A stretch of 64,000 bases of DNA, taken from an uncultured Candidatus Poseidoniales archaeon. Its GTDB lineage: Archaea > Thermoplasmatota > Poseidoniia > Poseidoniales > CAYMED01. The notes below the pieces were generated by a model. That model was not told where the DNA came from, ran no database searches, and saw nothing but the letters and a program-made list of their open reading frames with translations. Below are positions 1-64,000 of the stretch, piece after piece. The stretch covers positions 1-64,000 of the forward strand of contig CAYMED010000001.1 of the NCBI GenBank assembly GCA_964389655.1. Direction: 5' to 3'. The stretch's first letter is position 1. Each line of letters begins with the position of its first letter. Made by a program: the position numbers and the translations under genes.

Positions 1-3
1 CAG

Positions 4-663
4 TTGGGTGAGAAAGTAAATATCACTATTTTTGTGATTAGTGAGCAACTAAACCAACCGGATTTCAAGGCGCGCCTCCAAGTTTGGCTTGAGGGAGGCC
101 GTTCACTTAGGCAGAATCGATGGGTAGGATGTCATGGTCGCCGCCATCGGTGTTGGGGTGCGCATCTTCCAAATCATGATGGCTTTGTGCATGATCTAAT
201 TATAGCGAAAGATAAGATTGAGTCTGTTGCAGGGACACATGCAAAACCGTGGTTTAGGGCGCCAGCGGGGTATATTTCCTCTTGGATGGCAGAAGGAATT
301 GCTTCAAGCGGCTTTACAGTTGATACATCACTCAACCCTTCTTGGCTAACAAGTCCCAAGACGGGTGCAGAGAAGTGGGGGGATGTTCGCACATCTTTGA
401 AAAATGCAGGGATCGTCGTGCGTCCTTGGCCTTGCACGCCTTCACTATTCTATCTACCAGCAACAAAGTGGCCCGTGAATGGACCGGCCCTTCATCTTCC
501 ATTTTTGTCTAGAAGGTCGAAGGCGTATTGGAACAAGATAGGTACTGCTTGGTCTACGCCATCCATTCAACAAATCGAATCACAAAGTGTCGATTTACAA
601 GTTATCTATTGGCATATTTTAGATCACGCTAAGTGCTCAGGAAAATGGTCTCCCCCTGTCTGA
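4..663 (+). CDS. Polysaccharide deacetylase (NodB-like) family protein, probably 5'-truncated by the window edge
   Basis: Motifs TIFV, GCHGRRH (metal-binding HxxxH), WFRAPAG, GFTVDTS and a C-terminal YWH. Confidence 0.65.
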   Translation: MGEKVNITIFVISEQLNQPDFKARLQVWLEGGRSLRQNRWVGCHGRRHRCWGAHLPNHDGFVHDLIIAKDKIESVAGTHAKPWFRAPAGYISSWMAEGIASSGFTVDTSLNPSWLTSPKTGAEKWGDVRTSLKNAGIVVRPWPCTPSLFYLPATKWPVNGPALHLPFLSRRSKAYWNKIGTAWSTPSIQQIESQSVDLQVIYWHILDHAKCSGKWSPPV

Positions 664-731
664 TGTTTCACCGTATTCTCTAAGGTTGAGTGGCTAGTGG
701 GATAATTGTCAGAAGGGGTTATGTGCTGAAT

Positions 732-2672
732 ATGACGACTAATGGGCCAAAATATCCGGGCATCCCTGCGACGGCAGATGGCGCAGGACATGTCGTTCAT
801 ATTGAAACACATATCACTGAAGGATCATGTGCATATCCGATCACTTCCTCAACAACGATGGGGATCGGTTATGGGCTAGCTGTCGCCAATGGGAAAGAGA
901 ATTTATGGGGCACCCGACTAATATTTCTTGAACCAGAATCTGAGCATTCGAGCGCTTCTGCGGCCGAGGGTTATGCTCTCGCCGGTGGACGAGTGACGAA
1001 TTTCACTTCAGGGCAGGGGCTCATTCTGATGAAAGAAGTTCTTTACGTCATCAGTGGAAAACGCCTCCCAATTGTTTTTCACATCGGTGCACGGGCAATG
1101 ACCAGCCAATCACTCAACGTCCACGCCGGACATGATGACATCATGGGTGTATCTGATGTTGGATGGGGAATCGTATTTGCCCGTAATGCTCAGGAAGCAG
1201 GTGACCTCGCGCTGATTTCTCGGAGAGCTGCTGAGGACTCGGATACGCCGTTCTTCAATGTTCAAGATGGATTTTTGACTACACATACCATTGAAAATGT
1301 GCTTTTTTGCGAACTGAAGTTAATGGAGGAATTTGTCGGCGACCCCGCAGATAAATTGCGGAATCTAATGGACCCATACCACCCCGTTATGACCGGTGTT
1401 GTTCAAAATCAAGATGCATACATGAAGGGAAAAATCGCACAACGCCATTTCACAGATTCTGTCAAACCGGCACTCATGGCCGCAATGCGAGATTTCACCG
1501 AGCTCACCGGGCGCCAATACGACCTCGTCGATTGTTATCAAATGGAAGATGCGGAAACAGCCATCATTGGGATCGGTTCAATGATTGAGACCGCAACTAC
1601 AGTAGTGGACAAACTACGGGCCGCTGGACGAAAGGTAGGTTGTGTTCATATCACTTGCTTTCGTCCTTTCCCTGGTGCGGAAATTGTTGCGGCGATTGCA
1701 GGGTGCAAATCAGTGGCGATTTTAGAGCGAATGGATGATCCAATGGCACAGTCAAACCCCCTCACCGCTGAAATCAAAGCATCCTTCACTGATGCGATGC
1801 AAGGCCGCCCAGGATATCCTGAATTGGATAGAATTCCCCGAATTCAAACGGGCTCTTATGGCCTTGGCAGCCGTGACGTAACCAGTGGTGATATCGCTGC
1901 AGTGTATGACCTTCTAGATTCTGATGCCAAACCGCGATACTTCACCCTAGGGATTGATCATCCCACTGCGCTGGATCCGGCTCCGGATCTCGATGGCCGT
2001 CCCGTAGGTGCTTTCAGCATGCGAGGACACAGCGTTGGGGGATTTGGCAGCGTGACTACGAACAAAATTATTGCAACAGTCTCCGCGGATTTATTCGGGA
2101 AAACAGTTCAGGCATACCCTAAATATGGTTCTGAAAAGAAGGGGCTGCCGACCAATTTCTATCTTACTATCGCAGATGAGAGAATTAGAATTCATCACGA
2201 ACTCGATATCCTCGATTTCATCGCAGTACAGGATAAGAATGCCTTCAACACAGGAAACCCGTTGAAAGGTGTTCGAGATGGTGGGACGATATTCCTCCAG
2301 ACGAATGAGAATTCAAATGAGGGGGTATGGGACAATCTACCAAGTTGGGCCAAGCAAGAAATCCAAGCCCGGGGTATTCGAATTCTGTGGATTGATACGG
2401 CGAAGATCGCACGCGAGGTCAGTAGTAGTGAGGACCTCGTAGTGCGTATGCAGGGCATCGTTCTCCTCGGTATATTCCTCCGGAGCACACCATTCGCAGA
2501 GAAGACTTCCGAAAATGAACTGTATGAATCGATTGAGAAAAGTCTACGCAAGTACTTCGGCCGTCGGGGCGAGCAAGTTGTGCAGGAGAATCTAATATGT
2601 GTCAAGCGAGGTTTCACTGAAGTCAATGAAATTCAACCAGAGATAATTGCAATGATGGGGGTGGGGGCTTGA
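732..2672 (+). CDS. Pyruvate:ferredoxin/flavodoxin oxidoreductase, alpha+gamma domain subunit
   Basis: AYPITSST, ESEHSSAS, NFTSGQGLILM, HIGARA, FRPFP and GLGSRD, then gamma domain GHSVGGFGSVT...YGSEKKG. Start taken at ATG 732; the ORF opens at GTG 690. Confidence 0.9.
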   Translation: MTTNGPKYPGIPATADGAGHVVHIETHITEGSCAYPITSSTTMGIGYGLAVANGKENLWGTRLIFLEPESEHSSASAAEGYALAGGRVTNFTSGQGLILMKEVLYVISGKRLPIVFHIGARAMTSQSLNVHAGHDDIMGVSDVGWGIVFARNAQEAGDLALISRRAAEDSDTPFFNVQDGFLTTHTIENVLFCELKLMEEFVGDPADKLRNLMDPYHPVMTGVVQNQDAYMKGKIAQRHFTDSVKPALMAAMRDFTELTGRQYDLVDCYQMEDAETAIIGIGSMIETATTVVDKLRAAGRKVGCVHITCFRPFPGAEIVAAIAGCKSVAILERMDDPMAQSNPLTAEIKASFTDAMQGRPGYPELDRIPRIQTGSYGLGSRDVTSGDIAAVYDLLDSDAKPRYFTLGIDHPTALDPAPDLDGRPVGAFSMRGHSVGGFGSVTTNKIIATVSADLFGKTVQAYPKYGSEKKGLPTNFYLTIADERIRIHHELDILDFIAVQDKNAFNTGNPLKGVRDGGTIFLQTNENSNEGVWDNLPSWAKQEIQARGIRILWIDTAKIAREVSSSEDLVVRMQGIVLLGIFLRSTPFAEKTSENELYESIEKSLRKYFGRRGEQVVQENLICVKRGFTEVNEIQPEIIAMMGVGA

Positions 2673-4279
2673 CCATTGGAAATTCAGCACGCCGTAAAAC
2701 TGCGCATGATGGTGATTTCTTCAGCGTCGATGATTTTGAGAAGCGCATAATCGCAGCATATAATGAGGGGCATGCTCCATCCAGTCTCCCCGCAGACCCA
2801 GCGCATGGCCGTTCCATTATCTCTGCGGGTAGCGGTGTTTTCCGTGATTTTTCCTATATTGCAGATGAAATCCCTGAATTTGTTGCAGATGCGTGTGTTG
2901 GATGCATGGATTGCGTGACGATGTGTCCAGATACTGCCATTCTTGGCAAGGTTGTTTCCGAAGAAACTCTTCAAAGTGGATTGAATCAACTATCTGAATC
3001 CGATGCAGAGGAGATGGAAGGCTTGTGGCCTCATGTCAAAAAGTATTGGCATAATCGTCAGAAGAAAGATCTCGAACCCGGCCGCTTTGGCATCTTCATC
3101 GACCCGAGCAAATGCAAAGGATGTGCCGAATGCGTGGATGTCTGTGGTGACAAAAATGCGTTGGCCATGGTCTCAAAAGAGAAGATTGGATTAAATGAGC
3201 ATCGAAGATTATGGGATTTCTTCCAGAGCATGGGAGACACGGACCCCCAATTCATCAATGAGAGATCTGTCATGGACATGATGCTTCTTGACAAGAGTCT
3301 GCTCTATGTTGGTGGTGCAGGTTCTTGTGCAGGATGTGGTGAAGCTACTGCACTTCGGATGCTTTCCGCGGTTCTGGGCTATGATCACGGAGCTGATAAT
3401 GTGGGTGTTGTAAATTCGACCGGTTGCTCTACTGTGTATGGTAGTACGTATCCTTACAACCCTTGGAGCGTTCCATGGACTAACTCTCTGTTTGAGAATG
3501 GGCCCACTGATGCCATGGGTGTGCGAGCACGTTGGGATCAGATTGGATGGGGGGATAAGCGACTTTGGGTGATTGGTGGGGATGGGGCAATGTATGATAT
3601 CGGGTTTGGCGCCTTGTCGCGTATGTTTGCATCGGGAATGGATATCAAAGTTCTTGTGCTAGATACACAAGTTTATTCGAATACAGGTGGTCAAGCATCC
3701 ACTGCTAGCTTCACCGGTCAAGACACAAAATTCTATGCCCACGGAACTACCATTCCAGGAAAACAGGAATTTCGCAAGGAACTTGGGGCAATTGCGGCTA
3801 TGCATCCAAATGTGTATGTTTCACAGACTGTAACGAGCTTACCCAATCACTTCTATCGGTCCATCCGTGAAGCAAATGATCATCCAGGTCCTGCCGTGGT
3901 TTCAGTGTACACGACGTGCCAACCTGAGCATGGAGTGGGTGACCATGCTTCGTTCAAGCAGGCCGCTCTTGCCCTTCGAACACGCGCTTGGCCGATTTTC
4001 ATCTACGACCCGAAGAAAGGTCCGCGGTTCCAAGATCGGTGGGATTTGAAAGGAAATCCAAGCCTACGCAGAGATTGGCATCGAGTAAAAGATGAGGATG
4101 GTGAATGGAAGGACATAAAATTCCGAGACTTTGCGAAATCAGAGGGGAGGTTTCGGAAACAATTTGGCGAAAATGGAGAACCATCTGATACGATTTTGCT
4201 TGCAGAAGAAGACCGTTTGTCCTTTTGGAACCGTCTTCAGGACATGGCAGGGGTTGCTCGCCTAATACCTGAAATTTAA
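2669..4279 (+). CDS. Pyruvate:ferredoxin oxidoreductase, ferredoxin (delta) + TPP-binding (beta) subunit
   Basis: Two 4Fe-4S motifs (CVGCMDCVTMCP, CKGCAECVDVC), GSCAGCGE, TGCS, NSLFEN and GGDGAMYDIG...DTQVYSNTGGQ. Overlaps the upstream stop by 4 bp. Confidence 0.9.
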   Translation: MTIGNSARRKTAHDGDFFSVDDFEKRIIAAYNEGHAPSSLPADPAHGRSIISAGSGVFRDFSYIADEIPEFVADACVGCMDCVTMCPDTAILGKVVSEETLQSGLNQLSESDAEEMEGLWPHVKKYWHNRQKKDLEPGRFGIFIDPSKCKGCAECVDVCGDKNALAMVSKEKIGLNEHRRLWDFFQSMGDTDPQFINERSVMDMMLLDKSLLYVGGAGSCAGCGEATALRMLSAVLGYDHGADNVGVVNSTGCSTVYGSTYPYNPWSVPWTNSLFENGPTDAMGVRARWDQIGWGDKRLWVIGGDGAMYDIGFGALSRMFASGMDIKVLVLDTQVYSNTGGQASTASFTGQDTKFYAHGTTIPGKQEFRKELGAIAAMHPNVYVSQTVTSLPNHFYRSIREANDHPGPAVVSVYTTCQPEHGVGDHASFKQAALALRTRAWPIFIYDPKKGPRFQDRWDLKGNPSLRRDWHRVKDEDGEWKDIKFRDFAKSEGRFRKQFGENGEPSDTILLAEEDRLSFWNRLQDMAGVARLIPEI

Positions 4280-4348
4280 CTATTTTCGGCACTTTACCCT
4301 CACGATGAAGCGAAAGTATTGATTACCGCCTCCGTGAGCCGTAGAAAT

Positions 4349-4522
4349 ATGGCTGTATCAGCAGATGTACAAGCGATGATTGACACGTTGACCGACGCAA
4401 TGGCGGATGCCGCTAAGCATGACAAGGGTGTCGATGCTGGCGGACGCCGTCTCCGAGGAACTCTCTCGCAGATTGCAAAAGACTGCAAGACAATGCGTGC
4501 AAAGATCCAATCCGAGCGCTGA
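4349..4522 (+). CDS. Small helical protein resembling the Hc1 / bacterial 'histone H1-like' family
   Basis: 57 aa from ATG 4349. DAAKHDKGVDAGGRRLRGTLSQIAKDCKTMRAKIQ matches the D..K...GNKAAG.R.RK...E......R pattern. Confidence 0.65.
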   Translation: MAVSADVQAMIDTLTDAMADAAKHDKGVDAGGRRLRGTLSQIAKDCKTMRAKIQSER

Positions 4523-4543
4523 AGTTTCAGAGTCTAATCTGAC

Positions 4544-5566
4544 TTAGAATTCAAGCAGTGATGTCTGACCTGCTTGGCGTACAGCGCCAGCACTCTTTAG
4601 CAGGCCAATCGCATCATTCACTCGCTTATCGGAGAACCCCCTTTCCGCTTGAAGAAATTCACGTAGTCCCGCTTCGTCAGCGACACCCGGCTCAATCTGT
4701 GCAACACTTGTAGTTGGGTGTTGGAGAAATATATCTCGTATTTCATTAAGATTATCCGGAGGGGATATATCTTTCATGCCGCAAATCACTTCAATTGATC
4801 CATGTTCCTTGATCAACTTGAGTCCCGTTTTTGGACCAATCCCGCGAATTCCAGGGTGAAAGTCAGTCCCAATCATAATGGCGAGATCAACAAGTTGATT
4901 TTGGGTAATTCCATGTGTGGTGAGTACATCTTGTAACAATATTCGTTCTGCCCTGATTATTCTGCCACGTCTTCTGCTCCCATCCGACATCAAGTTTCGA
5001 ATCAATACAGGGGATCCATATAGCAAAGCATCCCAATCTTGTGTTGCCATTGCATCTAATTGGCCATTTGCAGTCATCACAGCACCCTGGCCTTCACCTT
5101 CAGCAGCGGCTTGAACCCAAGTAACACCCAACAAATCTAGCATTTGTTTAGTCTCATCAACCATCTCTTGTGTGTATCGTACACATTGTGGCGCCAATTT
5201 TTGTGCAGTTTGATAGTCGCCAGTATCTATGGCATCTTGCCAGCGGATTCTTGCACTCTTACTCTTTGCCTTTCTCTTTTTTACTTCATCCAATTTCAAT
5301 TCAGGATGTCTGCCATCGAAAATGCAGACAGGCTGGACACCAGCTGAAATGATGTGCGTCATTCTTCCTAGAAAGCCCATCAAATGGGCAACAATTCTAC
5401 CATGTGATCCCTTGAGAGGCATTCCATCCCCGGTGGGGGACCGGTCCCTGATTGTTGTAAGGAATTGAAATGCTACAAGATATGCGTCAATCCCAATTTT
5501 TTTCCCTGATAACTCATTCATTGTGATGGCTTCGGGAGACGCGAGATCCTTCAAATTGCACCCCAC
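4544..5566 (-). CDS. fen: Flap endonuclease 1
   Basis: IDAY...QFLTTIR, FDG, EGEGQ, TQDWDALLYG, GTDFHPGIRGIGPKTGLKLI, and a C-terminal PIP box QTSLLEF. Confidence 0.95.
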   Translation of the reverse strand: MGCNLKDLASPEAITMNELSGKKIGIDAYLVAFQFLTTIRDRSPTGDGMPLKGSHGRIVAHLMGFLGRMTHIISAGVQPVCIFDGRHPELKLDEVKKRKAKSKSARIRWQDAIDTGDYQTAQKLAPQCVRYTQEMVDETKQMLDLLGVTWVQAAAEGEGQGAVMTANGQLDAMATQDWDALLYGSPVLIRNLMSDGSRRRGRIIRAERILLQDVLTTHGITQNQLVDLAIMIGTDFHPGIRGIGPKTGLKLIKEHGSIEVICGMKDISPPDNLNEIRDIFLQHPTTSVAQIEPGVADEAGLREFLQAERGFSDKRVNDAIGLLKSAGAVRQAGQTSLLEF

Positions 5567-5574
5567 AAAATCCC

Positions 5575-7146
5575 CTACATCTCATCATAATCAATTTCGT
5601 CATGCTCCCATTCTTCCCAATTTCCACTAGGATCAATGCCAGTGCGCCAATATTCGAAACCACCATTTTTAACCCAGCGCCAAATTCCCCATGATGAAAT
5701 AGCAATTCCAAGTGGTACTGAAAGCAAGGGCATGAGTGCCCATGATATATCAGTTCCGTGAAGCGCACTGATTTCTTGTTGACCATCTCCGGAAGTAAGT
5801 GGAACTGCCCATCGGTAACCGAGTCCATTCCCCAAGGACAGGTTTTTGTTTCCGGCTTTTGGTAGAGCCCATTGCGGTACGGCACGACCTGCATCAGTAT
5901 CATTTACGACACGTACGTCAATTGTTAGGAGTGATCCGGGGGCGGGGTCATAGGAGAGCAGTGAGAAATAAAGTTGGAGTTGTTCACGCACGCGGTAACT
6001 CGCATCAGCATCCGGTCCCAATAAATCTCCATATTCTTCAAACCCGAGTCCCCAATATGGTTTTCCACCAGTTTGTCCAAGAAAAACATCGTCATAGTCA
6101 AGCACAACGACAAATTGTTCACCCGGCTCAAAACCAAATAAACGCTGATCATTCGACTCTGATGAAAGAATTTCTTCTATTGTAAGCACATTTACTGCAT
6201 TTTCATCAGCAGCCAACCAGATGCTGATTTGTCCCGAAATAATTGGAAGAAGAACCATGCTTGTAAATAGCCCAATAATGATCAATATCGAACCCAATAT
6301 TTTCATTGGAAATGGTGGTGCAAAGACGAGATATGCTATGTAGATCCCAATTAATAACACAAAGGTCAGTATTGGGCCAATCAAAGCAGGCTGATTCGCC
6401 TCAATACGAGTAAACCCAGAATTAAGACTTGCATAGGGGGAGGCATATGTTTCTCCTTCTGCCAAATCCAAATTTGGTACTTCTATCAAGTCAGGTGGCA
6501 AAACAGGGATTTCAATTTGTGTATTGCCAGGCCCCAAATATAATGTGTAGCCATCTAGAACCCCGCCTGGTTTTTGGAATGAAATTCGCATATCAACAAC
6601 TTGACCCGGCTTCATTTCGTCAATGCTATGTGTGAAATTGAATGAATACTTGTTACCTCCAGTTTCATCTGGCATTAGATTCGCACTATCCTCATAACTC
6701 CCAATAATAATTCTCACAGTAACGTCTAGGGAGCATGCTCCATTGCAAATAATATCTAGAGTTATAAATCCAGCAATTTGCTGATCTTTGTCGATAATTA
6801 GTGTCTCATTATTTGCGTGTTTTCCTTGGAAAAAGAATTCACGCATTCCCCCTCCATTATTTGGGCTTCCTGGCTGAAGGCCAGTCTCGCTGAATGTATC
6901 GTCTGAATTTCCATCTGATGATGCGGCATGAGACCACCCTGTCCATTGTCTCCAATCGTCTTGTCCATTGCGGGAACCGTACATACTCAGCACTTTTTGA
7001 TCATGCGCAAGGCGTTGATTTTGGGGGACCTCATCATCTGCAATTTTAGGTGATGCTGCAGATGCTGGAGCTAACAAGAGCAAGGAAAGTATGAGGAAAA
7101 GGAAGGCGGCGCGGGCCGATTTACGGGTGCCCGCAGATGAATTCAT
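5575..7146 (-). CDS. Hypothetical exported multi-pass membrane protein
   Basis: Signal peptide ending APASA, beta-rich extracellular domain, two central TM helices, a second soluble domain, a C-terminal TM and an acidic tail. 8-bp gap to fen. Confidence 0.7.
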   Translation of the reverse strand: MNSSAGTRKSARAAFLFLILSLLLLAPASAASPKIADDEVPQNQRLAHDQKVLSMYGSRNGQDDWRQWTGWSHAASSDGNSDDTFSETGLQPGSPNNGGGMREFFFQGKHANNETLIIDKDQQIAGFITLDIICNGACSLDVTVRIIIGSYEDSANLMPDETGGNKYSFNFTHSIDEMKPGQVVDMRISFQKPGGVLDGYTLYLGPGNTQIEIPVLPPDLIEVPNLDLAEGETYASPYASLNSGFTRIEANQPALIGPILTFVLLIGIYIAYLVFAPPFPMKILGSILIIIGLFTSMVLLPIISGQISIWLAADENAVNVLTIEEILSSESNDQRLFGFEPGEQFVVVLDYDDVFLGQTGGKPYWGLGFEEYGDLLGPDADASYRVREQLQLYFSLLSYDPAPGSLLTIDVRVVNDTDAGRAVPQWALPKAGNKNLSLGNGLGYRWAVPLTSGDGQQEISALHGTDISWALMPLLSVPLGIAISSWGIWRWVKNGGFEYWRTGIDPSGNWEEWEHDEIDYDEM

Positions 7147-7167
7147 TGGGAGTAGGCCTAGGTAGGT

Positions 7168-8466
7168 GTGAATGAGGGTTGCCCTCAAACGTGGGTCCTC
7201 TTCCCTTTGGGCGTGGCTGGAGCAAAACCTGCGCAGACGGATAAAAATCGCTCCCTTGGGTATTTGATCATTGGTGCGGGGTGGAATCCCGGATTATTCC
7301 AACTTGAGTCTACCTCATTGGTTTCGCATTTTGTCATTGGAAATTCGAAGCGAAAGCACGTACACCCCCGTATAATTGAATTCTCATCCTCAAATGAATT
7401 AGAAGCCCCAATTCAGCAAATTTTTTCAGAATCGGCATTGACCGACGATGTTCTCCAATATCCTCAATCGACCTATTTTGGCCTAGATGTTGCTGATTTA
7501 TCTGAATTAATTTCTCAATCAATCTTAGATGATGGGTACCTTAACTCAAGTGATAAAATATCTGTACGAGTGCGAAAAATAGACGGGGCAATTTTAGAAG
7601 GAGGTGGGTCCGAGTTAGCAACTTCTGTTGGTGCTCGTCTAATTTCCGTTTGTTCTGGTGTAGACCTCGAGAGGCCAGATGCTCTAATCAGGATTATTTG
7701 CTATCCTACGCCAAAGGGCACTCGTATTAGTTGGGGTCTCTCGACATTTCATGAGCCGCCTAGATTGGGATGGGGGGCACGTTCACCAACTCTCCGTCCA
7801 TATTTTCGACCAATTGGGGTTGATGTGCGCATAGCGCGAGCACTCGTGCATTTGGCATCAGATGGGAGGCGCGGTGGGCTGTTGGATCCATTTTCAGGAA
7901 CCGGAGGGCTCCTTGTGGAAGCGAGCATGCTTGGAATCCCCATGCTTGGAATTGATACAGATCCCCTGATGGTTAAAGGGGCAAAAGAGAACCTTGAATG
8001 GATTGGCCCTTCACCGGATCACGATTGTAGACTAGGGGATGCACGTGACCTCAAATCAGTATTGAATGGAAAGAAACCCCAATCTTTTCGAAATCGTGGT
8101 TCACTTTCTTCTCAAGAATTTAAAATCTGGAATCATGAGATTGTTGGATTAGCATTTGACCCACCATATGGGCGAAACGCTTGGCTCGGAGGCGCTGGGA
8201 CCGGGTCTGAACTTCTTTTTGAGTGTTTAAAATCAGCAGCAGAAATAACCTTTTCAGGGTCAAAGGCGGCCTTTTTACACCCAATAGAACCCGCTGCAGT
8301 TAATATTTCGAGTATCCATTTTCCTCAAGATGACTCACTTGCAGGCCAAGTCCTTAGGAACCTTGCATCCCCACTTTCTAAACTTGGATGGTGCGTACAA
8401 GCAGGAGCCACCATGCGCGTGCACAATTCACTGGGCCGCCTTGCTGTGCTTGCAATCCGTGAGTGA
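7168..8466 (+). CDS. THUMP-domain tRNA (guanine-10-N2) methyltransferase, Trm11/TrmG10-like
   Basis: THUMP-like SVRVRK...VDLERPD, RPYFRP, SAM motif LLDPFSGTGGLLVEA, and DPPYG. Confidence 0.8.
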   Translation: MNEGCPQTWVLFPLGVAGAKPAQTDKNRSLGYLIIGAGWNPGLFQLESTSLVSHFVIGNSKRKHVHPRIIEFSSSNELEAPIQQIFSESALTDDVLQYPQSTYFGLDVADLSELISQSILDDGYLNSSDKISVRVRKIDGAILEGGGSELATSVGARLISVCSGVDLERPDALIRIICYPTPKGTRISWGLSTFHEPPRLGWGARSPTLRPYFRPIGVDVRIARALVHLASDGRRGGLLDPFSGTGGLLVEASMLGIPMLGIDTDPLMVKGAKENLEWIGPSPDHDCRLGDARDLKSVLNGKKPQSFRNRGSLSSQEFKIWNHEIVGLAFDPPYGRNAWLGGAGTGSELLFECLKSAAEITFSGSKAAFLHPIEPAAVNISSIHFPQDDSLAGQVLRNLASPLSKLGWCVQAGATMRVHNSLGRLAVLAIRE

Positions 8467-8472
8467 TTTGGG

Positions 8473-8546
8473 TGAGCGGTGGGGGATTCGAACCCCCGTC
8501 GTCGGGTCCGAAGCCCGACAGTATATCCTAGCTAACCCAACCGCCC
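8473..8546 (-). tRNA. tRNA-Arg (TCG)
   Basis: Reverse complement: acceptor GGGCGGT/ACCGCTC, anticodon arm TCGGG-CT TCG GA-CCCGA, T-loop GTTCGAATC. No intron; CCA not encoded. Confidence 0.95.
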
Positions 8547-8591
8547 ATCGGGGGCGGGACGCTCTGAGTTATTGAAACCAAGCCCATGATA

Positions 8592-9248
8592 CTATGTTTG
8601 AGATTGCAATAACCGAAGGTCTGAAAGCACATCATTTGGGTCCCAATCTTGGCCTCTCCACAAAATTCTCATTCTTCTTTCTCCATCTACTATGAAGAGG
8701 GCTGGGTTGTGGGTGATAAGGGTAATATTAGATGAGTCATTATTTTTCTCATTATTACTGACAAAGCCACCATCTTCTTCTTCAAATGTGTATATCGCCC
8801 ATTTTGTCCATAGGTCCTGCAAATCGGAATAATTTCCGGTAAGATGTGGCCAATTATAATTCATTTTTTCAGTCCAATTTGATAAGTGACTTATCGTATC
8901 ATGCTCGGGGTCTACTGTAATTGATACAATCCCGATATTGTTTTGTTCATTCTGGCTAAGTGCATTATATATCAAGAACAAATTTGATTCAATGACCAAA
9001 CACTCACTTGGACATCTAGTATATGTAAATGCGAATGCCAAAACCTCCTCTTCAAATGAAGAAAGGCCAATTTCACTTCCATTTTGGTCAAAAAGAATAA
9101 AGTCAGGAGCATTTGAACCACTCAACTCAATCCCTCTATATTTTTTCAAACCATCACTATTTGAATGGGGTGTTGCCACACACCCTGCTGTAATATGCGC
9201 AACAAGAAGTAAAGCCATAACGGCCTTTTTTGATTTCAATTTCATCAC
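8592..9248 (-). CDS. SCO1/SenC family copper chaperone (lipoprotein)
   Basis: Lipobox-like ITAGC, YTRCPSEC (CxxxC), SITVDPEHDT and conserved His in ITHNP. Confidence 0.9.
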   Translation of the reverse strand: MMKLKSKKAVMALLLVAHITAGCVATPHSNSDGLKKYRGIELSGSNAPDFILFDQNGSEIGLSSFEEEVLAFAFTYTRCPSECLVIESNLFLIYNALSQNEQNNIGIVSITVDPEHDTISHLSNWTEKMNYNWPHLTGNYSDLQDLWTKWAIYTFEEEDGGFVSNNEKNNDSSNITLITHNPALFIVDGERRMRILWRGQDWDPNDVLSDLRLLQSQT

Positions 9249-9318
9249 CTCCGCAGTTCATATCTGGCCAATCAATCATCAAAACGGGTTAAAATTGTAA
9301 TTACCTTTTCGCCTAAAG

Positions 9319-9401
9319 CGCGGAGGGAGGGATTCGAACCCCCGTGTCCTAAGACACCGGTTTTCAAGACCGGCGCACTGACCAGGCTATGCGACCTCCG
9401 C
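9319..9401 (-). tRNA. tRNA-Ser (TGA)
   Basis: Acceptor GCGGAGG/CCTCCGC, discriminator G, anticodon arm CCGGT-CT TGA AA-ACCGG, long variable arm GTGTCTTAGGACAC, and GTTCGAATC. Confidence 0.95.
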
Positions 9402-9469
9402 TGTGATATGTGGTCGGGATCGGGCTTTAGACAAAAGGGTGATGAGTACCTTGCCCCTATCCCGGTCCG

Positions 9470-11281
9470 ATGAGGCGCCTTGGCCAATCCGTCATCTTGG
9501 TGCTGGTGGTCGCGTCTTTGGCAGGCTGCTTCCGTCCAACAATTGTTTCTTGGGGGGATGACAAAGAAGGTGGAGAATTCATGCTAGAATGGGACCAATC
9601 GGTTTCCTTAAGCATTACAGAAGATGGTAGCCTTAACGGCACTCCGGATGGGAGCATAAAACTGTCATCGAAGCATACGTCGGATGCTGAAGTACTCAGC
9701 GCAGTTGGATGTGATTTTTCTGGAAATATAGTTCCTGCTCGGATTGATGGATGGTTGACAGCAACAAAGCATTTCCCACTAGGTCCTGCTTCAGCAGGCG
9801 CTCCTACGGCAAGGGCATCCTCCCCAACATCGGTTATGATGGATCCGTCATTCACATTTGAAGGGGCTTTGGACCGAGATGTTGCGAATGTTGGAAAGGT
9901 CAATATCATGGATTGGTCAGATCCGGGCCGCGCTCAAGTTCAAACAAGTGCAGATGGTGATGGTAGTAACCAACTAATCCTTGTATCTCTTATTCCAGCC
10001 GATGAAAAAATATTGGATGGTTTTCGTGCATTGACTTGGCATCAAGCCGTGTTGTTTGAGGGCTATGCTATTGGTTCTCAAGCAGATTCATCCCCTTCTA
10101 GCAAAGTTTCAGATGCAACCATGACTGCTGGGGGGATGCCATTATATGAATGCCCTAGAGATAATGGTGGTGGTTACGAAATGTTACCTGACCCTGCTGT
10201 TTTAGGGTCGGTTACTGCTGACAAACAATCTGCTAGCAAGCAATCGATGGATGGCATCGTGTTCATGGTAACCAAAATTGAGACTGGTAATTCCCATGTG
10301 ATTACCCAAGAGGGTGTTAAAGGCAGCACTTACAAGCATGGGACTGTTGGCACGACAGGACCTTTTCTTTACTTGATAATTTTAGGAATTATAGCGGGTG
10401 GTGGAGGCTTTGGCACATTTATCCTTTCGAAAATGATTCTTGCTAAACAAACAAATGCCATGACAAAGGAGATGATACAGGCAGAAAAGTTAGCCCAAGT
10501 TAGTGGTGTTCGGGATGCCATGAAAAAGGCAAAGAAGGAGGGGAGAAATCCCGTTAAAGAGGCAAAGGCCGCAGCAAAAGAACGAGAACAGAAAGTCAGG
10601 GATGCTGAAAAGGCCGCTGAAGATTTGGCCGCCAAAAGGGCAAAGGAGACTAAACCATCTTTTGACATTGATTCGATTTTGTCAGTTGGGGGGGCTGATG
10701 AATCCATGCCGGATGGCATTGTTGCTGGCGGTGGTGTTGTCGCCACCGAGGCAGCATTGGATCAGGATGAATCCATTGCAGCACGCTTAGAGGCAGAAGG
10801 TCATGGGATTTCGTCTCAGGTTTCTGCCATGGTTGGTGATATTGATGTTGGCGGTGCAGTGACGGGCCGCGTATCTAGCCCTCCGGTGGGTCCAACAGGG
10901 GGTGTGACTTCAGTAAGCACTTCCACTGAATCCCCTTCCCCTTCACCCCGTAGTTCAATATCTGGTAGTTTGGCACCAGAGCGCAGTGAGGCGCCCCTCC
11001 GGCAAGCAGGCCCCCCATCAGATCAGCAAAGGGGTGCCCCTCCCAGGGGACAACAACGTGCAGGTCCCCCAGGTGGCAAGCGTAGGAGTCCCCCACCGGG
11101 AAGCGGTGGTGAACGGCAGCAACGTTCCGGACCCCCTGTTGGGCGAAGAACCCCTCCTGGGGGTGGTGAGGGTGTTGGCCAACAAAGTAGTGGTCCTGTC
11201 TCTTCCCACAAATCGCCAGAACCCCGAAGTCGGGGTAAACCTTCAGTTTCAGATGATAATTTTGATGATTTTTCCCTTTAA
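9470..11281 (+). CDS. Hypothetical lipoprotein/membrane protein with cytoplasmic coiled coil and Arg-Gly-Pro-rich disordered tail
   Basis: Lipobox LAGC, extracellular domain, TM FLYLIILGIIAGGGGFGTFIL, K/E/A-rich helix, R-x-G-P-P repeats and acidic end DDNFDDFSL. Confidence 0.75.
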   Translation: MRRLGQSVILVLVVASLAGCFRPTIVSWGDDKEGGEFMLEWDQSVSLSITEDGSLNGTPDGSIKLSSKHTSDAEVLSAVGCDFSGNIVPARIDGWLTATKHFPLGPASAGAPTARASSPTSVMMDPSFTFEGALDRDVANVGKVNIMDWSDPGRAQVQTSADGDGSNQLILVSLIPADEKILDGFRALTWHQAVLFEGYAIGSQADSSPSSKVSDATMTAGGMPLYECPRDNGGGYEMLPDPAVLGSVTADKQSASKQSMDGIVFMVTKIETGNSHVITQEGVKGSTYKHGTVGTTGPFLYLIILGIIAGGGGFGTFILSKMILAKQTNAMTKEMIQAEKLAQVSGVRDAMKKAKKEGRNPVKEAKAAAKEREQKVRDAEKAAEDLAAKRAKETKPSFDIDSILSVGGADESMPDGIVAGGGVVATEAALDQDESIAARLEAEGHGISSQVSAMVGDIDVGGAVTGRVSSPPVGPTGGVTSVSTSTESPSPSPRSSISGSLAPERSEAPLRQAGPPSDQQRGAPPRGQQRAGPPGGKRRSPPPGSGGERQQRSGPPVGRRTPPGGGEGVGQQSSGPVSSHKSPEPRSRGKPSVSDDNFDDFSL

Positions 11282-11282
11282 A

Positions 11283-12278
11283 TTATTCATCCCACTGTAG
11301 TGATGAAGCGCCACGTATGTGTATTTGGTTTGGATGCCATGTAATGTGTGCTGGTAATTGCATACATGGTTCGCCATCAGCTTGGATGATAATTGGCTTG
11401 TCTCTTTTGTCTGCTAATTCTAATTTAACTTCTTGAACGCGTCTGTCGTAAATTCCCTTTTTCCCAATGTGCTTTCCCTTGTGTAAGGGTCCCATTAATG
11501 TCATCATTTTCAATTTCCCAAGCCCTGTACCATAGATCATCCCCATGCCTTTGAGGCGGGGATTTGCACCCGGGAATGCGCGATAACCCCCCCCAAAAGT
11601 TTCGCCAATCATCATCGCTCCAAGAACGAAATCGATTTCTTGACTATCTTCATCACAAATGAGTCTAATTTTCCGGCGTTTCCAAGCAATAATTTCCCTA
11701 ATTCCAAGATAAGTATATTTTAGTGTTCCTCGAAGCCATTTTGCACGCACAAATTTTGATCTACTAACTGCTGCCGTTAATCCAACATCGGACTCTTGGA
11801 ATGCCCAACGGACAATACGCCCTTCATTTTCAGGCTCCCCATCCCAGGAATGAGGTTTTGGTATGGGGTAATTTCCTATCGGCGGGGCCGGCAATGCTTC
11901 GATCCGCATTGCAGGTACAGGGCGGTCAACTCCATTGACAATGACATCAACAATTCCCTTTGGATCTAAAGGAGGGATTTCATGTGTTCTAGCAAGGTCA
12001 TTCCCCGAGCCAGTTGGGACAATCCCTAGGACTGTTTTTCCCCCGCGAAGGCCAGATGCAACTTCATGGGCAGTCCCATCTCCTCCTACTGCCAATATCA
12101 ATCCATCATAATCATGATATTCATTTGCCAATTCAGCAGCATGCCCGGGCCTAGTGGTCTGCAATTCAATGATGTCGTCAAATCCATTTTCATTCAACAA
12201 GGTCCGAACTTTAGTCCAAATCCGCATGGTTGCGCCGTCGCGAGACGTTGGATTGACAATGGCAATAGCACTTGACAT
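11283..12278 (-). CDS. Diacylglycerol kinase family (YegS/BmrU-like) lipid kinase
   Basis: IVNPTS, AVGGDGTAHEV, PTGSGNDLAR, FGGG and QADGEP. Start taken at ATG 12278. Confidence 0.9.
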   Translation of the reverse strand: MSSAIAIVNPTSRDGATMRIWTKVRTLLNENGFDDIIELQTTRPGHAAELANEYHDYDGLILAVGGDGTAHEVASGLRGGKTVLGIVPTGSGNDLARTHEIPPLDPKGIVDVIVNGVDRPVPAMRIEALPAPPIGNYPIPKPHSWDGEPENEGRIVRWAFQESDVGLTAAVSRSKFVRAKWLRGTLKYTYLGIREIIAWKRRKIRLICDEDSQEIDFVLGAMMIGETFGGGYRAFPGANPRLKGMGMIYGTGLGKLKMMTLMGPLHKGKHIGKKGIYDRRVQEVKLELADKRDKPIIIQADGEPCMQLPAHITWHPNQIHIRGASSLQWDE

Positions 12279-12363
12279 ATACAGCAGATTAAGTTCAGCA
12301 TCATGATCTCTCCGGCGGCTTGCCTTCAATAATCTACACCGTCTCGGTCTAGACGTGTGTGCT

Positions 12364-13464
12364 ATGAGGCCAGATGCCATGATGGCGAAAGCCTTGGAAC
12401 TTGCTCTTCAGGGAAGAGGGAAGACCTCCCCTAACCCATTGGTAGGGTGTGTGCTTGTTCGGGATGGGGAAATTATTGCTGAAGGGTGGCATGACCATTT
12501 GGGTGGGTTACATGCCGAACAAGAAGCAATTGCAGCAGCTGAAAAAGCGGGGATTTCTACAAAGGGGGCCACAGCATACGTTACTCTTGAACCATGTAAC
12601 CATCACGGTAGAACGCCACCTTGTACAGAGTCATTGCTTTGGGCAGGTATTAAGCGCGTGATTATTTCTCAAAGAGATCCGAACCCCATGGTTTGTGGGG
12701 GTGGTTTAGAACGCCTTGTGGGAGAGGGTATTGAGGTGGTTGAGGGTGTAATGTCCAATTTATCAAGTCGGCTTATGCAGGGATTTTTGCATTGGTGCCG
12801 TCATCGTCGTCCACTAGTTACTGCAAAAATGGCAGTTGACTCACAAGGGAGCGTTGATGATTTGAATCAGGAATCATCGCGCTTTACCTCTCATCAGTCA
12901 CTAGAACTTTCTCACCAATTACGCGCCGTATCTGATTCCATTCTTGTTGGAATTGGCACAGTACTTCGTGATGATCCGATGTTGACAGTTCGACTATGTC
13001 CTAGAAACCGGCATACGCCCCCCTTGCGCGTAATCTTAGATCCTCATGGGAAGATGCTGATTAATTCTCGAGTGAATTCAATAGATGCTCCTACATTGCA
13101 ATTTGTTTCAGATTCTTCTGAACGTTTTGAGCATGTTGAATGCTCCGACCTTGGACCTTTGTTAGATGATGGTGGTCTTTGGAATCCTGAGGTGATTTGC
13201 AATGCGCTTGGCGACCGTGAAATACATGAATTGCTAATAGAAGGTGGCCCAAAGACGATACGTCATTTTCTAGATGCGGATTTTGTTGATCGTTTTATCC
13301 ATATAAAGTCTCCAGTGACTCATGTGGAACCCCTATTTGGATTTGATATTGATCGATATATCGACCGCTGGCCTCACCAGGAAACGAGACATATGGGTGG
13401 TGATGAGGTTTCATTTTTCTCACGGGAAGTATTACCGTGGAAAGAATGGCCACGGATTCAGTAA
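12364..13464 (+). CDS. ribD: Bifunctional riboflavin biosynthesis deaminase/reductase RibD
   Basis: TSPNPLVGCV, HAE, VTLEPCNHHGRTPPC, then reductase domain ILVGIGTVLRDDP.LTVR and LLIEGG. Confidence 0.93.
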   Translation: MRPDAMMAKALELALQGRGKTSPNPLVGCVLVRDGEIIAEGWHDHLGGLHAEQEAIAAAEKAGISTKGATAYVTLEPCNHHGRTPPCTESLLWAGIKRVIISQRDPNPMVCGGGLERLVGEGIEVVEGVMSNLSSRLMQGFLHWCRHRRPLVTAKMAVDSQGSVDDLNQESSRFTSHQSLELSHQLRAVSDSILVGIGTVLRDDPMLTVRLCPRNRHTPPLRVILDPHGKMLINSRVNSIDAPTLQFVSDSSERFEHVECSDLGPLLDDGGLWNPEVICNALGDREIHELLIEGGPKTIRHFLDADFVDRFIHIKSPVTHVEPLFGFDIDRYIDRWPHQETRHMGGDEVSFFSREVLPWKEWPRIQ

Positions 13465-13787
13465 CTCGATAATCGACACCATGCAGGCAAGTATTCAGGC
13501 GAATTTGGTGAGGTGAATGCTACCCCCAGAAGCATCACAATCACAAAGAATACGGGGAACAACGCGGTCCAAGTTAGGATTCTAGGGTCTCCTTTCAGGT
13601 GCATGAATAATCCTGCAATCCCAATTCCTTTGACTACGGCCACTCCAATGAGTACAACTGCGGTCAAAACAAGACTTAATTCAAGACCAACCGCGCCTAC
13701 TTCGATAACTGTTAAGAACATGAGCACAACAAAATTCCAAAAGTATGCATCATTCCAAAGGCTTCCAGATTCACCATGCTCTCCCAT
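13458..13787 (-). CDS. Cytochrome c oxidase subunit IV (CtaF/caa3-type family)
   Basis: Three TM helices, LTVIEV and VK...FMHLK motif. Last gene of the cox operon. Confidence 0.85.
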   Translation of the reverse strand: MGEHGESGSLWNDAYFWNFVVLMFLTVIEVGAVGLELSLVLTAVVLIGVAVVKGIGIAGLFMHLKGDPRILTWTALFPVFFVIVMLLGVAFTSPNSPEYLPAWCRLSSY

Positions 13788-13802
13788 TCATTTCACCCGA
13801 GT

Positions 13803-14729
13803 CTAATAGAGATAGAAAGCAGGGAATACGACAACCCATGCTAGATCTACAAAGTGCCAGTACAGCGCGAAATACTCAATTCCTTGGGCATTAAGTTTGT
13901 CCCACCCTCCATTTGCAGACTTGATAATGAGGTACAGCAACCCGATCAAACCCGCAAATACATGTGCGCCATGAGTCCCAGTTGTTACGTAAAACGTGCT
14001 TGCAGACAACCTAAGGTCAACCCCACCTAATCCATCTACCCAGTGTCTTTCAGTCCCATGCCCACTACATATCGCTTCAGAGATCCCATGGCAGAAATGA
14101 TCATGGCCTTTCCAATTCGAACCATTTAGGCGATAGCCCTCGGCAAAAATCAGTGTATTCCATTCAATCATCTTGAGAATTAGGAACATTATTCCAAGTC
14201 CTAGTGTTATTGAGAGATACATTGTCGTCTTTCTCTGCTTACCAAGTTTGGCGGCATTTAGGGCCAGTACAAGTGTATATGATGAGATAATTAGTGCAAA
14301 TGTGTTGATGGCGCCAGGGGCAAGTGTTCCCCAATCAGCGGCAATAAAGTGTGATGCTGGGATCCAACAATAAGGCAAGTCAGCAGGCGTGCATTCGTAA
14401 ATACTGGGCATATTTGTCCTATATCGGATATATGTTGAGAATAGGGATGAGAATACCATCGTTTCAGACATCAGGAATATCCACATCCCAACTTTTCGGA
14501 TATCGATACCCCCGAAAGGTTGTCCGATTGATTTTGGTTCAAGTGTTCCATTCCAATCAATATCTTCACGCCACCAATTAATTAGTCCAGCAACAAAGAT
14601 GGTAACTCCTCCAACGATTAGGACAATATTCACGAGTGCAATCCCAAGCAGAAGGAATGGCAATCCCGCTGACATAATAATTGGGCTAGCACTCCCATGA
14701 TGGCCGTCATGGTCCCCATATTCGCTCAT
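13803..14729 (-). CDS. coxC: Cytochrome c oxidase subunit III
   Basis: GMWIFLMSE, INTFALIISS, FYVTTGTHGAHV and LYWHFVDLAW. Confidence 0.95.
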   Translation of the reverse strand: MSEYGDHDGHHGSASPIIMSAGLPFLLLGIALVNIVLIVGGVTIFVAGLINWWREDIDWNGTLEPKSIGQPFGGIDIRKVGMWIFLMSETMVFSSLFSTYIRYRTNMPSIYECTPADLPYCWIPASHFIAADWGTLAPGAINTFALIISSYTLVLALNAAKLGKQRKTTMYLSITLGLGIMFLILKMIEWNTLIFAEGYRLNGSNWKGHDHFCHGISEAICSGHGTERHWVDGLGGVDLRLSASTFYVTTGTHGAHVFAGLIGLLYLIIKSANGGWDKLNAQGIEYFALYWHFVDLAWVVVFPAFYLY

Positions 14730-17051
14730 TCAATCCATCTCCTCTTTACTGGGCATTTGTTCTTCTTGAAGCCCCCATAGTCGACTAATGAATCGTTGTG
14801 TCCTGCTTGGCTTTGAGATGTGGTTTGTAGGGGCGTTTTCTTGTCGTACGTCATCCCCAAATGATGGAGTGGGTGGGGGTGATGTTGTTGTCCATTCTAA
14901 TGACCATCCTCCCCATGGGTTGTTTCCTGCTAAAACACCTTTGCGTGTTGAGATAATAATGTTCACGAGAAGAATGATCATAGATATACCAAATATGAAT
15001 GACGAAACGGTAATTAGCATATTTGCACCACCATAACCGGTTGATTCAGCATATGAGTGGGTGCGTCGTAGCATCCCATCAAGGCCAAGTTGGTGCATTG
15101 GCCAAAATGCAATATTATAACTCGTAAATGCAATAATGAAATGGATGCGCCCCCATGTTTCGTTTAAACAACGTCCAGTTACTTTGGGGTACCAATAGTA
15201 TATTGCGGAAAGTATACCAAATACAGTGCCACCAATAAACACGTAATGGAAATGTGCGACGACAAAATAAGTTTCATGAAGGTGCAAATCGAGGGGTATT
15301 GAGGCAAAATACATCCCTGAAATACCTCCTATTGTGAAAGTGACTAAGAACCCTAATGCCCACAACATATGCGTGTGGAACATGATTGCGCCCCCATGTA
15401 GGGTTGCGAGCCAATTGAAGATCTTTACACCAGTTGGTACGGCAACTAACATTGTCAAGAGCATTGTAATGAATCTGAATTGTGGGTCGGTTCCAGCAGT
15501 TAGCATGTGGTGCCCCCAAACAACAAACCCTAGCACCCCAATTCCTGCCATTGCCCAAACCATGGATTTGTATCCAAATATTGAGCGGTGAGATCCAGTG
15601 GCTAATACTTCACTTATCACCCCGAACGCGGGAAGGATGACAACATACACTTCGGGGTGTCCAAAGTACCAAAAGAGGTGAGCCCACAATAATGGATCCC
15701 CGCCAGCGGCGATATCATAGAATGCAGTTCCAATTGTACGGTCTAAAAAGATAAACACAAGGCCGATGACAAAGGCCGGGAGCGAAATAAAAAGCATAAA
15801 CACAGATACAAGAATCGACCATGTGAATAATGGCATTTTCATCCAAGTTACTCCTGGTGCCCTCATAGTGAATATGGTGGCAATGAAATTCACTCCGGAG
15901 AGGGTTGATGATGCACCGAGCATCAATTGTCCAGCAACCCACATCGTGGTTCCGGGTGTGGTTGTGGTTGTTGAATAAGGTGCGTATCCCGTCCATCCAG
16001 TGTCTGCTGCTCCATTTGAGAACACCCCCCAAAATATCAAAATCGTTGATGCCGGCAAGAGCCAAAACGCGAATGCATTTAGGCGTGGGAATGCAAGATC
16101 TTTTGCCCCGATTTGTAGTGGGACGATGTAATTTGCGAGTGCACTAATCAGTGGCATTGCAGCAAGGAAAATCATTGTAGTTCCATGAAGGGTAAAAAAT
16201 TGGTTATACTGCTGTTGTGTGAGAAAGTCGCTTTCAGGCTGAGCGAGTTGGATCCTGAAAAGCAGGGCGAAAATTCCCCCCACTAGGAAAAACAAAAACC
16301 CGAACCAGAAATAGAGGGTCCCGACACCCTTGTGGTCTGTTGTTGTAAGCCAGCCTTTGAGCCACGGCCAAAACACTTCAAAACGAAATGCATCTGGTGA
16401 GGCGCGGTGGAATACATAGGCTAGCATTGCCACGCTGATAATAATTGCAAGCAGAGTCCCAGTGAGAATTACAGACAAGGCAGAAGCTGTTGGAGCACCG
16501 ATGTAATATGATGCAGTATTCCATTGATCACCTACTCCATTCATTCCATCTCCATCTACGGAATTGACAACAAGTTGGAATTCTATATCCTTCCCAGGGA
16601 TATCTGGCGCGGTCCATTCAATTGGCCAAGCGCGCTGATCATTTCCCTCTGCTGAATGTGTGAGTATATCTGATCCTGTGTATTTCTCACCACCTACGCC
16701 ACCTCCATTATAGGTTGCATTTTTCCCCGTAGAATTGTCGATAGGAGAAAGACTACCATCGGAAACAACCAAGACAAACCCGCCTTGATTAATCATGCTT
16801 GATCCAATAGATGGCCCACCACTGATTGAAATATTGAGTGAATAGGTTTCTCCAACATCATATGTCTCTGGGACTCCATCTAGGAGTGCAGAAACGCCTG
16901 AATTAGCAGTTCCTGAGTGGCAACTGCAACCAGCATTGGCAACATTTTGGTCCGCAATACCACTTGGGTATGCGGTAAAAACTGGACTCAATGCGAGAAG
17001 AAATGCGGTCCCAAGAAGCATTACGATTCTCGTTTGTCGCACTCTTATCAT
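14730..17051 (-). CDS. coxA: Heme-copper oxidase subunit I (type A1) with an extra N-terminal exported domain
   Basis: TTDHK, HGTTMIF, DLAFPRLN, FWYFGHPEVY, VWGHHM, PTGVKIF and HETYFVVAHFHYV. The ~228-aa N-terminal extension comprises a signal peptide, a soluble domain and a TM helix. Confidence 0.95.
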   Translation of the reverse strand: MIRVRQTRIVMLLGTAFLLALSPVFTAYPSGIADQNVANAGCSCHSGTANSGVSALLDGVPETYDVGETYSLNISISGGPSIGSSMINQGGFVLVVSDGSLSPIDNSTGKNATYNGGGVGGEKYTGSDILTHSAEGNDQRAWPIEWTAPDIPGKDIEFQLVVNSVDGDGMNGVGDQWNTASYYIGAPTASALSVILTGTLLAIIISVAMLAYVFHRASPDAFRFEVFWPWLKGWLTTTDHKGVGTLYFWFGFLFFLVGGIFALLFRIQLAQPESDFLTQQQYNQFFTLHGTTMIFLAAMPLISALANYIVPLQIGAKDLAFPRLNAFAFWLLPASTILIFWGVFSNGAADTGWTGYAPYSTTTTTPGTTMWVAGQLMLGASSTLSGVNFIATIFTMRAPGVTWMKMPLFTWSILVSVFMLFISLPAFVIGLVFIFLDRTIGTAFYDIAAGGDPLLWAHLFWYFGHPEVYVVILPAFGVISEVLATGSHRSIFGYKSMVWAMAGIGVLGFVVWGHHMLTAGTDPQFRFITMLLTMLVAVPTGVKIFNWLATLHGGAIMFHTHMLWALGFLVTFTIGGISGMYFASIPLDLHLHETYFVVAHFHYVFIGGTVFGILSAIYYWYPKVTGRCLNETWGRIHFIIAFTSYNIAFWPMHQLGLDGMLRRTHSYAESTGYGGANMLITVSSFIFGISMIILLVNIIISTRKGVLAGNNPWGGWSLEWTTTSPPPTPSFGDDVRQENAPTNHISKPSRTQRFISRLWGLQEEQMPSKEEMD

Positions 17052-17056
17052 CCCCT

Positions 17057-17818
17057 TCAGTTAAGCAAGCCAGAACATATCCCGGCATCATCATATCCAG
17101 TAATGACTACCGTTGCGAGCATATATGCGTGCATATCTCCACAATACTCTGCACATTTTACTCCAAGTGTGTAATTTCCATCTAAAAATGCATCCGATTG
17201 CGCATCAACTTGTTTTGGTGTTTTGGTTGTGAGGGTGATTCTCAATCCTGGCACTGCATCTTCCTTGATCCCTAACTCGACAATGAAGAATGCGTGTTGA
17301 ACATCATAGGAATATATGTGGAATTTGACAATCCGGTCACAAGGGATTGAAATTGAATTTGGCGTGTACCCCGCACGTACAAGGGCCATGTCTTCATCAG
17401 TGATCACCGGACTATTTTCTGTGAATAGGGTTTCCTCGCGGGCATTGAGGTACCATGCCCATTTTTCCCCAACTACAGTTACAGTAACAGGGGCACCCTC
17501 GGTAGCAGTTCTCTCTTCAAGATCTGCCTCAGTGGGCCATAAACGATCAAGGGGTCCGAGAGTGATTAGAGTGAGGTAGATTACTAGAATCAATGGGCCT
17601 AGGAACCAAGCAAATTCGAGTTTGGCGTTATCCCGTTCTTCGGGAAAGAAACCAGGGATAAATGGTGAATCTTTTTGGGGGTGGTGTCCAGACTTCGCAC
17701 GGTATCGTAGAATGAGGTATCCGAGTAAAACAAAAGTTAGAATTCCAACTAGGAATGCCCAAAAATTAAACACGTCCCAAAGCGCTGCAAATTCAGTATC
17801 AGAGCGGGGGGATGCCAT
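17057..17818 (-). CDS. coxB: Cytochrome c oxidase subunit II (CuA)
   Basis: Two TM helices, KWAW, DVQHAF and CAEYCGDMHAYM. GGAGGT SD upstream of ATG 17818. No C-terminal cytochrome c. Confidence 0.95.
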   Translation of the reverse strand: MASPRSDTEFAALWDVFNFWAFLVGILTFVLLGYLILRYRAKSGHHPQKDSPFIPGFFPEERDNAKLEFAWFLGPLILVIYLTLITLGPLDRLWPTEADLEERTATEGAPVTVTVVGEKWAWYLNAREETLFTENSPVITDEDMALVRAGYTPNSISIPCDRIVKFHIYSYDVQHAFFIVELGIKEDAVPGLRITLTTKTPKQVDAQSDAFLDGNYTLGVKCAEYCGDMHAYMLATVVITGYDDAGICSGLLN

Positions 17819-17882
17819 CCGATTTAACCTCCCGACCCTAGATGGATATGCCCCTTCTGCTGGAGGCCTCATGAACTGATTC

Positions 17883-17895
17883 CTTAAGCATTTTC
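17883..17895 (-). promoter_or_regulatory. Putative BRE-TATA promoter of the cox operon
   Basis: Minus strand reads GAAAATG-CTTAAG about 65 nt upstream of coxB; the leader carries an SD. Confidence 0.4.
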
Positions 17896-17980
17896 AAAGA
17901 TGCGTTCGCTTTGACAAATCTCTCTTTTCGCAGAATCATCCTTGAACTTTGGATGTATGTCAATTATGTAGTGGTAATGC

Positions 17981-18301
17981 GTGGTAGATGTTGTGTGCCA
18001 ATCTAATCCTTTTCAGGCGTCATTAACTGGGACCTTGCTCAATGTATGGGTGTCTCCTAATTCCAATCAATCTGCAGTTGGTGAGATTGATGTGTGGAGA
18101 TGTAGGCTTACCATCTGTGTTAAGTCAGCTCCTTCTAATGGTCGTGCAAATGAAGAACTCATGGATTTGATGGTGAAGGAACTTGGAATTAAATCCGAAT
18201 CAATAAAAATCATTTCAGGTTTGAAAAGTCGTGCTAAGACTTTACATCTTGACGGTCTCGAACCAGACGTGACAAGATTACGACTGGGTCTTGGGGATTA
18301 G
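17981..18301 (+). CDS. DUF167/YggU family protein
   Basis: LNVWVSPNS, VKSAPSNGRANEEL and IISGLKSRAK. Confidence 0.88.
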   Translation: MVDVVCQSNPFQASLTGTLLNVWVSPNSNQSAVGEIDVWRCRLTICVKSAPSNGRANEELMDLMVKELGIKSESIKIISGLKSRAKTLHLDGLEPDVTRLRLGLGD

Positions 18302-18305
18302 TTAA

Positions 18306-18788
18306 ATGGGATCAAATGCGCGAAATGTTCGAAAACGAGCAAACCGACACTATGAAGCAGGACTTATTTTGGGTGATCTGCGCCGTCAAATGAGGATACC
18401 CTCTTCTGAAGGAGGAGCCCCTATTGCTGTTGTCGAAGGGCGAAATGACCTCGCCACATTGGATGAACTTGGAATTAGAGGAATAATTCTCACAATAGGT
18501 GATGGCCGGCCTCTTCCTGAGACGGCTGAACGCATGATGGCCGCCGCCATTGAATCTAGTTCACTGGATCCAACAGTCATTCTTCTAATGGATTGGGATC
18601 GAACAGGGGGCCGGCTACAGCGTAAATTGAATCTCCTCTTGGATGGTTCAGGGGTATTTGTTGATAATTCGATAAGGGCGGCGTTAATCACTCTCCTGAC
18701 GCCAGAAACGCGTACAATTGAATCGATACAGGGTTGGCCAGACCTGATCCGTGGGATGTCTCAAGAAGATTCAGAGATGGTTGACTAA
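18306..18788 (+). CDS. Small Toprim-domain protein (RNase M5/primase-like)
   Basis: VVEGRND and LLMDWDRTG (Toprim E and DxD). Confidence 0.8.
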   Translation: MGSNARNVRKRANRHYEAGLILGDLRRQMRIPSSEGGAPIAVVEGRNDLATLDELGIRGIILTIGDGRPLPETAERMMAAAIESSSLDPTVILLMDWDRTGGRLQRKLNLLLDGSGVFVDNSIRAALITLLTPETRTIESIQGWPDLIRGMSQEDSEMVD

Positions 18789-19978
18789 ATTTCTTGAGTC
18801 TTGGATTTGTGGTAATTTGGGTTTTGGACCTCAACATCGAGAATCCATGTGCCTAACCCCTCAACATCTGCTTCAAGTCCTGCGGTTAGGATCATCAATT
18901 CGTTGTTGGGATTAATTGGGCGTAATTCAAAGGAGGTCGTGATTTCATGCTCCGCTAAGATGCTAATCCCCCCAATTTTCGAGTGTATCCCCCAGCCATC
19001 AGGAGGTCGGACCCGCAATACCTCTAACCCACGTTTTCCGGCCATCACCTTTACCTCTATTCGAATTCCCCGGGGGGTTGATGTGGCCATTCCATTGATA
19101 TCTGGCATCCCTTCTTCTCTGTCTCGATCTGCGAGGGCAACAAGTAGCGTTCCTAGCAATGGTGCTGACATCAGAATCCATGGCCCAATGGTGAATTTTT
19201 TCGATGACTGCATGGCCTCTACAAGGTCGATTATCTCAAGGGATGCCGGCGCCCCCCCTGTCCGATCAAGAAAACCGATGATCAGAGCATATCTCCCTTG
19301 TTCCCCGCTCAATAAATCAACATGATTTGCTAACAAATCTTCTTCTGTAAAATTAAACCAAAGGCTGGAAATTTTCCCTTTTGCTGGATCAAATCGGATT
19401 GAGTGTCGGTAAGCTTGGCCTAAATTTGGTACGGTGTCATAGCCAGCATCATCGAACATTGCAGATTTATCGATGATGATTGCAACGGCATCTATGCTAG
19501 CAGAGAGGTCGTAATTTGGAACTATTTCAACAAAGACAGAAAGCATTGCTCCATCTCCTGAATCGGCCAACCACCTTGCTTCCGTGTGCATCTCAAGTGC
19601 ATCACTTTTCTTTGTTAAATGAGCACTTTGGATTGCTTTCTCTATTGAAGGTGCATCGTTGGCAGGCGTGGCAATGCCATCAACATAGATGGAGGGTGAT
19701 TTCTCAACATCATTTGACATGGCACGCGCAACATATGCCTCCCGCCCCAATTCTTCCGATTCGTTTCGGTGAACCCAACTTAACCATATGATATCTGTGC
19801 GCCCAGGCGGATATAGCACCTCAGCCTCAATAGTTCTACATTCATTACAATGTAATGACGTAAATGATTCAACGAGGATTGGTGATTTATTGCCCGAACT
19901 AGCAGCTGTTAGTGTGGTGCTTGAAATACATATTAGAAAGGCGCAAATGCCAACCGACTTCCAAGTGGTGGCTCCCAT
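18785..19978 (-). CDS. Exported, membrane-anchored thioredoxin-fold CxxC protein (Omp28/DUF1223-like)
   Basis: Signal peptide, LVESFTSLHCNEC, cis-Pro-like SPSIYVDG, an Ig-like segment, a TM helix and a C-terminal beta domain. Confidence 0.65.
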   Translation of the reverse strand: MGATTWKSVGICAFLICISSTTLTAASSGNKSPILVESFTSLHCNECRTIEAEVLYPPGRTDIIWLSWVHRNESEELGREAYVARAMSNDVEKSPSIYVDGIATPANDAPSIEKAIQSAHLTKKSDALEMHTEARWLADSGDGAMLSVFVEIVPNYDLSASIDAVAIIIDKSAMFDDAGYDTVPNLGQAYRHSIRFDPAKGKISSLWFNFTEEDLLANHVDLLSGEQGRYALIIGFLDRTGGAPASLEIIDLVEAMQSSKKFTIGPWILMSAPLLGTLLVALADRDREEGMPDINGMATSTPRGIRIEVKVMAGKRGLEVLRVRPPDGWGIHSKIGGISILAEHEITTSFELRPINPNNELMILTAGLEADVEGLGTWILDVEVQNPNYHKSKTQEI

Positions 19979-20128
19979 CGGTTGGGTTGTGCGCGGTGGT
20001 GCCCATTAAGTGACCGATATGTTCTTGTTAGTCAGACCATTATGGCTTAGCCGATTTTGAAGACTCTAGAAGGTTGCAGGAAGGGGTTTTGGTTATATAT
20101 CTGAGAATACCGATTTGGCCCGGTTGTA

Positions 20129-23100
20129 ATGTCTGGTTGTTCACGCGCTACCTTGCTTTCGTTTTTGATGCTCAGTTCTCTTTGCGTTGCTGCCATGCCA
20201 ACTTTGGCTGAGAATACATCACTAGTTGTAGTGACTGAGCCCATACGCATAGTGGATGGTGGCTCCGTAAATGATCGGACCATAGCAATGGAGGCTGATT
20301 CTGAGGGCAATATCCACTATGTATTTAGCCGTAATTTCCAGCATTTGTATTATGCTATGCGAAACCCCAGAGGTGAACTTCTTATCGATGCAACTCAGAT
20401 TTCGAACTTTGGACAAAGCAAAGCCACCCACCCTGATGTGTCAATTGATGATGATGACCGAGTCCATATTGTGTGGGCAAACCGAGCAGGGCAGCATGCG
20501 ATTATGTATACGGCGATCGACCCATCTCTTGCGGCCCAAAATGGGGTGCAAAGTGATGATATCACGCTGACTGTGATTGATGACACCGTTGTCTCCCAAC
20601 GGTCACAAAATAGAGATTGGCCGGCAATTAGTATTGACTCTCGCGGAAACCCACATATTGTTTGGGAAGATTCTTTTGACCAACTCGACAAATTCTACCA
20701 ACACCCACAGATTTACTATCACATGTTTGAAGTGGATTATATAGGACACCGAGCAGTAACTGCAATCAAAGAAACTCTAATTACCCCTGTAATTGGCCAC
20801 AAAGGCCACCCTGATATTGCAGTAGATCGCGCCAATGGTGATCAAATTCAAATTGTGTGGGATGACACAAGAGGTGGGAAAGTAGAGATTGTTCTTCCTA
20901 TTGATACATCTGGTTCAATGTATTCTGAATGGGCAGATATGTGCACGGTTCTCTATGGAGGTTCTATGAGTAGTGGGGGCAATATGTTGGGCATCAAACC
21001 GATGTTGCAAGATGCAAATATCACTGTATTTGAGACGTTGTATGCGCTCAGCGGAAATTGGCCAGGTGCTGCGATGTCTGGCAACTGCGTTAAGGCCTAT
21101 CAAACAGGTGGATCCGGGTCACAGGGGCCTCGTTCAAATCACTTGGGACAAAATGAAGCCGATCACTCGGGTGGAATACGCGAGTTAAAGGATGTAGTCT
21201 ATGCTGGAAATTCAGTAAATCTTCCGCAAGATGGTGGCTATTACAGTGAGTTTTGGGGCCCTGGCACGACTTGGGCGTGCCTTTCATGGCGTGATGCAAA
21301 TGGAAATACACCCGGGCACCCCCCAACTCCAAAAGATCACAAATGGAATCCTAATGCAACCAAGATCGTCATTCCAATAAGTGATGAAGGACCATATGGG
21401 GGGAGCCCGGATCAACAAGCAGATGATAAGCAGACTATCAATGAAGCCCATGATTCCTGCATCGAAGCGGGTATTGTTCCTGTACCAATGTATGGTGGAG
21501 CCTCAACTGGAGTAGTCTCACACATGTGGGATCTTGCTACTTGTCCCGGAAGTTCGGTAACTACTACGCCTAGAAACTGCAATCCAAATGGTCCCGTAAG
21601 GCAGCAAGATGCTGGCGGTTCAGTGTATGAATTCCCGAGAGGCGGGGGTGGCAACCAAATGGGCAAGCTTGTTGAAGCAATGATTGCTTTGGCAACTAAT
21701 AACAGCCGTGAAATTTACACAACAATCCTTGACCCGTACGTGAAACTACAGGATCCCACCTTTACCTATGGAAGTCCAGCTTATTCTACAAGCGGTGGCA
21801 AGTATACTGAAGATGTTGGCCCAGCAGATGCAGCAAATGGGGACTATCATCTCGTGGTTGTAAATGATACACGGCTTACCCTCAACGATGCTTATTCCTT
21901 CCATCCGTCTATTGGAATTGATAGTAAGGGGTTCAGTCACATAGCATGGATGGACGCGCGTGATTACGGTTTTCGATTGGAACACCCATACGAAGTGTAT
22001 TACATGAAAACAAAATATGCTGGTAAACAACCATTCGACGGTATTGCTGGCGGCATGGGGACTCAGAATGTGTGGGAAGTGACACCTTCTGCAATTTCAG
22101 AAGTGGAAGGCGCCACTGGTTGGGACGGCCGATCAACCATATTTTCTTCTTACTTGCCCAGCCTCATCATAGATACACGCGACAACGTACACCTATCCTG
22201 GGTCGATAATGGCAATACAAGTGCGATACAAGAAGTAGTGTATACTAAGTTGAATGCAACAAGCAAGCATGGCCCATTTATGACCGCGGACGTGGCCTAT
22301 GATGGATGGGACCTCACAAAAATCACTCATTGGCAATCTGCAAAACTTGGCAGTTATCTCTCAAAGCGGCCCGATTTGGGTTGGCCACCAGCACTTGCTG
22401 CGGATATGGGGACGGGCGCCCATCTTGCATGGACAGATACCAACCGATGCAGTACAGAAACGAATAATTTCCTTTATACTGCCTGTTATACACATATATT
22501 GACCGGTATTGTAGAAGTTCAACTCCCTGAAGATGAATCCTATATCCATACGATAGAACCAGGTGAATGGACAAGATTCAACCTCACGGTCAATAATACC
22601 ACCCCGGGCCCAACAGACCTCGTCGCAGACCGCTATCTTCTTAATTTGAGTGAAGAGACATTACCGCGCAATTGGACAGCGAATCTTTACTTTGCTTCCA
22701 ATCACTCACGCGTTCTACCTGACACAGAGATTTTCTTAAAAGGTGGTGAAGCAGAACAACTCTACCTCGAAGTTCGAGCGCCTAGTATTTATCAAGCAGA
22801 CAAGGATCAAGATGCCCCTATTATGGTCACGGCTATTTCAGTCAAAGACTCGGCGATACGTGGTGACCGTTTAACAATCACGCGCATGGATGTTGTACAC
22901 GGGATTAAATTAGACACAAGCCATGTTCTTGCTGATATTGAACAAGGCCAAACGGCGGTGTTTTCAATCACTATAAAAAATACAGGTAATGTTGAGGATA
23001 CATTCTTGTTTTATGACCCTGAGACAATTGAAGGGATAATACAGTGGAACCTTTGCAAAGGATGTGCCATTAAATTTCCAAAATCAGTGACACTTGATCC

Positions 23101-25249
23101 AGATCAAACCACAACAAAAAACCTTGAGATTAGTATCCCTGAAGATCTTGATGCAGGCACCTATCCAATTTACGTGAAAGGTTGGTCAGCGGGTGAACCT
23201 ATTCTTTCCGTTGAGCGAGGGACTTATGACGTGATTGAGCTTTACGTTAATGTGAGTATCAAGAGTGTTGGAAATATTGTTTTCATACCATCTGATACAT
23301 CTAAATTGGTTCTACCGGGGAAATGCAAAGAATATGAGATTGATGTCAAAAAGAATTTTGAATCGGATAACATAATCTTTGATTTACCAGGATATGAGCA
23401 TCAACCATCGAATTTAACTGAATCACAAATCGAAGATTGGAAAGTCGATCATTGGGTCGTTCGCTTCAGTTTCCGTGATGCACCAGGTGGTGATACAGAT
23501 GGCTTTGGGAATGAAGTGCCTTGGGACTCTCCTCGATATTGGAATACTGAATTGCTAGATGGAACCCCCGCATCATACCCAGTATATGTGGAGGTATGTG
23601 CTCCAACAAATGCATCTGCCCGCTTTTCATACCATCAGATCATCAAAGCCCATTTGCAAGGTGCAAGCCGAATTGCTGACTCCGTCGTCTTGTCAACAAC
23701 TGTAGCTCAAGTTTATGAGCTTGAAGTTGAGATGGTTAAGGATAAATCGGTGATCAAAGGCGATCCATCCCTCCCATTATCCGTAGTGGACTCCCAGATA
23801 GAGGGGAATAGTGGATACGTGGTTGAAACAAACCCCGGCCGCATTCTTGAACTACCCATCCATATCACGAATCAGGGGAATGGCCCGGATCGCTGGGACT
23901 TAACCCTAGATGGAATTGTAGATAAAAATGGAAATCGCTACAACTGGGACATAGTACTCAATAAGAGTCAAATTATGTTCCTCGACCGCAATGCAGATCA
24001 AGAGCTTGTTCTTGAAATAGAAGTGCCATATGATTCACTAATGGGTGACTATACTCTTTCATTCAATATTCTCAGTCAGGGTGCGCGCTTACAATCAGTT
24101 CTTCCTGTGCAGGTATCTGTTCTTGAATATCATGACCTGAAGATATGTCCTCGCTTCACCTTGAAATCAACAGTGCTATCTGAGATGGGCTGCGACCGAA
24201 GTGGGGTGATTGATGATCGTGTTGAATCTGCAATTAAGGAAACTGCACCGGGCAAGACCGTTCGATTTGTTTTCAACATAACCAATTATGGGAATGTAGA
24301 GGACCTTGCCACATTCCACGTGCACACAAAATTGGCAAATGGGACTTGGAACTCAGTTCCTGGTTTGGGTTCACTGGAGACATGGAATGTACGTTGGGAT
24401 CAGCGTGTTTGGTACCGCTCCGATCAATTTGCAGACACCCCTCTTACTGAGGATAAGGGCATCTGGTCCATTCCTGAAGCAATAGCACCATTTGCCTCGG
24501 TTACTGTTGTTGCAGTTGTAGAAGTTTCACCTTCTGCCGTACTTGCTGACCGTGCCTTGGGTTTCAAAGTAATGTCAGATGGCGACGATCACGATGAGAG
24601 TCCTACGTGGGAAGGCTATTATCGGGACAGCAACGAAATCGATGTGGAAATACGCCTTCGAGCCCCGAATTTGGTGGTTAACAAAGCAGATCCATTAGCA
24701 ACACGCGCAGATGTGGGCGAAATCATCGAGATTTCCGTTCAAGTTGAAAATAACGGAAATACCCGTGCTGAAGATGTTGAACTGGTTTTATGTGTGGGGA
24801 TGAGTCGTGATGACATCGAGGAAAATGACGAAAAGTGTGATGAGGATAATATCAAAGATCGATTTACAATTCAGCGCATCATGCCTACAAAAGGCGAGAC
24901 TGATGTGATTGATCTTCGTATGGTATATTCCGTTGAAGCAGGTTCGTATGAAGCTTTCATTATCATAGACCATGACGATATAATCGTCGAATCGAATGAG
25001 AAAGACAATATCATTGCAGTTGGTTCTTCAACCGATGAGGGTGCAACTGATTTGTCATCAACTCGTGCGACCCTTGATGTGGCGGCAGAAACTGCAGCAA
25101 AAGTGGCTATGCCTGTATCAGTAACCGTTCTTCTTGTCGTTCTTGCAGTTATTGCCTTCCTTGTAGGTGGTGGACGCCGCAAGGAAGCGATGGATAGAGT
25201 TGCAGAACAATCTAGTTTGATGGTTGCCGGCTCCTCTCAAGATGACTGA
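20129..25249 (+). CDS. Giant cell-surface protein: beta-propeller with inserted vWA domain, five Ig-like repeats, CARDB-like domain, C-terminal TM
   Basis: Signal peptide; 7 blade-like P-x-I-x-x-D-x-x-G-x-x-H-x-x-W repeats; DTSGS MIDAS; repeated PG...F...N.GN..D Ig units; PNLVV...VESNEKDN CARDB-like; TM followed by RRK. Confidence 0.8.
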   Translation: MSGCSRATLLSFLMLSSLCVAAMPTLAENTSLVVVTEPIRIVDGGSVNDRTIAMEADSEGNIHYVFSRNFQHLYYAMRNPRGELLIDATQISNFGQSKATHPDVSIDDDDRVHIVWANRAGQHAIMYTAIDPSLAAQNGVQSDDITLTVIDDTVVSQRSQNRDWPAISIDSRGNPHIVWEDSFDQLDKFYQHPQIYYHMFEVDYIGHRAVTAIKETLITPVIGHKGHPDIAVDRANGDQIQIVWDDTRGGKVEIVLPIDTSGSMYSEWADMCTVLYGGSMSSGGNMLGIKPMLQDANITVFETLYALSGNWPGAAMSGNCVKAYQTGGSGSQGPRSNHLGQNEADHSGGIRELKDVVYAGNSVNLPQDGGYYSEFWGPGTTWACLSWRDANGNTPGHPPTPKDHKWNPNATKIVIPISDEGPYGGSPDQQADDKQTINEAHDSCIEAGIVPVPMYGGASTGVVSHMWDLATCPGSSVTTTPRNCNPNGPVRQQDAGGSVYEFPRGGGGNQMGKLVEAMIALATNNSREIYTTILDPYVKLQDPTFTYGSPAYSTSGGKYTEDVGPADAANGDYHLVVVNDTRLTLNDAYSFHPSIGIDSKGFSHIAWMDARDYGFRLEHPYEVYYMKTKYAGKQPFDGIAGGMGTQNVWEVTPSAISEVEGATGWDGRSTIFSSYLPSLIIDTRDNVHLSWVDNGNTSAIQEVVYTKLNATSKHGPFMTADVAYDGWDLTKITHWQSAKLGSYLSKRPDLGWPPALAADMGTGAHLAWTDTNRCSTETNNFLYTACYTHILTGIVEVQLPEDESYIHTIEPGEWTRFNLTVNNTTPGPTDLVADRYLLNLSEETLPRNWTANLYFASNHSRVLPDTEIFLKGGEAEQLYLEVRAPSIYQADKDQDAPIMVTAISVKDSAIRGDRLTITRMDVVHGIKLDTSHVLADIEQGQTAVFSITIKNTGNVEDTFLFYDPETIEGIIQWNLCKGCAIKFPKSVTLDPDQTTTKNLEISIPEDLDAGTYPIYVKGWSAGEPILSVERGTYDVIELYVNVSIKSVGNIVFIPSDTSKLVLPGKCKEYEIDVKKNFESDNIIFDLPGYEHQPSNLTESQIEDWKVDHWVVRFSFRDAPGGDTDGFGNEVPWDSPRYWNTELLDGTPASYPVYVEVCAPTNASARFSYHQIIKAHLQGASRIADSVVLSTTVAQVYELEVEMVKDKSVIKGDPSLPLSVVDSQIEGNSGYVVETNPGRILELPIHITNQGNGPDRWDLTLDGIVDKNGNRYNWDIVLNKSQIMFLDRNADQELVLEIEVPYDSLMGDYTLSFNILSQGARLQSVLPVQVSVLEYHDLKICPRFTLKSTVLSEMGCDRSGVIDDRVESAIKETAPGKTVRFVFNITNYGNVEDLATFHVHTKLANGTWNSVPGLGSLETWNVRWDQRVWYRSDQFADTPLTEDKGIWSIPEAIAPFASVTVVAVVEVSPSAVLADRALGFKVMSDGDDHDESPTWEGYYRDSNEIDVEIRLRAPNLVVNKADPLATRADVGEIIEISVQVENNGNTRAEDVELVLCVGMSRDDIEENDEKCDEDNIKDRFTIQRIMPTKGETDVIDLRMVYSVEAGSYEAFIIIDHDDIIVESNEKDNIIAVGSSTDEGATDLSSTRATLDVAAETAAKVAMPVSVTVLLVVLAVIAFLVGGGRRKEAMDRVAEQSSLMVAGSSQDD

Positions 25250-25360
25250 CGAGATTAACGTCATTCACTTAGACTGTTGAGGTTAATGCCCACCCGCTAG
25301 CCTGCTTTTTGGACTGCAATTTTGGCAAGGTTTCATCAGCCCACTTATTTTGCCGAAGCC

Positions 25361-26875
25361 ATGGCTGCAATGCTGCGAATTGATGAACTCCGGTCGGCAA
25401 CACCCCTCACCGGTGATTCGAACCATCTTGTACTTCCTTTATTCAAAGAAACTCTCCGACCTCCTACAAATTCTTTAGCTGGCTTCAGTCGCACAAACCG
25501 TGCTCTAGCACGGCATGCTATTGAATCTAAAGAATTCACCGGCGAATATGGTAAGAATTTCCCCCTATGGTCTCCTTCTCAATTTATCACTCTAGTTGGT
25601 TCAGGAAATCCCAGTGCCTTGACAACAGGGTCGTCCCGATTATTGGGTGGGAAAATTCGAGCAAGCATCGGTGATGAGCCATCAGATGTGATTATTATTC
25701 GATTTACGAAGAACTGGAAACTCGATTTTATGGTCAGTTTCCTTGAGGGCTTTTTATTGCGTGATTATCGTTATTTAGCATACAAAACAGATGCGAAAAA
25801 GCAGGATTTTTCAGTCCATGTACAAGTACAACCGCGCTATTTAGACGCGCTACGTGAGTCCAGTGAGCGCATGATGAAAGTAGTTGATGGAGTACACTTT
25901 TCCCGAGATTTAGCAAATGCCCCACCAAATGAATTGTACCCCGAATCATTTGTCAAACGCGTAATTGAACGCCTAAATGGGCGAAATAACATCTCTATCG
26001 AGGTATTGGAAGAAGATGAACTTTTGTCAGCAGGGATGGGGGGTCTGATTGGAGTGGGGCAAGGAAGCCGGCGCCCTCCGCGGCTTATGATCATTAAACT
26101 AAACACTCCATCTAAAGGGAAGGGCAAGCAGGCACCGCTAGCAATTGTCGGAAAAGGGATTACATTTGATACTGGCGGGATTTCAATTAAGCCAAGTTCA
26201 AGCATGGATGAAATGAAATTTGATATGCATGGGGCAGCAACTGTAGCTGGTGTCATGGATGCTTTGAGTGCTATGGAATCAGATAAGCACGTCATCGGCT
26301 TTGCAGCACTTGCTGAAAATATGCCTGATGGGAATGCACAGCGACCGGGCGACGTCATTTCAACGTATTCTGGTAAAACGGTAGAGGTATTGAATACGGA
26401 CGCAGAAGGCCGTCTAGTATTGGCAGATGCGCTTTGGAAGGCGTGCGAGTATGAACCGAAATGGATTATTGATCTTGCCACTTTGACTGGTGCTATTGTT
26501 ACTGCGCTTGGTCACGAAGCGACGGGACTATGGTCAAACAATGATGATTTAGCCAGTGATATCAAGCGAGCGGGCGACTCAGTAGGGGAACTGATTTGGC
26601 CCATGCCGTATCTTGAAGCCTTCATCAAACAAGTTACTTCTTCTAAAATAGCAGATTTGAAGAATCTGGGCGAAAGATGGGGGGGTAGTAATTCCGCGGC
26701 GGCCTTCCTTGGTGAATTCATCAAAAAGCGCGATGTGGATGGTTGTGAACAACCCGTTCCCTGGGCACATCTTGATATTGCGGGCACCGCGTGGGGCGTT
26801 AAATCCGATTTAGTGGATCACGGCGCAACAGGGGTGCATGTGCGGACTCTCGTTGATTTAATCAATAACCAATAA
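25361..26875 (+). CDS. pepA: Leucyl aminopeptidase (M17)
   Basis: VGKGITFDTGG, MKFDMHGAA, NTDAEGRL, ATLTGA and WAHLDIAGT. Confidence 0.95.
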   Translation: MAAMLRIDELRSATPLTGDSNHLVLPLFKETLRPPTNSLAGFSRTNRALARHAIESKEFTGEYGKNFPLWSPSQFITLVGSGNPSALTTGSSRLLGGKIRASIGDEPSDVIIIRFTKNWKLDFMVSFLEGFLLRDYRYLAYKTDAKKQDFSVHVQVQPRYLDALRESSERMMKVVDGVHFSRDLANAPPNELYPESFVKRVIERLNGRNNISIEVLEEDELLSAGMGGLIGVGQGSRRPPRLMIIKLNTPSKGKGKQAPLAIVGKGITFDTGGISIKPSSSMDEMKFDMHGAATVAGVMDALSAMESDKHVIGFAALAENMPDGNAQRPGDVISTYSGKTVEVLNTDAEGRLVLADALWKACEYEPKWIIDLATLTGAIVTALGHEATGLWSNNDDLASDIKRAGDSVGELIWPMPYLEAFIKQVTSSKIADLKNLGERWGGSNSAAAFLGEFIKKRDVDGCEQPVPWAHLDIAGTAWGVKSDLVDHGATGVHVRTLVDLINNQ

Positions 26876-28727
26876 TTATTCCGAAGATCCATCATCCACG
26901 ACTTCAAATTCAGCATCCACAACACCATCATCTGTTTGAACATCGTCAGCAGATGCCTGCTGATATAGCGCCTCTGTAAGTTCATACATCATTGCTTCTA
27001 ATTCACTTACTTTGGCCTGGATGGCGGCGTCATCGATTTCGTCTAATTCTCTAGGCTGTCCATCAACAACCACGAGACCTTCTAATTCATCCAAGGCGAG
27101 AGTTACTTTCTTTGAAAGATCTTCATCAATTTTTTCAGCATTATCGGCTAAAGTGCGCCTAGTTTGGTAAATAATTGAATCAGCTTGGTTTCTCAGATCT
27201 ACTTTTCCTTTTCTGGCTTTGTCAGATTCAGCATGTAATTCTGCCTCTGCAATTTTTTCTTTAATTTCATTTTCATTCAATGATGTTTGTGCCTCTATTT
27301 TGATAGATTGCTCTTTCCCAGTACCCAAGTCTTTGGCTGAAACAGAGGTGATCCCATTTGCATCAATATCAAAAGTCACTTCAATTTGAGGGATGCCCCG
27401 GGCAGCAGGTGGTATCCCAATGAGTTGGAAATTGCCCAAAGTAGTGTTGTCCTTTGCAAATTCTCTTTCACCTTGTAGGACGTGGATATCTACAGCTGGC
27501 TGGCTATCTGCCGCAGTAGAGAACACCTCGCTTCTTTTACTGGGTATGGTGGTGTTTCGTTCGATGAGGCGAGTCATTACTCCACCTAGGGTTTCTACAC
27601 CGAGGGAGAGGGGCGTAACATCTAGGAGAAGGATGTCTTTTACATGCTCATCTCCTGCAATTATCCCTGCTTGTAGGGCTGCACCCATTGCAACAGCTTC
27701 GTCGGGATTAATTCCCTTGAATGGTGCTGCTTTGAGTCGTTCTTCAATTGCTTCTTGGATTGCAGGAATACGCGTTGACCCTCCAACGAGTAATATCTTG
27801 TCAATATCTTCTGGTTTTAGGCCTGCATCGGACATTGCTTGGTCAACAGGCCCCATCGTTTTTTCAACAAGATCAGCAATAAGTTCCTCAAATCGGGCTT
27901 TAGTTAAATTGAGGTCAAGATGTTCTGGCTGGCCATCACGCATAGTAATGAATGGGAGATTTATTTGAGATGACCCCGAACTTGATAATTCGATTTTTGC
28001 CTTTTCAGCAGATTCCCTAAGCCGGCTCATAGCTTGCATATCAGCACTCAAGTCAATTCCTGTATCTCTTTTGAATTCATCAGCAATCCATTCGACTACT
28101 TTGTTGTCAAAATCGTCTCCGCCAAGTCGATTATTTCCTGAGGGCGCTTTGACCTCAATTTTGGGTTGATCATCGACCTGGTATATTTCTATAATTGATA
28201 CATCAAATGTCCCCCCCCCCCAAGTCATAGACTAAAATTGTCTGATCATCTTCTCGTTCAACCCCATATGCGAGTGCTGCAGCAGTTGGTTCATTGATAA
28301 TACGCAATACCTCAAGTCCAGCGATTCGTCCAGCATCTCGCGTTGCTTTTCTCTGAGAATCGCTAAAATAAGCGGGACAAGTGATGACTGCTTGTTTTAC
28401 TTCCTCACCCAGATATGCTTCTGCATCTGCTTTCAATTTCTGGAGAATAAATGCTGAGACTTCTTGAGGTGTGTATTCATTTTCACCAACTGTTTTACTC
28501 CAATCACTTCCCATCTCCCTTTTGACACTTAGCAGTGTCCTATCAGAATTCGTTATCGCTTGGCGCTTTGCGGTAACGCCAATGAGGCGTTCTCCATCCT
28601 TTGTGAATGCCACTGCCGAAGGTGTTATTCTCGCGCCCTCTGAGTTTGTGATCACTTGGGGGCTTCCCCCTTCTAATGTGGCTACACAACTATTTGTTGT
28701 TCCTAAATCAATTCCTATTACTGCCAT
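26876..28727 (-). CDS. dnaK: Chaperone DnaK (Hsp70), split by a +1 frameshift in a G11 tract at 28211-28221
   Basis: GIDLGTTNS...INEPTAAAL...VYDLGGG in one frame, then GGGTFDVS...[11 protein letters not shown] in the next. A 10-G tract would restore DLGGGTFD. Confidence 0.93.
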
Positions 28728-28741
28728 CTTCCCGTCCCCAC

Positions 28742-29335
28742 TTAGATTATTGGAATTCCCCCATCCCCATCGTTTCTGTCAGTAGATTCATCAATTATTA
28801 GATCAACCTCCATGACTGAATTATTTATGCTCCATCCAGTGATTGATTTTGTGTTGACTGGGAGGTGGAGTGTTTCCAGTGGGTGTGTGGATGCTTGTCC
28901 AAGAATGCGAAGCGTGCGCCCATCATCTAAAAGAGCCACTTCTAGACAATCATGTTCTGATATGTGGGTAGAACAATCAATGCTCGCCGTAGCTTTTTCT
29001 CCCATAATATAGAGGTCGTCAATTGGAATTTTCCGAATCCCTTCCTTGTCCACCTTAATTTCGATTTCTGCTTGTTTCTGAAATAGATTTGGAGATGCTT
29101 GTTGATTCCCCATTAACCTCATGATGTCCTCAAACGAAGTTTGGAGGTTGACATTTAACTTCCCTTCAGATATTTTCGTTAAATCAATACCAAGCCCTTC
29201 TAATTGTTTTTCGAACTGGCCCAAGAGCGCCTTTATATCATCTATGGGGAGATCCATATTAAATGACTCAAAAATTGATCTAAGCATTTCCATCATTCTT
29301 TCTTCATCGAAAGGGGGTGTTGAAGGTACGCTCAT
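28742..29335 (-). CDS. Divergent small heat-shock protein (Hsp20/alpha-crystallin-like)
   Basis: Helical N-terminus, beta-rich C-terminal domain ending LHLP...[11 protein letters not shown] (cf. NGVLEV), and terminal IPI (IxI) motif. 14 bp upstream of dnaK. Confidence 0.55.
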
Positions 29336-29439
29336 ATCTCTCCCACTTGTTAACTCAAGGTTACGTAATCCCCCCCTCTTATCAATCTTCCTTCTTACTC
29401 CATACTCCCCCTTATATCTCAATTCACTACCCCGAGATT

Positions 29440-31011
29440 GTGAATGCTGGCCAATCAGATGTTACTGGTGCTGGGCCCCAATTACCTGGGCAGAGTGCAA
29501 GGCAATCAAGTCTTGCCGCATTAACTGCGCTTTCAGATGCTGTTGAATCCACTTTAGGCCCAAAGGGTTTAGACAAACTTCTCGTCTCTGGGGACTCTAG
29601 TTCATACATAACCAATGATGGATCTGTCGTGCTTGACCGCGCAGATATACATCACCCAGCAGCCCAGATTATTGCATCATTGATCAAACACCATGCCACT
29701 TCTATTGGGGAAGGGACTTCAGACATACTCGTTTTATCTGGTAATTTGGCACGCGCAATTCAACCGCTTCTAAGACAAGGTATCCACCCCGTTATTATAC
29801 AGAGAAATTTGAGAAGTCTTGCCGATGAATTACGCCTTATTCTACCACAAATTCAGCGCCCCTTTGATCCGGTGGATGATTTGGAGATGCTGGTTTCAAC
29901 AACACTCAGGGGTTTAACTAATCCTTCTTTATCAGGGGCGCTTGTCAAAATCATATCATCTTGGTATACCACTCACAATATAAAACATCCATTTCAAGGC
30001 TCCCGCTCAAGAATTCGAATAGATGAATCAGTTGATGATCTCTCTGATCCAAAGTTCATTCGTGGAACGATCCTCAATAAAGATGTTTTGAACACCCAAG
30101 GTCGCCTCATTGAACGTGAAAGGGGAACTGTCCTTTTGCTGGATGGGGGCCTTGAGCATGGCTTTACTTCGCTGGAGGTAAAATTTCTCGTACAGGACCC
30201 CCTTGCCCTTAATGATATGAAAAAATACGAATTTAGCGCTATTGATCTCGAAATTAGCCGCCTCAAATCAATGGGTGTTGATCTGTTAGTTGTACGTGAT
30301 GGAATTCATGATGATGCACGCGATCTGCTTAGGAAACAAAATATATTAGCAATACGCAGGGTCGAATCGGACGATTTTTCCCATATTGCGCATGTTTCTG
30401 GCGCAACACCCGTTTCTCGAATTGAGAATGCGACAATAGATGATCTTGGCATTTTTGAAAAACTGGTTACCTCGAAAAGAGGGAATTCAGTCCATACTCA
30501 ACTTATTGGCGCTGCAGAAACGGATGCGGGAACAATCCTCATTCCTCGAAGTAATCGGAATTTATATCATGATCTAAGTCGAAATATCAAACGAGCGTTA
30601 GCGCGTATAGAATCAATCTCTTCTAATCCGTATCTAATTCCTGATGATGGAATAGGGCTGGCATGGCTTTCAATAGAAATGGCGGATGCCACGGATGACG
30701 ATGGTCGCGATGCGATGGTTCGTGCAGCATTTATTGCAGCACTTGAATCGATTACTTCTACGATTTCTCGAAATGCGGGTGTTGACTCGACTTACCTAAT
30801 CGACTCTGTGCGGAGTGCATTGCAGAAAGAAAAGAGCTTGTGGGGTGAGGCTATTGATCAAGAATTTCTCCCAAATATCCCTTCAATTCCAGTAATGCCA
30901 GTTTCGATCTTAGAAGAGATTATTTTTGGGGCAGTCGAATGTACTGTGCGTGCACTTCGCGTGGACGATATTGTTCTCATAGAAGGGGAAGAGCAAGAAG
31001 GGGTGGCATAA
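29440..31011 (+). CDS. Divergent group II chaperonin (thermosome/TCP-1 family) subunit
   Basis: STLGPKGLDKLL, ITNDG, HPAA, GIHP, AIRRV, NAG and LRVDDIV. GDGTT is altered to GEGTS. Start taken at GTG 29440. Confidence 0.85.
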   Translation: MNAGQSDVTGAGPQLPGQSARQSSLAALTALSDAVESTLGPKGLDKLLVSGDSSSYITNDGSVVLDRADIHHPAAQIIASLIKHHATSIGEGTSDILVLSGNLARAIQPLLRQGIHPVIIQRNLRSLADELRLILPQIQRPFDPVDDLEMLVSTTLRGLTNPSLSGALVKIISSWYTTHNIKHPFQGSRSRIRIDESVDDLSDPKFIRGTILNKDVLNTQGRLIERERGTVLLLDGGLEHGFTSLEVKFLVQDPLALNDMKKYEFSAIDLEISRLKSMGVDLLVVRDGIHDDARDLLRKQNILAIRRVESDDFSHIAHVSGATPVSRIENATIDDLGIFEKLVTSKRGNSVHTQLIGAAETDAGTILIPRSNRNLYHDLSRNIKRALARIESISSNPYLIPDDGIGLAWLSIEMADATDDDGRDAMVRAAFIAALESITSTISRNAGVDSTYLIDSVRSALQKEKSLWGEAIDQEFLPNIPSIPVMPVSILEEIIFGAVECTVRALRVDDIVLIEGEEQEGVA

Positions 31012-31099
31012 AATGCATGGTTCCCTTTTCATAAAACGAACCTTAAACTAACTTTAAGTTTACATTGTGCCATAGGTCTTCATATATGGCGAAGTCTCA

Positions 31100-33628
31100 A
31101 TGTGCTTTGGAGATGGGGTCGCATTGAGCGATAGCAAGACGGGAACTGTGCAAATAAAGGGGGCGGTTCCACTAGCTCCGTTGGATGAACTAAGGGCAAA
31201 GGCAGTTGGCTCACCAACCAAAGGTTACACTGGCCCTTCCACTTCGTCGAATGATGCATCTCTTCGTGATTCCCTTCGCCGAGAACGTAGATTGCGATTA
31301 AGGGCCCAAGCAGAACGGGTTGCTGATAAGAGTATAATTCTCAAACAAGAACAGCAATCTCATGCTGAACAGTCTTTAGCAACGATTGAGTTGCGCTTGC
31401 GCGCAGAAATGGAAGAAGATCTTGCGAAACTTGAAGCAGAGATGCTGGCTAGAGAAGAAGAGCGGATACGTGTTGAATATACTTCGCGCTTAGATCGCTC
31501 TGAAGAAGAACTGAAGGAACGCCTTGATCTTGAGAGGATACGTCGTTTGGAGGAACGGAAATCCGATATGATTGAGCGATTAAATGCTGAAATATCTAGC
31601 GAATATGAGCGCCGACGCGGGTTTTCGGAAGAAAAATTAGAACTGGAATCAAATCAGCGATTGAGGGAACTTTTAAGCGATTTAGAAGCAGAATTATCTG
31701 CCGAACTGCATGCGGATTATGAACGACAAGAAGGCGAACAGATTCAGCGAATTCGAGAAGAATTTGATGCCAAGCTAGCAGAGCGAGAAACTCAACTTCG
31801 AGCGGGTATTCGAAAGCGACTGGAACAGCAAATGCGCGCCCGACTTAAACAGAGAGAATCTCAATTACGGGCGGAGTATGAGAGACAAGGAAGAGTGCAA
31901 GAAGAAGATATTGCGCGAGATATTCAAACTCAGGTTGAGCAAAGGTTGAGGGATGAGACGGAGCGGCTTGAAGAACAGCTGAAAGAAGACCTTAACCTTG
32001 CAATAGCTCGTAGAAGGGAGGAGTTGCGGCGGTCGATTAGAGAGAGCATGGACCGCGCATATGCGGATCGTTTAGGATCACGAAAAAATCAATTGCGAGA
32101 GAAGTATGATTACGCATTTAGCGAACGCGTCAAAGAAATAGAAACCGAACTTCAACTTGAACTCCGTTCCGTAATGGAGCGCCTAACGGATGAAAATTTT
32201 GATCACTATCGCATTTCTCGAGAAACAGAAATGGAAAATCGATTGGTTAGGTTTAGATATGATCGAGAGCGAGAACTCCGAGACCGATTGGAGGATGAGT
32301 TTGGTGAGCGGAAACGTGCATTAAATGAATCTATAGAACACGAATTTGACCTTCGTGAGCAAGCATCTCAGCGCGACATTTTAAGTGAAATTGACTCAAT
32401 AGTCCGTAATGAACGTCTATCTCAAGAGACGGACCTTGATCTAGCAAGGGAAGAACTGACCGTTGAAAAAGAAGTAGACATGGAATTGCGCCTGAATGAA
32501 TTCCGAGTGAGGAAAGAACGCGAAGTAACTGAGCAATTGGAACGTCAACTTGGCAAACGTGAAGAAATTATGCGGAATCGCGCGCTGATTGAAGTAAGAA
32601 AGCAAGAAGCACAAATTCGAGCAGAAATCGAGGCGCAATTGGGTATACGGAGAGCCGAAGTACGTGAACGTATCAGGAGCCTCAACGAACGGATGGAGAA
32701 ATTCAAGAGTGATGCTGAACGTGAAATACGCGATCGAATTACGGAAGAAATACAGAAGGAAAGAGAGGAGCTAGATCAGGCCACAAAAGCCTATGAGGAT
32801 GCTGTGGCTGCATCTAAGGCACTTCCACCTCAGCCATCTCCCGTATCTTCCCTTTCGCCAGCGCCTATGGCTTCCCCTATGGCACAAACGCGCCGTGATG
32901 CATGGATGGCAGGACTCTCAGGGGGTTCCCCGGCAGGGCGTCCTGCAGGCCCAGGACTTGGTGTGGTTTCGGGGGGACTTGGTGGTTCACCTGCTTTAGG
33001 TGCATCACTTCCAACCCCTGCCCCATTTGGAAACTTGCCTAAACCCGTTTCGTCACCAGTTAGCGCGCCCATTCCGCGCGCCCCTGTTGGATTAGGTGGG
33101 GCCATGCCAGCTCCAATACGTGCTCCTATAACCCCTCTTTCTCCACCAGATAGGGATGAGAGTCCATCCCCTCAACCAATTAGGCCACCAATCACTTCCT
33201 CCGCAGAAGACCTTGCAGAGGATGTAGTTTCTTCAACACCTTCTGGATCCCCACCTGCTCGCCGGGGCCCTCCCAGTGGGCCATCACGTGGGCCACCATC
33301 TACTGTCCCCCCTTCATCCCCGCGCCCATCACGTGGGCCCCCAGCAGGGATGCAAAGGCCAAGAACCCCCCCGGGTGGACCAAGCCGCCGCCCAACAGGG
33401 TCCCCACCGAGGGGTCCACCTGACAGCAGAAAGAAGACATTAGCGGATGACCAAAGTGAGCGTGCTGATGTTGGGGAATTAGATTCTGAAATCGCTTCTG
33501 TGATTCGATTAGAGCCACTTGTCCGCTTGCAACCAACTCCTGAACCCCTCGCTGAGAGCAATGCGGAAAATGCCCCATCTGTGATTCCAAGAACACGGTT
33601 GATGCCACTTGGTGATTCTGAAGAATGA
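31100..33628 (+). CDS. Very long E/R-rich coiled-coil protein with Pro/Gly/Arg-rich disordered C-terminus
   Basis: About 520 aa of uninterrupted, Pro-free E/R/L helix followed by a P/S/G-rich region with RGPP repeats. No TM or signal peptide. Confidence 0.85.
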   Translation: MCFGDGVALSDSKTGTVQIKGAVPLAPLDELRAKAVGSPTKGYTGPSTSSNDASLRDSLRRERRLRLRAQAERVADKSIILKQEQQSHAEQSLATIELRLRAEMEEDLAKLEAEMLAREEERIRVEYTSRLDRSEEELKERLDLERIRRLEERKSDMIERLNAEISSEYERRRGFSEEKLELESNQRLRELLSDLEAELSAELHADYERQEGEQIQRIREEFDAKLAERETQLRAGIRKRLEQQMRARLKQRESQLRAEYERQGRVQEEDIARDIQTQVEQRLRDETERLEEQLKEDLNLAIARRREELRRSIRESMDRAYADRLGSRKNQLREKYDYAFSERVKEIETELQLELRSVMERLTDENFDHYRISRETEMENRLVRFRYDRERELRDRLEDEFGERKRALNESIEHEFDLREQASQRDILSEIDSIVRNERLSQETDLDLAREELTVEKEVDMELRLNEFRVRKEREVTEQLERQLGKREEIMRNRALIEVRKQEAQIRAEIEAQLGIRRAEVRERIRSLNERMEKFKSDAEREIRDRITEEIQKEREELDQATKAYEDAVAASKALPPQPSPVSSLSPAPMASPMAQTRRDAWMAGLSGGSPAGRPAGPGLGVVSGGLGGSPALGASLPTPAPFGNLPKPVSSPVSAPIPRAPVGLGGAMPAPIRAPITPLSPPDRDESPSPQPIRPPITSSAEDLAEDVVSSTPSGSPPARRGPPSGPSRGPPSTVPPSSPRPSRGPPAGMQRPRTPPGGPSRRPTGSPPRGPPDSRKKTLADDQSERADVGELDSEIASVIRLEPLVRLQPTPEPLAESNAENAPSVIPRTRLMPLGDSEE
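33281..33339 (+). repeat. 14-bp direct repeat CCATCACGTGGGCC encoding part of the PSRGPP repeats
   Basis: Copies at 33281-33294 and 33326-33339. Confidence 0.7.
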
Positions 33629-33635
33629 TGTTTCC

Positions 33636-33881
33636 TTAATCTCGCAAAAATCGGATGGGAAGGACTTTTTCTCTCAGATGGCGCAACAAGTCAGGCTGTA
33701 TGGCAGCTTCCCCCTGGTGATTTCTCAGTAGGACGCGCAAAATATTATTCCATGCTTTTGTTGTTGTTCGTAATTCCACTTCACCAATGCAGGCAAGCAG
33801 CAATAAAGATTCTTCAGGACTATCCGCTTGGCATAGGCCCCGCAGAATTGTTTCTGCTCCGATTTCGATCACTGATGGCAT
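33636..33881 (-). CDS. Small protein resembling the N-terminal half of a PIN domain (acidic catalytic residues lost)
   Basis: IEIGAETILRGL...SP..SLLLLA..GEVEL.TT..AWNNILRVL aligns by eye to VVLDTNVLISAL...P..LL.LA..G..EL.TS..IL.EL.RVL. SD GAGGGG upstream. Confidence 0.5.
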   Translation of the reverse strand: MPSVIEIGAETILRGLCQADSPEESLLLLACIGEVELRTTTKAWNNILRVLLRNHQGEAAIQPDLLRHLREKVLPIRFLRD

Positions 33882-33890
33882 CCAGTCCCC

Positions 33891-34118
33891 TCATTCTTTC
33901 AGGCGCCGGACTAAATTATCAATATCCATTCCTTTGAGTGATGATATCTGATCTCGTAAGTCTGTAATATGGTTCTGTAATCTGCGAAGTTGATGTTGTT
34001 TGACCATGTCTTTGATCAGAGCATCAACACTTTGGTGCCCTTCCATTGACTTGAGGGAATTCAATAACCTTCTCGCCTCAAAACTGACGCTAACTGATGT
34101 CATACCTTCTCCTGTCAT
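33891..34118 (-). CDS. Ribbon-helix-helix (CopG/VapB-like) DNA-binding protein with C-terminal coiled coil
   Basis: Strand TSVSVS, helix FEARRLLNSLKSME, G-x-x-S turn, helix VDALIKDMVKQ. Confidence 0.65.
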   Translation of the reverse strand: MTGEGMTSVSVSFEARRLLNSLKSMEGHQSVDALIKDMVKQHQLRRLQNHITDLRDQISSLKGMDIDNLVRRLKE

Positions 34119-34131
34119 ATATTCATCCCTT

Positions 34132-35094
34132 TCAATTCATCTTATTTGGTTCAATATATCCCTTCTTTTCGCGATATCTTAGCATTCTCTCGTTGAATTG
34201 CTTAAAAAAAGACCAATAGTGTTTTGCTCCTCTTCCAAACTTTTTCGGTGCACCTTTATCTTGGAGAAGCACTATCGGAGCACCATAGTTTACAGCTTCA
34301 GCAATGGCAATTCTTCGGAAGATGACTGCTGGTTCTTCGAACACTTGATGGTCAAAACGCCGCCGAATTTCATCTGAGACCATTTCATGTAATGTTGTAT
34401 TTTCTCGCATGGTTTCCAGTATTCCAAACAATTTGATTCGGGGGTTTAATTGTCGCTTCAATTGATTCACAGTTTCAAGCATTTGTCCCAATCCTTCAAT
34501 TGCATACCACTCTGGCTGAACGGGGACTAAGAGGAAATTAGCAGCAACAAGGGCATTTATTGTCAGTAAACTCACGCTGGGTGATGTGTCGATAATGATG
34601 TGATCAAATTCAGATGCCACTTCATTGATGATGTCTCTCAACCTTGTTTCTCGGCCGATTTTATTTGATAGTTCGATGTTTGCCCCGGTTAAATTAATGT
34701 CTGATGGCAAGATCCACAGGTTTGAAACTTGGAATGTGTCTTCCGGTATTTTCCCATTTGGTGTAGCGGATCTTCTTTTTCCTTGCATTGATTCTGTGAT
34801 AAGTTCAGGCGTGAGCAAATATTGTTCGATGTTGCGCAAGATTTCTCCATCGTCGTCCATTAATAGATTGGAGATTGTATGTTTCACCAGTGATTTTTCA
34901 ATGCCAAAACTAGTAGCAACATTTCCTTGAGGGTCTAAATCGATAAGCAATACTTTCTGTGGTTTGATTCCATCTTCAGGGTCTCCTTTTGAGAGGGCAG
35001 CTGCCAAATTTACAGCAGTGGTTGTTTTTGCACAACCTCCTTTCATATTTGATACAGCAATCACTGATTTGTGTGGGCCGTATCCGATGCTCAA
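34132..35094 (-). CDS. parA: ParA/Soj family ATPase
   Basis: Deviant Walker A NMKGGCAKTTT, LLIDLDPQGN, IIIDTSPS, NALVAA...PVQPEWYAIEG and IAEA..YGAPI. Confidence 0.9.
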   Translation of the reverse strand: MSIGYGPHKSVIAVSNMKGGCAKTTTAVNLAAALSKGDPEDGIKPQKVLLIDLDPQGNVATSFGIEKSLVKHTISNLLMDDDGEILRNIEQYLLTPELITESMQGKRRSATPNGKIPEDTFQVSNLWILPSDINLTGANIELSNKIGRETRLRDIINEVASEFDHIIIDTSPSVSLLTINALVAANFLLVPVQPEWYAIEGLGQMLETVNQLKRQLNPRIKLFGILETMRENTTLHEMVSDEIRRRFDHQVFEEPAVIFRRIAIAEAVNYGAPIVLLQDKGAPKKFGRGAKHYWSFFKQFNERMLRYREKKGYIEPNKMN

Positions 35095-35202
35095 CCCTCC
35101 TTAGTTACAAGCCGGTCGTGGGTGCCTTTCAATTCTTCAGTGTAATGTATATTGATAAAGCCAAATTCCAACCAGTAGTGCATATGCCACACTTTGTCGA
35201 AT

Positions 35203-36252
35203 TCATGCTTGTTGAATAACAGGTACTGGGACTTCAGACAATATTTTTCGCATGATGTGCATCCCTGTGATGCCACGTATTTTCGCTTCAGGCTTCATTG
35301 AAATTCTGTGGCTTACAATATTCAATGCCATGCCTTTAATGTCATCTGGAATTACAAAATCACGTCCATCAATCGCTGCCGATGCGCGTCCAGCCTTGAA
35401 CAAACCTTGGCAGGCACGGGGGGATGCTCCATTGATCACACGATGGTCTTCACGACTTCGCTGAACGATTTCGACAATATATGACAAGATGGCAGGATCA
35501 ACATGTACTGTTTCTAGGGCCTTTTGCATTGCAACAATCTTCTTTGGAGATGTGATTTGTGTTACGTCGTGATCATCCTTTCCGCGTAATTTTCTACGTG
35601 CAAGTATCGCCTTTTCTTCAGATCTGTCTGGGTATCCCATGCTCATTTTGATCAAAAAACGATCCATTTGCGCTTCCGGAAGAGGATATGTGCCTTCTTG
35701 TTCAACGGGATTTTGCGTGGCAAGAACTACGAACGGGGCAGGAAGCTTGTGTGTGACACCTTCGATTGTAACTTGCTTTTCTTCCATTGCCTCTAGTAAA
35801 GCCGCCTGCGTCTTTGGTGGGGCGCGGTTAATTTCATCAGCCAATAATATATTTGCAAAAAGCGGCCCTGGCCGGAGTTTAAACTCACCAGCTTTTTGGT
35901 CATACATGTATGTGCCCATGATGTCGGATGGGAGAAGGTCGGGGGTGAATTGAACGCGCTTGAATTTACACCCCAATGCCTTTGAAAAAGTATTGGAGAG
36001 CATGGTTTTTCCAAGGCCAGGGAAATCCTCCAATAAGATGTTCCCGTTGGAGAGGATGGCAACAGTAACTCTTCTCAAGTTCTCTTGTTTACCAATAATA
36101 ACTTTTGAAACTTCACTCATCAAACCTGAGGTGATCGCACTAACTGTGGAAATCAAATCTTTGCTACGGGAGTCTCCTCCGCTCGTCGACGCTGCATAAT
36201 CGGCTGTCAAGGTAATACCTCCGAGTGGATTGAAGTCAGGAGTGTCGTTCAT
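35203..36252 (-). CDS. MoxR family AAA+ ATPase
   Basis: LEDFPGLGKT, RVQFTPDLLPSD, LLADEINRAPPKTQAALLEAM and NPVEQEGTYPLPEAQMDRF. Confidence 0.95.
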   Translation of the reverse strand: MNDTPDFNPLGGITLTADYAASTSGGDSRSKDLISTVSAITSGLMSEVSKVIIGKQENLRRVTVAILSNGNILLEDFPGLGKTMLSNTFSKALGCKFKRVQFTPDLLPSDIMGTYMYDQKAGEFKLRPGPLFANILLADEINRAPPKTQAALLEAMEEKQVTIEGVTHKLPAPFVVLATQNPVEQEGTYPLPEAQMDRFLIKMSMGYPDRSEEKAILARRKLRGKDDHDVTQITSPKKIVAMQKALETVHVDPAILSYIVEIVQRSREDHRVINGASPRACQGLFKAGRASAAIDGRDFVIPDDIKGMALNIVSHRISMKPEAKIRGITGMHIMRKILSEVPVPVIQQA

Positions 36253-36289
36253 CAAGGTTGGGGGTGGGCGGGCATAGCAATTCAACTCC

Positions 36290-38098
36290 TCATCTTCCCC
36301 AAAAGTGGTCATTTTTCCTGTGAATCGAGCATATAATCTCTAGGGCTAGTTTAGTACCCTCATCAAGACTCCCCCCCCCCAGCATCCGCGCCTGAGCGGA
36401 GGTGAGATCAGCAAGAATATGGTCTTCTTCTTCGATGTTTCTTCCGACAATACCGCCCTCTATGGCTATGGCCAATTCATCACCCGCACTAGCGGAGTCA
36501 TGAGAGGTCTCATCAGTGCGTATTGAGCGGATTTTTCCGATGTATTCTCCATTCATGCGTATGAGGCGCTGCCCAACTTTGATTCTGCCAGAACGTATTC
36601 TAACTCCTACTACGGCAGGTCCACTTCGTCTGAATATGTGGTTTTTTAGGACAAAGATCTCTGCAGGGTAAATGGAAGGTGTAGTCCCATCATTTTGCAA
36701 AGCCTCTTTCCTTTCTTTTCTCCAAGTGATTAGTTCATCGATGAGCTGGTAAATGATATTCCCTTCAATAATTTCAATACCTTCGTTCATGGCATCATCT
36801 CGTATTTCTTGTCGAATTATGCTACCATATGCTAGGATTGCACGATTCAGCGGGTCCTCATTTATTTTAGCACGCCGTATGTCTTTACGAGTTACTTGCC
36901 CAACTCCTGCGAAAACAACTTTTGCATTGGTATTGGTAAGTTCGGCTGCAAGTGCTTCGATGCTCCCAAGTGAATCTCCGCGAATTACAATTCCCTTGCT
37001 TGCAGTTTTGATTGTAGAGGTGCTGGAGTGGAGCACTTCAGCTTCTTTCTCTTTCCTATCATCATCTGAGCCTACGGACACCATGAGAGACCCGGGTATG
37101 ATCTCGTTGAGGTTAGGTGCAAGGAGCCGTACCCCGCAAGCGGCTTTACATGACCGCACATCATCCCAGCGGTCGCCAGCATCCCTCATTTCACTCATTC
37201 CTCTTGGCCGAAACATTCCTCTGACATGTGTTTCAATAATGCCACTTTCACTTGCTAGAATAATTCGGTCCCCTTGATTCAATTCACCAGACGATAGAAT
37301 CACATCACAGACTCTCCCCATCCCCTTTGCATCTTTTACTTCAAGCACAGTCCCGCGCGCACCTCCCCCATTTTTCACTCCTAATTGATCGAGCAAGAAT
37401 GCATTCGCTAATCCAACAATGATGGCTAGCAAATCTTGTATACCTTCATGGTCTCTTGCGCTGCAGGGGATAATTGAAACCACGTTTCGCATATCTTCAT
37501 TACGCGTGTATAGATCGGCATTTATCCCATGGCTAGCAAGGTCTCCTATTAGCGCCCATATTTTCTCATCCAAGATGCTTCGAGGCCCATCCTTTTGTTT
37601 TGGGAGCGATTGAACAAATGGGCGATTGCTTTTACATTTCCATCCGTGGATTCGATCAATTTTAGTGGCAGCAACGATAAACGGTGTCTTTGCCTCAATG
37701 AGGAGCCGTATGGATTCTTCAGTTTGGGGTTTGAATCCATCTAATATGTCGATTACAAGTACTGCAAGGTCGGCTAAAGAACCCCCTCTTGCCCTCAACC
37801 CATTGAATGCAGCATGTCCCGGCGTGTCAATGAATAGCAACCCGGATGAATGAAATTTCTCCCCAATAAGGGGTGCGCATAAATCATTCAATAGTTTTGA
37901 TGGGATTTCTGTGGCGCCAATGTGTTGTGTAATCCCACCTGATTCACGCTCAGCAATTGATGCCTGCCGGTCTTCCCGGGCACCCAGCGACCGTATTCTA
38001 TCGAGCATTGTCGTTTTTCCATGATCAACGTGGCCAAGAACTGCAACAATTGGTTGCCGGGGCGCGGCGGGCCCCTGCCCTGTTGTTTTGTCACTCAT
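36290..38098 (-). CDS. infB: Translation initiation factor aIF5B (IF-2)
   Basis: RQPIVAVLGHVDHGKTT, GGITQHIGA, DTPGH, TKID, GSIEAL and C-terminal FWG. Confidence 0.95.
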   Translation of the reverse strand: MSDKTTGQGPAAPRQPIVAVLGHVDHGKTTMLDRIRSLGAREDRQASIAERESGGITQHIGATEIPSKLLNDLCAPLIGEKFHSSGLLFIDTPGHAAFNGLRARGGSLADLAVLVIDILDGFKPQTEESIRLLIEAKTPFIVAATKIDRIHGWKCKSNRPFVQSLPKQKDGPRSILDEKIWALIGDLASHGINADLYTRNEDMRNVVSIIPCSARDHEGIQDLLAIIVGLANAFLLDQLGVKNGGGARGTVLEVKDAKGMGRVCDVILSSGELNQGDRIILASESGIIETHVRGMFRPRGMSEMRDAGDRWDDVRSCKAACGVRLLAPNLNEIIPGSLMVSVGSDDDRKEKEAEVLHSSTSTIKTASKGIVIRGDSLGSIEALAAELTNTNAKVVFAGVGQVTRKDIRRAKINEDPLNRAILAYGSIIRQEIRDDAMNEGIEIIEGNIIYQLIDELITWRKERKEALQNDGTTPSIYPAEIFVLKNHIFRRSGPAVVGVRIRSGRIKVGQRLIRMNGEYIGKIRSIRTDETSHDSASAGDELAIAIEGGIVGRNIEEEDHILADLTSAQARMLGGGSLDEGTKLALEIICSIHRKNDHFWGR

Positions 38099-38537
38099 AT
38101 ATGTGGCTCTCCCGGGTGGGCTGCCACACGGTCAACCCATCGGGGAACCAAAGATTGAGTTCACTCATGGCAGTATCTTGACCATCGCTTCCATGAACTA
38201 TATTGCGTCCAATATCAAGCGCATAATCTCCACGGATTGTTCCGGGCGCTGCTTCAGCTGGGTTTGTGGCCCCAATTATGAAGCGCGCAATGCCGATGGC
38301 ATCCTTTCCTTTCCATGCCATGGCAAAAACTGGGCCAGATGTTATGAATTCAATGAGTGCGGTGAAAAAAGGCCGTTCCGAATGGACTGAATAGTGCTTT
38401 TGTGCTAATTCTAAACTTGGTTGGAGGAAGCGGCCACCCACCATTTTGAGTCCGCGCCGCTCAAATCTGCCAATCACCTCGGATATCAATCCACGTTCAA
38501 CGCCATCGGGTTTGATCATGACGAATGTAGTTTCCAT
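38091..38537 (-). CDS. ndk: Nucleoside diphosphate kinase
   Basis: TFVMIKPDGV, PGTIRGD and NIVHGSD. Confidence 0.97.
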   Translation of the reverse strand: METTFVMIKPDGVERGLISEVIGRFERRGLKMVGGRFLQPSLELAQKHYSVHSERPFFTALIEFITSGPVFAMAWKGKDAIGIARFIIGATNPAEAAPGTIRGDYALDIGRNIVHGSDGQDTAMSELNLWFPDGLTVWQPTRESHIYE

Positions 38538-38552
38538 TTCTATCCCCAATCT

Positions 38553-38744
38553 CTAACGTATACCACCCTTTTCATATCGCCTTGTCCACTTCATTTTTCT
38601 AGGGTTTCGCCTGAGGTGGAGGAAGTTCTTCCGGGCTTTGCTATTTTTGAACCACAACACATTCCCATCTTTTCGAATAAACATCATGCCAGTTCCTGGT
38701 TCGATATCTTCCCCTGAGAAAGAACACACGCGTCGCTCAACCAA
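38553..38744 (-). CDS. rpl24e: 50S ribosomal protein L24e
   Basis: CSFSGEDIEPGTGMMFIRKDG...RNPRKMKWT. TTG start after GAGGTGA. Confidence 0.95.
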   Translation of the reverse strand: MVERRVCSFSGEDIEPGTGMMFIRKDGNVLWFKNSKARKNFLHLRRNPRKMKWTRRYEKGGIR

Positions 38745-38749
38745 ACCTC

Positions 38750-38971
38750 TCACCTCACGTTAAGTTTTCTCGCCTCGCGACCGGTATCGCGTAGCATCAG
38801 CACATCCCCAACTCGTATTGGACCCAACACATTCCGCGTTATTATTCTCCCCACATCGCGGGGGTTTGGAGCATCATTTACTCTCACTTTAACTTGTGTA
38901 GCTTCACCCGTCATCCCTGTGCGTCCAATTATCTCGACAACTTCGGCGGGCCATCCCTCTTGATCGCTCAA
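38750..38971 (-). CDS. rps28e: 30S ribosomal protein S28e
   Basis: [22 protein letters not shown]...[11 protein letters not shown]. Confidence 0.96.
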
Positions 38972-39351
38972 GCCGCCCCGCTCCTCAATTTATCTACTCG
39001 CTTTGCGATTTCATTGAATGCGCCTTCGGCACCCTTTCCAATTTCAATTAACGCAATTGATGCTGTTTTCACACCCTCAGGCAATCCAGACTCTGATGCG
39101 AGATATTCTTGTGAGGGTACGTATGCATATGGTATTTCTTTTTCATCGCAAATTAATGGCAAGTGGGCAAGAAGTTCTGGGGGATTTACATCTTCCGCCA
39201 TGATGATCATCTTGGCCACACCTCTCTCAGCAGCTTTCGTCACTTCATTGCTTCCGCGTTTGATTTTTCCGTGTTCTTTCACGCCTTTAATCATCTCATA
39301 AATGCTATCTGCCATGTCGTTGGGCGTTTCAAATTTCACATGTACACTCAT
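38968..39351 (-). CDS. rpl7ae: 50S ribosomal protein L7Ae
   Basis: [34 protein letters not shown]. Confidence 0.96.
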
Positions 39352-39392
39352 TGGGGCACCCCTTATGCGTCCTCCGCCCGCGTCAGTTCTGA

Positions 39393-39398
39393 TTTAAA
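39393..39398 (-). promoter_or_regulatory. Putative TATA box of the rpl7ae operon
   Basis: TTTAAA about 42 nt upstream of the rpl7ae ATG in a GC-rich spacer. Confidence 0.5.
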
Positions 39399-39409
39399 CA
39401 CGTCGGATG

Positions 39410-40342
39410 CTAGGGGGAAATGAGCGAACTCGCGCCCCGGGCAATTGCGAACCCCGCATCAATCTTGGAGGCGGGATTTGAGAGGGTGTTTGAGGAGGTC
39501 ACTGTATCTAATGACTTACGCAAGGTTGTGAGTGCGTCTTGTGAATAGAGCCCATGTGCGCATATGGCGTGCACGCTCTGTGCACCCTGTCCCTTGAGTG
39601 CTTCACTGGCCCGAATAATTGTGCCTCCGGTGCTAATCATGTCGTCTATAATCGCTACAACGGAACCCCTGACGTCGAGATTTTTTGGTTCATGAGTGAT
39701 TGTGTGTGCGTCAATCCGTTTTTTGACCAAATATGAGTGGGGAATGTTGGCCTTCGATGCAATGTTTGCGACACGATCTAGGGCACCTTGGTCGGGGGCG
39801 AGTATAAAATCTGGTTTGACTTTTGTATTGAGAAACTGGGATATCTCGGGTGAAATGCTTTCAAATATGACGTCAACACTTAATCCTTGAAATGGTTCTT
39901 TAGCGTGTATGTCAATCACGACTAGGCCATCGATTATGTGTGCAAATGTATTGGCCAAGGACCTTGCAGATATTGATTCCCCACGCAAGAACCTCTTGTC
40001 TTGCCGAGAATACCCATAGTATGGGGCGCATAGGATGAGTTTCTGTGGCGATGCCTCTTGCCGTTTATCAAGGGGATTGTTGAGGCTTGCCACATCGCCT
40101 GATTGAACCTCTCGAACCATCTGCAGCATGAACAAGGATCGTATGATCCCCGAATCAGGGTATGTGTTTGACACCACTATTGTTGGCTCTTTCCTAATTA
40201 AATCAAAGGAATGCTTGGGTAGTTTGACATAGGTTTCTCCATCGGGAAATTTGCGGGCTTCGCATAGGATGCATTCGAATTGTAGTTCGGCGGCAGCGGT
40301 ACGCGCCGCATCTGCATGGTGTCCGGTTGTAATCACAGGCAT
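39410..40342 (-). CDS. prs: Ribose-phosphate pyrophosphokinase
   Basis: FPDGE, PYYGYSRQDKRF, IDIH, APDQGA and IIDDMISTGGT. Confidence 0.93.
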   Translation of the reverse strand: MPVITTGHHADAARTAAAELQFECILCEARKFPDGETYVKLPKHSFDLIRKEPTIVVSNTYPDSGIIRSLFMLQMVREVQSGDVASLNNPLDKRQEASPQKLILCAPYYGYSRQDKRFLRGESISARSLANTFAHIIDGLVVIDIHAKEPFQGLSVDVIFESISPEISQFLNTKVKPDFILAPDQGALDRVANIASKANIPHSYLVKKRIDAHTITHEPKNLDVRGSVVAIIDDMISTGGTIIRASEALKGQGAQSVHAICAHGLYSQDALTTLRKSLDTVTSSNTLSNPASKIDAGFAIARGASSLISP

Positions 40343-40424
40343 AGGGGGTCTCAAATGATCGGAAACAGGCTTTGGACATGAATGTCGCGAAGAGGGCTGT
40401 AGTGCTCTAAATCTGTACACTCGG

Positions 40425-40498
40425 TGGGCGAGGCAGGATTTGAACCTGCGGCCTCCCGGTTATCAGCCGGGTGCTCCACCAAGCTAAGCTACCCGCCC
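40425..40498 (-). tRNA. tRNA-Ile (GAT)
   Basis: Acceptor GGGCGGG/CTCGCCC, anticodon arm CCCGG-CT GAT AA-CCGGG, and GTTCAAATC. Confidence 0.95.
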
Positions 40499-40548
40499 TT
40501 GGCGGCCCCTCCACCGAGCCCTTCGCAATAATATCTGTGGTTCGTGTA

Positions 40549-41139
40549 TTATTCGTCCTCAAAAGGCGTGTTTTCATCATTTAATTGGGCGAATGTCATG
40601 GTCTGGATGATTGAACTCAGGCGTTTTGAGAGTATTACATCATCTAGGAGGTCTCGTGTCCTGTCGAGTGAACTTGTAGGGATGTGTATGGTCTTTGGTA
40701 AATTGTGCTGGTGTGATACCTGGGGGTGTAGGTCAATTTTGACTGCCTTGAATGTGCGTTTTATTTTCACTAAATCTGATATTATCCCTATCTCTCCTCC
40801 GTCGGAATCACACACCCCGCGATCAATCATTTCATCGAGAGAATATAATTGGTTGTTGATCCGAACCGTCTGTCTCCATCTACGCTGTAGTTCTCTCATG
40901 GATTTTGAAAGTGCGATTGTTCCGTCGTCGCGCTGTCGTGTGATTAATTCCTTTGCCAAGGGTGCAGTCCCGGCAGGCCGCCGCATGTAGTTTTTCGCAA
41001 TTTCGGGGAGTACTTCGATCCTCAGCGATTGTACGCGGTGCTGGTTGGGGTGGTTTCTTTCCCCTTTGATCCTCCCAACGAGTGTGTTGTTTACGTATAC
41101 GTCTTTGGCAACTAAATCGGCAATGTGGTAGTCTTCCAT
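40549..41139 (-). CDS. Tandem PRC-barrel-like domain protein
   Basis: Two repeats: DLVAKDVYVNNTLVGRIKG and EMIDRGVCDSDGGEIGIISDL (L.G..V.D..G..IG.V.D pattern). Confidence 0.6.
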   Translation of the reverse strand: MEDYHIADLVAKDVYVNNTLVGRIKGERNHPNQHRVQSLRIEVLPEIAKNYMRRPAGTAPLAKELITRQRDDGTIALSKSMRELQRRWRQTVRINNQLYSLDEMIDRGVCDSDGGEIGIISDLVKIKRTFKAVKIDLHPQVSHQHNLPKTIHIPTSSLDRTRDLLDDVILSKRLSSIIQTMTFAQLNDENTPFEDE

Positions 41140-41304
41140 TCTATCCCCGTCGGTCTCCGGTAGATTGCAGTTGATAATCTTATCTAGCGTGACTTGATTT
41201 GATTTTCCAGCAATATCAATTATCTTTTTCAATTGAAAATATAATTGCCTCTTGAAGACACATTCCCCTCAACAATAATGTGTTGTCTCCCCCCCAGGGG
41301 GTCT

Positions 41305-42666
41305 ATGTCAATAGCGCCAGAAGCCGTTCACTCGGAGTTGTCGAAGCGCATCTTGGTGGATGGTTTTGACATCGTCGTGGATTTGCAAGAATCACGTGGT
41401 AGTTGGATGCGGGATAAGCGGAATGGGCGCGATTATCTCGATTTTTTTTCCTGCTTCTCATCTCTTCCCCTGGGGTGGAATCACCCTGAAATGATTAACC
41501 GGCAGGGTGAATTAACTTCTGCAGCGATCAATAATATCTCTAACAGCGATTTGTATACTGTTGAATATGCGGATGCAGTTTCAACAATCGGTCGAATCGC
41601 TCAGCCAGTTGGGATGGAAAATATGTTTTTTGTAGCGGGGGGCGCTCTTGCGGTTGAAAACTGCCTAAAGGCAGCGATGGATTGGAAATATGTGGGTGTT
41701 AATTCTTCAATTGAAAAAACACCCGATCCTGCATTCGACTGGGGGTTGGATATGGCGCGGTCTAATGCTATTTCCATCGGCCACTTTCAAGAATCATTCC
41801 ATGGACGTACGGGCTATACTCTTTCAATAACCTGTACTGACCCTATGAAGACTAAGCGATTTTCCAAACACGATTGGCCCCGCTTTCCCAATCCAAAAAT
41901 ACACTTTCCTCTCGACCGCGCAGAATCCGCCCGCCTCGATGTATTGGAACAAGAAATTCTCAATGATGTGGGGGCTTCTCTCGATTCTGAAAATATGGCT
42001 GCAGTGATTATTGAACCGATTCAAGGGGAGGGGGGTGACAATCATTTCAGGGATGGCTTCCTGCGGGATCTTGCAAATTTAGTTCAGTCGAATGATGCTT
42101 TATTTATTGTTGATGAGGTGCAATCTGGCGTTGGTGCCACTGGGAAAATGTGGGCGCATGAGCATGCCGGGCTCTCGCCAGATTTGGTGGCTTTTGGGAA
42201 GAAAATGCAAATATGTGGCTTTTTTGCAGGTGATCGGCTGAAGATGCATGATGACAATGTGTTGGAGACAAGTGGCAGGATTAATTCAACGTGGGGGGGC
42301 AACCTCGTTGATTTCGTCCGGGGGTCCATTGGCTTGGAGGTTGTGGAGGCGGAGCGCCTCGTGGATAATACGGCCAAGAGGGGTGTGGAGCTTATTGCGG
42401 GGTTGGAAGAGCTCGCTGATGCTCCCTCTTCGGCTGTTTCGCAAGTTCGCGGAAAGGGGACTATGTGTGCCTTTACATTACCTACGGAGGCGCAGAGGGG
42501 TCAATTTCGTTCAGCGTGTATTGATCGAGGTGTGTTTACATTGAATAGTGGTCGCCGTAGCGTCCGTCTCCGTCCAAATTTGGCCTTATCCTCTGATGAA
42601 GTTGACATTGCGCTTGCCGCATTCTCTGAGGCATCTTCTTTTGTATCTTCACAAGAAATTACATGA
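41305..42666 (+). CDS. lat: L-lysine 6-transaminase (class III aminotransferase)
   Basis: LVDGF...DL..S.G, GGALAVEN.LKAAMDWK, FHGRTGYTLS, EPIQGEGGDNH, DEVQSG, AFGKK and SGRINSTWGG. Confidence 0.9.
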   Translation: MSIAPEAVHSELSKRILVDGFDIVVDLQESRGSWMRDKRNGRDYLDFFSCFSSLPLGWNHPEMINRQGELTSAAINNISNSDLYTVEYADAVSTIGRIAQPVGMENMFFVAGGALAVENCLKAAMDWKYVGVNSSIEKTPDPAFDWGLDMARSNAISIGHFQESFHGRTGYTLSITCTDPMKTKRFSKHDWPRFPNPKIHFPLDRAESARLDVLEQEILNDVGASLDSENMAAVIIEPIQGEGGDNHFRDGFLRDLANLVQSNDALFIVDEVQSGVGATGKMWAHEHAGLSPDLVAFGKKMQICGFFAGDRLKMHDDNVLETSGRINSTWGGNLVDFVRGSIGLEVVEAERLVDNTAKRGVELIAGLEELADAPSSAVSQVRGKGTMCAFTLPTEAQRGQFRSACIDRGVFTLNSGRRSVRLRPNLALSSDEVDIALAAFSEASSFVSSQEIT

Positions 42667-42678
42667 TGGTGTGGGCCC

Positions 42679-43296
42679 GTGGGCAGTTCTCCAATTGAGA
42701 TATTTTATTCTCCAATTGAAAATTCTGATTTAAATGGGGGGATTGCTCCCTCTCTAGCCTATTTTTCTGAAAATAACCTTTCGCGTGTGGAAATATTATC
42801 CTTTTTCGGGCCCCGGTCTTCAAATTCTAAATTCTTCGTGCTAGATCGTTATGGTTGGTTGGGCGCTGCTTCTTTCGAACCCTCTTTGTTGGACAAGAAG
42901 GTATTGTCGTTCGCTATTCCTATTTCAGAAGAGGGTGGCGCTGGTGCTCATTTCCACCCTCTTCACATAGGGGACCTTCAACGGGAAGTTGGTGCTTTCT
43001 TGGCCGAAAGGGGGGGTGTCATTCCCCCCAATATTCTTTTTGTTGGGGATAGGTGTACTAGTCTGTCACAATTGCGTTGCTTAAGCGCTGGTTTTCGTGA
43101 TAGAGTCCATTCCGCTAGAAAAAGGGGCCTTTCATCAATTGAATTATCGGGGACGGCAGTATTGCCTTCTAATCCGGTGGTGGATTGTGGTATGTTCTTG
43201 GATTCTAAAGAGGGTGTCGAGGTTGTATTGGTGAATTCCCAGATTGGTTTGCGGGCGGGGGTGCTCTCTGCAATTGCGCTACATGACCGGGGATGA
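42679..43296 (+). CDS. Hypothetical protein
   Basis: 205-aa ORF filling the gap between lat and dys, co-oriented with lat. No recognisable motif. Confidence 0.55.
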   Translation: MGSSPIEIFYSPIENSDLNGGIAPSLAYFSENNLSRVEILSFFGPRSSNSKFFVLDRYGWLGAASFEPSLLDKKVLSFAIPISEEGGAGAHFHPLHIGDLQREVGAFLAERGGVIPPNILFVGDRCTSLSQLRCLSAGFRDRVHSARKRGLSSIELSGTAVLPSNPVVDCGMFLDSKEGVEVVLVNSQIGLRAGVLSAIALHDRG

Positions 43297-43303
43297 ATCA
43301 TGG

Positions 43304-44263
43304 CTAAAAAATCATGCAGCCAAGTAGTGGTAGCAGCAATGATGCCTCTCCTTCGACAACAATTTCGGTGGCATCGGACTTCAATTTCCCCCAGCTAATT
43401 GCTTCTTTTAAGCGCGCACCCGAAAGGGATCCATCCCATTCAGGGGCAGTTGTAATGGCGATTGCCCTGTCTAAACCCCCCCTGTATTGGTTCCACCACA
43501 TCACGTGATGTTTGCTTATTCCCCCTCCAATCAATATCGCTTCGGAATTGGTGGAGGTCCATGTGAGGTTTGAAAGGTGCATTTGATCGGCCAGTAAGTC
43601 GGGGAATATCGTTGGTGTATCTTGGGCTGCTTGGATTAGTTGTGCTCCGACGGCCCCATCAACGAGGCCGGGGATGATTATTGGGATTTTTTTCTTCCAC
43701 GCCTGTGTGCATATTGATTTTTCATCATTGAGCTGTTTTCCAATTGCCCAAACCAGTTCGATGCCCGTCCATTTTCTCTTTTTTTCAGTGCATAGGTGTT
43801 TTGCGATTAATTCTGTCATAAATTTTTCAATCGCATTACCATATGTGTCTTGTGGTACAATCACATTTCCTAGCCTACTGAGCCCCCTTTCTGCCAATTC
43901 TGAATCATCTAGGTCGAAAGATCCATGGTCATATGCTCCTAGTGTGCGTGCGATATCGTGGTCGAGTGTGCCGCATGTGGTGACTACAACGTCGGTTCCT
44001 TCTCTCGCTAATAATTCAACAAAAAACGATCTACTTCCTGTGGCGCAGAGGCACGCTGGGAATGAGGTCCATCGTAGTAGTCCCTCTTTTGGTTGTTGGC
44101 TAACTATTTTTTTTGCAATCCTCGCTGCCTTGGCGAATTTGGTGGCGGTAAACCCTCCTGCATTGCCCATCGATGTGAGTAGTGCCTGGAATGGGCTTGG
44201 GTGTTTGAGTATTTTTTCGAATGGGTAGTCTTGGACTGGGTGTTCTGCTTGGTGGGTGGCCAT
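43304..44263 (-). CDS. dys: Deoxyhypusine synthase
   Basis: GGFTA, TTCGTLDHD, SRLGNV, DGAVG, GGGISKHH, DGSLSGA..EAISWGK. The start may extend to 44302. Confidence 0.93.
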   Translation of the reverse strand: MATHQAEHPVQDYPFEKILKHPSPFQALLTSMGNAGGFTATKFAKAARIAKKIVSQQPKEGLLRWTSFPACLCATGSRSFFVELLAREGTDVVVTTCGTLDHDIARTLGAYDHGSFDLDDSELAERGLSRLGNVIVPQDTYGNAIEKFMTELIAKHLCTEKKRKWTGIELVWAIGKQLNDEKSICTQAWKKKIPIIIPGLVDGAVGAQLIQAAQDTPTIFPDLLADQMHLSNLTWTSTNSEAILIGGGISKHHVMWWNQYRGGLDRAIAITTAPEWDGSLSGARLKEAISWGKLKSDATEIVVEGEASLLLPLLGCMIF

Positions 44264-44282
44264 GGTATTGGGTGGCGGTCCG

Positions 44283-46471
44283 TCATGTAGCATCTTCGAC
44301 ATCTCGGAGGGTTGAGATTTTCAATTCAAATATCAAATCCCTCAATTGTGCGGCCCGCTCAAAATCCAATTCGTTGGCGGCCCTCTCCATTTCACCCTGC
44401 AATTCGTTAATGGACATCTTTCTCTCTTCCCTCATTGTGCTAGTTGCCGGGAGTGGATCATTTGCTTCCCCTCTGCTCTTTTTTGCCCCCTGCCGCTTTT
44501 TCTCTTTTGGGCTACCATGGCCTTGGTCTAGTGTGGGCAGGGGCTTGGTTATGCTCTTTGCTTCATAATGGTGTTTCAAATTATACTCGGATTGCAACTT
44601 TCTCCGCTTTAACGTGGATTTTATGGCGCCCTCCATAGCGGGGGATATCGCGTCAGCATACATCAAAACGGTCCCTGAAACGTGCCTTGCTGCCCGCCCA
44701 ATGGTTTGGAGGAGGCTTCGCTCATTCCGCAAGAATCCTTCTTTATCGGCATCGAATATCGCGACGAGTGATACTTCGGGTATGTCGAGCCCTTCTCTGA
44801 GTAGGTTGATGCCCACGATCACATCTATGTACCCTAGGCGCAGGGTTTTGATAATCTCACTTCTTTCTATTGTGTCGATCTCGCTATGTAGGTAATGGGA
44901 TTTGATGCCATTTCGATTCAGGTAATCTGCCACTTCTTCGGCAAATTTGATTGTCATGACGGTGATCAATGTTCTTTCCCCATTGGCTATTCTATGGGTT
45001 ATTTCTTCCATGAGGTCTTGCATTTGTCCTTTGGTCGCGCGAACTTCGATTGAAGGGTCTAGGAGGTGGGTTGGTCTGATAATCATCTGTGCAACGCCTT
45101 CGATGGAGTTGACTAGGTCCGATAGTGATCTGCCGCCCCCCCTCCTTTATCAATTGGGGATTTGATCTTTTTCTTCCCCCCCCCCTTGGGTGGCGCGTGT
45201 TCTAACTCGGGTGGGATGGCTTGCCCAGTGACTTCGCAAAGATGCCTCAGCTCGCGAGGTCCTGGTGTTGCGGAAACGTAGATCATTTTTGGGATCATTT
45301 CTTGAAACTCTCTAATTTCTAAAGGGCGGTTGTCATAGGCAGAGGGCAATCGGAACCCGTGCTGGATGAGATTTTCTTTTCTACTTCTGTCGCCAGCGTA
45401 CATGCCCCCGATTTGAGGCAAAGTAACGTGGCTTTCATCCATAAATACGAGATATTCGTCTTGGTCCCCGTGGTACTTCTCCGCACATGTGCGCATGAAA
45501 TCTAGGAGGCAATACGGTCGTTCACCAGGCCCCCTCCGGTCGAAATAGCGGCTATAATTTTCGACACCATTGCAGTGCCCTGTTTGTCTCAACATTTCTA
45601 GATCAAATTCAGTACGCTGGCGTATTCTTGCTGCTTCGGGCCATTGTTCCCTGTCGTTAAACTGCTTGGCCCGAATTTCAAGGTCTCGTTCTATTTCGTT
45701 TAGGGCAGTGCTAAATGTTTCTGGGTCGGTCATGAAGAATTCTTTGGGGTGGATCCATACTTCCTCTAGGGTTTCAAGTTTCTTCCAATCAATGGGGTCG
45801 CATACACTAATTTCATGTATTTCGTCTAGCTCAAATTTAATTCTAAATGGCCGTTCCCTCGATGGCATCCATATGTCTAATATTTCTCCCTTCAGCCGTG
45901 CACATCCCTTAGATAGGTCACTTGTTGTTCGCGTGTATTGTAGTTTGACGAGTTCCTTGATCAGGTTTTGGGGGTCGGCCTTCGCTCTGGCTTTGATGTG
46001 TGTGTGTTGTCCAAGGAATGTTTTCGGGGGGTTGAGGCCGTAGATGCAACTCACGGAAGCTATGATGATTGTGTCTGGTCGAGTGACTAGGCTGGCTACT
46101 GTGCTAAATCTCTCTTGTTCGATGCGCTCATTTTTGGATAGTTCTTTATCGATGTATAAGTCCCTTTGTGGTAAGTATGCTTCTGGTTGGTAGTAATCGT
46201 AGTAGCTGACAAAATATTCTACGGCATTTGTGGGGTACATGTCTTTCATTTCTTCCCATAATTGTCGTGCGAGGGTTTTGTTGTGTGATATAATGAGTGT
46301 GGGCCGTTGTATATTTTCGATAAGATGGGCCATGGTGAATGTTTTTCCAGACCCCGTAACTCCAAGTAGCACGCACCGCTCTTGCCCATTTCTCAATTGG
46401 GAATTTAATTTTTCAACAACTCCCTCCTGATCGCCTGCGAGTTGATGCGACGAGATAAGTGAAAACCGCAT
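44283..46471 (-). CDS. uvrB: Excinuclease ABC subunit B, split by a +1 frameshift near 45136-45185
   Basis: GVTGSGKT, YYDYYQPEAY, DESH and SATPG in 45113-46513. IIRPT, GINLLREGLD, QTIGRAAR and a UVR tail in 44283-45086, whose frame stays open back through two G tracts. Confidence 0.92.
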
Positions 46472-46490
46472 CAACAAAGCCCCGTTTTTC

Positions 46491-47222
46491 TCAAGGGAGA
46501 TATAATCCCCCATTAACGTGCAGTACGGCTCCTGTCACATATGATGAGGCGGGGCTAGCGAGGAAAGTGATACATGAGGCGATTTCTTCAGGTTCAGCAA
46601 TTCTCCCCAAAGGGACCTCGGACTCTCTTTGAATGCGCTTTTCCTTTGAATCTCCTTTGAGTATTGCGGTATCTACAAAACCAGGGGCGACAATATTCAC
46701 GCGAATTCCTCGAGGGGCTAGGTCAAGTGCTAGCGACCTTGCCCAAGCATGTAACCCAGCTTTGCTGGCAGAATAATCTGCCCCATGTGCTGACCCCCGT
46801 ATGCCTAACTGGCTTCCAACCGCAACAATCCGTGCTCCTTCAATGATGTGGTTTCGAAGTTTCCACCACACAGCATGGGCCCCTTCTAAATTCACTCGGA
46901 TGGTATCGCGGAGAGTTATGGGGTCTAGCTCAGATGCAGCAACTCGTTCATAGATTCCATGATTTAATACCAGCACGTCGACTCCTTCGGCAGTCCATGG
47001 GTGGCGTACCATTAATTCGATTTCACTATAGTCGCTGCAGTCTACTTTGATCGCAACAGCATCTCCCCCCTCGTTTCGAATTTCCTCTACAGTTTTTTCT
47101 GCACTTCTTGCATTATTGTTGTAAGTCAACAGTACTCTGTATCCTGCACTTGCCAGTTTAAATGAAGTTGAAGCGCCAATGCCACGCCCGCCTCCTGTGA
47201 CGATGGCCAGTGCGCCCTCCAC
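46491..47222 (-). CDS. Short-chain dehydrogenase/reductase (FabG-like)
   Basis: TGGGRGIG, YSASK, VNIVAPGFVDT and VTGAVLHVNGG. Confidence 0.9.
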   Translation of the reverse strand: MEGALAIVTGGGRGIGASTSFKLASAGYRVLLTYNNNARSAEKTVEEIRNEGGDAVAIKVDCSDYSEIELMVRHPWTAEGVDVLVLNHGIYERVAASELDPITLRDTIRVNLEGAHAVWWKLRNHIIEGARIVAVGSQLGIRGSAHGADYSASKAGLHAWARSLALDLAPRGIRVNIVAPGFVDTAILKGDSKEKRIQRESEVPLGRIAEPEEIASCITFLASPASSYVTGAVLHVNGGLYLP

Positions 47223-47331
47223 AACTCCCTCTCCAATGCCTGCGGGGGGTGCTTACGGAAAAGAGAAACGTCTGTGTTCCAAGGGTGGTGCGCGGACACT
47301 TGATCAACGCACCGATTCTAGCCACCATCCA

Positions 47332-49845
47332 ATGGGCTTCATTGAAGGGCTCCCGGTCATTGCCGGCATTGCCGCCTTTGCTCTTGCAGCGAGAATTCCC
47401 TCTTTTACAAAAAAAGGGCGAGCAGGAACCGATATTGCATTGGTTTTTCTTACGGGATTTCTTCTTGCGCTCCCTCTCTTTATTTTGAGTATTGACCTTC
47501 TTTTTGGCACAGGAGCATTCCGATACTCACAGCAAGTGCTTGAATCGGGGCTTCCATGGAAATATCGAATCAGTGGCTTATGGTCTACCCGCGTTGGGCC
47601 CTTGGTTTTGTGGGCCACAATCATCGGGCTGTTAGGGTGTTGGCAAATTCATTCAAATGACTCCTCGCAGGGGATGGTTGCCATCCCGCTTTTACTTTTG
47701 TCGGGTGGGATGATGATCGTCGCCGCTAGATTTGAACCTCTCTCTCCCGCAATGGGAACTGCAGCCTATGGTTCGATGAACCCGCTTTTGCAAACCGACT
47801 TGATGGTAATACACCCTCCCCTGATCTTTGTTGGTTACAGTGTTGCTTTACTTCTTGCATCTAAAGCTCTCGTTTTAGATTGGTCGGATCCCCGCACATC
47901 AGATTCTCTTCGAAAGTCGGCGAATTTAACCTTAATCATCCTAACAATCGGTATTGGGCTTGGGGGATTATGGGCATTTATGGTCCTAGATTGGGGTGGA
48001 TATTGGGCTTGGGACCCGGTCGAAACAGGGTCTCTTCTCCCTTGGATTCTCGTTCTTCTTCTTCTTCACGTGCGTACTGTGCCGCAATTAAGTCAAAAAC
48101 CAGCACTCGAGGCTGCAATAGCGGGCTCGACTGGCTGTGCTGTCCTTCTTGCTGCGCTTGTAACTCGCGCGGGGGGCGTTTGGGCATCCGTTCACGCTTT
48201 TGTCGGGAATGGTCCACAGATGGCGAATTCAAATGGACTTACGCGCATCCTTCTAGCGGGGCAAGATCCAATTTCAGGATCCGAGATTGGGTTTGAAATT
48301 GGCATGCTTACAATTCTTGCCAATGGGATGGTATTGCGGGTAATTCACTGGCAGACTGGCAATAAAATGGGCTTAAACCGCCAAATGGAAGTTGCCGCAT
48401 TTTTCCTCGTTCTGCTAATAGCACCAATTGCATTTTCTAATAATCCATCGCAGTCATTGTTCTTCTTGATAGTGATATTGGCCCTCCCTTGGATAGCCTC
48501 AAAAGAGGCATTATCATGCTTATTTTGGCGTATTTACTCGAGAAAACATGTTTTAACTGGCTTTGCATTGGTCCTTTCCACCCTTTCATTTGGTGCATTC
48601 TTGAATATAGATGCGGGTGCGTGGGGCTTCGGAGTAGACCCATTAATTGGGCTTATATCTTGCAGCTTGCTGCTTTGGTGGGGATCCAATGAGGGAGTCC
48701 TACCTCATTTTGCCCCAACATTATCTCTCGTTTCAATCCATATTATCGCAGCATGGGCTGGTTTGGCGGGCTTAGGTGCGTCTTCAATAATTCTTGGGGG
48801 GGTTTTGTATCCTTGGTTAATGGGCCAGGAACTGAATGAACCCCCCCCTGTGAATCATACAGCTCCTATGGCGAGATTGTGGTTCTTGCTTGAGAAAACC
48901 TCGATCAAAGCCCCAATTTTTCTAGGATCATTATATTTCTTCATCACATTAATCTCCTTGTTTACATCAATGGATTCTCCGCGCTTTGACCTCCACGAAA
49001 CCCTAGGTGCTCCGATATTGTTCTTTATCTGCATATTCTTGTTTATCCGGTTTGGAGTTACGGGAACCGCCTCCAAAAAGAGAGGCATTTTCTCCATTTT
49101 CGGGGTGGTTTCAATTACCCTTGTTGGCCTCCTTTTCCTTTCATCTTCCCTCCCGGGCGATTCAGAAGACCTGTTAATTGGGCCCTTTATCCGGGGCCAC
49201 ATTGCTTGGCTAATTCTTCCGGCTTCCTTGTTTGTTCTTCCAACACTCATCGCACACCTTATTCGGACATCTCGCAATGAATATCATTTTGGCATAAGGT
49301 CTTTAATCCAAAAAATAGGGCCACACATTGCCCATTTTGGTATGGTGTTATTCATAATTGGGCACGTATTTTCCACAACACTTGTTGCTAGGGGCGCCCT
49401 CAACCATGTTGTTACTTTGACAAAAGATGTTCCGTTGGAGGTGGATGGGAGGTCATTGACATTCACTGGAATTGAAGTCATTCCAGATGAATCTCCTTCA
49501 TTTGACGAGAGATTTGACGTGGGTGAAGGGTATGTTGGCGTGATGGTCAAAGTCGATGGTGAGTCCGACTTGCTTCAGCCTGGTGTGATTAGATTTGACA
49601 GGCCAAATGGACTTATTTCAACTAGATCTGAAGTTGCTCGTTCATCCGATGTCATGGGCACCACAGTTGTTGTTCTAGATTCAGAACAAGCATCGGAATT
49701 GATGCGTTCATCGATGTTTGGGGAAGATGTAGAGAGGGTGAGGCTGACTGTTTATTCCCTCCCGTTCAATTGGATGATTTGGGGTGGGTGGCTCCTTTTG
49801 ATTGTAGGAATGGCTCCCAGATTACTTGGTGAGCCTCCTAAATGA
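47332..49845 (+). CDS. ccmF: Cytochrome c biogenesis heme lyase CcmF/NrfE-like
   Basis: MNPLLQ, IHPP, WWD domain WGGYWAWDPVETGSLLPW, LLH, SVHAF, AHFG, and C-terminal P...IW.G. Confidence 0.85.
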   Translation: MGFIEGLPVIAGIAAFALAARIPSFTKKGRAGTDIALVFLTGFLLALPLFILSIDLLFGTGAFRYSQQVLESGLPWKYRISGLWSTRVGPLVLWATIIGLLGCWQIHSNDSSQGMVAIPLLLLSGGMMIVAARFEPLSPAMGTAAYGSMNPLLQTDLMVIHPPLIFVGYSVALLLASKALVLDWSDPRTSDSLRKSANLTLIILTIGIGLGGLWAFMVLDWGGYWAWDPVETGSLLPWILVLLLLHVRTVPQLSQKPALEAAIAGSTGCAVLLAALVTRAGGVWASVHAFVGNGPQMANSNGLTRILLAGQDPISGSEIGFEIGMLTILANGMVLRVIHWQTGNKMGLNRQMEVAAFFLVLLIAPIAFSNNPSQSLFFLIVILALPWIASKEALSCLFWRIYSRKHVLTGFALVLSTLSFGAFLNIDAGAWGFGVDPLIGLISCSLLLWWGSNEGVLPHFAPTLSLVSIHIIAAWAGLAGLGASSIILGGVLYPWLMGQELNEPPPVNHTAPMARLWFLLEKTSIKAPIFLGSLYFFITLISLFTSMDSPRFDLHETLGAPILFFICIFLFIRFGVTGTASKKRGIFSIFGVVSITLVGLLFLSSSLPGDSEDLLIGPFIRGHIAWLILPASLFVLPTLIAHLIRTSRNEYHFGIRSLIQKIGPHIAHFGMVLFIIGHVFSTTLVARGALNHVVTLTKDVPLEVDGRSLTFTGIEVIPDESPSFDERFDVGEGYVGVMVKVDGESDLLQPGVIRFDRPNGLISTRSEVARSSDVMGTTVVVLDSEQASELMRSSMFGEDVERVRLTVYSLPFNWMIWGGWLLLIVGMAPRLLGEPPK

Positions 49846-49924
49846 CGATCAAGAGTTTTTGATAGATGGTCTTTCTTTCCGGTTTCCTGATATATCAACA
49901 GCCTTCCGGCACGTCGGCGATAGT

Positions 49925-50629
49925 ATGGAGGATGGCTCCGTTGTGCGGGTTGAGTATGCCTTATTTGATGCAGATTCAGATGCCCTGATTGAGACGAACA
50001 AGGAATCAATTGCGAAAGATCATGAGCGATATGAGGAGAATCACAATTATGCTCCAATGCTCGTCGTTATCGGTTCTGGACGCTTAATAGAGGGTTTTGA
50101 TGAACACCTTTCAAGCGCTGAAGTGGGTCAATCACAATCAATAATCATCCCTCCTGAAAAGGGATATGGTGTGAGCGATTCTGAATTGATAAAAACGATT
50201 TCCCTCGACAAATTGGCGGCTCAAAATAGAGATGTGGAGCATGTTGGAATCGGCTCGCCGATCTATGTTGATGGCCGCGTTGGCACGTTGACTTTCGTCG
50301 CGGCGGGCCGTGCCCGGGTAGATTTCAATCACCCTCTTGCGGGTAAAACTCTGAAGTACGAATATGAAGTGGTGGAATTAATTGAAGAAGAGACCTCGCG
50401 TTTGACTGCACTTTTGGAGGCTGAAAGCAACCATTCAGGATTTGAAGTTGAGATTGCTGATGGTGAGGCCTCAATCACCCTCCCCCCGGCCGTTCGGTAT
50501 GATCATAATTGGTCCAGTGTTAAGCCTCGCATCATCAATCTACTTCGTGAGCACCTAGACGCCTCTCGCATTGTCCTGCGCGAGGTCTATGAGACACCCA
50601 CTGCCTCGGCTCAGGATGAAGAGGAGTGA
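49925..50629 (+). CDS. slyD: Long-type FKBP peptidyl-prolyl isomerase (SlyD-like)
   Basis: LIEGFDE.L, IPPEKGYG, VDFNHPLAGKTL and an archaeal C-terminal domain. Confidence 0.88.
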   Translation: MEDGSVVRVEYALFDADSDALIETNKESIAKDHERYEENHNYAPMLVVIGSGRLIEGFDEHLSSAEVGQSQSIIIPPEKGYGVSDSELIKTISLDKLAAQNRDVEHVGIGSPIYVDGRVGTLTFVAAGRARVDFNHPLAGKTLKYEYEVVELIEEETSRLTALLEAESNHSGFEVEIADGEASITLPPAVRYDHNWSSVKPRIINLLREHLDASRIVLREVYETPTASAQDEEE

Positions 50630-50632
50630 TCT

Positions 50633-51961
50633 GTGGGCCCCAGTGAATCGTCGGCTGCGATGAATTCGGAGAGCGAGCCACTTACGGCGATCGAATGGGC
50701 CTTGATTTTCGTTTTACTTTTATTGGGTATTTTGGTTGTGCAACAATTAGTTACGCCCGCGGCATCCCGAATTGAATTTGTTGAGACAGCTTTTGTGTCT
50801 CCTTTCACAGATGATCTAGGCGCGAAGGACGGGGATTATAACTGGGCTAATACGGCAGTTTATGCTGGCGTGTTGATCAGTTCAGTTGTGGTTATTGCTG
50901 GTTTACTGCGAATTGCGGGAATTGGGGCGGACGATCGCCTTTTGTTGGCTATGACTCCATGGGTTGTTTGGGCCGCACTTGCTCGTGTGCTGGAAGATAC
51001 GGGCTTCCAAATTGGTTCAAATGCCGCCTTGTTTATCTCGCCAGCGATTCATTTTCACACTGCAGCGTGGGTGTCTTCTTGCTTATTTCTTGGTTCGATG
51101 ATTGTTAAATCACCACCTATGAGGGCGCATTTAGTTGAAAAACACGAATCTCAGAGGGCATCCCTAGTTGCGACAATACTTGTTTGCATTCATTTTTTCC
51201 TAGTGATTCGGCCGAACCTATTAATTGGTCGCGGGATTCATCTGGAGTTGCTGGGTTTTATTGGATTATTTGTGGGGGTAATTTCTCCTTGGTATGTGTC
51301 TCCTCGATTCCATCACCGCAGCCGCGTATCTGAAACACTGTTGCTGTCTACAGGGGTTGGGGCGTCTGCCTCGATTATGGGTATACTCTTACAATATGTG
51401 TTCTCTCCTTGGTCAGTTTCCAGCGGCGGATCTGTCTTCATAATCGCCCTTCCTGTAATTTTTTCAATTGGGATTTGTTCTATAATGGTAGTGAAGACCC
51501 GCAAAGATCGTGAAGAACTCGCTTTCCATGGCTTGATTCCGGGGGTACTCCCTCGTGGTATAACAATGGCGAAATGGATGGATGGTGAAAGTTCTTCAAA
51601 ACCGGTAATCGAATCCCATTCATCGAGGGCAGCATTGGGGAGCCCCATGGTGGTCTTGCCCGTTTTAGGTCAACTTCTTGATGGTTCGGCGACTTGGATT
51701 GGGATTGATTTTTTGGGCTATTCGGAGAAACATGTTGTCGGCAGTCAAATCATGCTTTTTGGTCAAAATTACTTGTGGGATGGGGGTTGGCTTTTCTTTG
51801 TTGTAAAAATAGGGATGGCGGCACTTGTAGGGTGGGTATTGGCCGCCAATTTAGTCGAACATAGGCAAAGGCATTTGCGGCTATTGATCAGCCTCGCTCT
51901 AATGGCGGTTGGCTTGGCCCCCGGGATACGTGACTTGGGGCGGATTGCTCTTGGTGTATAG
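50633..51961 (+). CDS. DUF63-family multi-pass membrane protein
   Basis: YNWANT..YA, RVLED, FISP.I, LDG.ATWIGID..GYSEKHV and GLAPGIRD. Confidence 0.75.
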   Translation: MGPSESSAAMNSESEPLTAIEWALIFVLLLLGILVVQQLVTPAASRIEFVETAFVSPFTDDLGAKDGDYNWANTAVYAGVLISSVVVIAGLLRIAGIGADDRLLLAMTPWVVWAALARVLEDTGFQIGSNAALFISPAIHFHTAAWVSSCLFLGSMIVKSPPMRAHLVEKHESQRASLVATILVCIHFFLVIRPNLLIGRGIHLELLGFIGLFVGVISPWYVSPRFHHRSRVSETLLLSTGVGASASIMGILLQYVFSPWSVSSGGSVFIIALPVIFSIGICSIMVVKTRKDREELAFHGLIPGVLPRGITMAKWMDGESSSKPVIESHSSRAALGSPMVVLPVLGQLLDGSATWIGIDFLGYSEKHVVGSQIMLFGQNYLWDGGWLFFVVKIGMAALVGWVLAANLVEHRQRHLRLLISLALMAVGLAPGIRDLGRIALGV

Positions 51962-51983
51962 TGAAATATTGTAGTGTGATTAA

Positions 51984-53591
51984 ATGAAACGTCTTAACTC
52001 TTCCTTGGTAAAAGATGATGCTTTTTTGCGCAGGGGGGAACATCATTCGCGCCTTCTCTCTCAATTGGAGTCTTCCTTGGAAACGGCCAGGGGTGGTGGT
52101 GGCGAACGCGCGATCCAACGCCACCTTGCCCGTGGTAAGACTTTACCTCGCGAACGAATTGATGCGATACGAGATGAGGGGACTTCCTTCCTAGAATTAT
52201 CCCCTATGGCGGCAAATGGGATGTATGGTGGCTCGGCACATTCTGCAGGCATAATAACGGGAATTGGCAGTGTTCATGGCCAACCATGCGTCTTCGTCGC
52301 AAATGATGCGACAGTCAAAGGGGGTTCGTATTATCCCATGACCGTGAAAAAACACCTTCGGGCCCAGCAAATAGCCGAGGAAAATCACTTGCCTTGCATA
52401 TATCTTGTGGATTCAGGCGGCGCATTCCTCCCCCTACAAGGTGAAGTATTTCCAGATCGTGAGCATTTTGGGCGAATTTTCCATAATCAAGCTATTATGT
52501 CCTCAAAAGGAATAGCGCAAATTTCAGCAGTTCTTGGCTCATGCACGGCGGGGGGTGCCTATGTTCCTGCAATGTCTGATGAGAGCATCATCGTCAAAGG
52601 GAATGGGACGATTTTTCTTGCTGGTCCCCCTTTGGTGAAGGCAGCTACGGGGGAAGAAGTGTCTGCTGAGGACTTGGGTGGTGCGGATTTGCATACGAGG
52701 CAATCGGGCGTTGCAGACCATTTTGCCAACAGTGAACCCGAGGCGCTTGGCATAGTCCGTGACATTGTCGAGAATTTGAATAGAAAACAATTAGATCAAG
52801 GGGCTTTTGTTCCTACAGAAGATCCAATCTATGATGCTGATGAAATTTTGGGAATTCTCCCGGAAGATAGTCGGACTCCATATGATGTCCGTGAGGTTAT
52901 TGCACGTATTGTTGATGGGTCTAGGTTTCACGAATTCAAAGAGAGGTATGGGGTAACGCTGGTTTGTGGATTTGCCCGCATCCATGGTATGTCTGTTGGG
53001 ATTGTGGCGAACAATGGCATCCTATTCTCTGAATCAGCTCTGAAGGGCTCACATTTCGTTGAATTATGTGGGCAACGTGACATCCCCTTGGTGTTCTTGC
53101 AAAATATTACTGGATTTATGGTGGGGCGAGAATATGAGGCTGGCGGTATTGCAAAAGATGGTGCAAAACTCGTAACTGCGGTCTCGTGCGTTCCCGTGCC
53201 AAAATTCACCGTCATTATTGGTGGTTCGCACGGGGCGGGGAATTATGGGATGTGTGGGCGGGCATATGATCCCCGCTTCTTGTTTATGTGGCCGAACTCT
53301 CGCATTTCAGTAATGGGTGGCCCACAAGCCGCTGATGTCTTGGCCACGGTGAAACAGGACCAGTTGCGGAATTCTGGCGAGGGTGTCATGACTGCTGCTG
53401 AATTGGATGAATTTCGAGCACCGATCCTAGAGAAGTATGAGTCAGAGGGTTCTCCTGCATATTCAACAGCGCGCTTATGGGATGACGGCGTTATTGATCC
53501 GCGCACGACGCGAGATGTCTTAGGATTGTGTCTCTCGGCCAGTTTACACGCGCCTCCTCTAAGTGGACAGTATGGCGTATTTAGGATGTGA
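51984..53591 (+). CDS. liuB: 3-methylcrotonyl-CoA carboxylase, carboxyltransferase (beta) subunit
   Basis: [40 protein letters not shown] and ARLWDDG. Confidence 0.92.
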
Positions 53592-53625
53592 TTTATTGAA
53601 CTTTCCAATTGAAGAATCAATTCCC

Positions 53626-54447
53626 ATGATGGAATATGTCGGCGTTGAGGTGAAGGGTGATGTGGCTATTTTATCACTCCAGCGTGTTGAAGCTTTGAAC
53701 GCATTAAATCCTCAATTAATAGTGGAGGTTGTTAAAATTCTCAATTGGATTTCAAATCATTCGGCAGCAACATCCCAATTGGGAAATCGTGGATTTCGCG
53801 CCATTATCCTGCGGGCAGAGGGCCGACATTTCTGTGCGGGAGCGGATATTGAATGGATGCGTGCTTCAGGCGCTAAAAGTTTAGAAGAAAACCGAACAGA
53901 TGCTGCCCGTCTTGACAAATTGTTTCATACATTATGGTCCCATCCTTGTTTTACTATTGGCTGGGTGCAGGGCGTTGCACTAGGTGGGGGTGCGGGTCTC
54001 GTTGCCTCACTTGACCATGTCATTGCAACTCCAAATTCAAAAATTGCACTTTCAGAAGGGAAATTAGGCATTCTCCCAGCAGTCATTGGCCCTTATGTCC
54101 TGCGCCGCTTGGGCCCTGCCCAAACAAGGCGCTTGACGATGCTTGCGAGTCGGATAAAATCAGATGAGGCCTTGCGAATTGGATTAATTGATCAAATAGC
54201 AACTATGGATGACTTTTGGCTTGAAACTGAATCTATCGTTGATGAATTGCGGACCACTGGGCCAGTTGCAGTTGCCCGTGCCAAAACACTCGTAGAATCA
54301 TTAGAAAACTGGACTGGAACTGTCGATGAAATGAGAACTTGGACTCTTGACTTGACATCTGAAATGCGTGGATCTGCAGAAGGGCAGGAAGGACTTTCTG
54401 CTTTCCTTGAGAAACGCACCCCTAATTGGGATCATAATGCAAAATAG
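53626..54447 (+). CDS. liuC: Methylglutaconyl-CoA hydratase (crotonase family)
   Basis: FCAGADIEWM, ALGGGAGL, SEGKLGILPAVI and EGQEGLSAFLEKR. Lies within the liu cluster. Confidence 0.85.
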   Translation: MMEYVGVEVKGDVAILSLQRVEALNALNPQLIVEVVKILNWISNHSAATSQLGNRGFRAIILRAEGRHFCAGADIEWMRASGAKSLEENRTDAARLDKLFHTLWSHPCFTIGWVQGVALGGGAGLVASLDHVIATPNSKIALSEGKLGILPAVIGPYVLRRLGPAQTRRLTMLASRIKSDEALRIGLIDQIATMDDFWLETESIVDELRTTGPVAVARAKTLVESLENWTGTVDEMRTWTLDLTSEMRGSAEGQEGLSAFLEKRTPNWDHNAK

Positions 54448-54458
54448 GTGATGGAAGC

Positions 54459-55970
54459 ATGTCCTTCTCAGTCTCTCAAGAACATTTTTTTGATACCATA
54501 TTGGTGGCCAATCGTGGTGAAATTGCAGTCCGAATACTTGATGCAATACGTGTTGCAGGCTTTCGATCTGTAGCGATTTATTCTGCAATAGATTCTCAAG
54601 CAATGCATCTTTCTCATGCAGATATCACAGTTGAGATTTCAGGCGATGATTTACACAGCACATACCTCAATATTTCTAGTATCATTAATGCAGCCAAGAG
54701 AACCAAAGCGGATGCAATTCACCCAGGATATGGCTTTCTTTCAGAAAATGGCGATTTTGCGCGGGCAGTTATCGAAGAAGGCCTTGTTTGGATTGGCCCA
54801 CCTCCTAGTGCGATAGATTTGATGGGCGATAAATTAGCGGCCCGTCGCTGTGTACTGAACGCAGGTATTCCTTTGATACCCGGAATCGAAATCCCGAGTG
54901 CCTTGGATGAACATGCAGCCATAGACCTCATTTCATCATTGGGGACTCCTCTCATGCTCAAAGCAGCTGCTGGCGGCGGTGGGAAAGGAATGCGTCGTGT
55001 TACTCAGTTAGATGACATTGGTGAATCCTTTTCTTCAGCACGTAGGGAAGCCCAGTCCTCTTTTGGAGATGGAAGAATTTATGCCGAAAAATTGCTTGAA
55101 CATAGCCACCACGTAGAAATACAAATTGTAGCAGATCTACACGGCGAAGTAGCTCATTTATTGGAACGCGAATGCTCAGTTCAACGCCGCCATCAAAAAG
55201 TGATTGAAGAGGCCCCTTCGCCATTCATTAATGTTGAGACGAGGAATGCAATTTGTGAATCGGCAATTGCAGTTGCGCGATCAGTCAATTACGTTGGAGT
55301 TGGAACAGTAGAATTTCTAGTGGATCAGAATGGGGATCATTACTTTCTAGAAATGAATACTCGGCTACAAGTTGAACACCCAGTTACAGAAGCAATATCT
55401 GGTGTGGATCTAGTCGACCTTCAATTCCAAATTGCAAGTGGTTCTCGACTCCCCCCTGCATTGGCGGGCATTTCTGCAAAAGGTCATGCCATGGAAGCCC
55501 GGGTTTATGCTGAAAGCCCGCATAATGGTTTTCTTCCTTCGACTGGAAAAATAGAATATCTTCGATGGCCAATTGGTCCGGGAATTAGAATTGATGCAGG
55601 TGTCTTGGAAGGTGACAAGATCGGTGTAACCTTTGACCCAATGCTTGCTAAAATAATTGCTCATGGGACTAGCCGAGAAATTGCTCGGCGTCGATTAATT
55701 TATGCACTTAAAGAGACAATTCTCTTAGGCGTATCAACAAATATCGGTTTTCTGATTGACGTGTTAGAGCACCCTGATCAAATTGCAGGTCGAATCGATA
55801 CGAATTGGATTGACCGACTAGGTCAATCGGAAATTATGCCGACTTTAGACCCCTCAATTGCAATTGCAGCAATTGCCTTTTTTTCTAAATCAGGTGCTTT
55901 GCCAACTTCTAGGGGTATCAAGGGCCCGCCTCAGAGTCCTTTCCTGACACTTTCTCGTACATATCCATAA
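54459..55970 (+). CDS. Biotin carboxylase subunit of acyl-CoA (methylcrotonyl-CoA) carboxylase
   Basis: ANRGEIA, HPGYGFLSEN, GGGGKGMR, RECSVQRRHQK and EMNTRLQVEHPVTE. Confidence 0.93.
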   Translation: MSFSVSQEHFFDTILVANRGEIAVRILDAIRVAGFRSVAIYSAIDSQAMHLSHADITVEISGDDLHSTYLNISSIINAAKRTKADAIHPGYGFLSENGDFARAVIEEGLVWIGPPPSAIDLMGDKLAARRCVLNAGIPLIPGIEIPSALDEHAAIDLISSLGTPLMLKAAAGGGGKGMRRVTQLDDIGESFSSARREAQSSFGDGRIYAEKLLEHSHHVEIQIVADLHGEVAHLLERECSVQRRHQKVIEEAPSPFINVETRNAICESAIAVARSVNYVGVGTVEFLVDQNGDHYFLEMNTRLQVEHPVTEAISGVDLVDLQFQIASGSRLPPALAGISAKGHAMEARVYAESPHNGFLPSTGKIEYLRWPIGPGIRIDAGVLEGDKIGVTFDPMLAKIIAHGTSREIARRRLIYALKETILLGVSTNIGFLIDVLEHPDQIAGRIDTNWIDRLGQSEIMPTLDPSIAIAAIAFFSKSGALPTSRGIKGPPQSPFLTLSRTYP

Positions 55971-55982
55971 GGAGGTTCAATA

Positions 55983-56483
55983 ATGAGTGAGTGGGTGGTA
56001 GAAGGTGATTCAAGACCATGGAGATGCTCAAAGGTTTCTACATCGGAAGTATGCATTTCTTCTGAAGATTCTGATGACAGGATTTACTCTATCTCAGAGT
56101 ATAGCGGCAATAATAAATATCTCATTTCCGATGGGTCTCAATCAAATCTTGCTCATGTTGTTCAACATGATGGAAAATATTGGGTACATGTGAATGGAAG
56201 GATTCACGTATTGGTGGAAAGAGATGAAAAAAAAGCGAATTCTGACCTGAAATCACCATTGATCACAGCACCCATGCCTGGTAAAGTGCTCGAGGTTCTA
56301 GTTGACCTTGGAGAGATTGTTGAATCAGGGCAGACGTTGCTGGTCATCGAAGCAATGAAGATGGAACACAGAATTAAGGCCTCAATTGATGGCGTGATTG
56401 AAACAATAGAATTTGGAATTGGTGATCAAATTGAAGTCGGTGATTTCTTGGTCAGAATTGCTCCAATTGGTTTGGATCAATGA
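55983..56483 (+). CDS. Biotin carboxyl carrier protein (BT-like + biotinyl domain)
   Basis: APMPG and EAMKM. Has its own GGAGGT SD immediately after the upstream stop. Confidence 0.92.
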   Translation: MSEWVVEGDSRPWRCSKVSTSEVCISSEDSDDRIYSISEYSGNNKYLISDGSQSNLAHVVQHDGKYWVHVNGRIHVLVERDEKKANSDLKSPLITAPMPGKVLEVLVDLGEIVESGQTLLVIEAMKMEHRIKASIDGVIETIEFGIGDQIEVGDFLVRIAPIGLDQ

Positions 56484-57767
56484 CTACCAACCAGATGGCT
56501 CTAGAATAGATCTCCCATTCATTAGTGGTATCAAAACATCAGGGATGCGAACTTTTCCATCCTGCAATTGATATTGCTCCATTATTGCAACTAAAGCCCT
56601 ACTTGTGGCAATTGCAGTTGAATTTAGCGTGTGAACTGATTTATTTCCATCTGATGTGCGAAATCTCATTTTCAATCGATTCGCCTGATAATCAGTACAA
56701 TTTGAGCATGACACGACTTCCTTGAATGAACCGGCTCCTGGAAGCCACGCTTCAAGATCATACTTTCTTGCAGCGATAGTCCCCATATCTCCTGTGCAGA
56801 TATCAACAACTCGATAATGAATTCCCAGTGAATCCCAGATTTTTTGTGTATTTTTGAGTAGTTCTTCGTGACATTTCCATGACTCATCAGGATGGGATAT
56901 GATGACTTGTTCAACTTTCGTAAATTGGTGAACTCGCCAAATTCCTCTATCTGAAAGTCCATGTGCACCAACCTCTCTTCTGAAGCAAGGGGATAGACCA
57001 ACCATCCGAATTGGGAGCAAACTCGGTTCAATAACCTCTTCCATGAACATTGCAGTTAGTGGATGCTCTGACGTTGCTATTAGGTGATACCCGTCAGGCT
57101 GGATGCCATACATCACATTCTCAAAATCAGATAAGTCAGTCACGCCTTCGTATGCTCTCTTATTCATCATAATCGGCGGCTGTACAAATGTGTATTTCTT
57201 ATTTCGAAGCCAATCGACAGCAAATGTCTGTAAAGCAATTTCAAGCCGAGCCAAGTCTCCTTTTAGGAAGTAAAATCTAGATCCCCCTATTTTTACTGCT
57301 CTGGGCTGGTCCACCCATCCATTTAACTCAATCAATTCATTGTGTGAGCGTGGTTTAAAATCAAATTCAGGCTTTCTCCCGTGGAGTGATTTCTCATGAT
57401 TTTCTTCATCATTTTCCCCAATTGGAACATCATCGTGAAGAATATTTGGTATGCGCATTCGAATGGCATCTCTTTCACCTTCAAGGTGGTCTGCTTTTTT
57501 CCCAATTTCCCCAATTTTAGCGCCGAGATCAGCGACTTCTGTTAGAATTTTTTCCTCCTCTTCTTTATCTCCTACTTTTTTTGCCTCACCGATTCGCCTA
57601 GCAGCACGATTTCTCATTTTTCTCATTTCGTCTGCTTTAGAGCGAGTATCTCTCCATTCTATATCAAGTTGGATTACTTCTTCAATGGCAGAGTGCGGCA
57701 ATCCTCTTCGATCATGATCCTTACGGATGCGGTCCGCCTCTTCCCGGAAGATCCTGATGTGAATCAT
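56484..57767 (-). CDS. serS: Serine--tRNA ligase
   Basis: N-terminal coiled arm, LIATSE, CFRREVG, RVHQFTKVE, SCSNCTDYQ and TLNSTA. Confidence 0.96.
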   Translation of the reverse strand: MIHIRIFREEADRIRKDHDRRGLPHSAIEEVIQLDIEWRDTRSKADEMRKMRNRAARRIGEAKKVGDKEEEEKILTEVADLGAKIGEIGKKADHLEGERDAIRMRIPNILHDDVPIGENDEENHEKSLHGRKPEFDFKPRSHNELIELNGWVDQPRAVKIGGSRFYFLKGDLARLEIALQTFAVDWLRNKKYTFVQPPIMMNKRAYEGVTDLSDFENVMYGIQPDGYHLIATSEHPLTAMFMEEVIEPSLLPIRMVGLSPCFRREVGAHGLSDRGIWRVHQFTKVEQVIISHPDESWKCHEELLKNTQKIWDSLGIHYRVVDICTGDMGTIAARKYDLEAWLPGAGSFKEVVSCSNCTDYQANRLKMRFRTSDGNKSVHTLNSTAIATSRALVAIMEQYQLQDGKVRIPDVLIPLMNGRSILEPSGW

Positions 57768-57851
57768 ATATTAGAGCGCACATGGCTTACCCCCTCAAGC
57801 ATTGCGCGGATTCTACTGATCCAAATGTTGATCATAGAATGGCCTTGGAGA

Positions 57852-57923
57852 TGCGAGCGCCGGGATTTGAACCCGGGTTCCGGCGTTGGCAACGCCGGGT
57901 GATAACCGCTACACTACGCTCGC
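57852..57923 (-). tRNA. tRNA-Gly (GCC)
   Basis: Acceptor GCGAGCG/CGCTCGC, anticodon arm CGGCG-TT GCC AA-CGCCG, and GTTCAAATC. Confidence 0.95.
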
Positions 57924-57995
57924 TGAGAATTTGGGCTTAGTGATCGAGTCTAATGCCTTTCGCCAATAGGCAACGTGTTGAAAAAGCAGCGGTGA

Positions 57996-58325
57996 TTGAG
58001 CCAAGATATGGTTGATGGGCCCCGGCAGATTATCATTGGTAGTAAACCGTTGCATGTCTATGTGGCAGCAGTACGCACCGTCATCGAGAATGAATCAACT
58101 CATATTTGCTTAAGCGGGCGTGGAAAATCAATCCGAACAGTCGTTGACGTTGCAGAAATATGCCGGCGCAGACATGGGACCATTGCGTCGGGACTTCCCG
58201 AAGGAATCCATATTGTTTCAGTCAATACGGATACTGAACAATTGAGCCGTGACGATGGCGGCACGTCATCGGTCAGTGTTCTTCGTATCATCATGGATGT
58301 AGGAATAAGTGATGGGGAAGAATGA
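57996..58325 (+). CDS. albA: DNA/RNA-binding protein Alba
   Basis: IIIGSKP...YV.AV, GRGKSI..VVDVAEI and VSVLRI. Confidence 0.85.
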   Translation: MSQDMVDGPRQIIIGSKPLHVYVAAVRTVIENESTHICLSGRGKSIRTVVDVAEICRRRHGTIASGLPEGIHIVSVNTDTEQLSRDDGGTSSVSVLRIIMDVGISDGEE

Positions 58326-58421
58326 GATTATTTCAAAATAATAATGTTACTTTTTTCTTGGATTAGATATTCCGATTTTCAAAACAGGGTTTGAAGAGTT
58401 AGTGCCCATTCGGCAGGCTGA

Positions 58422-59447
58422 ATGAGTTCTGATGTTGTCTCTCAGCATGATCCTAGCGATACAGTTGCAGGCCCAGAGGTGCGGGCTGAAATGGAACAAG
58501 CTTACCAATCCATGCGCCGTAAGATGAGAGTTCAATCACTAGGTGACCGAATAAAGCGTACAATCATGGTTTTATCTGGGAAAGGGGGTGTTGGAAAATC
58601 TACTGTTGCAGTTGGCCTTGCCCTGTCTATGGCTGAACGAGGGATGAAAGTTGGCTTACTAGATATTGATATCACAGGACCTAATGTTCCTAAGATGCTT
58701 GGCATAACTTCAGCCGACCTTTCAGTTGAAGATGGCTTGATTGTACCTGTTTCAGCAACTCGCGGCGTCCGGATGATATCAATGGGCCTTCTCCTTGAGG
58801 AAGAAGATAAACCTGTAGTTTGGCGTGGCCCAATCAAACTTGGAGCCATTCAGCAGTTCATTGGGGATGTTGCTTGGGGGGATTTAGATGCATTGGTAAT
58901 TGATTTCCCCCCTGGTACTAGTGATGAGCCTTTGACAGTGGCACAAACTCTCCCGCACGTGGATGGGATGGTTGTGGTAACAACTCCCCAAGAAGTTGCG
59001 ATCTTGGATAGCCGCCGCGCAGTGAAATTCGCTGAAACTCTCAAAATACCAGTGCTAGGGATTCTAGAAAACATGAGTGGTTATACTATTGAAGGAGTGG
59101 TAAAAACATCTGATGGGGCCTCTCTTTCTAGTGCAGAAGTAAGTATCATGGGCCCTCGCGAGATACCACTGACTACGCAGATAAAAGATGATGGTAGTTG
59201 GTCAATCGAAATAGATCTATTCAAGCAAGGAGGCGGAAAATTAGCTGCTGATGATTTAGGTGTCCCATTTCTTGGCGCACTTCCATTTGACCCTGGTGTG
59301 GTTCGGAGTGGAGATGATGGTGTGCATCGCATCATATCAGACCCGGATGGGAGAACAGCTCTTGCATTTCAGGGTGCAGTATCTTTAATTCTTGAGCACC
59401 TAAATACTGATGCATCAGAAACACGCGAGTCTCCTCAAATATTGTAG
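58422..59447 (+). CDS. Mrp/NBP35 (ApbC) family P-loop ATPase, cysteine-free variant
   Basis: SGKGGVGKST, DIDITGP, VVWRGP, WGDLD.LVIDFPPGTSD, VTTPQ and ENMS. No CxxC. Confidence 0.9.
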   Translation: MSSDVVSQHDPSDTVAGPEVRAEMEQAYQSMRRKMRVQSLGDRIKRTIMVLSGKGGVGKSTVAVGLALSMAERGMKVGLLDIDITGPNVPKMLGITSADLSVEDGLIVPVSATRGVRMISMGLLLEEEDKPVVWRGPIKLGAIQQFIGDVAWGDLDALVIDFPPGTSDEPLTVAQTLPHVDGMVVVTTPQEVAILDSRRAVKFAETLKIPVLGILENMSGYTIEGVVKTSDGASLSSAEVSIMGPREIPLTTQIKDDGSWSIEIDLFKQGGGKLAADDLGVPFLGALPFDPGVVRSGDDGVHRIISDPDGRTALAFQGAVSLILEHLNTDASETRESPQIL

Positions 59448-59455
59448 CAATGGAG

Positions 59456-60139
59456 TTACGAAATACACGCTTTCCAAGCAGTATCAATATCAATCTCAGT
59501 AGCAACAGCGGAAGTAAGGTTTACTTCTGGGCGTGGGCGATTATTGACACCAGGGTTCATTTCGCTGATTATATCTACAGTGGTCTGGCTTGCAGGATCT
59601 GAGACCCGTCCGAATGGCGAGTTTGAATCATTCAGTTCTGCTCCATCCCAATTGGTAGATAGAATCATCCATTGTGAACCTGCTGGCTCATCACTGCCTC
59701 GGATTGTAGTAATTACTCCAGTGTCATGTCCAAATCCAGTGTTATTTTCAGGAGGGATCAGCCAAGTTTCTGAATTTTCTTGGTCGCCAAGGCCATGATA
59801 TGTGATTGCATGCCCGCCAGAACCATCACCATGGGTAAAATCTCCTCCCATTATTGCTCGATTTAGAATAATTTGATGAATTGGGGTTTGGTTATAATAT
59901 CCCGATTTTACAGTTTCTAGAAAATTCAGTGAATGATTGGGTTGTCCGGGGCAAAGATCAACTCGAACGGCTCTTGATGTGCGCCCATCTTCAGAGTCCC
60001 ATTCAAAAATAAGTTCAACACGAAAACCACTTTTTTGCTCATCTTCAGACTCACTATTTGTTGCAGAATCTTTTTGACCACTTAGACAACCCTGTAAAGC
60101 GACTAATAATACCACAAGAGAACAACTATATTTCCGCAT
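59456..60139 (-). CDS. Cyclophilin-fold lipoprotein (degenerate active site)
   Basis: Lipobox LQGC, NF..LV..GYY, GGDFTHGDGSGG, GSQW and PFGRV. Confidence 0.75.
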   Translation of the reverse strand: MRKYSCSLVVLLVALQGCLSGQKDSATNSESEDEQKSGFRVELIFEWDSEDGRTSRAVRVDLCPGQPNHSLNFLETVKSGYYNQTPIHQIILNRAIMGGDFTHGDGSGGHAITYHGLGDQENSETWLIPPENNTGFGHDTGVITTIRGSDEPAGSQWMILSTNWDGAELNDSNSPFGRVSDPASQTTVDIISEMNPGVNNRPRPEVNLTSAVATEIDIDTAWKACIS

Positions 60140-60148
60140 TTTTTCACA

Positions 60149-61315
60149 TCACACATGGATTGACAACATGCGCCTTAATGCCAAAATAGCCTCATCTGCA
60201 GTTTCTTTTTCAACGATTATTTGGTTAGGTATTTTTCCTTCGCAGCATTGCTCAAGTACATCGAGCAAATAAGGAGGCTGAATCATGTACATCGTTGAAC
60301 AGGGGCATATTTTTTCATCTAAGCAGGTGATTTTAGTGTCAGGATATGCTAAATTTAATCTCCGGACCAGATTTATTTCGGTTCCAATGGCAATATTTGA
60401 TCCTGAAGGCTGAGATGCTACAAAACGGCGGATGTATTCAGTTGACCCATAGGCATCAGCCGCTCTGACAACTTCTTTGGTGCATTCCGGATGTACGACA
60501 ACTATGCCATCAGGGTGTAATTTTCGAAAATTTTCAATTTGTTCAACGGTGAAGCGCTTGTGAACAGAACAATATCCATGCCAAAGGATAAGTTTGGGAT
60601 GGATTATACCGCTTCTTTTGTCCTCTTTTTGCCAGTCATTCGGCGTCCAAACAACCATTTCTTCCTCATCAAGACCCATTTCTAATCCCGTGTTTCTGCC
60701 AAGATGCTGATCGGGGAAAAACAATACCTTTCCTTCGCTACCTGCTCGATCAAAGGCCCATTGAAGAACACCACTGGCATTAGATGATGTACAAACAATT
60801 CCTCCGTGAAGTCCAACAAATGATTTCAAATCTGCTGATGAATTCATGTAGGTTACTGGAATCAGAAAAGATTCCCCCGGTGGGGCATGCTCATCAGGGT
60901 TATTTCGGTGAATAGGGTCTCTCAGCCCCGTTGAATCTAGAATGTACTCCCACGCGAGTTCCACGTCTTCTAATACGGCCATATCTGCCATTGAGCATCC
61001 TGCTCGAATATTTGGTAGGATCACAACCTGATCATCACGGGTTAGTATGTCTGCACTCTCTGCCATGAAATGAACTCCACAAAAAACAATCAATTCTGCT
61101 TGAGAATCTTGAGCCATTTGTGCTAGCATGAAGGAATCCCCGGTTTCGTCAGCATGCAAGATGATTTCGTCGCTCTGATAGTGGTGGCCGAGAATCATTA
61201 AGCGGTCGCCAAGGGTCTTCTTGGCAGAAATGATTCGTTGGCAAACGTCTTCTTCGCTTAGTGTCCAATAGTGGTCTAGACGCGTTGATGGGGCCATGGG
61301 TAATGTGAACACCAT
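60149..61315 (-). CDS. nadA: Quinolinate synthase
   Basis: LGHHYQ, FCGVHFMAE, AGCSMADMA, YMNSSA, PDQHLG, CSVH, HPEC and CSTM. Confidence 0.95.
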   Translation of the reverse strand: MVFTLPMAPSTRLDHYWTLSEEDVCQRIISAKKTLGDRLMILGHHYQSDEIILHADETGDSFMLAQMAQDSQAELIVFCGVHFMAESADILTRDDQVVILPNIRAGCSMADMAVLEDVELAWEYILDSTGLRDPIHRNNPDEHAPPGESFLIPVTYMNSSADLKSFVGLHGGIVCTSSNASGVLQWAFDRAGSEGKVLFFPDQHLGRNTGLEMGLDEEEMVVWTPNDWQKEDKRSGIIHPKLILWHGYCSVHKRFTVEQIENFRKLHPDGIVVVHPECTKEVVRAADAYGSTEYIRRFVASQPSGSNIAIGTEINLVRRLNLAYPDTKITCLDEKICPCSTMYMIQPPYLLDVLEQCCEGKIPNQIIVEKETADEAILALRRMLSIHV

Positions 61316-61384
61316 GTCTTATCAAACCGAACCGCAGTGCGCATTCATTTCAAACCATGCCCCTCTCAGAGACGGGGCTAGACT

Positions 61385-62032
61385 GTGTGGGTGGAGCATA
61401 GCCGGGTGCACGAAGGTGCCGAGGCAGTAGTGAGCACTGGTACTTGGATGGGGCTTCCTGCAGTGCTTAAAAAACGTAGAAAACGGGGATGGCGACACCC
61501 TAGTTTGGAAGAATCTCTTACGCGCCGCCGTATTATTGCTGAAGCCCGCATTTTAACTAGGCTTGATGAAAATGAAATTCCAGCTCCAAAAGTACTTGCG
61601 ATTGATTTGCATTCACGCACCCTATTGTTAAGCCGTCTCAAAGGGGTGCCATTCGTTGAATTGATTGATAATGGTCAATCAAACCATCAACATTTCGTAG
61701 ATCTCGGAATGTCAATCAGGAACATCCATAACGCTGGAATTGCGCACGGAGATCTAACGACACACAATATTTGGGTATCAGATGGTAACAGCATGATCAT
61801 AATCGATTTTGGACTTGGAAAAGTAACTTCTGATGTAGAATCATTTGGTACTGACCTTCATGGCTTGTATGAGAGTCTCAGTGCTCGCCACCCGGAGATC
61901 AAATACGCGATGGATTCAGTAATTGAGGGATATTTGGGTGAAACAGGGGTGGCCACTAGAAATAACCCCTCGTCACTTGAAGTAATTAAGCGATTAAACG
62001 TGATTCAAGAAAGAGTTCGCTATCATGGGTAA
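61385..62032 (+). CDS. bud32: KEOPS complex kinase Bud32
   Basis: GAEA, K.R..K.WRHP.L, EAR, HGDLTT.N, IDFGL and RVRY terminus. Confidence 0.9.
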   Translation: MWVEHSRVHEGAEAVVSTGTWMGLPAVLKKRRKRGWRHPSLEESLTRRRIIAEARILTRLDENEIPAPKVLAIDLHSRTLLLSRLKGVPFVELIDNGQSNHQHFVDLGMSIRNIHNAGIAHGDLTTHNIWVSDGNSMIIIDFGLGKVTSDVESFGTDLHGLYESLSARHPEIKYAMDSVIEGYLGETGVATRNNPSSLEVIKRLNVIQERVRYHG

Positions 62033-62036
62033 TGAG

Positions 62037-62432
62037 TCAAGTCCCAATGGTCAATTTGGTCCCGATCATGCCTCCAATCCAAGCAAATGCAATGAAAAGT
62101 ATCGGAGTTATGGCATATGCCACAGTTTCGAATGTAATCCCCTTTTGGCTCATTTCAGAAACTTGCCATGCATATGCGCTCATTGTAGTGAAAGCACCTA
62201 GAAAACCCACCCCTAGGAGCAATACTGTGGCGCTTGTGGCCTCACTATTTCGGTTATTCAAGGCCAGCACTATTCCAAGAGAAAAAGCTCCTGTAGCATT
62301 GGCGATGAATGTTCCAACAGGCCACCGATTTTCATCTAGTGTCTCGCTCAATGCCCAACGAGCTAGTGCACCACCAGCCCCACCTAATGCGACCATGATG
62401 GCAGAAATGAAGTTCATGGTTGAACCATTCAT
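62037..62432 (-). CDS. crcB: Fluoride channel CrcB/Fluc
   Basis: GGAGGALARW, PVGTFIAN and GFLGAFTTMS. Confidence 0.9.
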   Translation of the reverse strand: MNGSTMNFISAIMVALGGAGGALARWALSETLDENRWPVGTFIANATGAFSLGIVLALNNRNSEATSATVLLLGVGFLGAFTTMSAYAWQVSEMSQKGITFETVAYAITPILFIAFAWIGGMIGTKLTIGT

Positions 62433-62490
62433 CTCCTTCGCTTGGCTCTTTTGCCGAGAAACTGAAGACCGATGCCCCGTGTATCACCAC

Positions 62491-63117
62491 GTGGAAATCA
62501 CACGGGTGATAGCCGGCACGAATAACCTAGGCAAAATTAGAGAATTTTCTGATTTTTTCTCAGATTTTCATCTCACAGTAGTTCCTATAGGCCAAATCAT
62601 CCCAAATTTTGCATTTTACGAGCCCCAATTAGATACACTTCAGCCAATTTGTGCATCCAAACTTCAACAAGCAACTGATGCTCTTAGCAAGAAAATCAAC
62701 CCTTCTGATATTCTCCTTGTAGAAGATGCTGGATTATTTATCTCATCATTATCGGATTTTCCAGGTCCATATAGTGCATATTTCTATTCAAAACTGGGTT
62801 GTGAAGGGATCCTCTCCTTGCTCAAAAATGAGAGAGACCGTAGTGCGAGGTTTGAGGCTGTTATTGGAATTGCAATAAATGGAACTCAGTATTTTTTCAA
62901 TGGAGTATGTAATGGGAAAATATCTTCTTATAAAATGGGTCAATTTGGTTTTGGTTTTGACCCAATATTTGTCCCCTCTCTTTCTTCTACAGGACTCACT
63001 TTTGGTGAAGATCCATCCTCAAAGAATGAATATAGTCATCGCACTTTAGCCCTATCTGCTTTGCAAGCATCATGGACTGATTTGGTTCGAGATATTGACC
63101 CTAACTTCATAGCATGA
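62491..63117 (+). CDS. rdgB: Non-canonical purine NTP pyrophosphatase (Ham1/RdgB)
   Basis: TNNLGKIREF, EDAGLFI, FPGPYS, GFGFDPIF and KN..SHR. The 5' part of ORF 62032-63117 is antisense to crcB and is not coding. Confidence 0.9.
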   Translation: MEITRVIAGTNNLGKIREFSDFFSDFHLTVVPIGQIIPNFAFYEPQLDTLQPICASKLQQATDALSKKINPSDILLVEDAGLFISSLSDFPGPYSAYFYSKLGCEGILSLLKNERDRSARFEAVIGIAINGTQYFFNGVCNGKISSYKMGQFGFGFDPIFVPSLSSTGLTFGEDPSSKNEYSHRTLALSALQASWTDLVRDIDPNFIA

Positions 63118-63141
63118 TTCGGTTGGCGGATAACGAGGGTC

Positions 63142-63951
63142 ATGGGAGGCGGTCTGCGGTTAATATGCGGATTCGGCCTAATTGGCAGCGCAGTTGCCTA
63201 CTTTTTGCTGGTAGATCGATTGTCTGATGATGCTGCGTACGGACTTGTCGCATTTTCTATTATTTGCTTTGCAGGTTTGGTGTTGCTGAAAAGCTCACCA
63301 AAGAAAAGGCGCCCCCATCGGAAAACGGCGCGTTCTATCGTAGAAGAAAGCCCTCTTGACATTCCGGCGCCGGTCGTTCTAGATGACGATGGCGATGGGG
63401 CCAGCCGCCTTGCAGACAAGGAAGCCATGATTTCGGGTGGCGGTGTTGAAGAACCCTCTTTGGATGAGGTGGAATCGAATGCTGAGCCAAAAATAATTGA
63501 TGAAGAATTGCTTGATGAGATCGATGCATTAGAATCCGAAGAAGAAAGTCATATTCTTGAAGCAATTGAAGAGCGCCGTCGAATTGACTCTAATGTCCGG
63601 GCCCGCCTTGCAGGAAACCGCCGAGTACGCCTCTCAAAAGTCCGAGCTGGAGAAGCAAAGAGGCGCTTGATGGTGGACTCGCGAGAGGATTTGGTGAAAG
63701 TCATTGAAGAAGATGACGGCCACATTGTTGTCTTTGATGAACCAGAACATCCCCCTCCAGGTGCAGCATATGCTGGCGTTTTAGTTCGTATTAATGATGA
63801 GCACATATTGCGTCTGCGCCGCCCCCTCTCATCGATGATTTTTGAGCGACCAAGAATTCAAATTGAAACTACTGATGACGAAGAGACTGATCAAGAAGAT
63901 TCACGTCTGTCGGATCTAAAGGATGAATTTAATGGCGAAAATGATTCATGA
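63142..63951 (+). CDS. Hypothetical membrane protein with acidic cytoplasmic domain
   Basis: Two N-terminal TM helices followed by a basic patch and D/E- and R-rich helical regions. Confidence 0.7.
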   Translation: MGGGLRLICGFGLIGSAVAYFLLVDRLSDDAAYGLVAFSIICFAGLVLLKSSPKKRRPHRKTARSIVEESPLDIPAPVVLDDDGDGASRLADKEAMISGGGVEEPSLDEVESNAEPKIIDEELLDEIDALESEEESHILEAIEERRRIDSNVRARLAGNRRVRLSKVRAGEAKRRLMVDSREDLVKVIEEDDGHIVVFDEPEHPPPGAAYAGVLVRINDEHILRLRRPLSSMIFERPRIQIETTDDEETDQEDSRLSDLKDEFNGENDS

Positions 63952-64000
63952 ACCAGTCCATTCAGGTTTAGTTCGCTCAAGAAAGGCAGTAACTCCGATC

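What the first reader, a model, noticed from the sequence alone, without database searches (positions are those of the whole stretch)
16368..17051. Oxidase subunit I fused to an exported Reeler/choice-of-anchor-V-like domain with a CxCH motif
Seen: before the normal CoxI start (W..TTDHK, ~aa 234) lie a signal peptide, a ~160-aa soluble domain and an extra TM helix, all in one ORF. The domain contains GCSCH (16917-16928), PETYDVGETY, GGF, LTHS, W..EWTAP and VNSVDGDG..GD. CoxII has CuA but no fused cytochrome c. Established: subunit I normally lacks an exported N-terminal domain, caa3 oxidases carry cytochrome c on subunit II, and heme c attaches at CxxCH. Inference: this is a new oxidase architecture in which a beta-sandwich domain binds heme through a contracted CxCH (His132 as a possible second ligand), or binds another metal, and donates electrons to CuA.
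Basis: partly seen in the sequence, partly recalled or inferred. Interest (0 to 1): 0.8.

Follow-up and report, generated by a model that had tools for sequence, protein, structure and literature searches.

The report
Oxidase subunit I with built-in CxCH domain
In this Marine Group II archaeon, as in about 100 of 121 relatives searched, the core subunit of the oxygen-reducing respiratory enzyme carries an extra outward-facing domain shaped like cytochrome f; it probably holds a covalently bound haem on an unusual Cys-x-Cys-His site and feeds electrons into the enzyme, though haem binding is unproven.

Summary
One 773-aa ORF (14730-17051, minus strand) encodes a signal peptide, a ~160-aa exported domain, one extra TM helix and a complete CoxI.

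- **Identity of the domain.** It is a member of NCBIfam NF041895 (choice-of-anchor V, 89 bits against a cut-off of 42), a prokaryotic relative of the Reeler domain.
- **The fusion is real.** A junction-spanning open frame occurs in about 101 of 121 Poseidoniia genomes, in all 22 genera sampled.
- **The motif behaves like a haem c site.** Across the family it is C-Xn-CH. The CH is fixed and n is usually 1, but also 2, 4, 5, 7 or 8.
- **The maturation machine has no other conserved client.** The genome has a full archaeal Ccm system, and I found no canonical CxxCH cytochrome conserved in relatives.
- **Ccm always accompanies the domain.** Every domain-positive genome tested has Ccm components.
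- **A sister copy sits in complex III.** It heads the Rieske/split cytochrome b operon.

My best reading is a built-in cytochrome f-like haem c module for electron entry, with confidence about 0.55. Haem binding is not shown.

This scan reached similar readings before on at least 13 other genomes. I found no paper describing it; the nearest is a 2015 prediction of Reeler-fold CxxCH cytochromes in Ignicoccus.

The parts
16971..17051 (-). Signal peptide, residues 1-27, with predicted cleavage after Ala27.
   Evidence: Hydrophobic stretch at residues 7-28. Across the family, position 27 is A, S or G in 133 of 141 sequences, and position 25 is small (A, V, G, T or S) in 110 of 141. The start lies 5 nt after the coxII stop.
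16488..16970 (-). Exported choice-of-anchor V / Reeler-like beta-sandwich domain, residues 28-188.
16917..16928 (-). C42-S-C44-H45, the candidate contracted haem c attachment site with its proximal His.
   Evidence: C, C and H are each present in 161 of 162 representatives. The spacer is 1 residue in about 89%, and 2, 4, 5, 7 or 8 in the rest.
16656..16658 (-). His132, a candidate distal haem ligand.
   Evidence: His in 150 of 162 representatives, Gln in 6, Phe in 4. A conserved His111 of the Ignicoccus Reeler-fold proteins was proposed as distal ligand in PMC4429474; its equivalence to His132 is my assumption.
16401..16484 (-). Extra transmembrane helix TM0, residues 190-217. It returns the chain to the cytoplasmic side.
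   Evidence: Hydropathy peak at 186-218, followed by a basic stretch (H, R, R, K). It corresponds to the C-terminal anchor of free family members.
16353..16400 (-). Cytoplasmic linker, residues 218-233.
   Evidence: Lies between TM0 and the start of the TIGR02891 match at residue 234.
14730..16352 (-). Haem-copper oxidase subunit I core, residues 234-773 plus the stop codon.
   Evidence: PF00115 at 484.6 bits. TIGR02891 at 659 bits against a cut-off of 670.75.
17057..17872 (-). CoxII with a CuA site and no fused cytochrome c.
   Evidence: PF00116 and TIGR02866 match. The CuA motif is visible, and there is no CxxCH.
13803..14729 (-). CoxIII.
   Evidence: PF00510 at E 4e-16.
13458..13787 (-). 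Prokaryotic CoxIV.
   Evidence: PF03626 at E 2e-13.
47179..49845 (+). CcmF haem lyase, the likely maturation enzyme for the CxCH site, about 30 kb away in the same window.
   Evidence: PF01578 at E 3e-24. WWD motif WGGYWAWD.

Best explanation
The N-terminal 230 residues of this CoxI form a built-in electron-entry module.

**Steps shown or directly supported by sequence**
- The protein is exported by a signal peptide that looks cleavable.
- A Reeler-like beta-sandwich of the choice-of-anchor V family sits on the outer face of the membrane.
- One extra TM helix tethers it. That helix restores the normal N-in topology of CoxI.

**Inferred: the cofactor**
- The archaeal Ccm system (CcmABC, a CxxxY-type CcmE, CcmF) attaches one haem c to Cys42 and Cys44, with His45 as proximal ligand.
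- The distal ligand is His132 or, as in cytochrome f, the new N-terminal amino group.

**Inferred: the function**
- The haem takes electrons from a paralogous module that heads the Rieske/split cytochrome b operon, either through the single halocyanin-like copper protein or directly.
- It passes them to CuA of CoxII.
- It would thus play the part that the fused cytochrome c domain plays in caa3 oxidases, but on subunit I and with a cytochrome f-like fold.
For: **1. Architecture.** The segments and family match are shown. The fusion is conserved: a junction-spanning frame occurs in about 101 of 121 class genomes, in all 22 genera. It also occurs in another class of the phylum (G156, two operons).

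**2. The motif behaves like a haem c site.** CH is fixed in 161 of 162 representatives. The first Cys lies at a variable distance:
- n=1 in about 89%;
- n=2 in 4 (CTPCH, CIQCH, CMPCH, CGGCH);
- n=4 in 8, n=5 in 1, n=7 in 1, n=8 in 2;
- one member has A-x-CH.

**3. There is a precedent.** A contracted CKCH site binds haem in a Kuenenia tetrahaem protein (Ferousi 2019, as cited in PMC7096707).

**4. The maturation machine is present without another conserved client.**
- CcmF, CcmC and CcmE are present.
- CcmE ends CPSKY, and CcmF and CcmC have WWD motifs.
- Only 10 ORFs have CxxCH, and none is a credible conserved cytochrome: Fe-S and cytoplasmic proteins, an amidohydrolase, a Planctomycete-type contaminant contig, and a segment not found in 20 relatives.
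- No PF00034 match exceeds the cut-off.

**5. Co-occurrence with Ccm.**
- All 121 class genomes have the domain, and 56 of 61 have CcmE.
- Outside the class, all 22 domain-positive genomes have CcmE or CcmF/C.
- Among oxidase-bearing genomes, 13 of 13 domain-positive ones have Ccm components, against 5 of 16 domain-negative ones with CcmE.
- 0 of 5 domain-negative controls have PF01578.

**7. Respiratory context.**
- A paralogue heads the operon V-protein / small membrane protein / Rieske / cyt b / cyt b C-terminus fused to Fe-S and CCG domains. This holds here and in 3 other genomes.
- A free copy follows an unfused coxI in MGIII genomes.
- A copy lies next to a halocyanin and about 15 kb from ccmC and ccmF in G133.

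**8. Published parallel.** Reeler-fold CxxCH proteins of Ignicoccus were predicted to be monohaem cytochromes c (PMC4429474).
Against: - No experiment shows haem on any member of this family.
- From memory only, unverified here: the E. coli Ccm system was reported not to mature an engineered CxCH site.
- The structural Z (about 9.7) is only modestly above the background typical for beta-sandwiches (notes). There is no sequence-level link to cytochrome f.
- The eukaryotic Reeler relatives lack the motif and are not haem proteins.
- Two free family members examined (P0115, P0018) sit among unannotated genes, not respiratory ones.
- Co-occurrence with Ccm among related genomes is not independent evidence.
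- His132 is Gln or Phe in 10 of 162 representatives.
Confidence: 0.55

Rival explanations
1. Copper-handling domain. Cys42, Cys44 and His45 bind Cu(I), and the tethered beta-sandwich acts as a chaperone for the CuB or CuA site, like Cox11 with its CFCF motif on a membrane-anchored Ig-like domain. Alternatively it acts as a small copper redox centre.
For: - A CxC motif plus His sits on a membrane-tethered beta-sandwich fused or adjacent to CoxI.
- The genome has four Sco1 homologues, but no Cox11 or PCuAC was found. A CuB chaperone is therefore unaccounted for.
Against: - The same domain heads the Rieske/cyt b operon, which has no copper site to load.
- The Cys-Cys spacing varies from 1 to 8 residues while CH stays fixed, and one member has a single Cys. 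That is typical of haem c sites and odd for a Cys2His metal site.
- The domain always travels with Ccm.
- The fold aligns to cytochrome f from its residue 1.
- Neither Cox11 nor PCuAC appears among the listed structural matches.
Confidence: 0.12
2. Non-redox accessory domain. It is a Reeler-type surface module with a CxC disulfide that serves assembly, supercomplex docking, S-layer or cell-surface contact, or ligand binding, and carries no cofactor.
For: - Eukaryotic Reeler domains are cofactor-free binding modules (3COO, 2ZOT).
- Many family members are large surface proteins with PKD or Ig domains, or sit in non-respiratory neighbourhoods.
- NCBIfam treats it as a surface-anchored domain of unknown function.
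Against: - A disulfide needs both Cys, yet one member has only the CH Cys.
- A near-invariant His directly after the second Cys and a second conserved His have no role in this reading.
- It does not explain the linkage to Ccm, Rieske/cyt b, cox and halocyanin genes.
- It leaves the conserved Ccm system of the whole class without a substrate.
Confidence: 0.13
3. The domain does carry haem c but is not the electron entry to CuA. It might instead act as a peroxidase or NO/O2-scavenging guard, a redox sensor, or an exit point for extracellular electron transfer.
For: - The family also occurs on long surface proteins and in operons with small membrane partners that look like outward electron-transfer branches (locus C3:15320-19408).
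- His132 is replaced by Gln or Phe in some members, which could give a reactive five-coordinate haem.
Against: - In the CoxI-fused and Rieske-linked copies His132 is kept.
- The fusion partner and the c1/f-like operon position argue for in-chain electron transfer.
- CoxII has no other fused donor, and the genome has only one small copper protein.
Confidence: 0.1

Closest known systems
NCBIfam NF041895, choice-of-anchor V domain (with NF041894, the MXAN_6652 family)
   Same: It is a direct family member: 89 bits against a cut-off of 42, covering profile positions 2-148 of 150. It shares the signal peptide, the domain and a C-terminal anchor.
   Different: The family is catalogued without a function. 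Here the usual C-terminal anchor helix has become the link to CoxI.
Cytochrome f (PetA) of cytochrome b6f complexes (e.g. 2JXM chain B, 1CFM, 1CTM, 1VF5 chain C)
   Same: - Both are exported beta-sandwiches with the haem motif 14-20 residues after the mature N-terminus and a C-terminal TM anchor.
- The paralogue is encoded with a Rieske protein and a split cytochrome b.
- A plastocyanin-like copper protein is the likely partner.
   Different: - There is no detectable sequence similarity.
- There is no small domain; the aligned range skips it.
- The motif is CxCH instead of CxxCH.
- A conserved His132 may replace the N-terminal amine as ligand.
- Here the module is fused to an oxidase.
Cytochrome c domain of caa3-type oxidases (Thermus, Bacillus, Rhodothermus)
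   Same: An electron-carrier domain is covalently built into a haem-copper oxidase on the outer face, next to CuA.
   Different: In caa3 it is a class I alpha-helical cytochrome c with CxxCH, fused to the C-terminus of subunit II. Here it is a beta-sandwich with CxCH at the N-terminus of subunit I plus an extra TM helix. CoxII here has no CxxCH.
Predicted Reeler-fold monohaem cytochromes c of Ignicoccus hospitalis (Igni_0579/0759 and Igni_1052, 'cluster 38'; Kletzin et al. 2015, PMC4429474)
   Same: They are small exported archaeal proteins modelled on the F-spondin Reeler domain. The haem motif lies near the N-terminus, a conserved later His is the candidate distal ligand, and some have a C-terminal TM helix.
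   Different: They have canonical CxxCH, are free-standing, and have no known link to oxidase or Rieske/cyt b genes. They too are unproven experimentally.
Contracted CKCH haem site of the Kuenenia stuttgartiensis tetrahaem cytochrome (Ferousi et al. 2019, J Biol Chem 294:16953)
   Same: It shows that a C-x-C-H site can carry covalently bound, functional haem c (cited in PMC7096707).
   Different: It is one site within a helical multihaem bacterial protein of unrelated fold and context. The original paper was not available to read.
Reeler domain (Pfam PF02014; F-spondin 3COO, 2ZOT, 2ZOU)
   Different: The animal domains start after the CxCH segment and lack the His132 equivalent (alignment). 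They bind heparin, not a cofactor.

Membership tests
NCBIfam NF041895 choice-of-anchor V domain | HMM score above the curated cut-off of 42 bits over most of the 150-position profile. | tested here: met
   89.0 bits, E 3e-25, profile positions 2-148. The whole-genome search gives 89.6 bits.
Pfam PF02014 Reeler | Match to the Reeler HMM. | tested here: inconclusive
   [not shown]
Haem-copper oxidase subunit I (A-type CoxI/CtaD) | Full-length match to PF00115 and TIGR02891. | tested here: met
   PF00115 scores 484.6 bits over profile positions 2-436 of 436. TIGR02891 scores 659.1 bits, just under its equivalog cut-off of 670.75.
c-type cytochrome | C-Xn-C-H attachment motif with an invariant CH. 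| tested here: met
   CSCH is at residues 42-45. Across the family CH is present in 161 of 162, with n = 1, 2, 4, 5, 7 or 8. n=1 has one published functional precedent.
c-type cytochrome | Export to the outer (P) side of the membrane. | tested here: met
   There is an N-terminal hydrophobic signal with small residues at -1 and -3. The topology is consistent with one extra TM helix before the N-in start of CoxI. This is a prediction only.
c-type cytochrome | A haem c maturation system in the same genome. | tested here: met
   CcmF, CcmC and CcmE (CxxxY type) are found, plus a CcmA-like ATPase gene next to ccmC that I inferred from its sequence only. Every domain-positive genome tested has Ccm components.
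c-type cytochrome | Covalently bound haem. | not testable with these tools
   This needs haem staining, pyridine haemochrome or mass spectrometry.
Cytochrome f (PetA) | Large-domain beta-sandwich fold with the N-terminal haem-binding segment. | tested here: inconclusive
   [not shown]
Cytochrome f (PetA) | Sequence membership (Pfam apocytochrome f families). | tested here: inconclusive
   No apocytochrome f family appears among the 25 listed of 82 families hit at E<=10 by the 141 members. No cytochrome f chain appears in the sequence or profile searches of the PDB.
Cytochrome f (PetA) | Small domain inserted in the large domain; canonical CxxCH; N-terminal alpha-amino ligand. | tested here: not met
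   The domain has about 160 residues against about 250 for cytochrome f, and the aligned range skips the small domain. The motif is CxCH. The ligand cannot be tested.
caa3-type oxidase | Class I cytochrome c domain fused to the C-terminus of subunit II. | tested here: not met
   CoxII is 271 aa with PF00116 only and no CxxCH.
Cox11/CtaG copper chaperone | Match to PF04442 with the CFCF motif. | tested here: not met
   PF04442 finds nothing in the genome at E<=0.01. The domain gives no Pfam hit at E<=1.

The most novel reading that the evidence does not exclude
The choice-of-anchor V / Reeler-like CxnCH proteins are true homologues of cytochrome f and form a large, overlooked class of beta-sandwich c-type cytochromes. 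In Marine Group II and III archaea they would replace both cytochrome c1 (as the first gene of the Rieske/split cyt b operon) and cytochrome c (as a domain fused to CoxI). A halocyanin would sit between them, making an archaeal counterpart of the b6f - cytochrome f - plastocyanin relay. That would give cytochrome f, so far an orphan fold, an evolutionary source. It would also show that CxxCH-based screens miss the main cytochromes of one of the most abundant archaeal groups in the surface ocean.
Probability: 0.25. Interest if true: 0.9.

Novelty: new variant of a known kind. Interest (0 to 1): 0.74.

Why it matters
Marine Group II archaea are among the most abundant heterotrophs of the surface ocean, yet none is in pure culture and their respiratory chain is known only from gene lists.

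Those lists show an oxidase, a Rieske/cytochrome b complex and a haem c maturation system. They show no cytochrome c or c1, so the chain has a gap and the maturation system has no client.

If this domain is a haem c module, it closes both gaps. It would add a third way of building an electron carrier into a haem-copper oxidase: on subunit I, with a beta-sandwich fold. It would extend the rare contracted CxCH site from one bacterial protein to a large family, since CxCH is the commonest form among the 162 cluster representatives inspected. It would also give cytochrome f structural relatives outside photosynthesis.

In practice, CxxCH pattern searches under-count cytochromes in archaeal genomes. 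Kletzin et al. 2015 already suspected this for haloarchaea.

Tried and rejected
- **Complex prediction.** Complex prediction of the domain (residues 28-190) against the CoxII soluble domain (105-271) returned 'no answer', score 0.00. This is no evidence either way. The tool was unreachable six times before that.
- **Read and RNA support.** Conservation of the junction in about 100 genomes makes an assembly artefact very unlikely anyway.
- **Single-sequence fold.** The AF2 model without an alignment was poor (pLDDT 54) and was not used.
- **Related loci.** The search for related loci with family alignments failed for lack of a conserved 7-10 column stretch. The family's range outside Thermoplasmatota was therefore not mapped.
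- **PDB sequence searches.** The single-sequence search gave nothing. The profile search gave only a weak spondin match.
- **Neighbourhoods.** Those of two free members (P0115 with CIQCH, P0018 with PGF-CTERM) held no annotated respiratory genes.
- **Tree.** A tree of 24 domain copies resolved a Rieske-linked clade and two fused clades but not their order. Whether the fusion arose once remains open.
- **Rieske cluster.** The CxCH box of Rieske proteins needs a second CxHxGC box and four Cys. This domain has only two Cys, so that reading was rejected.
- **Other Ccm clients.** The CxxCH proteins on contig C61 and in the 1923-aa surface protein were rejected. The first is a Planctomycete-type contaminant. 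The second has no match in 20 relatives.
- **Model geometry.** Model coordinates are not exposed, so the geometry of Cys42, Cys44, His45, His132 and the N-terminus could not be measured.
- **Original CKCH paper.** The Ferousi 2019 paper was not available to read.
Full report
**1. What is in the sequence**

The minus strand carries a tight oxidase operon:
- coxII, 17057-17872;
- coxI, 14730-17051, starting 5 nt after the coxII stop;
- coxIII, 13803-14729;
- coxIV, 13458-13787.

Pfam confirms all four. CoxI is 773 aa. The Pfam COX1 model covers residues 243-686, and TIGR02891 covers 234-732. Residues 1-233 are therefore extra.

Hydropathy gives a first hydrophobic stretch at 7-28 and a second at 186-218. 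The usual CoxI helices follow. The second helix is followed by basic residues.

The normal CoxI N-terminus is cytoplasmic. One added helix is exactly what is needed to place residues 28-188 outside the cell.

**2. What the extra domain is**

Residues 18-181 match NCBIfam NF041895 (choice-of-anchor V) at E 3e-25, 89 bits against a cut-off of 42. Pfam gives nothing for this protein. However, 46 of 141 family members hit the Reeler model PF02014, best E 3e-7. A family profile also finds the F-spondin Reeler domain in the PDB at E 0.036. The domain is therefore a prokaryotic Reeler relative.

A full scan of 1.84 billion cluster representatives found 573 relatives at E<=0.001. Most are proteins of 200-230 aa with a signal peptide, the domain and a C-terminal anchor (a TM helix or a PGF-CTERM-like tail). 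Some are long surface proteins, and some are CoxI fusions.

**3. The fusion is genuine and old**

- Fused CoxI proteins form several clusters at 30-43% identity in the domain. One cluster has 831 members, and identical sequences are seen on more than 100 contigs from independent sources.
- A query spanning the junction (residues 120-330) matches one uninterrupted frame of about 750-800 aa in about 101 of 121 genomes of the class, in all 22 genera sampled.
- Another class of the phylum (G156) has two fused operons.
- Four MGIII genomes have a second operon, coxIII-coxII-coxI(~505 aa)-free domain protein(~205 aa). The domain there is a separate gene downstream of coxI.

Fused and adjacent forms of the same pair indicate a functional link.

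**4. The motif behaves like a haem c site**

In 162 aligned representatives, Gly41, Cys42, Cys44 and His45 are each present in 161. The spacer between the two Cys varies:

| Spacer length | Representatives |
|---|---|
| 1 residue | about 89% |
| 2 residues (canonical CxxCH) | 4 |
| 4 residues | 8 |
| 5 residues | 1 |
| 7 residues | 1 |
| 8 residues | 2 |
| first Cys absent (A-x-CH) | 1 |

An invariant CH with a movable or dispensable first Cys is the pattern of haem c attachment sites (CX2-4CH, CX15CH, and the single-Cys sites of euglenozoa; established knowledge). It is not expected for a disulfide or a Cys2His metal site.

A contracted CKCH site has been shown to carry haem in a Kuenenia tetrahaem protein (Ferousi et al. 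2019, as described in PMC7096707).

His132 is conserved in 150 of 162 representatives.

The predicted signal cleavage site is also fixed relative to the fold. Position 27 is A, S or G in 133 of 141 sequences, and Gly31 is present in 137 of 141. The mature N-terminus therefore always lies 11-14 residues before the motif.

**5. A maturation system without another client**

The genome (2.1 Mb, 93% complete) encodes CcmF in this window, plus CcmC and CcmE. CcmE ends with the archaeal CxxxY motif, and CcmF and CcmC carry WWD motifs.

A six-frame census found 10 ORFs with CxxCH. They are:
- Fe-S or cytoplasmic proteins;
- an amidohydrolase;
- a Planctomycete-type protein on a 2-kb contaminant contig;
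- two giant surface proteins. In the one examined, the motif-bearing segment has no match in 20 relatives, including one of the same genus. The other (C3:77590-82413) was not followed up.

No class I cytochrome c exceeds the Pfam cut-off. By contrast, seven ORFs have CxCH: five choice-of-anchor V proteins, the Rieske protein and one unrelated ORF.

**6. Co-occurrence with Ccm**

- All 121 class genomes have the domain, and 56 of 61 have CcmE. Three of those lacking a CcmE hit were tested and have CcmF/C.
- In the rest of the phylum, 22 of about 118 genomes have the domain. Fifteen of those have CcmE, and the other seven have CcmF/C-type genes.
- Five domain-negative controls from five families have none.
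- Aerobic respiration alone does not explain this. Among genomes with CoxI, 13 of 13 domain-positive ones have Ccm components, against 5 of 16 domain-negative ones with CcmE.

Related genomes are not independent, so this is a test that could have refuted the idea and did not. It is not proof.

**7. Fold**

With a 141-sequence alignment, AlphaFold2 gives a confident model (pLDDT 88.5). It is a beta-sandwich preceded by a short helix that ends at the motif.

- Foldseek ranks the F-spondin Reeler domain first and lists cytochrome f.
- Other sandwich hits begin at about residue 47-54. Only cytochrome f and the Reeler domain reach the N-terminal segment that bears the motif.

**8. Respiratory context of the paralogues**

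The genome has five copies of the domain. One (C9:7441-8325) heads an operon with this gene order:
1. domain protein;
2. small membrane protein;
3. Rieske protein;
4. cytochrome b;
5. a 1334-aa protein that appears to begin with the C-terminal part of cytochrome b (inferred from its sequence) and carries 4Fe-4S and CCG domains.

This is the position of cytochrome c1 or f. The order is the same in three other Poseidoniales genomes. In G133 a copy abuts a halocyanin-like gene and lies about 15 kb from ccmC and ccmF.

This genome has a single halocyanin-like lipoprotein. In haloarchaea, a halocyanin accompanies the split-cytochrome-b Rieske cluster (PMC3509893).

**9. Mechanism proposed**

Shown:
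- the exported domain, the tether and the intact oxidase;
- family membership;
- conservation of the motif;
- presence of Ccm;
- the gene contexts.

Inferred:
- Ccm attaches haem to Cys42 and Cys44, with His45 as ligand.
- The sixth ligand is His132 or the N-terminal amine.
- Electrons run from quinol to Rieske/cyt b, then to the paralogous module, then (possibly via halocyanin) to the CoxI module, then to CuA, haem a and haem a3/CuB.

**10. Rivals**

- **Copper chaperone or copper centre.** Cox11 and PCuAC were not found, while Sco1 is present four times. This reading fails to explain the Rieske-linked paralogue, the variable spacing and the Ccm linkage.
- **Cofactor-free surface module.** This leaves the invariant His residues, and a Ccm system conserved across the class, without a role.
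- **Haem domain with another task.** This cannot be excluded.

**11. Comparison with what is known**

The protein is a member of NF041895 and a CoxI. It works like the cytochrome c domain of caa3 oxidases, but it differs in subunit, fold and motif. It looks like cytochrome f but fails its sequence and small-domain criteria.

The nearest published idea is the prediction of Reeler-fold CxxCH monohaem cytochromes in Ignicoccus. The same paper remarks that some archaeal cytochromes may use non-standard motifs (PMC4429474).

Full-text searches found no paper linking Reeler or choice-of-anchor V domains to archaeal oxidases or haem.

Earlier agents of this scan reached similar readings on at least 13 other genomes. 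I obtained the Rieske-operon, Ccm and cytochrome f results before reading those notes. The Ignicoccus paper came to me from them.

**12. Verdict**

Haem binding is unproven.

I rate the finding a new variant of a known kind: an oxidase with a built-in electron carrier. Interest is high because of the abundance of the organisms, the unusual motif and the possible tie to cytochrome f.

Noticed in passing
G000 contig C9:7441-14879 (locus L009:1441-8876): A complex III-like operon: choice-of-anchor V protein (294 aa, CSCH), a 151-aa membrane protein (weak DUF7318 match), a Rieske protein (twin-arginine signal, CICH box), cytochrome b (288 aa), then a 1334-aa protein. That last protein appears to begin with the C-terminal part of cytochrome b (inferred from its sequence) and ends in 4Fe-4S and CCG (HdrD/GlpC-like) domains. 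A ferredoxin follows. A Q-cycle subunit fused to a heterodisulfide-reductase-like module is unusual.
   Followed up: partly
window 47179-49845 (+): An 888-aa CcmF with an intact WWD motif (WGGYWAWD) stands alone. ccmC, with a CcmA-like ATPase gene beside it (inferred from sequence only), lies at C1:146293-148408. ccmE (CxxxY type) lies on contig C7. The Ccm genes are scattered rather than in one operon.
   Followed up: partly
window 8712-9107 (-): A Sco1/SenC homologue (PF02630, E 2e-20) lies about 4.4 kb beyond coxIV. It is one of four in the genome. No Cox11 or PCuAC was found.
   Followed up: no
G000 contig C4:47265-48991 (locus L012): A free 207-aa choice-of-anchor V protein (CMCH) lies directly upstream of a 364-aa exported protein with weak similarity to PQQ-dependent glucose/sorbosone dehydrogenases. 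Such enzymes often use a cytochrome partner.
   Followed up: no
G000 contig C3:15320-19408 (locus L011): An 854-aa surface protein begins with a choice-of-anchor V domain (CTCH). It is followed by a 229-aa protein and a 192-aa membrane protein. This may be an outward electron-transfer branch, as earlier notes of this scan suggest for other genomes.
   Followed up: no
G000 contig C7:39645-41931 (locus L010): A divergent 332-aa copy (CTCH; long branch in the tree) lies between the pntAB-like transhydrogenase genes (assigned from sequence only, no family scan) and a 449-aa membrane protein with a weak TatC-like match.
   Followed up: no
G000 contig C61 (locus L016:1-1110): This 2-kb contig encodes a PSCyt1/PSCyt2 (Planctomycete cytochrome c / DUF1549) protein. 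It is almost certainly bacterial contamination of the bin (5.7% estimated contamination).
   Followed up: yes
G001:C44:70001-86000 (locus L022:7652-11239): MGIII genomes carry a second oxidase operon, coxIII-coxII-coxI(503 aa)-free domain protein (204 aa, CICH), beside the fused one. A 558-aa halocyanin-like protein lies about 2 kb from the fused operon (L021:10692-12368).
   Followed up: partly

Follow-up and report, generated by a model that had tools for sequence, protein, structure and literature searches.

A predicted seven-bladed propeller with a nested vWA domain forms the head of a stalked surface protein in Poseidoniales archaea

Integrin alpha-I subunits (alpha-L, alpha-M and alpha-X; PDB 5e6s, 5es4 and 9t5w) are type I membrane proteins in which a vWA domain carrying a metal site of the MIDAS type is looped out of a seven-bladed propeller, above beta-sandwich legs, a single transmembrane helix and a short conserved tail. 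Their blades are FG-GAP repeats, the vWA domain emerges between blades 2 and 3, the tail carries the motif GFFKR, and the chain is an obligate heterodimer with a beta chain. Integrin beta chains have a vWA domain of their own (beta-I; for example 8vs6_B and 3nid_B), which is enlarged by loops, accompanied by PSI, hybrid and EGF domains, and uses Glu, not Thr, as the third MIDAS ligand. In prokaryotic vWA/MIDAS adhesins of pilus tips, a surface-exposed vWA domain with 'arm' insertions is mounted on Ig-like or CnaB-like modules, outside any propeller, and these proteins are pilus subunits or are anchored by sortase or pilin. A propeller of another kind forms the C-terminal part of CylK (7ron, 7fh6), a cytoplasmic enzyme that performs Friedel-Crafts alkylation and has a calcium-binding domain at its N-terminus.

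In the surface ocean, few archaea are more abundant than the Poseidoniales (Marine Group II), which are still uncultured. Genome surveys list archaella, thrombospondin-like genes and flotillin genes as their adhesion equipment (PMC6461757). We analyzed a 64,000-nucleotide stretch of DNA (the window) from one member of this order and found in it a gene for a large protein that combines features of the systems above. Public annotations call the protein 'hypothetical', 'uncharacterized membrane protein' or 'CARDB domain-containing', and we found no description of it in the literature searched on adhesion, S-layers or metaproteomes of Marine Group II or Poseidoniales. We propose that it is a type I surface protein with a propeller head and a nested vWA domain on a stalk, and a candidate metal-dependent adhesin or receptor, a reading to which we assign a probability of about 0.6. 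The architecture and the folds come from structure prediction and comparison; the role as a metal-dependent adhesin or receptor is inferred as probable.

Distribution, stalk and membrane anchor

The gene is a single open reading frame of 1,706 codons without internal stops at positions 20,129–25,249 (+ strand), and every motif string quoted in an earlier, sequence-only reading of this DNA lies where that reading had placed it. It is not a chance reading frame, because full-length orthologues exist and the insert described below was found in 149 of the 151 Poseidoniales genomes sampled, with each of the order's 22 genera represented. Eight genomes of the sister family yielded no copy of the gene, and the only matches outside the order are three weak, partial ones in other parts of the phylum. 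The protein is specific to the Poseidoniales and nearly universal among them. Full-length orthologues are 54–70% identical. The source genome has a single copy of the insert-bearing gene, and some genomes carry 2–4 diverged paralogues. A lead toward a viral homologue, raised by a language model (viral cluster, score 0.87), was dropped when IMG/VR contigs yielded no relative. A look for RNA runs that contain the gene turned up none.

Within the window the gene is flanked by genes for a 397-residue unknown protein and an M17 aminopeptidase, and is divergent from its upstream neighbor. The flanks in one relative are different–DUF2299 and acyltransferase genes on one side, an HTH regulator and topoisomerase VI on the other–and comparison of the window with relatives revealed no conserved neighbors, so gene order provides no operon-based lead. 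A TATA-like element (TTATATAT; positions 20,094–20,101, + strand), 28–35 nucleotides 5' of the ATG, suggests that the gene has its own promoter and a leader that is very short or absent; we read the element from the letters of the DNA.

At the N-terminus is a predicted signal peptide (aa 1–27; 20,129–20,209, + strand) with a hydrophobic core at aa 8–27, probably cleaved after the residues TLA. The signals of the orthologues are of the Sec type and end in AEA, VEA or similar, and a conserved lipobox cysteine is absent from them. A lipoprotein reading came from a match to the PDIAV motif-containing lipoprotein family (PDIAV_lipo, NF053835). We rejected it, as the match scores 44.2 bits where the curated cut-off is 90, covers only aa 14–123, and is not accompanied by a conserved lipobox; the protein has only its blade type in common with that family.

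The head is followed by a long stalk (aa 796–1512; 22,514–24,664, + strand), made up of beta-sandwich modules that appear to be CARDB/NEW3-like, judging from internal repeats and sub-threshold matches. Residues 925–1045 match residues 1215–1335 with an E-value of 5e-10, and motifs that mark module starts are repeated near aa 802, 927, 1231 and 1364. The sub-threshold Pfam and NCBIfam matches are to NPCBM_assoc, DUF4832, DUF7507, Ig_VWA7 and choice_anch_T, the last (Choice-of-anchor T, NF041740) scoring 58.8 bits over three stretches of the stalk against a cut-off of 70. A CARDB domain proper follows at aa 1513–1629 (24,665–25,015, + strand; Pfam PF07705, E = 9.1e-8, 32.7 bits against a gathering cut-off of 22.7). 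The sequence-only reading had envisaged five Ig-like repeats of about 125 residues before the CARDB domain. The repeats and the CARDB domain stand, but the modules probably number about six or seven with the CARDB domain included.

Between the stalk and the membrane is a linker (aa 1630–1657; 25,016–25,099, + strand) that is poorly conserved, with 24–53% identity among orthologues. It leads into a single predicted transmembrane helix (approximately aa 1658–1682; 25,100–25,174, + strand; Kyte-Doolittle maximum 2.86), whose sequence is also poorly conserved, at 12–25% identity outside the genus. The cytoplasmic tail is short (aa 1683–1706, beginning RRKEAMDRVAEQSS; 25,175–25,249 with the stop codon, + strand) and is conserved at 42–65% identity, well above the helix and the linker. 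In 119 orthologues the tail is 21–27 residues long and shares the motif RRxEAxxRxAE[QK]SS[LM] together with an acidic cluster, and in 65 of them it closes with a terminal phenylalanine. The expected signal segment, single C-terminal transmembrane helix and tail starting with RRK, 24 residues long, are thus all present. The ectodomain is acidic (pI 4.6) and contains 19 N-x-S/T sequons, compared with 12 ± 2.9 in shuffled sequences.

Several of these properties would suit a structural envelope protein, that is, the principal protein of an S-layer-like structure or coat around these cells, with the stalk serving as a spacer, heads tiling the surface and the metal site of the vWA domain mediating cation-dependent lattice or head-to-head contacts instead of capturing a foreign ligand. 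It is a stand-alone core gene, usually in single copy; it encodes a C-terminal membrane anchor, a long beta-sandwich stalk and an acidic, sequon-enriched ectodomain; its conservation is near the genomic average; and the literature searched names no S-layer gene for the Poseidoniales. However, S-layer proteins as a rule evolve more rapidly than the average of their genome, whereas the head of this protein is 55–70% identical across families, a passive anchor needs no conserved motif in its cytoplasmic tail, and the presence of diverged paralogues in some genomes also counts against a coat. We consider an envelope role possible but doubtful, with odds of perhaps one in five, and prefer a candidate adhesin or receptor.

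The predicted head

Seven blade motifs of the type 'PDIAV...HIVW' lie at aa 52, 102, 165, 228, 593, 677 and 754, in agreement with the seven blade-like repeats recognized originally. They are distributed over two separate segments. The N-terminal part of the propeller (aa 28–246; 20,210–20,866, + strand) contains an N-terminal closing strand, blades 1–3 and strands 1 and 2 of blade 4 (PDIAVD..., QIQIVW), and the C-terminal part (aa 527–795; 21,707–22,513, + strand) contains strands 3 and 4 of blade 4 (REIYTTIL...) and blades 5–7. An AlphaFold model of the head (pLDDT 85.2, pTM 0.83) and structural comparisons show the two flanks joined in one closed seven-bladed propeller: complete seven-bladed propellers align over residues ~5–767 of the model, that is, on both sides of the insert. 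The suggestion that the repeats close around the insert is therefore borne out at the level of the model. In this model the insert sits between strand 2 (aa 239–246) and strand 3 (aa 527–534) of blade 4, and the propeller resumes with REIYTT at aa 527, as had been read from the letters.

The blades are not FG-GAP repeats, as already surmised: neither the protein nor its sub-segments have a Pfam match to FG-GAP or VCBS, and there is only a weak match to BNR_4 (E = 0.009). By structure, CylK matches the propeller best, well ahead of the rest (Z = 33.4, 14% identity, rmsd 2.5 over 352 residues), followed by YncE (Z = 30.5) and WD40 proteins (Z = 27–29). This ranking raises the question of a surface-tethered enzyme, in which a catalytic propeller of the lyase, glycosidase or alkyl-transferase type would act on high-molecular-weight organic matter with the vWA domain as a substrate-binding or regulatory lid. 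Foldseek matches that include a PL25 ulvan lyase, a PL42 rhamnose-glucuronate lyase, sialidases and GH43 enzymes point the same way, as does the description of Poseidoniales as polymer degraders (PMC6336850, PMC6461757). On the other hand, seven-bladed propellers whose functions are unrelated, WD40 proteins and lectins among them, score nearly as high, and the protein matches no catalytic Pfam or NCBIfam family. The near-invariant residues of the propeller are those of the structural blade motif only (D..G..H-I-V-W), and conservation is densest in the vWA domain: it is the best-conserved region among orthologues (61–70% identity), and in distant paralogues it retains 37–46% identity versus 23–36% for the propeller. 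We therefore regard a catalytic role as improbable, at around one chance in ten.

The insert itself (aa 247–526; 20,867–21,706, + strand) is predicted to be a vWA domain enlarged by three loops that together add about 100 residues, with six invariant cysteines at aa 272, 320, 384, 444, 472 and 484, the number expected. Its AlphaFold model (pLDDT 86.3, pTM 0.87) has the Rossmann-like alpha/beta arrangement of the vWA superfamily, a central sheet with flanking helices. When the model was compared to the PDB, the top 50 matches were all vWA domains (Z = 9–11.8), with 154–200 residues aligned and spanning model residues 5–285, which agrees with the Rossmann-type vWA fold assigned to the insert from its motifs. 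These matches include MIDAS adhesins–for example CMG2, TEM8, integrin I domains, TRAP and pilus tip proteins–and structural matches in the ESM Atlas include clusters annotated as Pfam VWA.

This vWA family is invisible to Pfam. HMMs of the Pfam vWA clan (PF00092, PF13519 and related models) do not match the protein at E-values up to 10. Searches with five sub-segments and with 34 insert sequences of the family gave no vWA match above noise, noise here being E-values of 0.09–0.15 in 6 of the 34 sequences. Sequence searches against PDB chains with the whole protein, a profile of the insert and a profile of the stalk found nothing meaningful, and the source genome has no Pfam-detectable vWA domain whatsoever. 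It is therefore the fold and the motifs, and not sequence models, that place the insert in the vWA superfamily.

A candidate MIDAS site and what it may do

The motif DTSGS (aa 259–263; 20,903–20,917, + strand) satisfies the DxSxS pattern with D259, S261 and S263, and it is placed directly after strand beta1 (aa 250–258) and before helix alpha1 (aa 262–276). The second string singled out in the sequence-only reading, SEFW, is at aa 373, and the third, KWNPNATKIVIPISDEGP, occupies aa 405–422. In the former, E374 (21,248–21,250, + strand), which lies where two short helices meet, is a candidate third ligand; like that of integrin beta-I, it would be a Glu in place of the Thr. It is invariant wherever DxSxS is intact. 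However, T380 and T381, in a GxT-like motif, are an alternative third ligand, and the choice between these and E374 is ambiguous. The likely MIDAS aspartate after strand beta4 is D419 (in KIVIPISDEGP; 21,383–21,385, + strand). An hhalign comparison of the family profile to canonical archaeal vWA domains puts D419 on the invariant Asp of the LTDG motif (probability 64.7%, E = 6e-5), in a local alignment of 45 columns whose probability is moderate.

All 131 full-coverage sequences of the main group retain the five candidate residues D259, S261, S263, E374 and D419, and most paralogues from within the order Poseidoniales keep all five. In four paralogues (P0129, P0134, P0135 and P0137) the five are lost jointly, with all six cysteines retained. 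In five paralogues little or nothing of the site is left, and E374 is replaced in four of these and retained in the other (P0138). On the basis of the position of the motif, the profile alignment of D419 and the way in which paralogues lose the five residues together, we propose that the vWA domain holds a candidate MIDAS-type site formed by D259, S261, S263, D419 and either or both of E374 and T380/T381.

From these features we infer a working scheme for a metal-dependent adhesin or receptor. After removal of the signal peptide, the stalk would hold the head away from the membrane, and the divergent, disulfide-rich vWA domain would be displayed from blade 4, in the loop that joins its strands 2 and 3. 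The MIDAS-type site most likely binds Mg2+ or Mn2+ and, in the manner of other vWA adhesins, would have the coordination of the metal completed by an acidic group of the ligand. The conservation of the short tail suggests that it touches a partner inside the cell that is conserved as well. A near-universal, order-specific protein of 1,700 residues with a conserved candidate metal site in its head is a candidate for the main contact organ of Poseidoniales cells, and also a candidate virus receptor.

A more ambitious scheme would make the protein an integrin-like transmembrane receptor, in which capture of a ligand at the MIDAS is coupled through the stalk and the membrane helix to a partner that reads the tail, so that attachment is controlled outside-in or inside-out. 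Here a cytoplasmic partner would recognize what is taken to be an invariant-length tail (RRxEAxxRxAE[QK]SS, the acidic cluster and the terminal F), and those paralogues that combine a degenerate MIDAS with a long tail ending in IGDL(I/L)DDL(L/W) would serve as regulatory or partner chains. If true, it would give Marine Group II a means to control attachment to particles or phytoplankton. We think such signaling unlikely, at roughly one chance in eight.

Comparison with known systems

The similarity to integrin alpha-I chains extends to the whole layout, from the type I topology to the looped-out vWA/MIDAS domain, the beta-sandwich legs, the single transmembrane helix and the short conserved tail. 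In a Foldseek search with the whole head, the headpiece of integrin alpha-L ranks first (E = 3.4e-10), in an alignment that runs through propeller, vWA domain and propeller, and with the insert alone integrin beta-I domains rank first (E = 4.8e-4). Together with a candidate Glu ligand that recalls beta-I, these results could be taken to indicate common ancestry with integrin alpha (propeller plus alpha-I), with beta-I, or with both. The measures of similarity are low, though: TM-scores are 0.21–0.28 for the head and 0.34–0.41 for the insert. By Z-score, integrin alpha headpieces reach only 24–25, with 4–5% identity over ~350 residues and only the propeller superposed, which is below both WD40 proteins and CylK, and integrin beta-I ties with the vWA domains of collagen VI, CMG2 and BatB. 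The protein has no Pfam match to FG-GAP or Integrin_beta (PF00362), the latter being absent also from the 34 insert sequences, and apart from the three weak hits mentioned above the family was found only in one archaeal order. True homology to integrins is disfavored, and we give it very long odds.

The differences in construction are consistent with this. The blades are of the PDIAV/HIVW type instead of FG-GAP, and the vWA domain is inserted within blade 4, between strands 2 and 3, instead of between blades 2 and 3, as the sequence-only reading had noted when it called the insertion point unlike that of integrins. The protein is a single chain for which we identified no beta partner, and its tail carries RRxEAxxRxAE[QK]SS in place of GFFKR. 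Compared to integrin beta chains, it shares the vWA fold enlarged by loops and DxSxS with a candidate Glu ligand, but at 8–12% identity, and it lacks PSI, hybrid and EGF domains, its insert being flanked by propeller strands. Because integrin alpha headpieces score below generic WD40 propellers and CylK, the likeness is architectural and most simply explained by convergence, as first suggested.

Prokaryotic adhesins with a vWA/MIDAS domain–SpaC (6m48), PitA (7w6b) and Mfa5 (6tnj), and also PilB (7b7p)–are structural matches of the insert (Z = 9.5–10.1) and share its surface-exposed vWA domain with 'arm' insertions on beta-sandwich modules, but the Poseidoniales protein is archaeal, anchored by a transmembrane helix and encoded by a core gene. 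The match of its propeller to that of CylK may reflect a real kinship of blade type, although CylK has no nested vWA domain, stalk or membrane anchor. If the convergent interpretation is correct, the protein is a clean case of the independent assembly of a receptor head from a propeller with a nested vWA domain on a stalk.

A propeller with a nested vWA domain

The open reading frame at 20129-25249 on the forward strand runs uninterrupted for 1,706 codons, with a TATA-like TTATATAT lying 28-35 nt upstream of its ATG; the minus-strand ORFs within it are short (80-103 aa). All the strings that the sequence-only reading had quoted are found at their places in the translated ORF: the seven blade motifs (aa 52, 102, 165, 228, 593, 677 and 754), DTSGS (aa 259-263, nt 20903), SEFW (aa 373), KWNPNATKIVIPISDEGP (aa 405-422) and REIYTT (aa 527). 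The hydrophobic N-terminal signal, the single C-terminal transmembrane helix (about aa 1658-1682) and the short tail (24 aa, starting RRK) that it described are present too. Signal peptides of the family are of the Sec type without a conserved lipobox, and the ectodomain has an acidic pI (4.6) and a mild excess of N-x-S/T sequons (19, versus 12 +/- 2.9 in shuffles).

By database searches we found a single domain above the Pfam cut-off, the C-terminal CARDB domain. The stalk (aa 796-1512) gave weak matches to beta-sandwich families, and aa 240-540 had no match in Pfam. Sub-threshold NCBIfam matches were to 'PDIAV motif-containing lipoprotein', which is the blade type, and to 'choice-of-anchor T' in the stalk. 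Sequence searches of PDB chains, family profiles included, had no match, and we found no description of this protein in the literature that we searched.

We modelled the head (aa 28-800) with AlphaFold from a 34-sequence alignment (pLDDT 85.2, pTM 0.83) and compared it, independently of Foldseek, to 48,161 PDB representatives. Complete seven-bladed propellers superpose on model residues from about 5 to 767, on both sides of the insert (aa 247-526), so the repeats close into a single propeller around it, as had been proposed. The matches include YncE (Z 30.5) and CIAO1, WDR61, virginiamycin B lyase and WDR5 (Z 27-30). Each blade has four strands in the model. In blade 4 the chain exits into the insert once strand 2 (QIQIVW, aa 239-246) is complete and re-enters at strand 3 (REIYTTIL, aa 527-534). 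Because the superpositions include an N-terminal strand at aa 33-35, blade 7 is likely to be closed by that strand as a 'velcro'. The closest match is the C-terminal propeller of CylK, over window positions 20210-22513 (Z 33.4, rmsd 2.5 Å, 352 residues, 14% identity), all other seven-bladed propellers having Z of 30.5 or less; a score so far above the rest hints at a true relationship between the 'PDIAV/HIVW' blade type and the CylK/BrtB propeller. We consider it improbable that the propeller is catalytic and the protein a tethered enzyme.

The insert, modelled alone (aa 244-536; pLDDT 86.3, pTM 0.87), is a vWA domain by fold: this holds for all 50 of its 50 best PDB matches (Z 9-11.8), which align 154-200 residues spread over the whole model. 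They comprise collagen VI, CMG2, BatB, vWF A1/A3, integrin alpha-I and beta-I, TRAP, pilus tip adhesins, Rpn10 and Sec23/24, and matches in the ESM Atlas agree. Thus, at the level of fold, both structural proposals of the sequence-only reading are borne out. Pfam VWA (PF00092) and VWA_2 (PF13519) are found nowhere in the whole genome from which the window comes (93% complete), and are present in 1 of 6 other sampled Poseidoniales versus 29 of 53 other genomes outside the order; the cryptic domain nested in this protein is the sole vWA seen in the genome.

A candidate metal site in an order-wide family

The insert contains six cysteines and a candidate MIDAS-type metal site that would be formed by D259, S261, S263, E374 and D419. 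In sequence and model, DTSGS sits exactly between beta1 and alpha1. In a profile-profile comparison of the family with 16 canonical vWA domains from other Thermoplasmatota genomes, KIVIPISDEGP (containing D419) aligned to the invariant MIDAS Asp of 'LTDG' and the following helix-strand (probability 64.7%, E 6e-5, 45 columns). We surveyed these five positions in 161 family sequences. All 131 main-group sequences with full coverage read D-S-S-E-D there. In four divergent paralogues, four or five of the five residues have been lost together (PTSKY, PNYDV, PASLE, PDSRR), with all six cysteines retained. Such all-or-none loss is expected if the five positions form one functional site, and most paralogues inside the order keep it. 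The third ligand could be either of two candidates: E374, which disappears along with the rest of the site in most degenerate paralogues, or T380/T381, which lie within a GxT-like motif and are retained even in degenerate ones. We favor, with a probability of roughly 0.6, a metal-dependent ligand-binding surface protein (adhesin or receptor) with the vWA domain as its functional center. We regard as rather unlikely the alternative of an S-layer-like structural protein whose metal site would make lattice contacts.

Full-length orthologs number in the hundreds (about 1,660-1,730 aa, 54-70% identity in the head). Where their source is named it is Poseidoniales, Thalassarchaeaceae or Thermoplasmatota, and they are annotated as 'hypothetical protein', 'uncharacterized membrane protein' or 'CARDB domain-containing protein'. 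An exhaustive HMMER search added relatives diverged down to about 30% identity, as well as many other proteins that have the blade repeat alone in common. A profile of the insert detected the gene in 149 of the 151 genomes sampled from the order, covering all 22 of its genera; the ORF that contains it is nearly always about 1,700 aa long. Sampling across the phylum, we found it in 64 of 65 genomes from the two large families and in none of 8 from the sister family in the class, with just three weak partial matches elsewhere. Multiple copies (2-4 per genome, sometimes in tandem) are frequent in one family of the order, and the other mostly has one. A contig of one relative carries a tandem pair (G122:C363:8079-14205). 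The window's genome, which has a single copy, belongs to neither of the two large Poseidoniales families but to a family of its own, of which two genomes were sampled. A third MGII family, from the deep ocean, has been described (PMC10480650).

Neighboring genes are not conserved in relatives. The divergently transcribed upstream neighbor (18785-19978, minus strand) encodes a 397-aa protein that belongs to no Pfam family (best match Thioredoxin_4, E 0.25) and is not a conserved neighbor of the ortholog examined. At 26876-28727 on the minus strand, dnaK (Hsp70) is divided between two ORFs that overlap. The one at 28203-28727 (174 aa) matches the Hsp70 profile as far as about position 196, and the one at 26876-28228 (450 aa) matches positions 194-599. 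This suggests a frameshift at about 28205-28228, either a real pseudogene or an assembly error.

Stalk and cytoplasmic tail

In profile windows, aa 925-1045 of the stalk match aa 1215-1335 (E 5e-10) and module-start motifs recur near aa 802, 927, 1231, 1364 and 1524, which fits a stalk built of about six or seven CARDB/NEW3-like sandwiches. Identity among orthologs is 61-70% in the vWA domain, 55-71% in the N-terminal half of the propeller, 44-49% (outside the genus) in its C-terminal half, 36-62% in the stalk, 24-53% in the linker, 12-25% in the transmembrane helix and 42-65% in the cytoplasmic tail. The tail is 21-27 residues long throughout 119 orthologs, with the motif RRxEAxxRxAE[QK]SS[LM] followed by an acidic cluster, and ends in F in 65 of them. 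This conservation hints at an intracellular partner. Distant paralogs have tails of roughly 100 residues ending IGDL(I/L)DDL(L/W), which may be a separate partner-binding signal; four of them (P0129, P0134, P0137 and P0138) have a degenerate MIDAS, all six cysteines, tails of about 100 aa and a shared acidic-hydrophobic end motif.

Comparison with integrins

For the whole head, the first-ranked Foldseek match is the integrin alpha-L headpiece (E 3.4e-10), with an alignment that passes through propeller, vWA and propeller again; for the insert, integrin beta-I domains come first (E 4.8e-4). But the TM scores are 0.21-0.28 for the head and 0.34-0.41 for the insert, and in rigid-body comparison integrin alpha headpieces (Z 24-25, about 350 residues aligned, 4-5% identity) superpose on the propeller alone and rank below WD40s and CylK. 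The blades have no Pfam FG-GAP match and the insert lies between strands 2 and 3 of blade 4, an insertion site unlike that of integrins, both as the earlier reading had it. The tail motif differs from that of integrin alpha, and a beta chain for this protein is not evident. We consider true integrin homology very improbable; the likeness is one of layout, most simply explained by convergence, and does not make the protein a member of the integrin family.

Follow-up and report, generated by a model that had tools for sequence, protein, structure and literature searches.

A cysteine-free Mrp/NBP35-type ATPase of Poseidoniales archaea with a predicted beta unit in place of the CxxC loop

Mrp/NBP35-type ATPases and the gene in the window

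A named signature of the Mrp/NBP35 family of P-loop ATPases is a conserved C-terminal CxxC, which ligates a bridging [4Fe-4S] cluster (PMC6345978). In the plastid protein HCF101, which is without CxxC, three other cysteines hold a [4Fe-4S] cluster (PMC2805927); the premise of the initial annotation of the locus described here, by which scaffold function requires the CxxC, is therefore too absolute. HCF101 carries a fused DUF971 domain (PMC11838916). A related dimeric ATPase resembling Mrp, HypB of Thermococcus kodakarensis (3vx3, 5auo), acts through the small cysteine-bearing metallochaperone HypA. Thermococcus HypB has no metal site of its own. In the literature on CxxC-less Mrp proteins and on the Fe-S biology of Poseidoniales, no description of the variant reported below was found.

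The gene lies in a window of 64,000 nucleotides (the whole stretch of DNA analysed) from an uncultured Candidatus Poseidoniales archaeon (GCA_964389655.1, CAYMED010000001.1:1-64000). It is separated by an AT-rich spacer of 96 nt from an Alba gene on the same strand. The features are as follows, in window coordinates.

57996..58325, + strand: Alba gene (Pfam PF01918), a neighbour and not a functional part
58422..59447, + strand: gene of the cysteine-free Mrp/NBP35-type P-loop ATPase (P0001); ORF with ATG start, 341 aa
58473..58550, + strand: long N-terminal helix before the ATPase core, residues 18-43 (AF2 secondary structure)
58575..58604, + strand: deviant Walker A motif SGKGGVGKST, residues 52-61, with signature Lys54 and P-loop Lys59 (translation, alignment)
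58662..58685, + strand: switch I region DIDITGPN, residues 81-88 (translation, alignment)
58893..58925, + strand: Walker B / switch II, LVIDFPPGTSD, residues 158-168 (translation, alignment)
59067..59081, + strand: ENMSG block, residues 216-220, the end of the core strand normally followed by the CPxC loop
59082..59213, + strand: predicted beta insert replacing the CxxC loop, residues 221-264 (AF2, conservation)
59106..59126, + strand: loop extension of seven residues (229-235), restricted to the long insert variant (occupancy 0.07 among relatives)
59214..59237, + strand: DLFKQGGG block, residues 265-272, at which the alignment to the family is taken up again

Further motifs of the protein are WRGP (134-137), DFPPGTSDE (161-169) and ENMS (216-219), and the nucleotide motifs fall in columns that vary hardly or not at all across an alignment of 146 sequences. 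Pfam finds the ATPase domain only, without DUF59 or DUF971: PF10609 (NUBPL/Mrp; IPR019591) scores 283.2 bits (cut-off 27.1), its match being divided in two at residue 228, that is, at the insert. A phmmer search of the PDB returns Cfd1 (6g2g), AF2382 (2ph1, 3kb1) and ApbC (8zkc) at E 1e-47 to 1e-49, MinD, FlhG and ParA relatives following at E 1e-14 or weaker. The full-length AF2 model built with the 146-sequence alignment has an overall pLDDT of 89.3, and Foldseek matches are led by ApbC 8zkc (E 5e-24), Cfd1 6g2g (E 8e-22) and 2ph1 (E 2e-20). The NCBIfam equivalog models for ApbC (NF008669, 186.7 bits) and MrpORP (NF041136, 307.8 bits) stay under their cut-offs of 348 and 450 bits, respectively.

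Among dimeric P-loop ATPases of the Mrp/NBP35/ApbC type, the window protein represents the form found in Poseidoniales (Marine Group II), and its motifs for ATP binding and hydrolysis are intact, as is the predicted fold. With ApbC/Mrp, Cfd1, Nbp35 and Ind1 (8zkc, 6g2g, 2ph1, 3kb1) it shares about 34% identity in the core, comprising the P-loop, the deviant Walker A, the switches and the ENMS...GGG framework, as well as the fold. Unlike these proteins it has neither the CxxC nor any other cysteine. Its N-terminal helix, which is poorly conserved (column entropy 0.88 against 0.28 in the core), is likewise free of cysteine, in contrast to the N-terminal cluster site of Nbp35 with its Cys motif.

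The segment in place of the CxxC loop

Translation and the 146-sequence alignment agree with the initial annotation that the Mrp/ApbC motifs are intact and that the 341-aa protein contains no cysteine at all. The 42-aa segment it had placed at 59082-59207 corresponds to residues 221-262, as quoted, and is followed by E-IDLFKQGGG. The loop position of the C-terminal CxxC is occupied by residues 221-264. When aligned to Cfd1 (6g2g) with HMMER, query residues 43-223 correspond to residues 5-199 and query residues 265-294 to residues 207-236, about 41 residues of the window protein standing against about 7 in Cfd1; the CPxC loop of the family has roughly 8 residues. Between ENMS and [ILV]F..GGG, 87 representatives that bear CxxC have a spacing of 12 residues and 104 Marine Group II sequences one of 39; a spacing of 46 is seen in the window protein, P0057, P0058, L013 and the same-genus genome G201. 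Compared with ApbC, Cfd1, Nbp35 and Ind1, the window protein thus has a net gain of 34 residues, and most of its relatives one of 27, predicted to form a beta unit at the site of the CxxC.

Cysteine-free ORFs are not rare in themselves, making up 6.6% of crude ORFs of 280-400 aa in the same genome; the feature that is not due to chance is the clade-wide loss of the CxxC of the family together with the insert, not the absence of cysteine alone. Among the best 120 matches to the protein, 78 are without cysteine and 40 have a single one, at positions that are not conserved. These counts also bear on the idea that the protein itself still holds an Fe-S cluster or another metal through Asp, Glu or His residues in or near the insert, which is very improbable. 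A partly conserved acidic turn within the insert, T-D-E-D-G at residues 254-258, would offer such ligands, but it is conserved in just 63-66% of relatives, and acidic turns are a usual feature of Big-type strands. To our knowledge, no transferable [4Fe-4S] site ligated by oxygen and nitrogen alone exists in the Mrp/NBP35 family.

In the full-length AF2 model, the insert is formed by four strands at residues 221-226, 239-243, 249-253 and 259-264, with pLDDT values of 87-93. The excised segment (residues 213-273, modelled with a 56-sequence alignment) keeps the same four strands at about 90 pLDDT and is therefore predicted to be a self-folding unit. By these models, the insert is an autonomous four-strand beta unit in place of the cluster-bridging CxxC loop.

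The likeness to prealbumin-like and carboxypeptidase-regulatory domains proposed in the initial annotation is real as a pattern and stays below threshold as a profile match. The insert shares the strand pattern G.a.p...V.v.gp.g.p....tD..G.W.. with Big_6 (PF17936) and CarboxypepD_reg (PF13620), the matches being sub-threshold or borderline: the window's insert reaches 18.6 bits (E 0.0025) against PF13620, below the cut-off of 32.3 and over positions 1-43 of 82 only, and the excised short variant P0035 reaches 27.8 bits against PF17936, whose cut-off is 27.6, over positions 11-54 of 83 only. Both matches extend over just the first half of the beta-sandwich domain, and the insert, with its four strands, differs from Big_6 and CarboxypepD_reg in amounting to about half a domain. 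It is also embedded in a loop of a cytoplasmic ATPase, whereas the Big_6 and CarboxypepD_reg domains are found in secreted multi-domain protein. Structural searches with the isolated insert gave weak matches throughout, the best VIA Z scores being 4.7 for a complement MG domain, 4.1 for a SusC NTE and 3.3 for the transthyretin-like domain of carboxypeptidase D, with invasin/intimin Big domains also among the weak matches and Foldseek at E 0.24 or weaker. These matches are consistent with a partial Ig-like or prealbumin-like unit and are not diagnostic. A tblastn search of the whole genome for a donor of the insert returned nothing better than E 0.5.

The framework of the insert (Y221, G225, G244, P245, G258, W260 and L264) is 98-100% conserved among 119 relatives, and its surface positions are variable. 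Across 31 independent pairs with 80-95% amino-acid identity, the ratio pN/pS reaches 0.32 within the insert and 0.11 in the remainder of the protein; pN in the insert is 0.24 and pS is saturated at 0.75, so that only pN/pS ratios are quoted and not dN/dS. The insert is constrained, less strongly than the core.

Distribution, copy number and recurrence

The best 120 matches in an index of 5.8 billion proteins are all 59-66% identical to the window protein and about 337 aa long, and those with a named source are Mrp/NBP35 proteins of Thalassarchaeaceae or Thalassarchaeum. A full-length, intact copy at 59-66% identity and without internal stops is present in 63 of 66 genomes of family f2 and in all 89 of family f3. 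GTDB species genomes yielded 295 relatives; the 80 loci among them that were kept and read all come from Poseidoniales / Marine Group II MAGs and from two single-cell genomes, AG-422-I18 and AG-422-I20, which carry the cysteine-free insert form. With the same architecture in about 150 Poseidoniales genomes, closed or near-closed contigs and the single-cell genomes among them, with frames intact and with unremarkable GC content over the insert, an assembly or binning artefact or a decaying pseudogene is scarcely conceivable, and nothing was found in favour of either; the local misassembly that the initial annotation had considered is excluded.

When the insert columns were left out of the tree, the Marine Group II proteins grouped as a single clade (99 SH-aLRT), so that cysteine loss and insert together mark out a clade, the order Poseidoniales, a question that the initial annotation had raised. 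The window's genome, which is 93% complete, yielded neither a second PF10609 gene nor a canonical CxxC paralogue. Exactly one PF10609 match (E <= 1e-10) occurs in 38 of 40 relatives that are at least 90% complete, and in these the sole match always stops at about profile position 180, the insertion point; a canonical CxxC paralogue, whose coexistence had been raised as a question, was not found in these 38 relatives either. The gene is single-copy, near-universal in Poseidoniales and under purifying selection.

Other SIMIBI ATPases of the window's genome are two ParA-like proteins and one of the Get3/ArsA type with 423 aa; the three loci are 34132-35094 (- strand) in the window, contig C6 of this genome (G000; L002:1414-2271) and contig C15 (L004:373-1641). 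The copy in G201, a genome labelled as the same genus (C44:8235-9224, L146), is only 63% identical here, has no cysteine and has the long insert with the spacing of 46. The long variant is also found in genus g11 of family f2, and the seven-residue loop was therefore gained or lost more than once.

Marine Group III, the sister lineage within the same class, has instead a protein of the HCF101 type (430-476 aa) in which DUF59, Mrp and DUF971 domains are combined. These proteins share the Mrp core and the tie to DUF971 with the Marine Group II form, but lie across a split of 100 SH-aLRT from it, in the other major half of the family tree. Three of the five Marine Group III proteins examined keep CPECG. 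In genus g25 (L036, L037), the CxxC has been lost with no insert gained, the sequence at this place reading ENM[AS]GF.PP.SDEIFHIFGEGGG, and the fused DUF971 is also without the DGH histidine, whereas the sister genera (L038-L040) keep both CPECG and DGH. The Marine Group II protein thus resembles plastid HCF101 and genus g25 in being without CxxC; unlike HCF101, it has no cysteine for a cluster, and in place of the fused DUF59 and DUF971 of HCF101 it has neither domain, DUF971 being a separate gene.

Among the nearest representatives at 50% identity, about 20 of about 110 are without CxxC, several of them with no cysteine, and the state without CxxC accounts for 13 changes on the tree. Inserts of beta pattern at the same loop, again without CxxC, are present in P0125 (326 aa), P0171 (379 aa) and P0196 (385 aa); the latter two also carry DUF59, and P0196 comes from a bacterial MAG. 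Forcing all insert-bearing proteins together on a 38-row subset of the 109-row tree costs 81.7 log-likelihood units (p-AU 1.6e-5, a value weakened by the group having been named after the first tree was seen). Either the insertion occurred more than once or the module moved between lineages. That beta inserts at the Mrp loop arose at least twice suggests selection for a module at that place.

The recurrent loss of CxxC would also fit another reading, namely that the insert is a neutral or purely stabilising decoration of an ATPase or chaperone whose activity is ancestral and essential, cluster binding being dispensable; the protein would then be an ordinary Mrp lacking an optional feature and would do nothing new. 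The many changes on the tree for the state without CxxC, the cysteine-free representatives and the loss in genus g25 with no insert to accompany it all speak for it, but the invariant framework residues, the purifying selection on the insert across the order and the repeated arrival of beta inserts at one site speak against it, and the CxxC is treated as essential in vivo in ApbC and Nbp35 (PMC6345978). On balance, we regard the decoration as unlikely.

In the bacterial MAG GCA_024228395.1, a gene for a 72-aa Cys4 zinc-ribbon-like protein (PF20097, DUF6487; L062:4621-4839, + strand) overlaps the stop codon of P0271, a bacterial DUF59-Mrp protein with an insert and without CxxC. The pair may represent an analogous split of ligands onto a small partner, a parallel that is anecdotal.

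DUF971, the neighbourhood and a proposed mechanism

Neighbourhoods of 11 kb were compared for synteny in ten genomes of Poseidoniales. The conserved order comprises a large surface protein, Alba (in some), an LMW phosphatase or ArsC-like gene, Mrp, a small protein, PAP2, NadA and a Bud32/RIO-like kinase. The LMW phosphatase or ArsC-like gene lies divergently upstream of Mrp in most Poseidoniales, and a PAP2_3 protein directly 3' of Mrp or of Mrp-DUF971 on the same strand; neither adjoins Mrp in the window. The PAP2_3 protein is a membrane protein of about 690 aa with an N-terminal PAP2_3 domain, seen in loci L051-L060 of families f2 and f3 (e.g. L059:6099-8234). Of the ten other 11-kb loci examined, four have Alba close to Mrp; in L051, L054 and L057 it stands beside the LMW phosphatase gene that adjoins Mrp, and in L052, L053 and L055 another small ORF is found there. 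The window's own neighbours, Alba, a cyclophilin and SerRS, were considered as conserved Mrp context and rejected, as they are not generally kept next to Mrp. The cyclophilin-type PPIase (59456-60139, - strand; 227 aa, extended at the N-terminus by about 58 residues) is convergent to Mrp and represents a lineage-specific rearrangement, because other Poseidoniales have DUF971 and PAP2 at that place. Two genes further upstream in the window (54459-56483, + strand) seem to encode components of an acyl-CoA carboxylase, a biotin carboxylase (503 aa) and, after it, a biotin-carboxyl-carrier protein (166 aa).

The small protein that follows Mrp is a stand-alone DUF971 (PF06155, E 1e-13) of 117-120 aa. 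In 71 of 73 f3 genomes it begins 50-90 nt 3' of Mrp, on the same strand, with a gap of about 300 nt in three; the two genomes without the adjacency are split into 320 and 360 contigs. In family f2, the adjacency was found in none of about 37 genomes checked, and the two genes are 119-133 kb apart in the four genomes that have both on one contig. The window's genome has its DUF971 on another contig (C19:10667-10915). In all, 150 of 151 Poseidoniales genomes, the window's own included, have a single copy of DUF971. The Marine Group II protein has four conserved cysteines, CPCAxC and a fourth in GC[SN]SG, the position of the fourth being a histidine in the solved homologue 3luu and in the CxxC-bearing Marine Group III fusions. 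The resulting Cys3His site in 3luu, like that in gamma-butyrobetaine hydroxylase, may be structural zinc rather than a cluster site.

The place of DUF971 downstream of Mrp in f3, along with its C-terminal fusion to the Mrp domain in Marine Group III, argues that Mrp stays in a Mrp-DUF971 module of Fe-S maturation. In bacterial mutant and transposon screens, DUF971 is cofit with Mrp (bioRxiv 10.1101/072470). The adjacency alone is weak evidence, because the whole neighbourhood is syntenic across Poseidoniales, including the LMW phosphatase, the PAP2 membrane protein, NadA and the Bud32/RIO kinase, which are probably functionally unrelated. The window's genome also encodes SufB and SufD, two A-type carriers and a Nfu-like domain, so that a cluster-carrying Mrp is not obviously needed; a stand-alone DUF59 gene is present elsewhere in the genome.

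The same observations bear on the proposal of the initial annotation that this is a repurposed ATPase which exchanged its cluster for an interaction or dimerisation module. Part of it, an autonomous beta unit predicted at a dimer-axis position, has stood; as for the rest, the link to DUF971 argues that a role in Fe-S biology persists. Taken to its full extent, repurposing would mean that the ATPase has left Fe-S biology and that its beta module binds a new client or structure, for instance in ParA/MinD-like positioning or as a membrane-associated switch, the PAP2-type membrane protein encoded downstream in most Poseidoniales being a candidate client. Such a departure, which we consider doubtful, is favoured by the absence of every cysteine and of N- or C-terminal Fe-S-related domains, and the 690-aa PAP2_3 protein does follow Mrp or Mrp-DUF971 on the same strand in f2 and f3. 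Ig-like modules are typical protein-protein interaction units. However, the core is far nearer to ApbC and Cfd1 (E 1e-49) than to MinD, FlhG and ParA, the genome already has two ParA-like ATPases and a Get3-like one, the PAP2 gene does not adjoin Mrp in the window, and the association with DUF971 points back to an Fe-S module.

The reading that we prefer, with the chances for and against it about evenly balanced, is that the protein works as an ATP switch free of any cluster, with inserts that come together at the dimer axis, and continues to take part in Fe-S maturation together with DUF971. The lack of linkage to DUF971 in family f2 and in the window's genome, and the possibility that the site in DUF971 is structural zinc, speak against it. 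The protein itself would be unable to ligate the bridging [4Fe-4S] cluster. In solved Mrp/Cfd1 structures, the loop that is replaced here lies on the two-fold (dimer) axis, and by analogy with these homologues the two beta units of the dimer probably meet there. The paired units would replace the oxygen-labile cluster as an inter-subunit clamp, or would give a docking surface, and the ATPase would act as a nucleotide-driven switch or targeting subunit in the maturation of metal-cofactor (Fe-S) proteins. The cysteine ligands would be supplied by a separate partner protein, most likely the single-copy, stand-alone DUF971 protein with its four conserved cysteines (CPCAxC...GC).

This arrangement would be akin to that of the Mrp/MinD-type HypB of Thermococcus, which works through HypA. 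HypB matches the window protein in Foldseek at E 3e-18 with a TM of 0.89 on the target, and by sequence at E 2e-27 with 26% identity; it differs in being without the beta insert. The HypB likeness is a mechanistic analogy only. A HypB-like role in nickel handling was rejected, no HypA (PF01155) having been found in the 93%-complete genome.

A more specific version of the preferred reading is tentative, and we hold it possible rather than probable: two half-Ig inserts would pair across the two-fold axis into one inter-subunit sandwich that serves as the clamp, ligation would be outsourced to a Cys4 DUF971 protein docking on the sandwich, and this solution would have evolved more than once, in Marine Group II and in some bacteria. 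Such a solution would possibly be an adaptation to oxic, iron-poor surface water.

With both cysteines of the CxxC lost, Marine Group II, an abundant ocean lineage, must presumably use its sole Mrp/NBP35-type ATPase otherwise than as the textbook cluster carrier, and the annotation 'iron-sulfur cluster carrier protein' in its genomes is probably wrong in the literal sense. The repeated insertion of a beta module at one loop suggests that this site on the dimer axis is a structural hot spot. In the Mrp/NBP35 family, the role of ATP hydrolysis, apart from cluster binding, is still unclear (PMC6345978). A whole archaeal order that keeps the ATPase with all cluster ligands discarded is a natural separation-of-function variant, which would permit the ATPase or targeting role to be studied without the cluster and in which the role of DUF971 would be directly testable.
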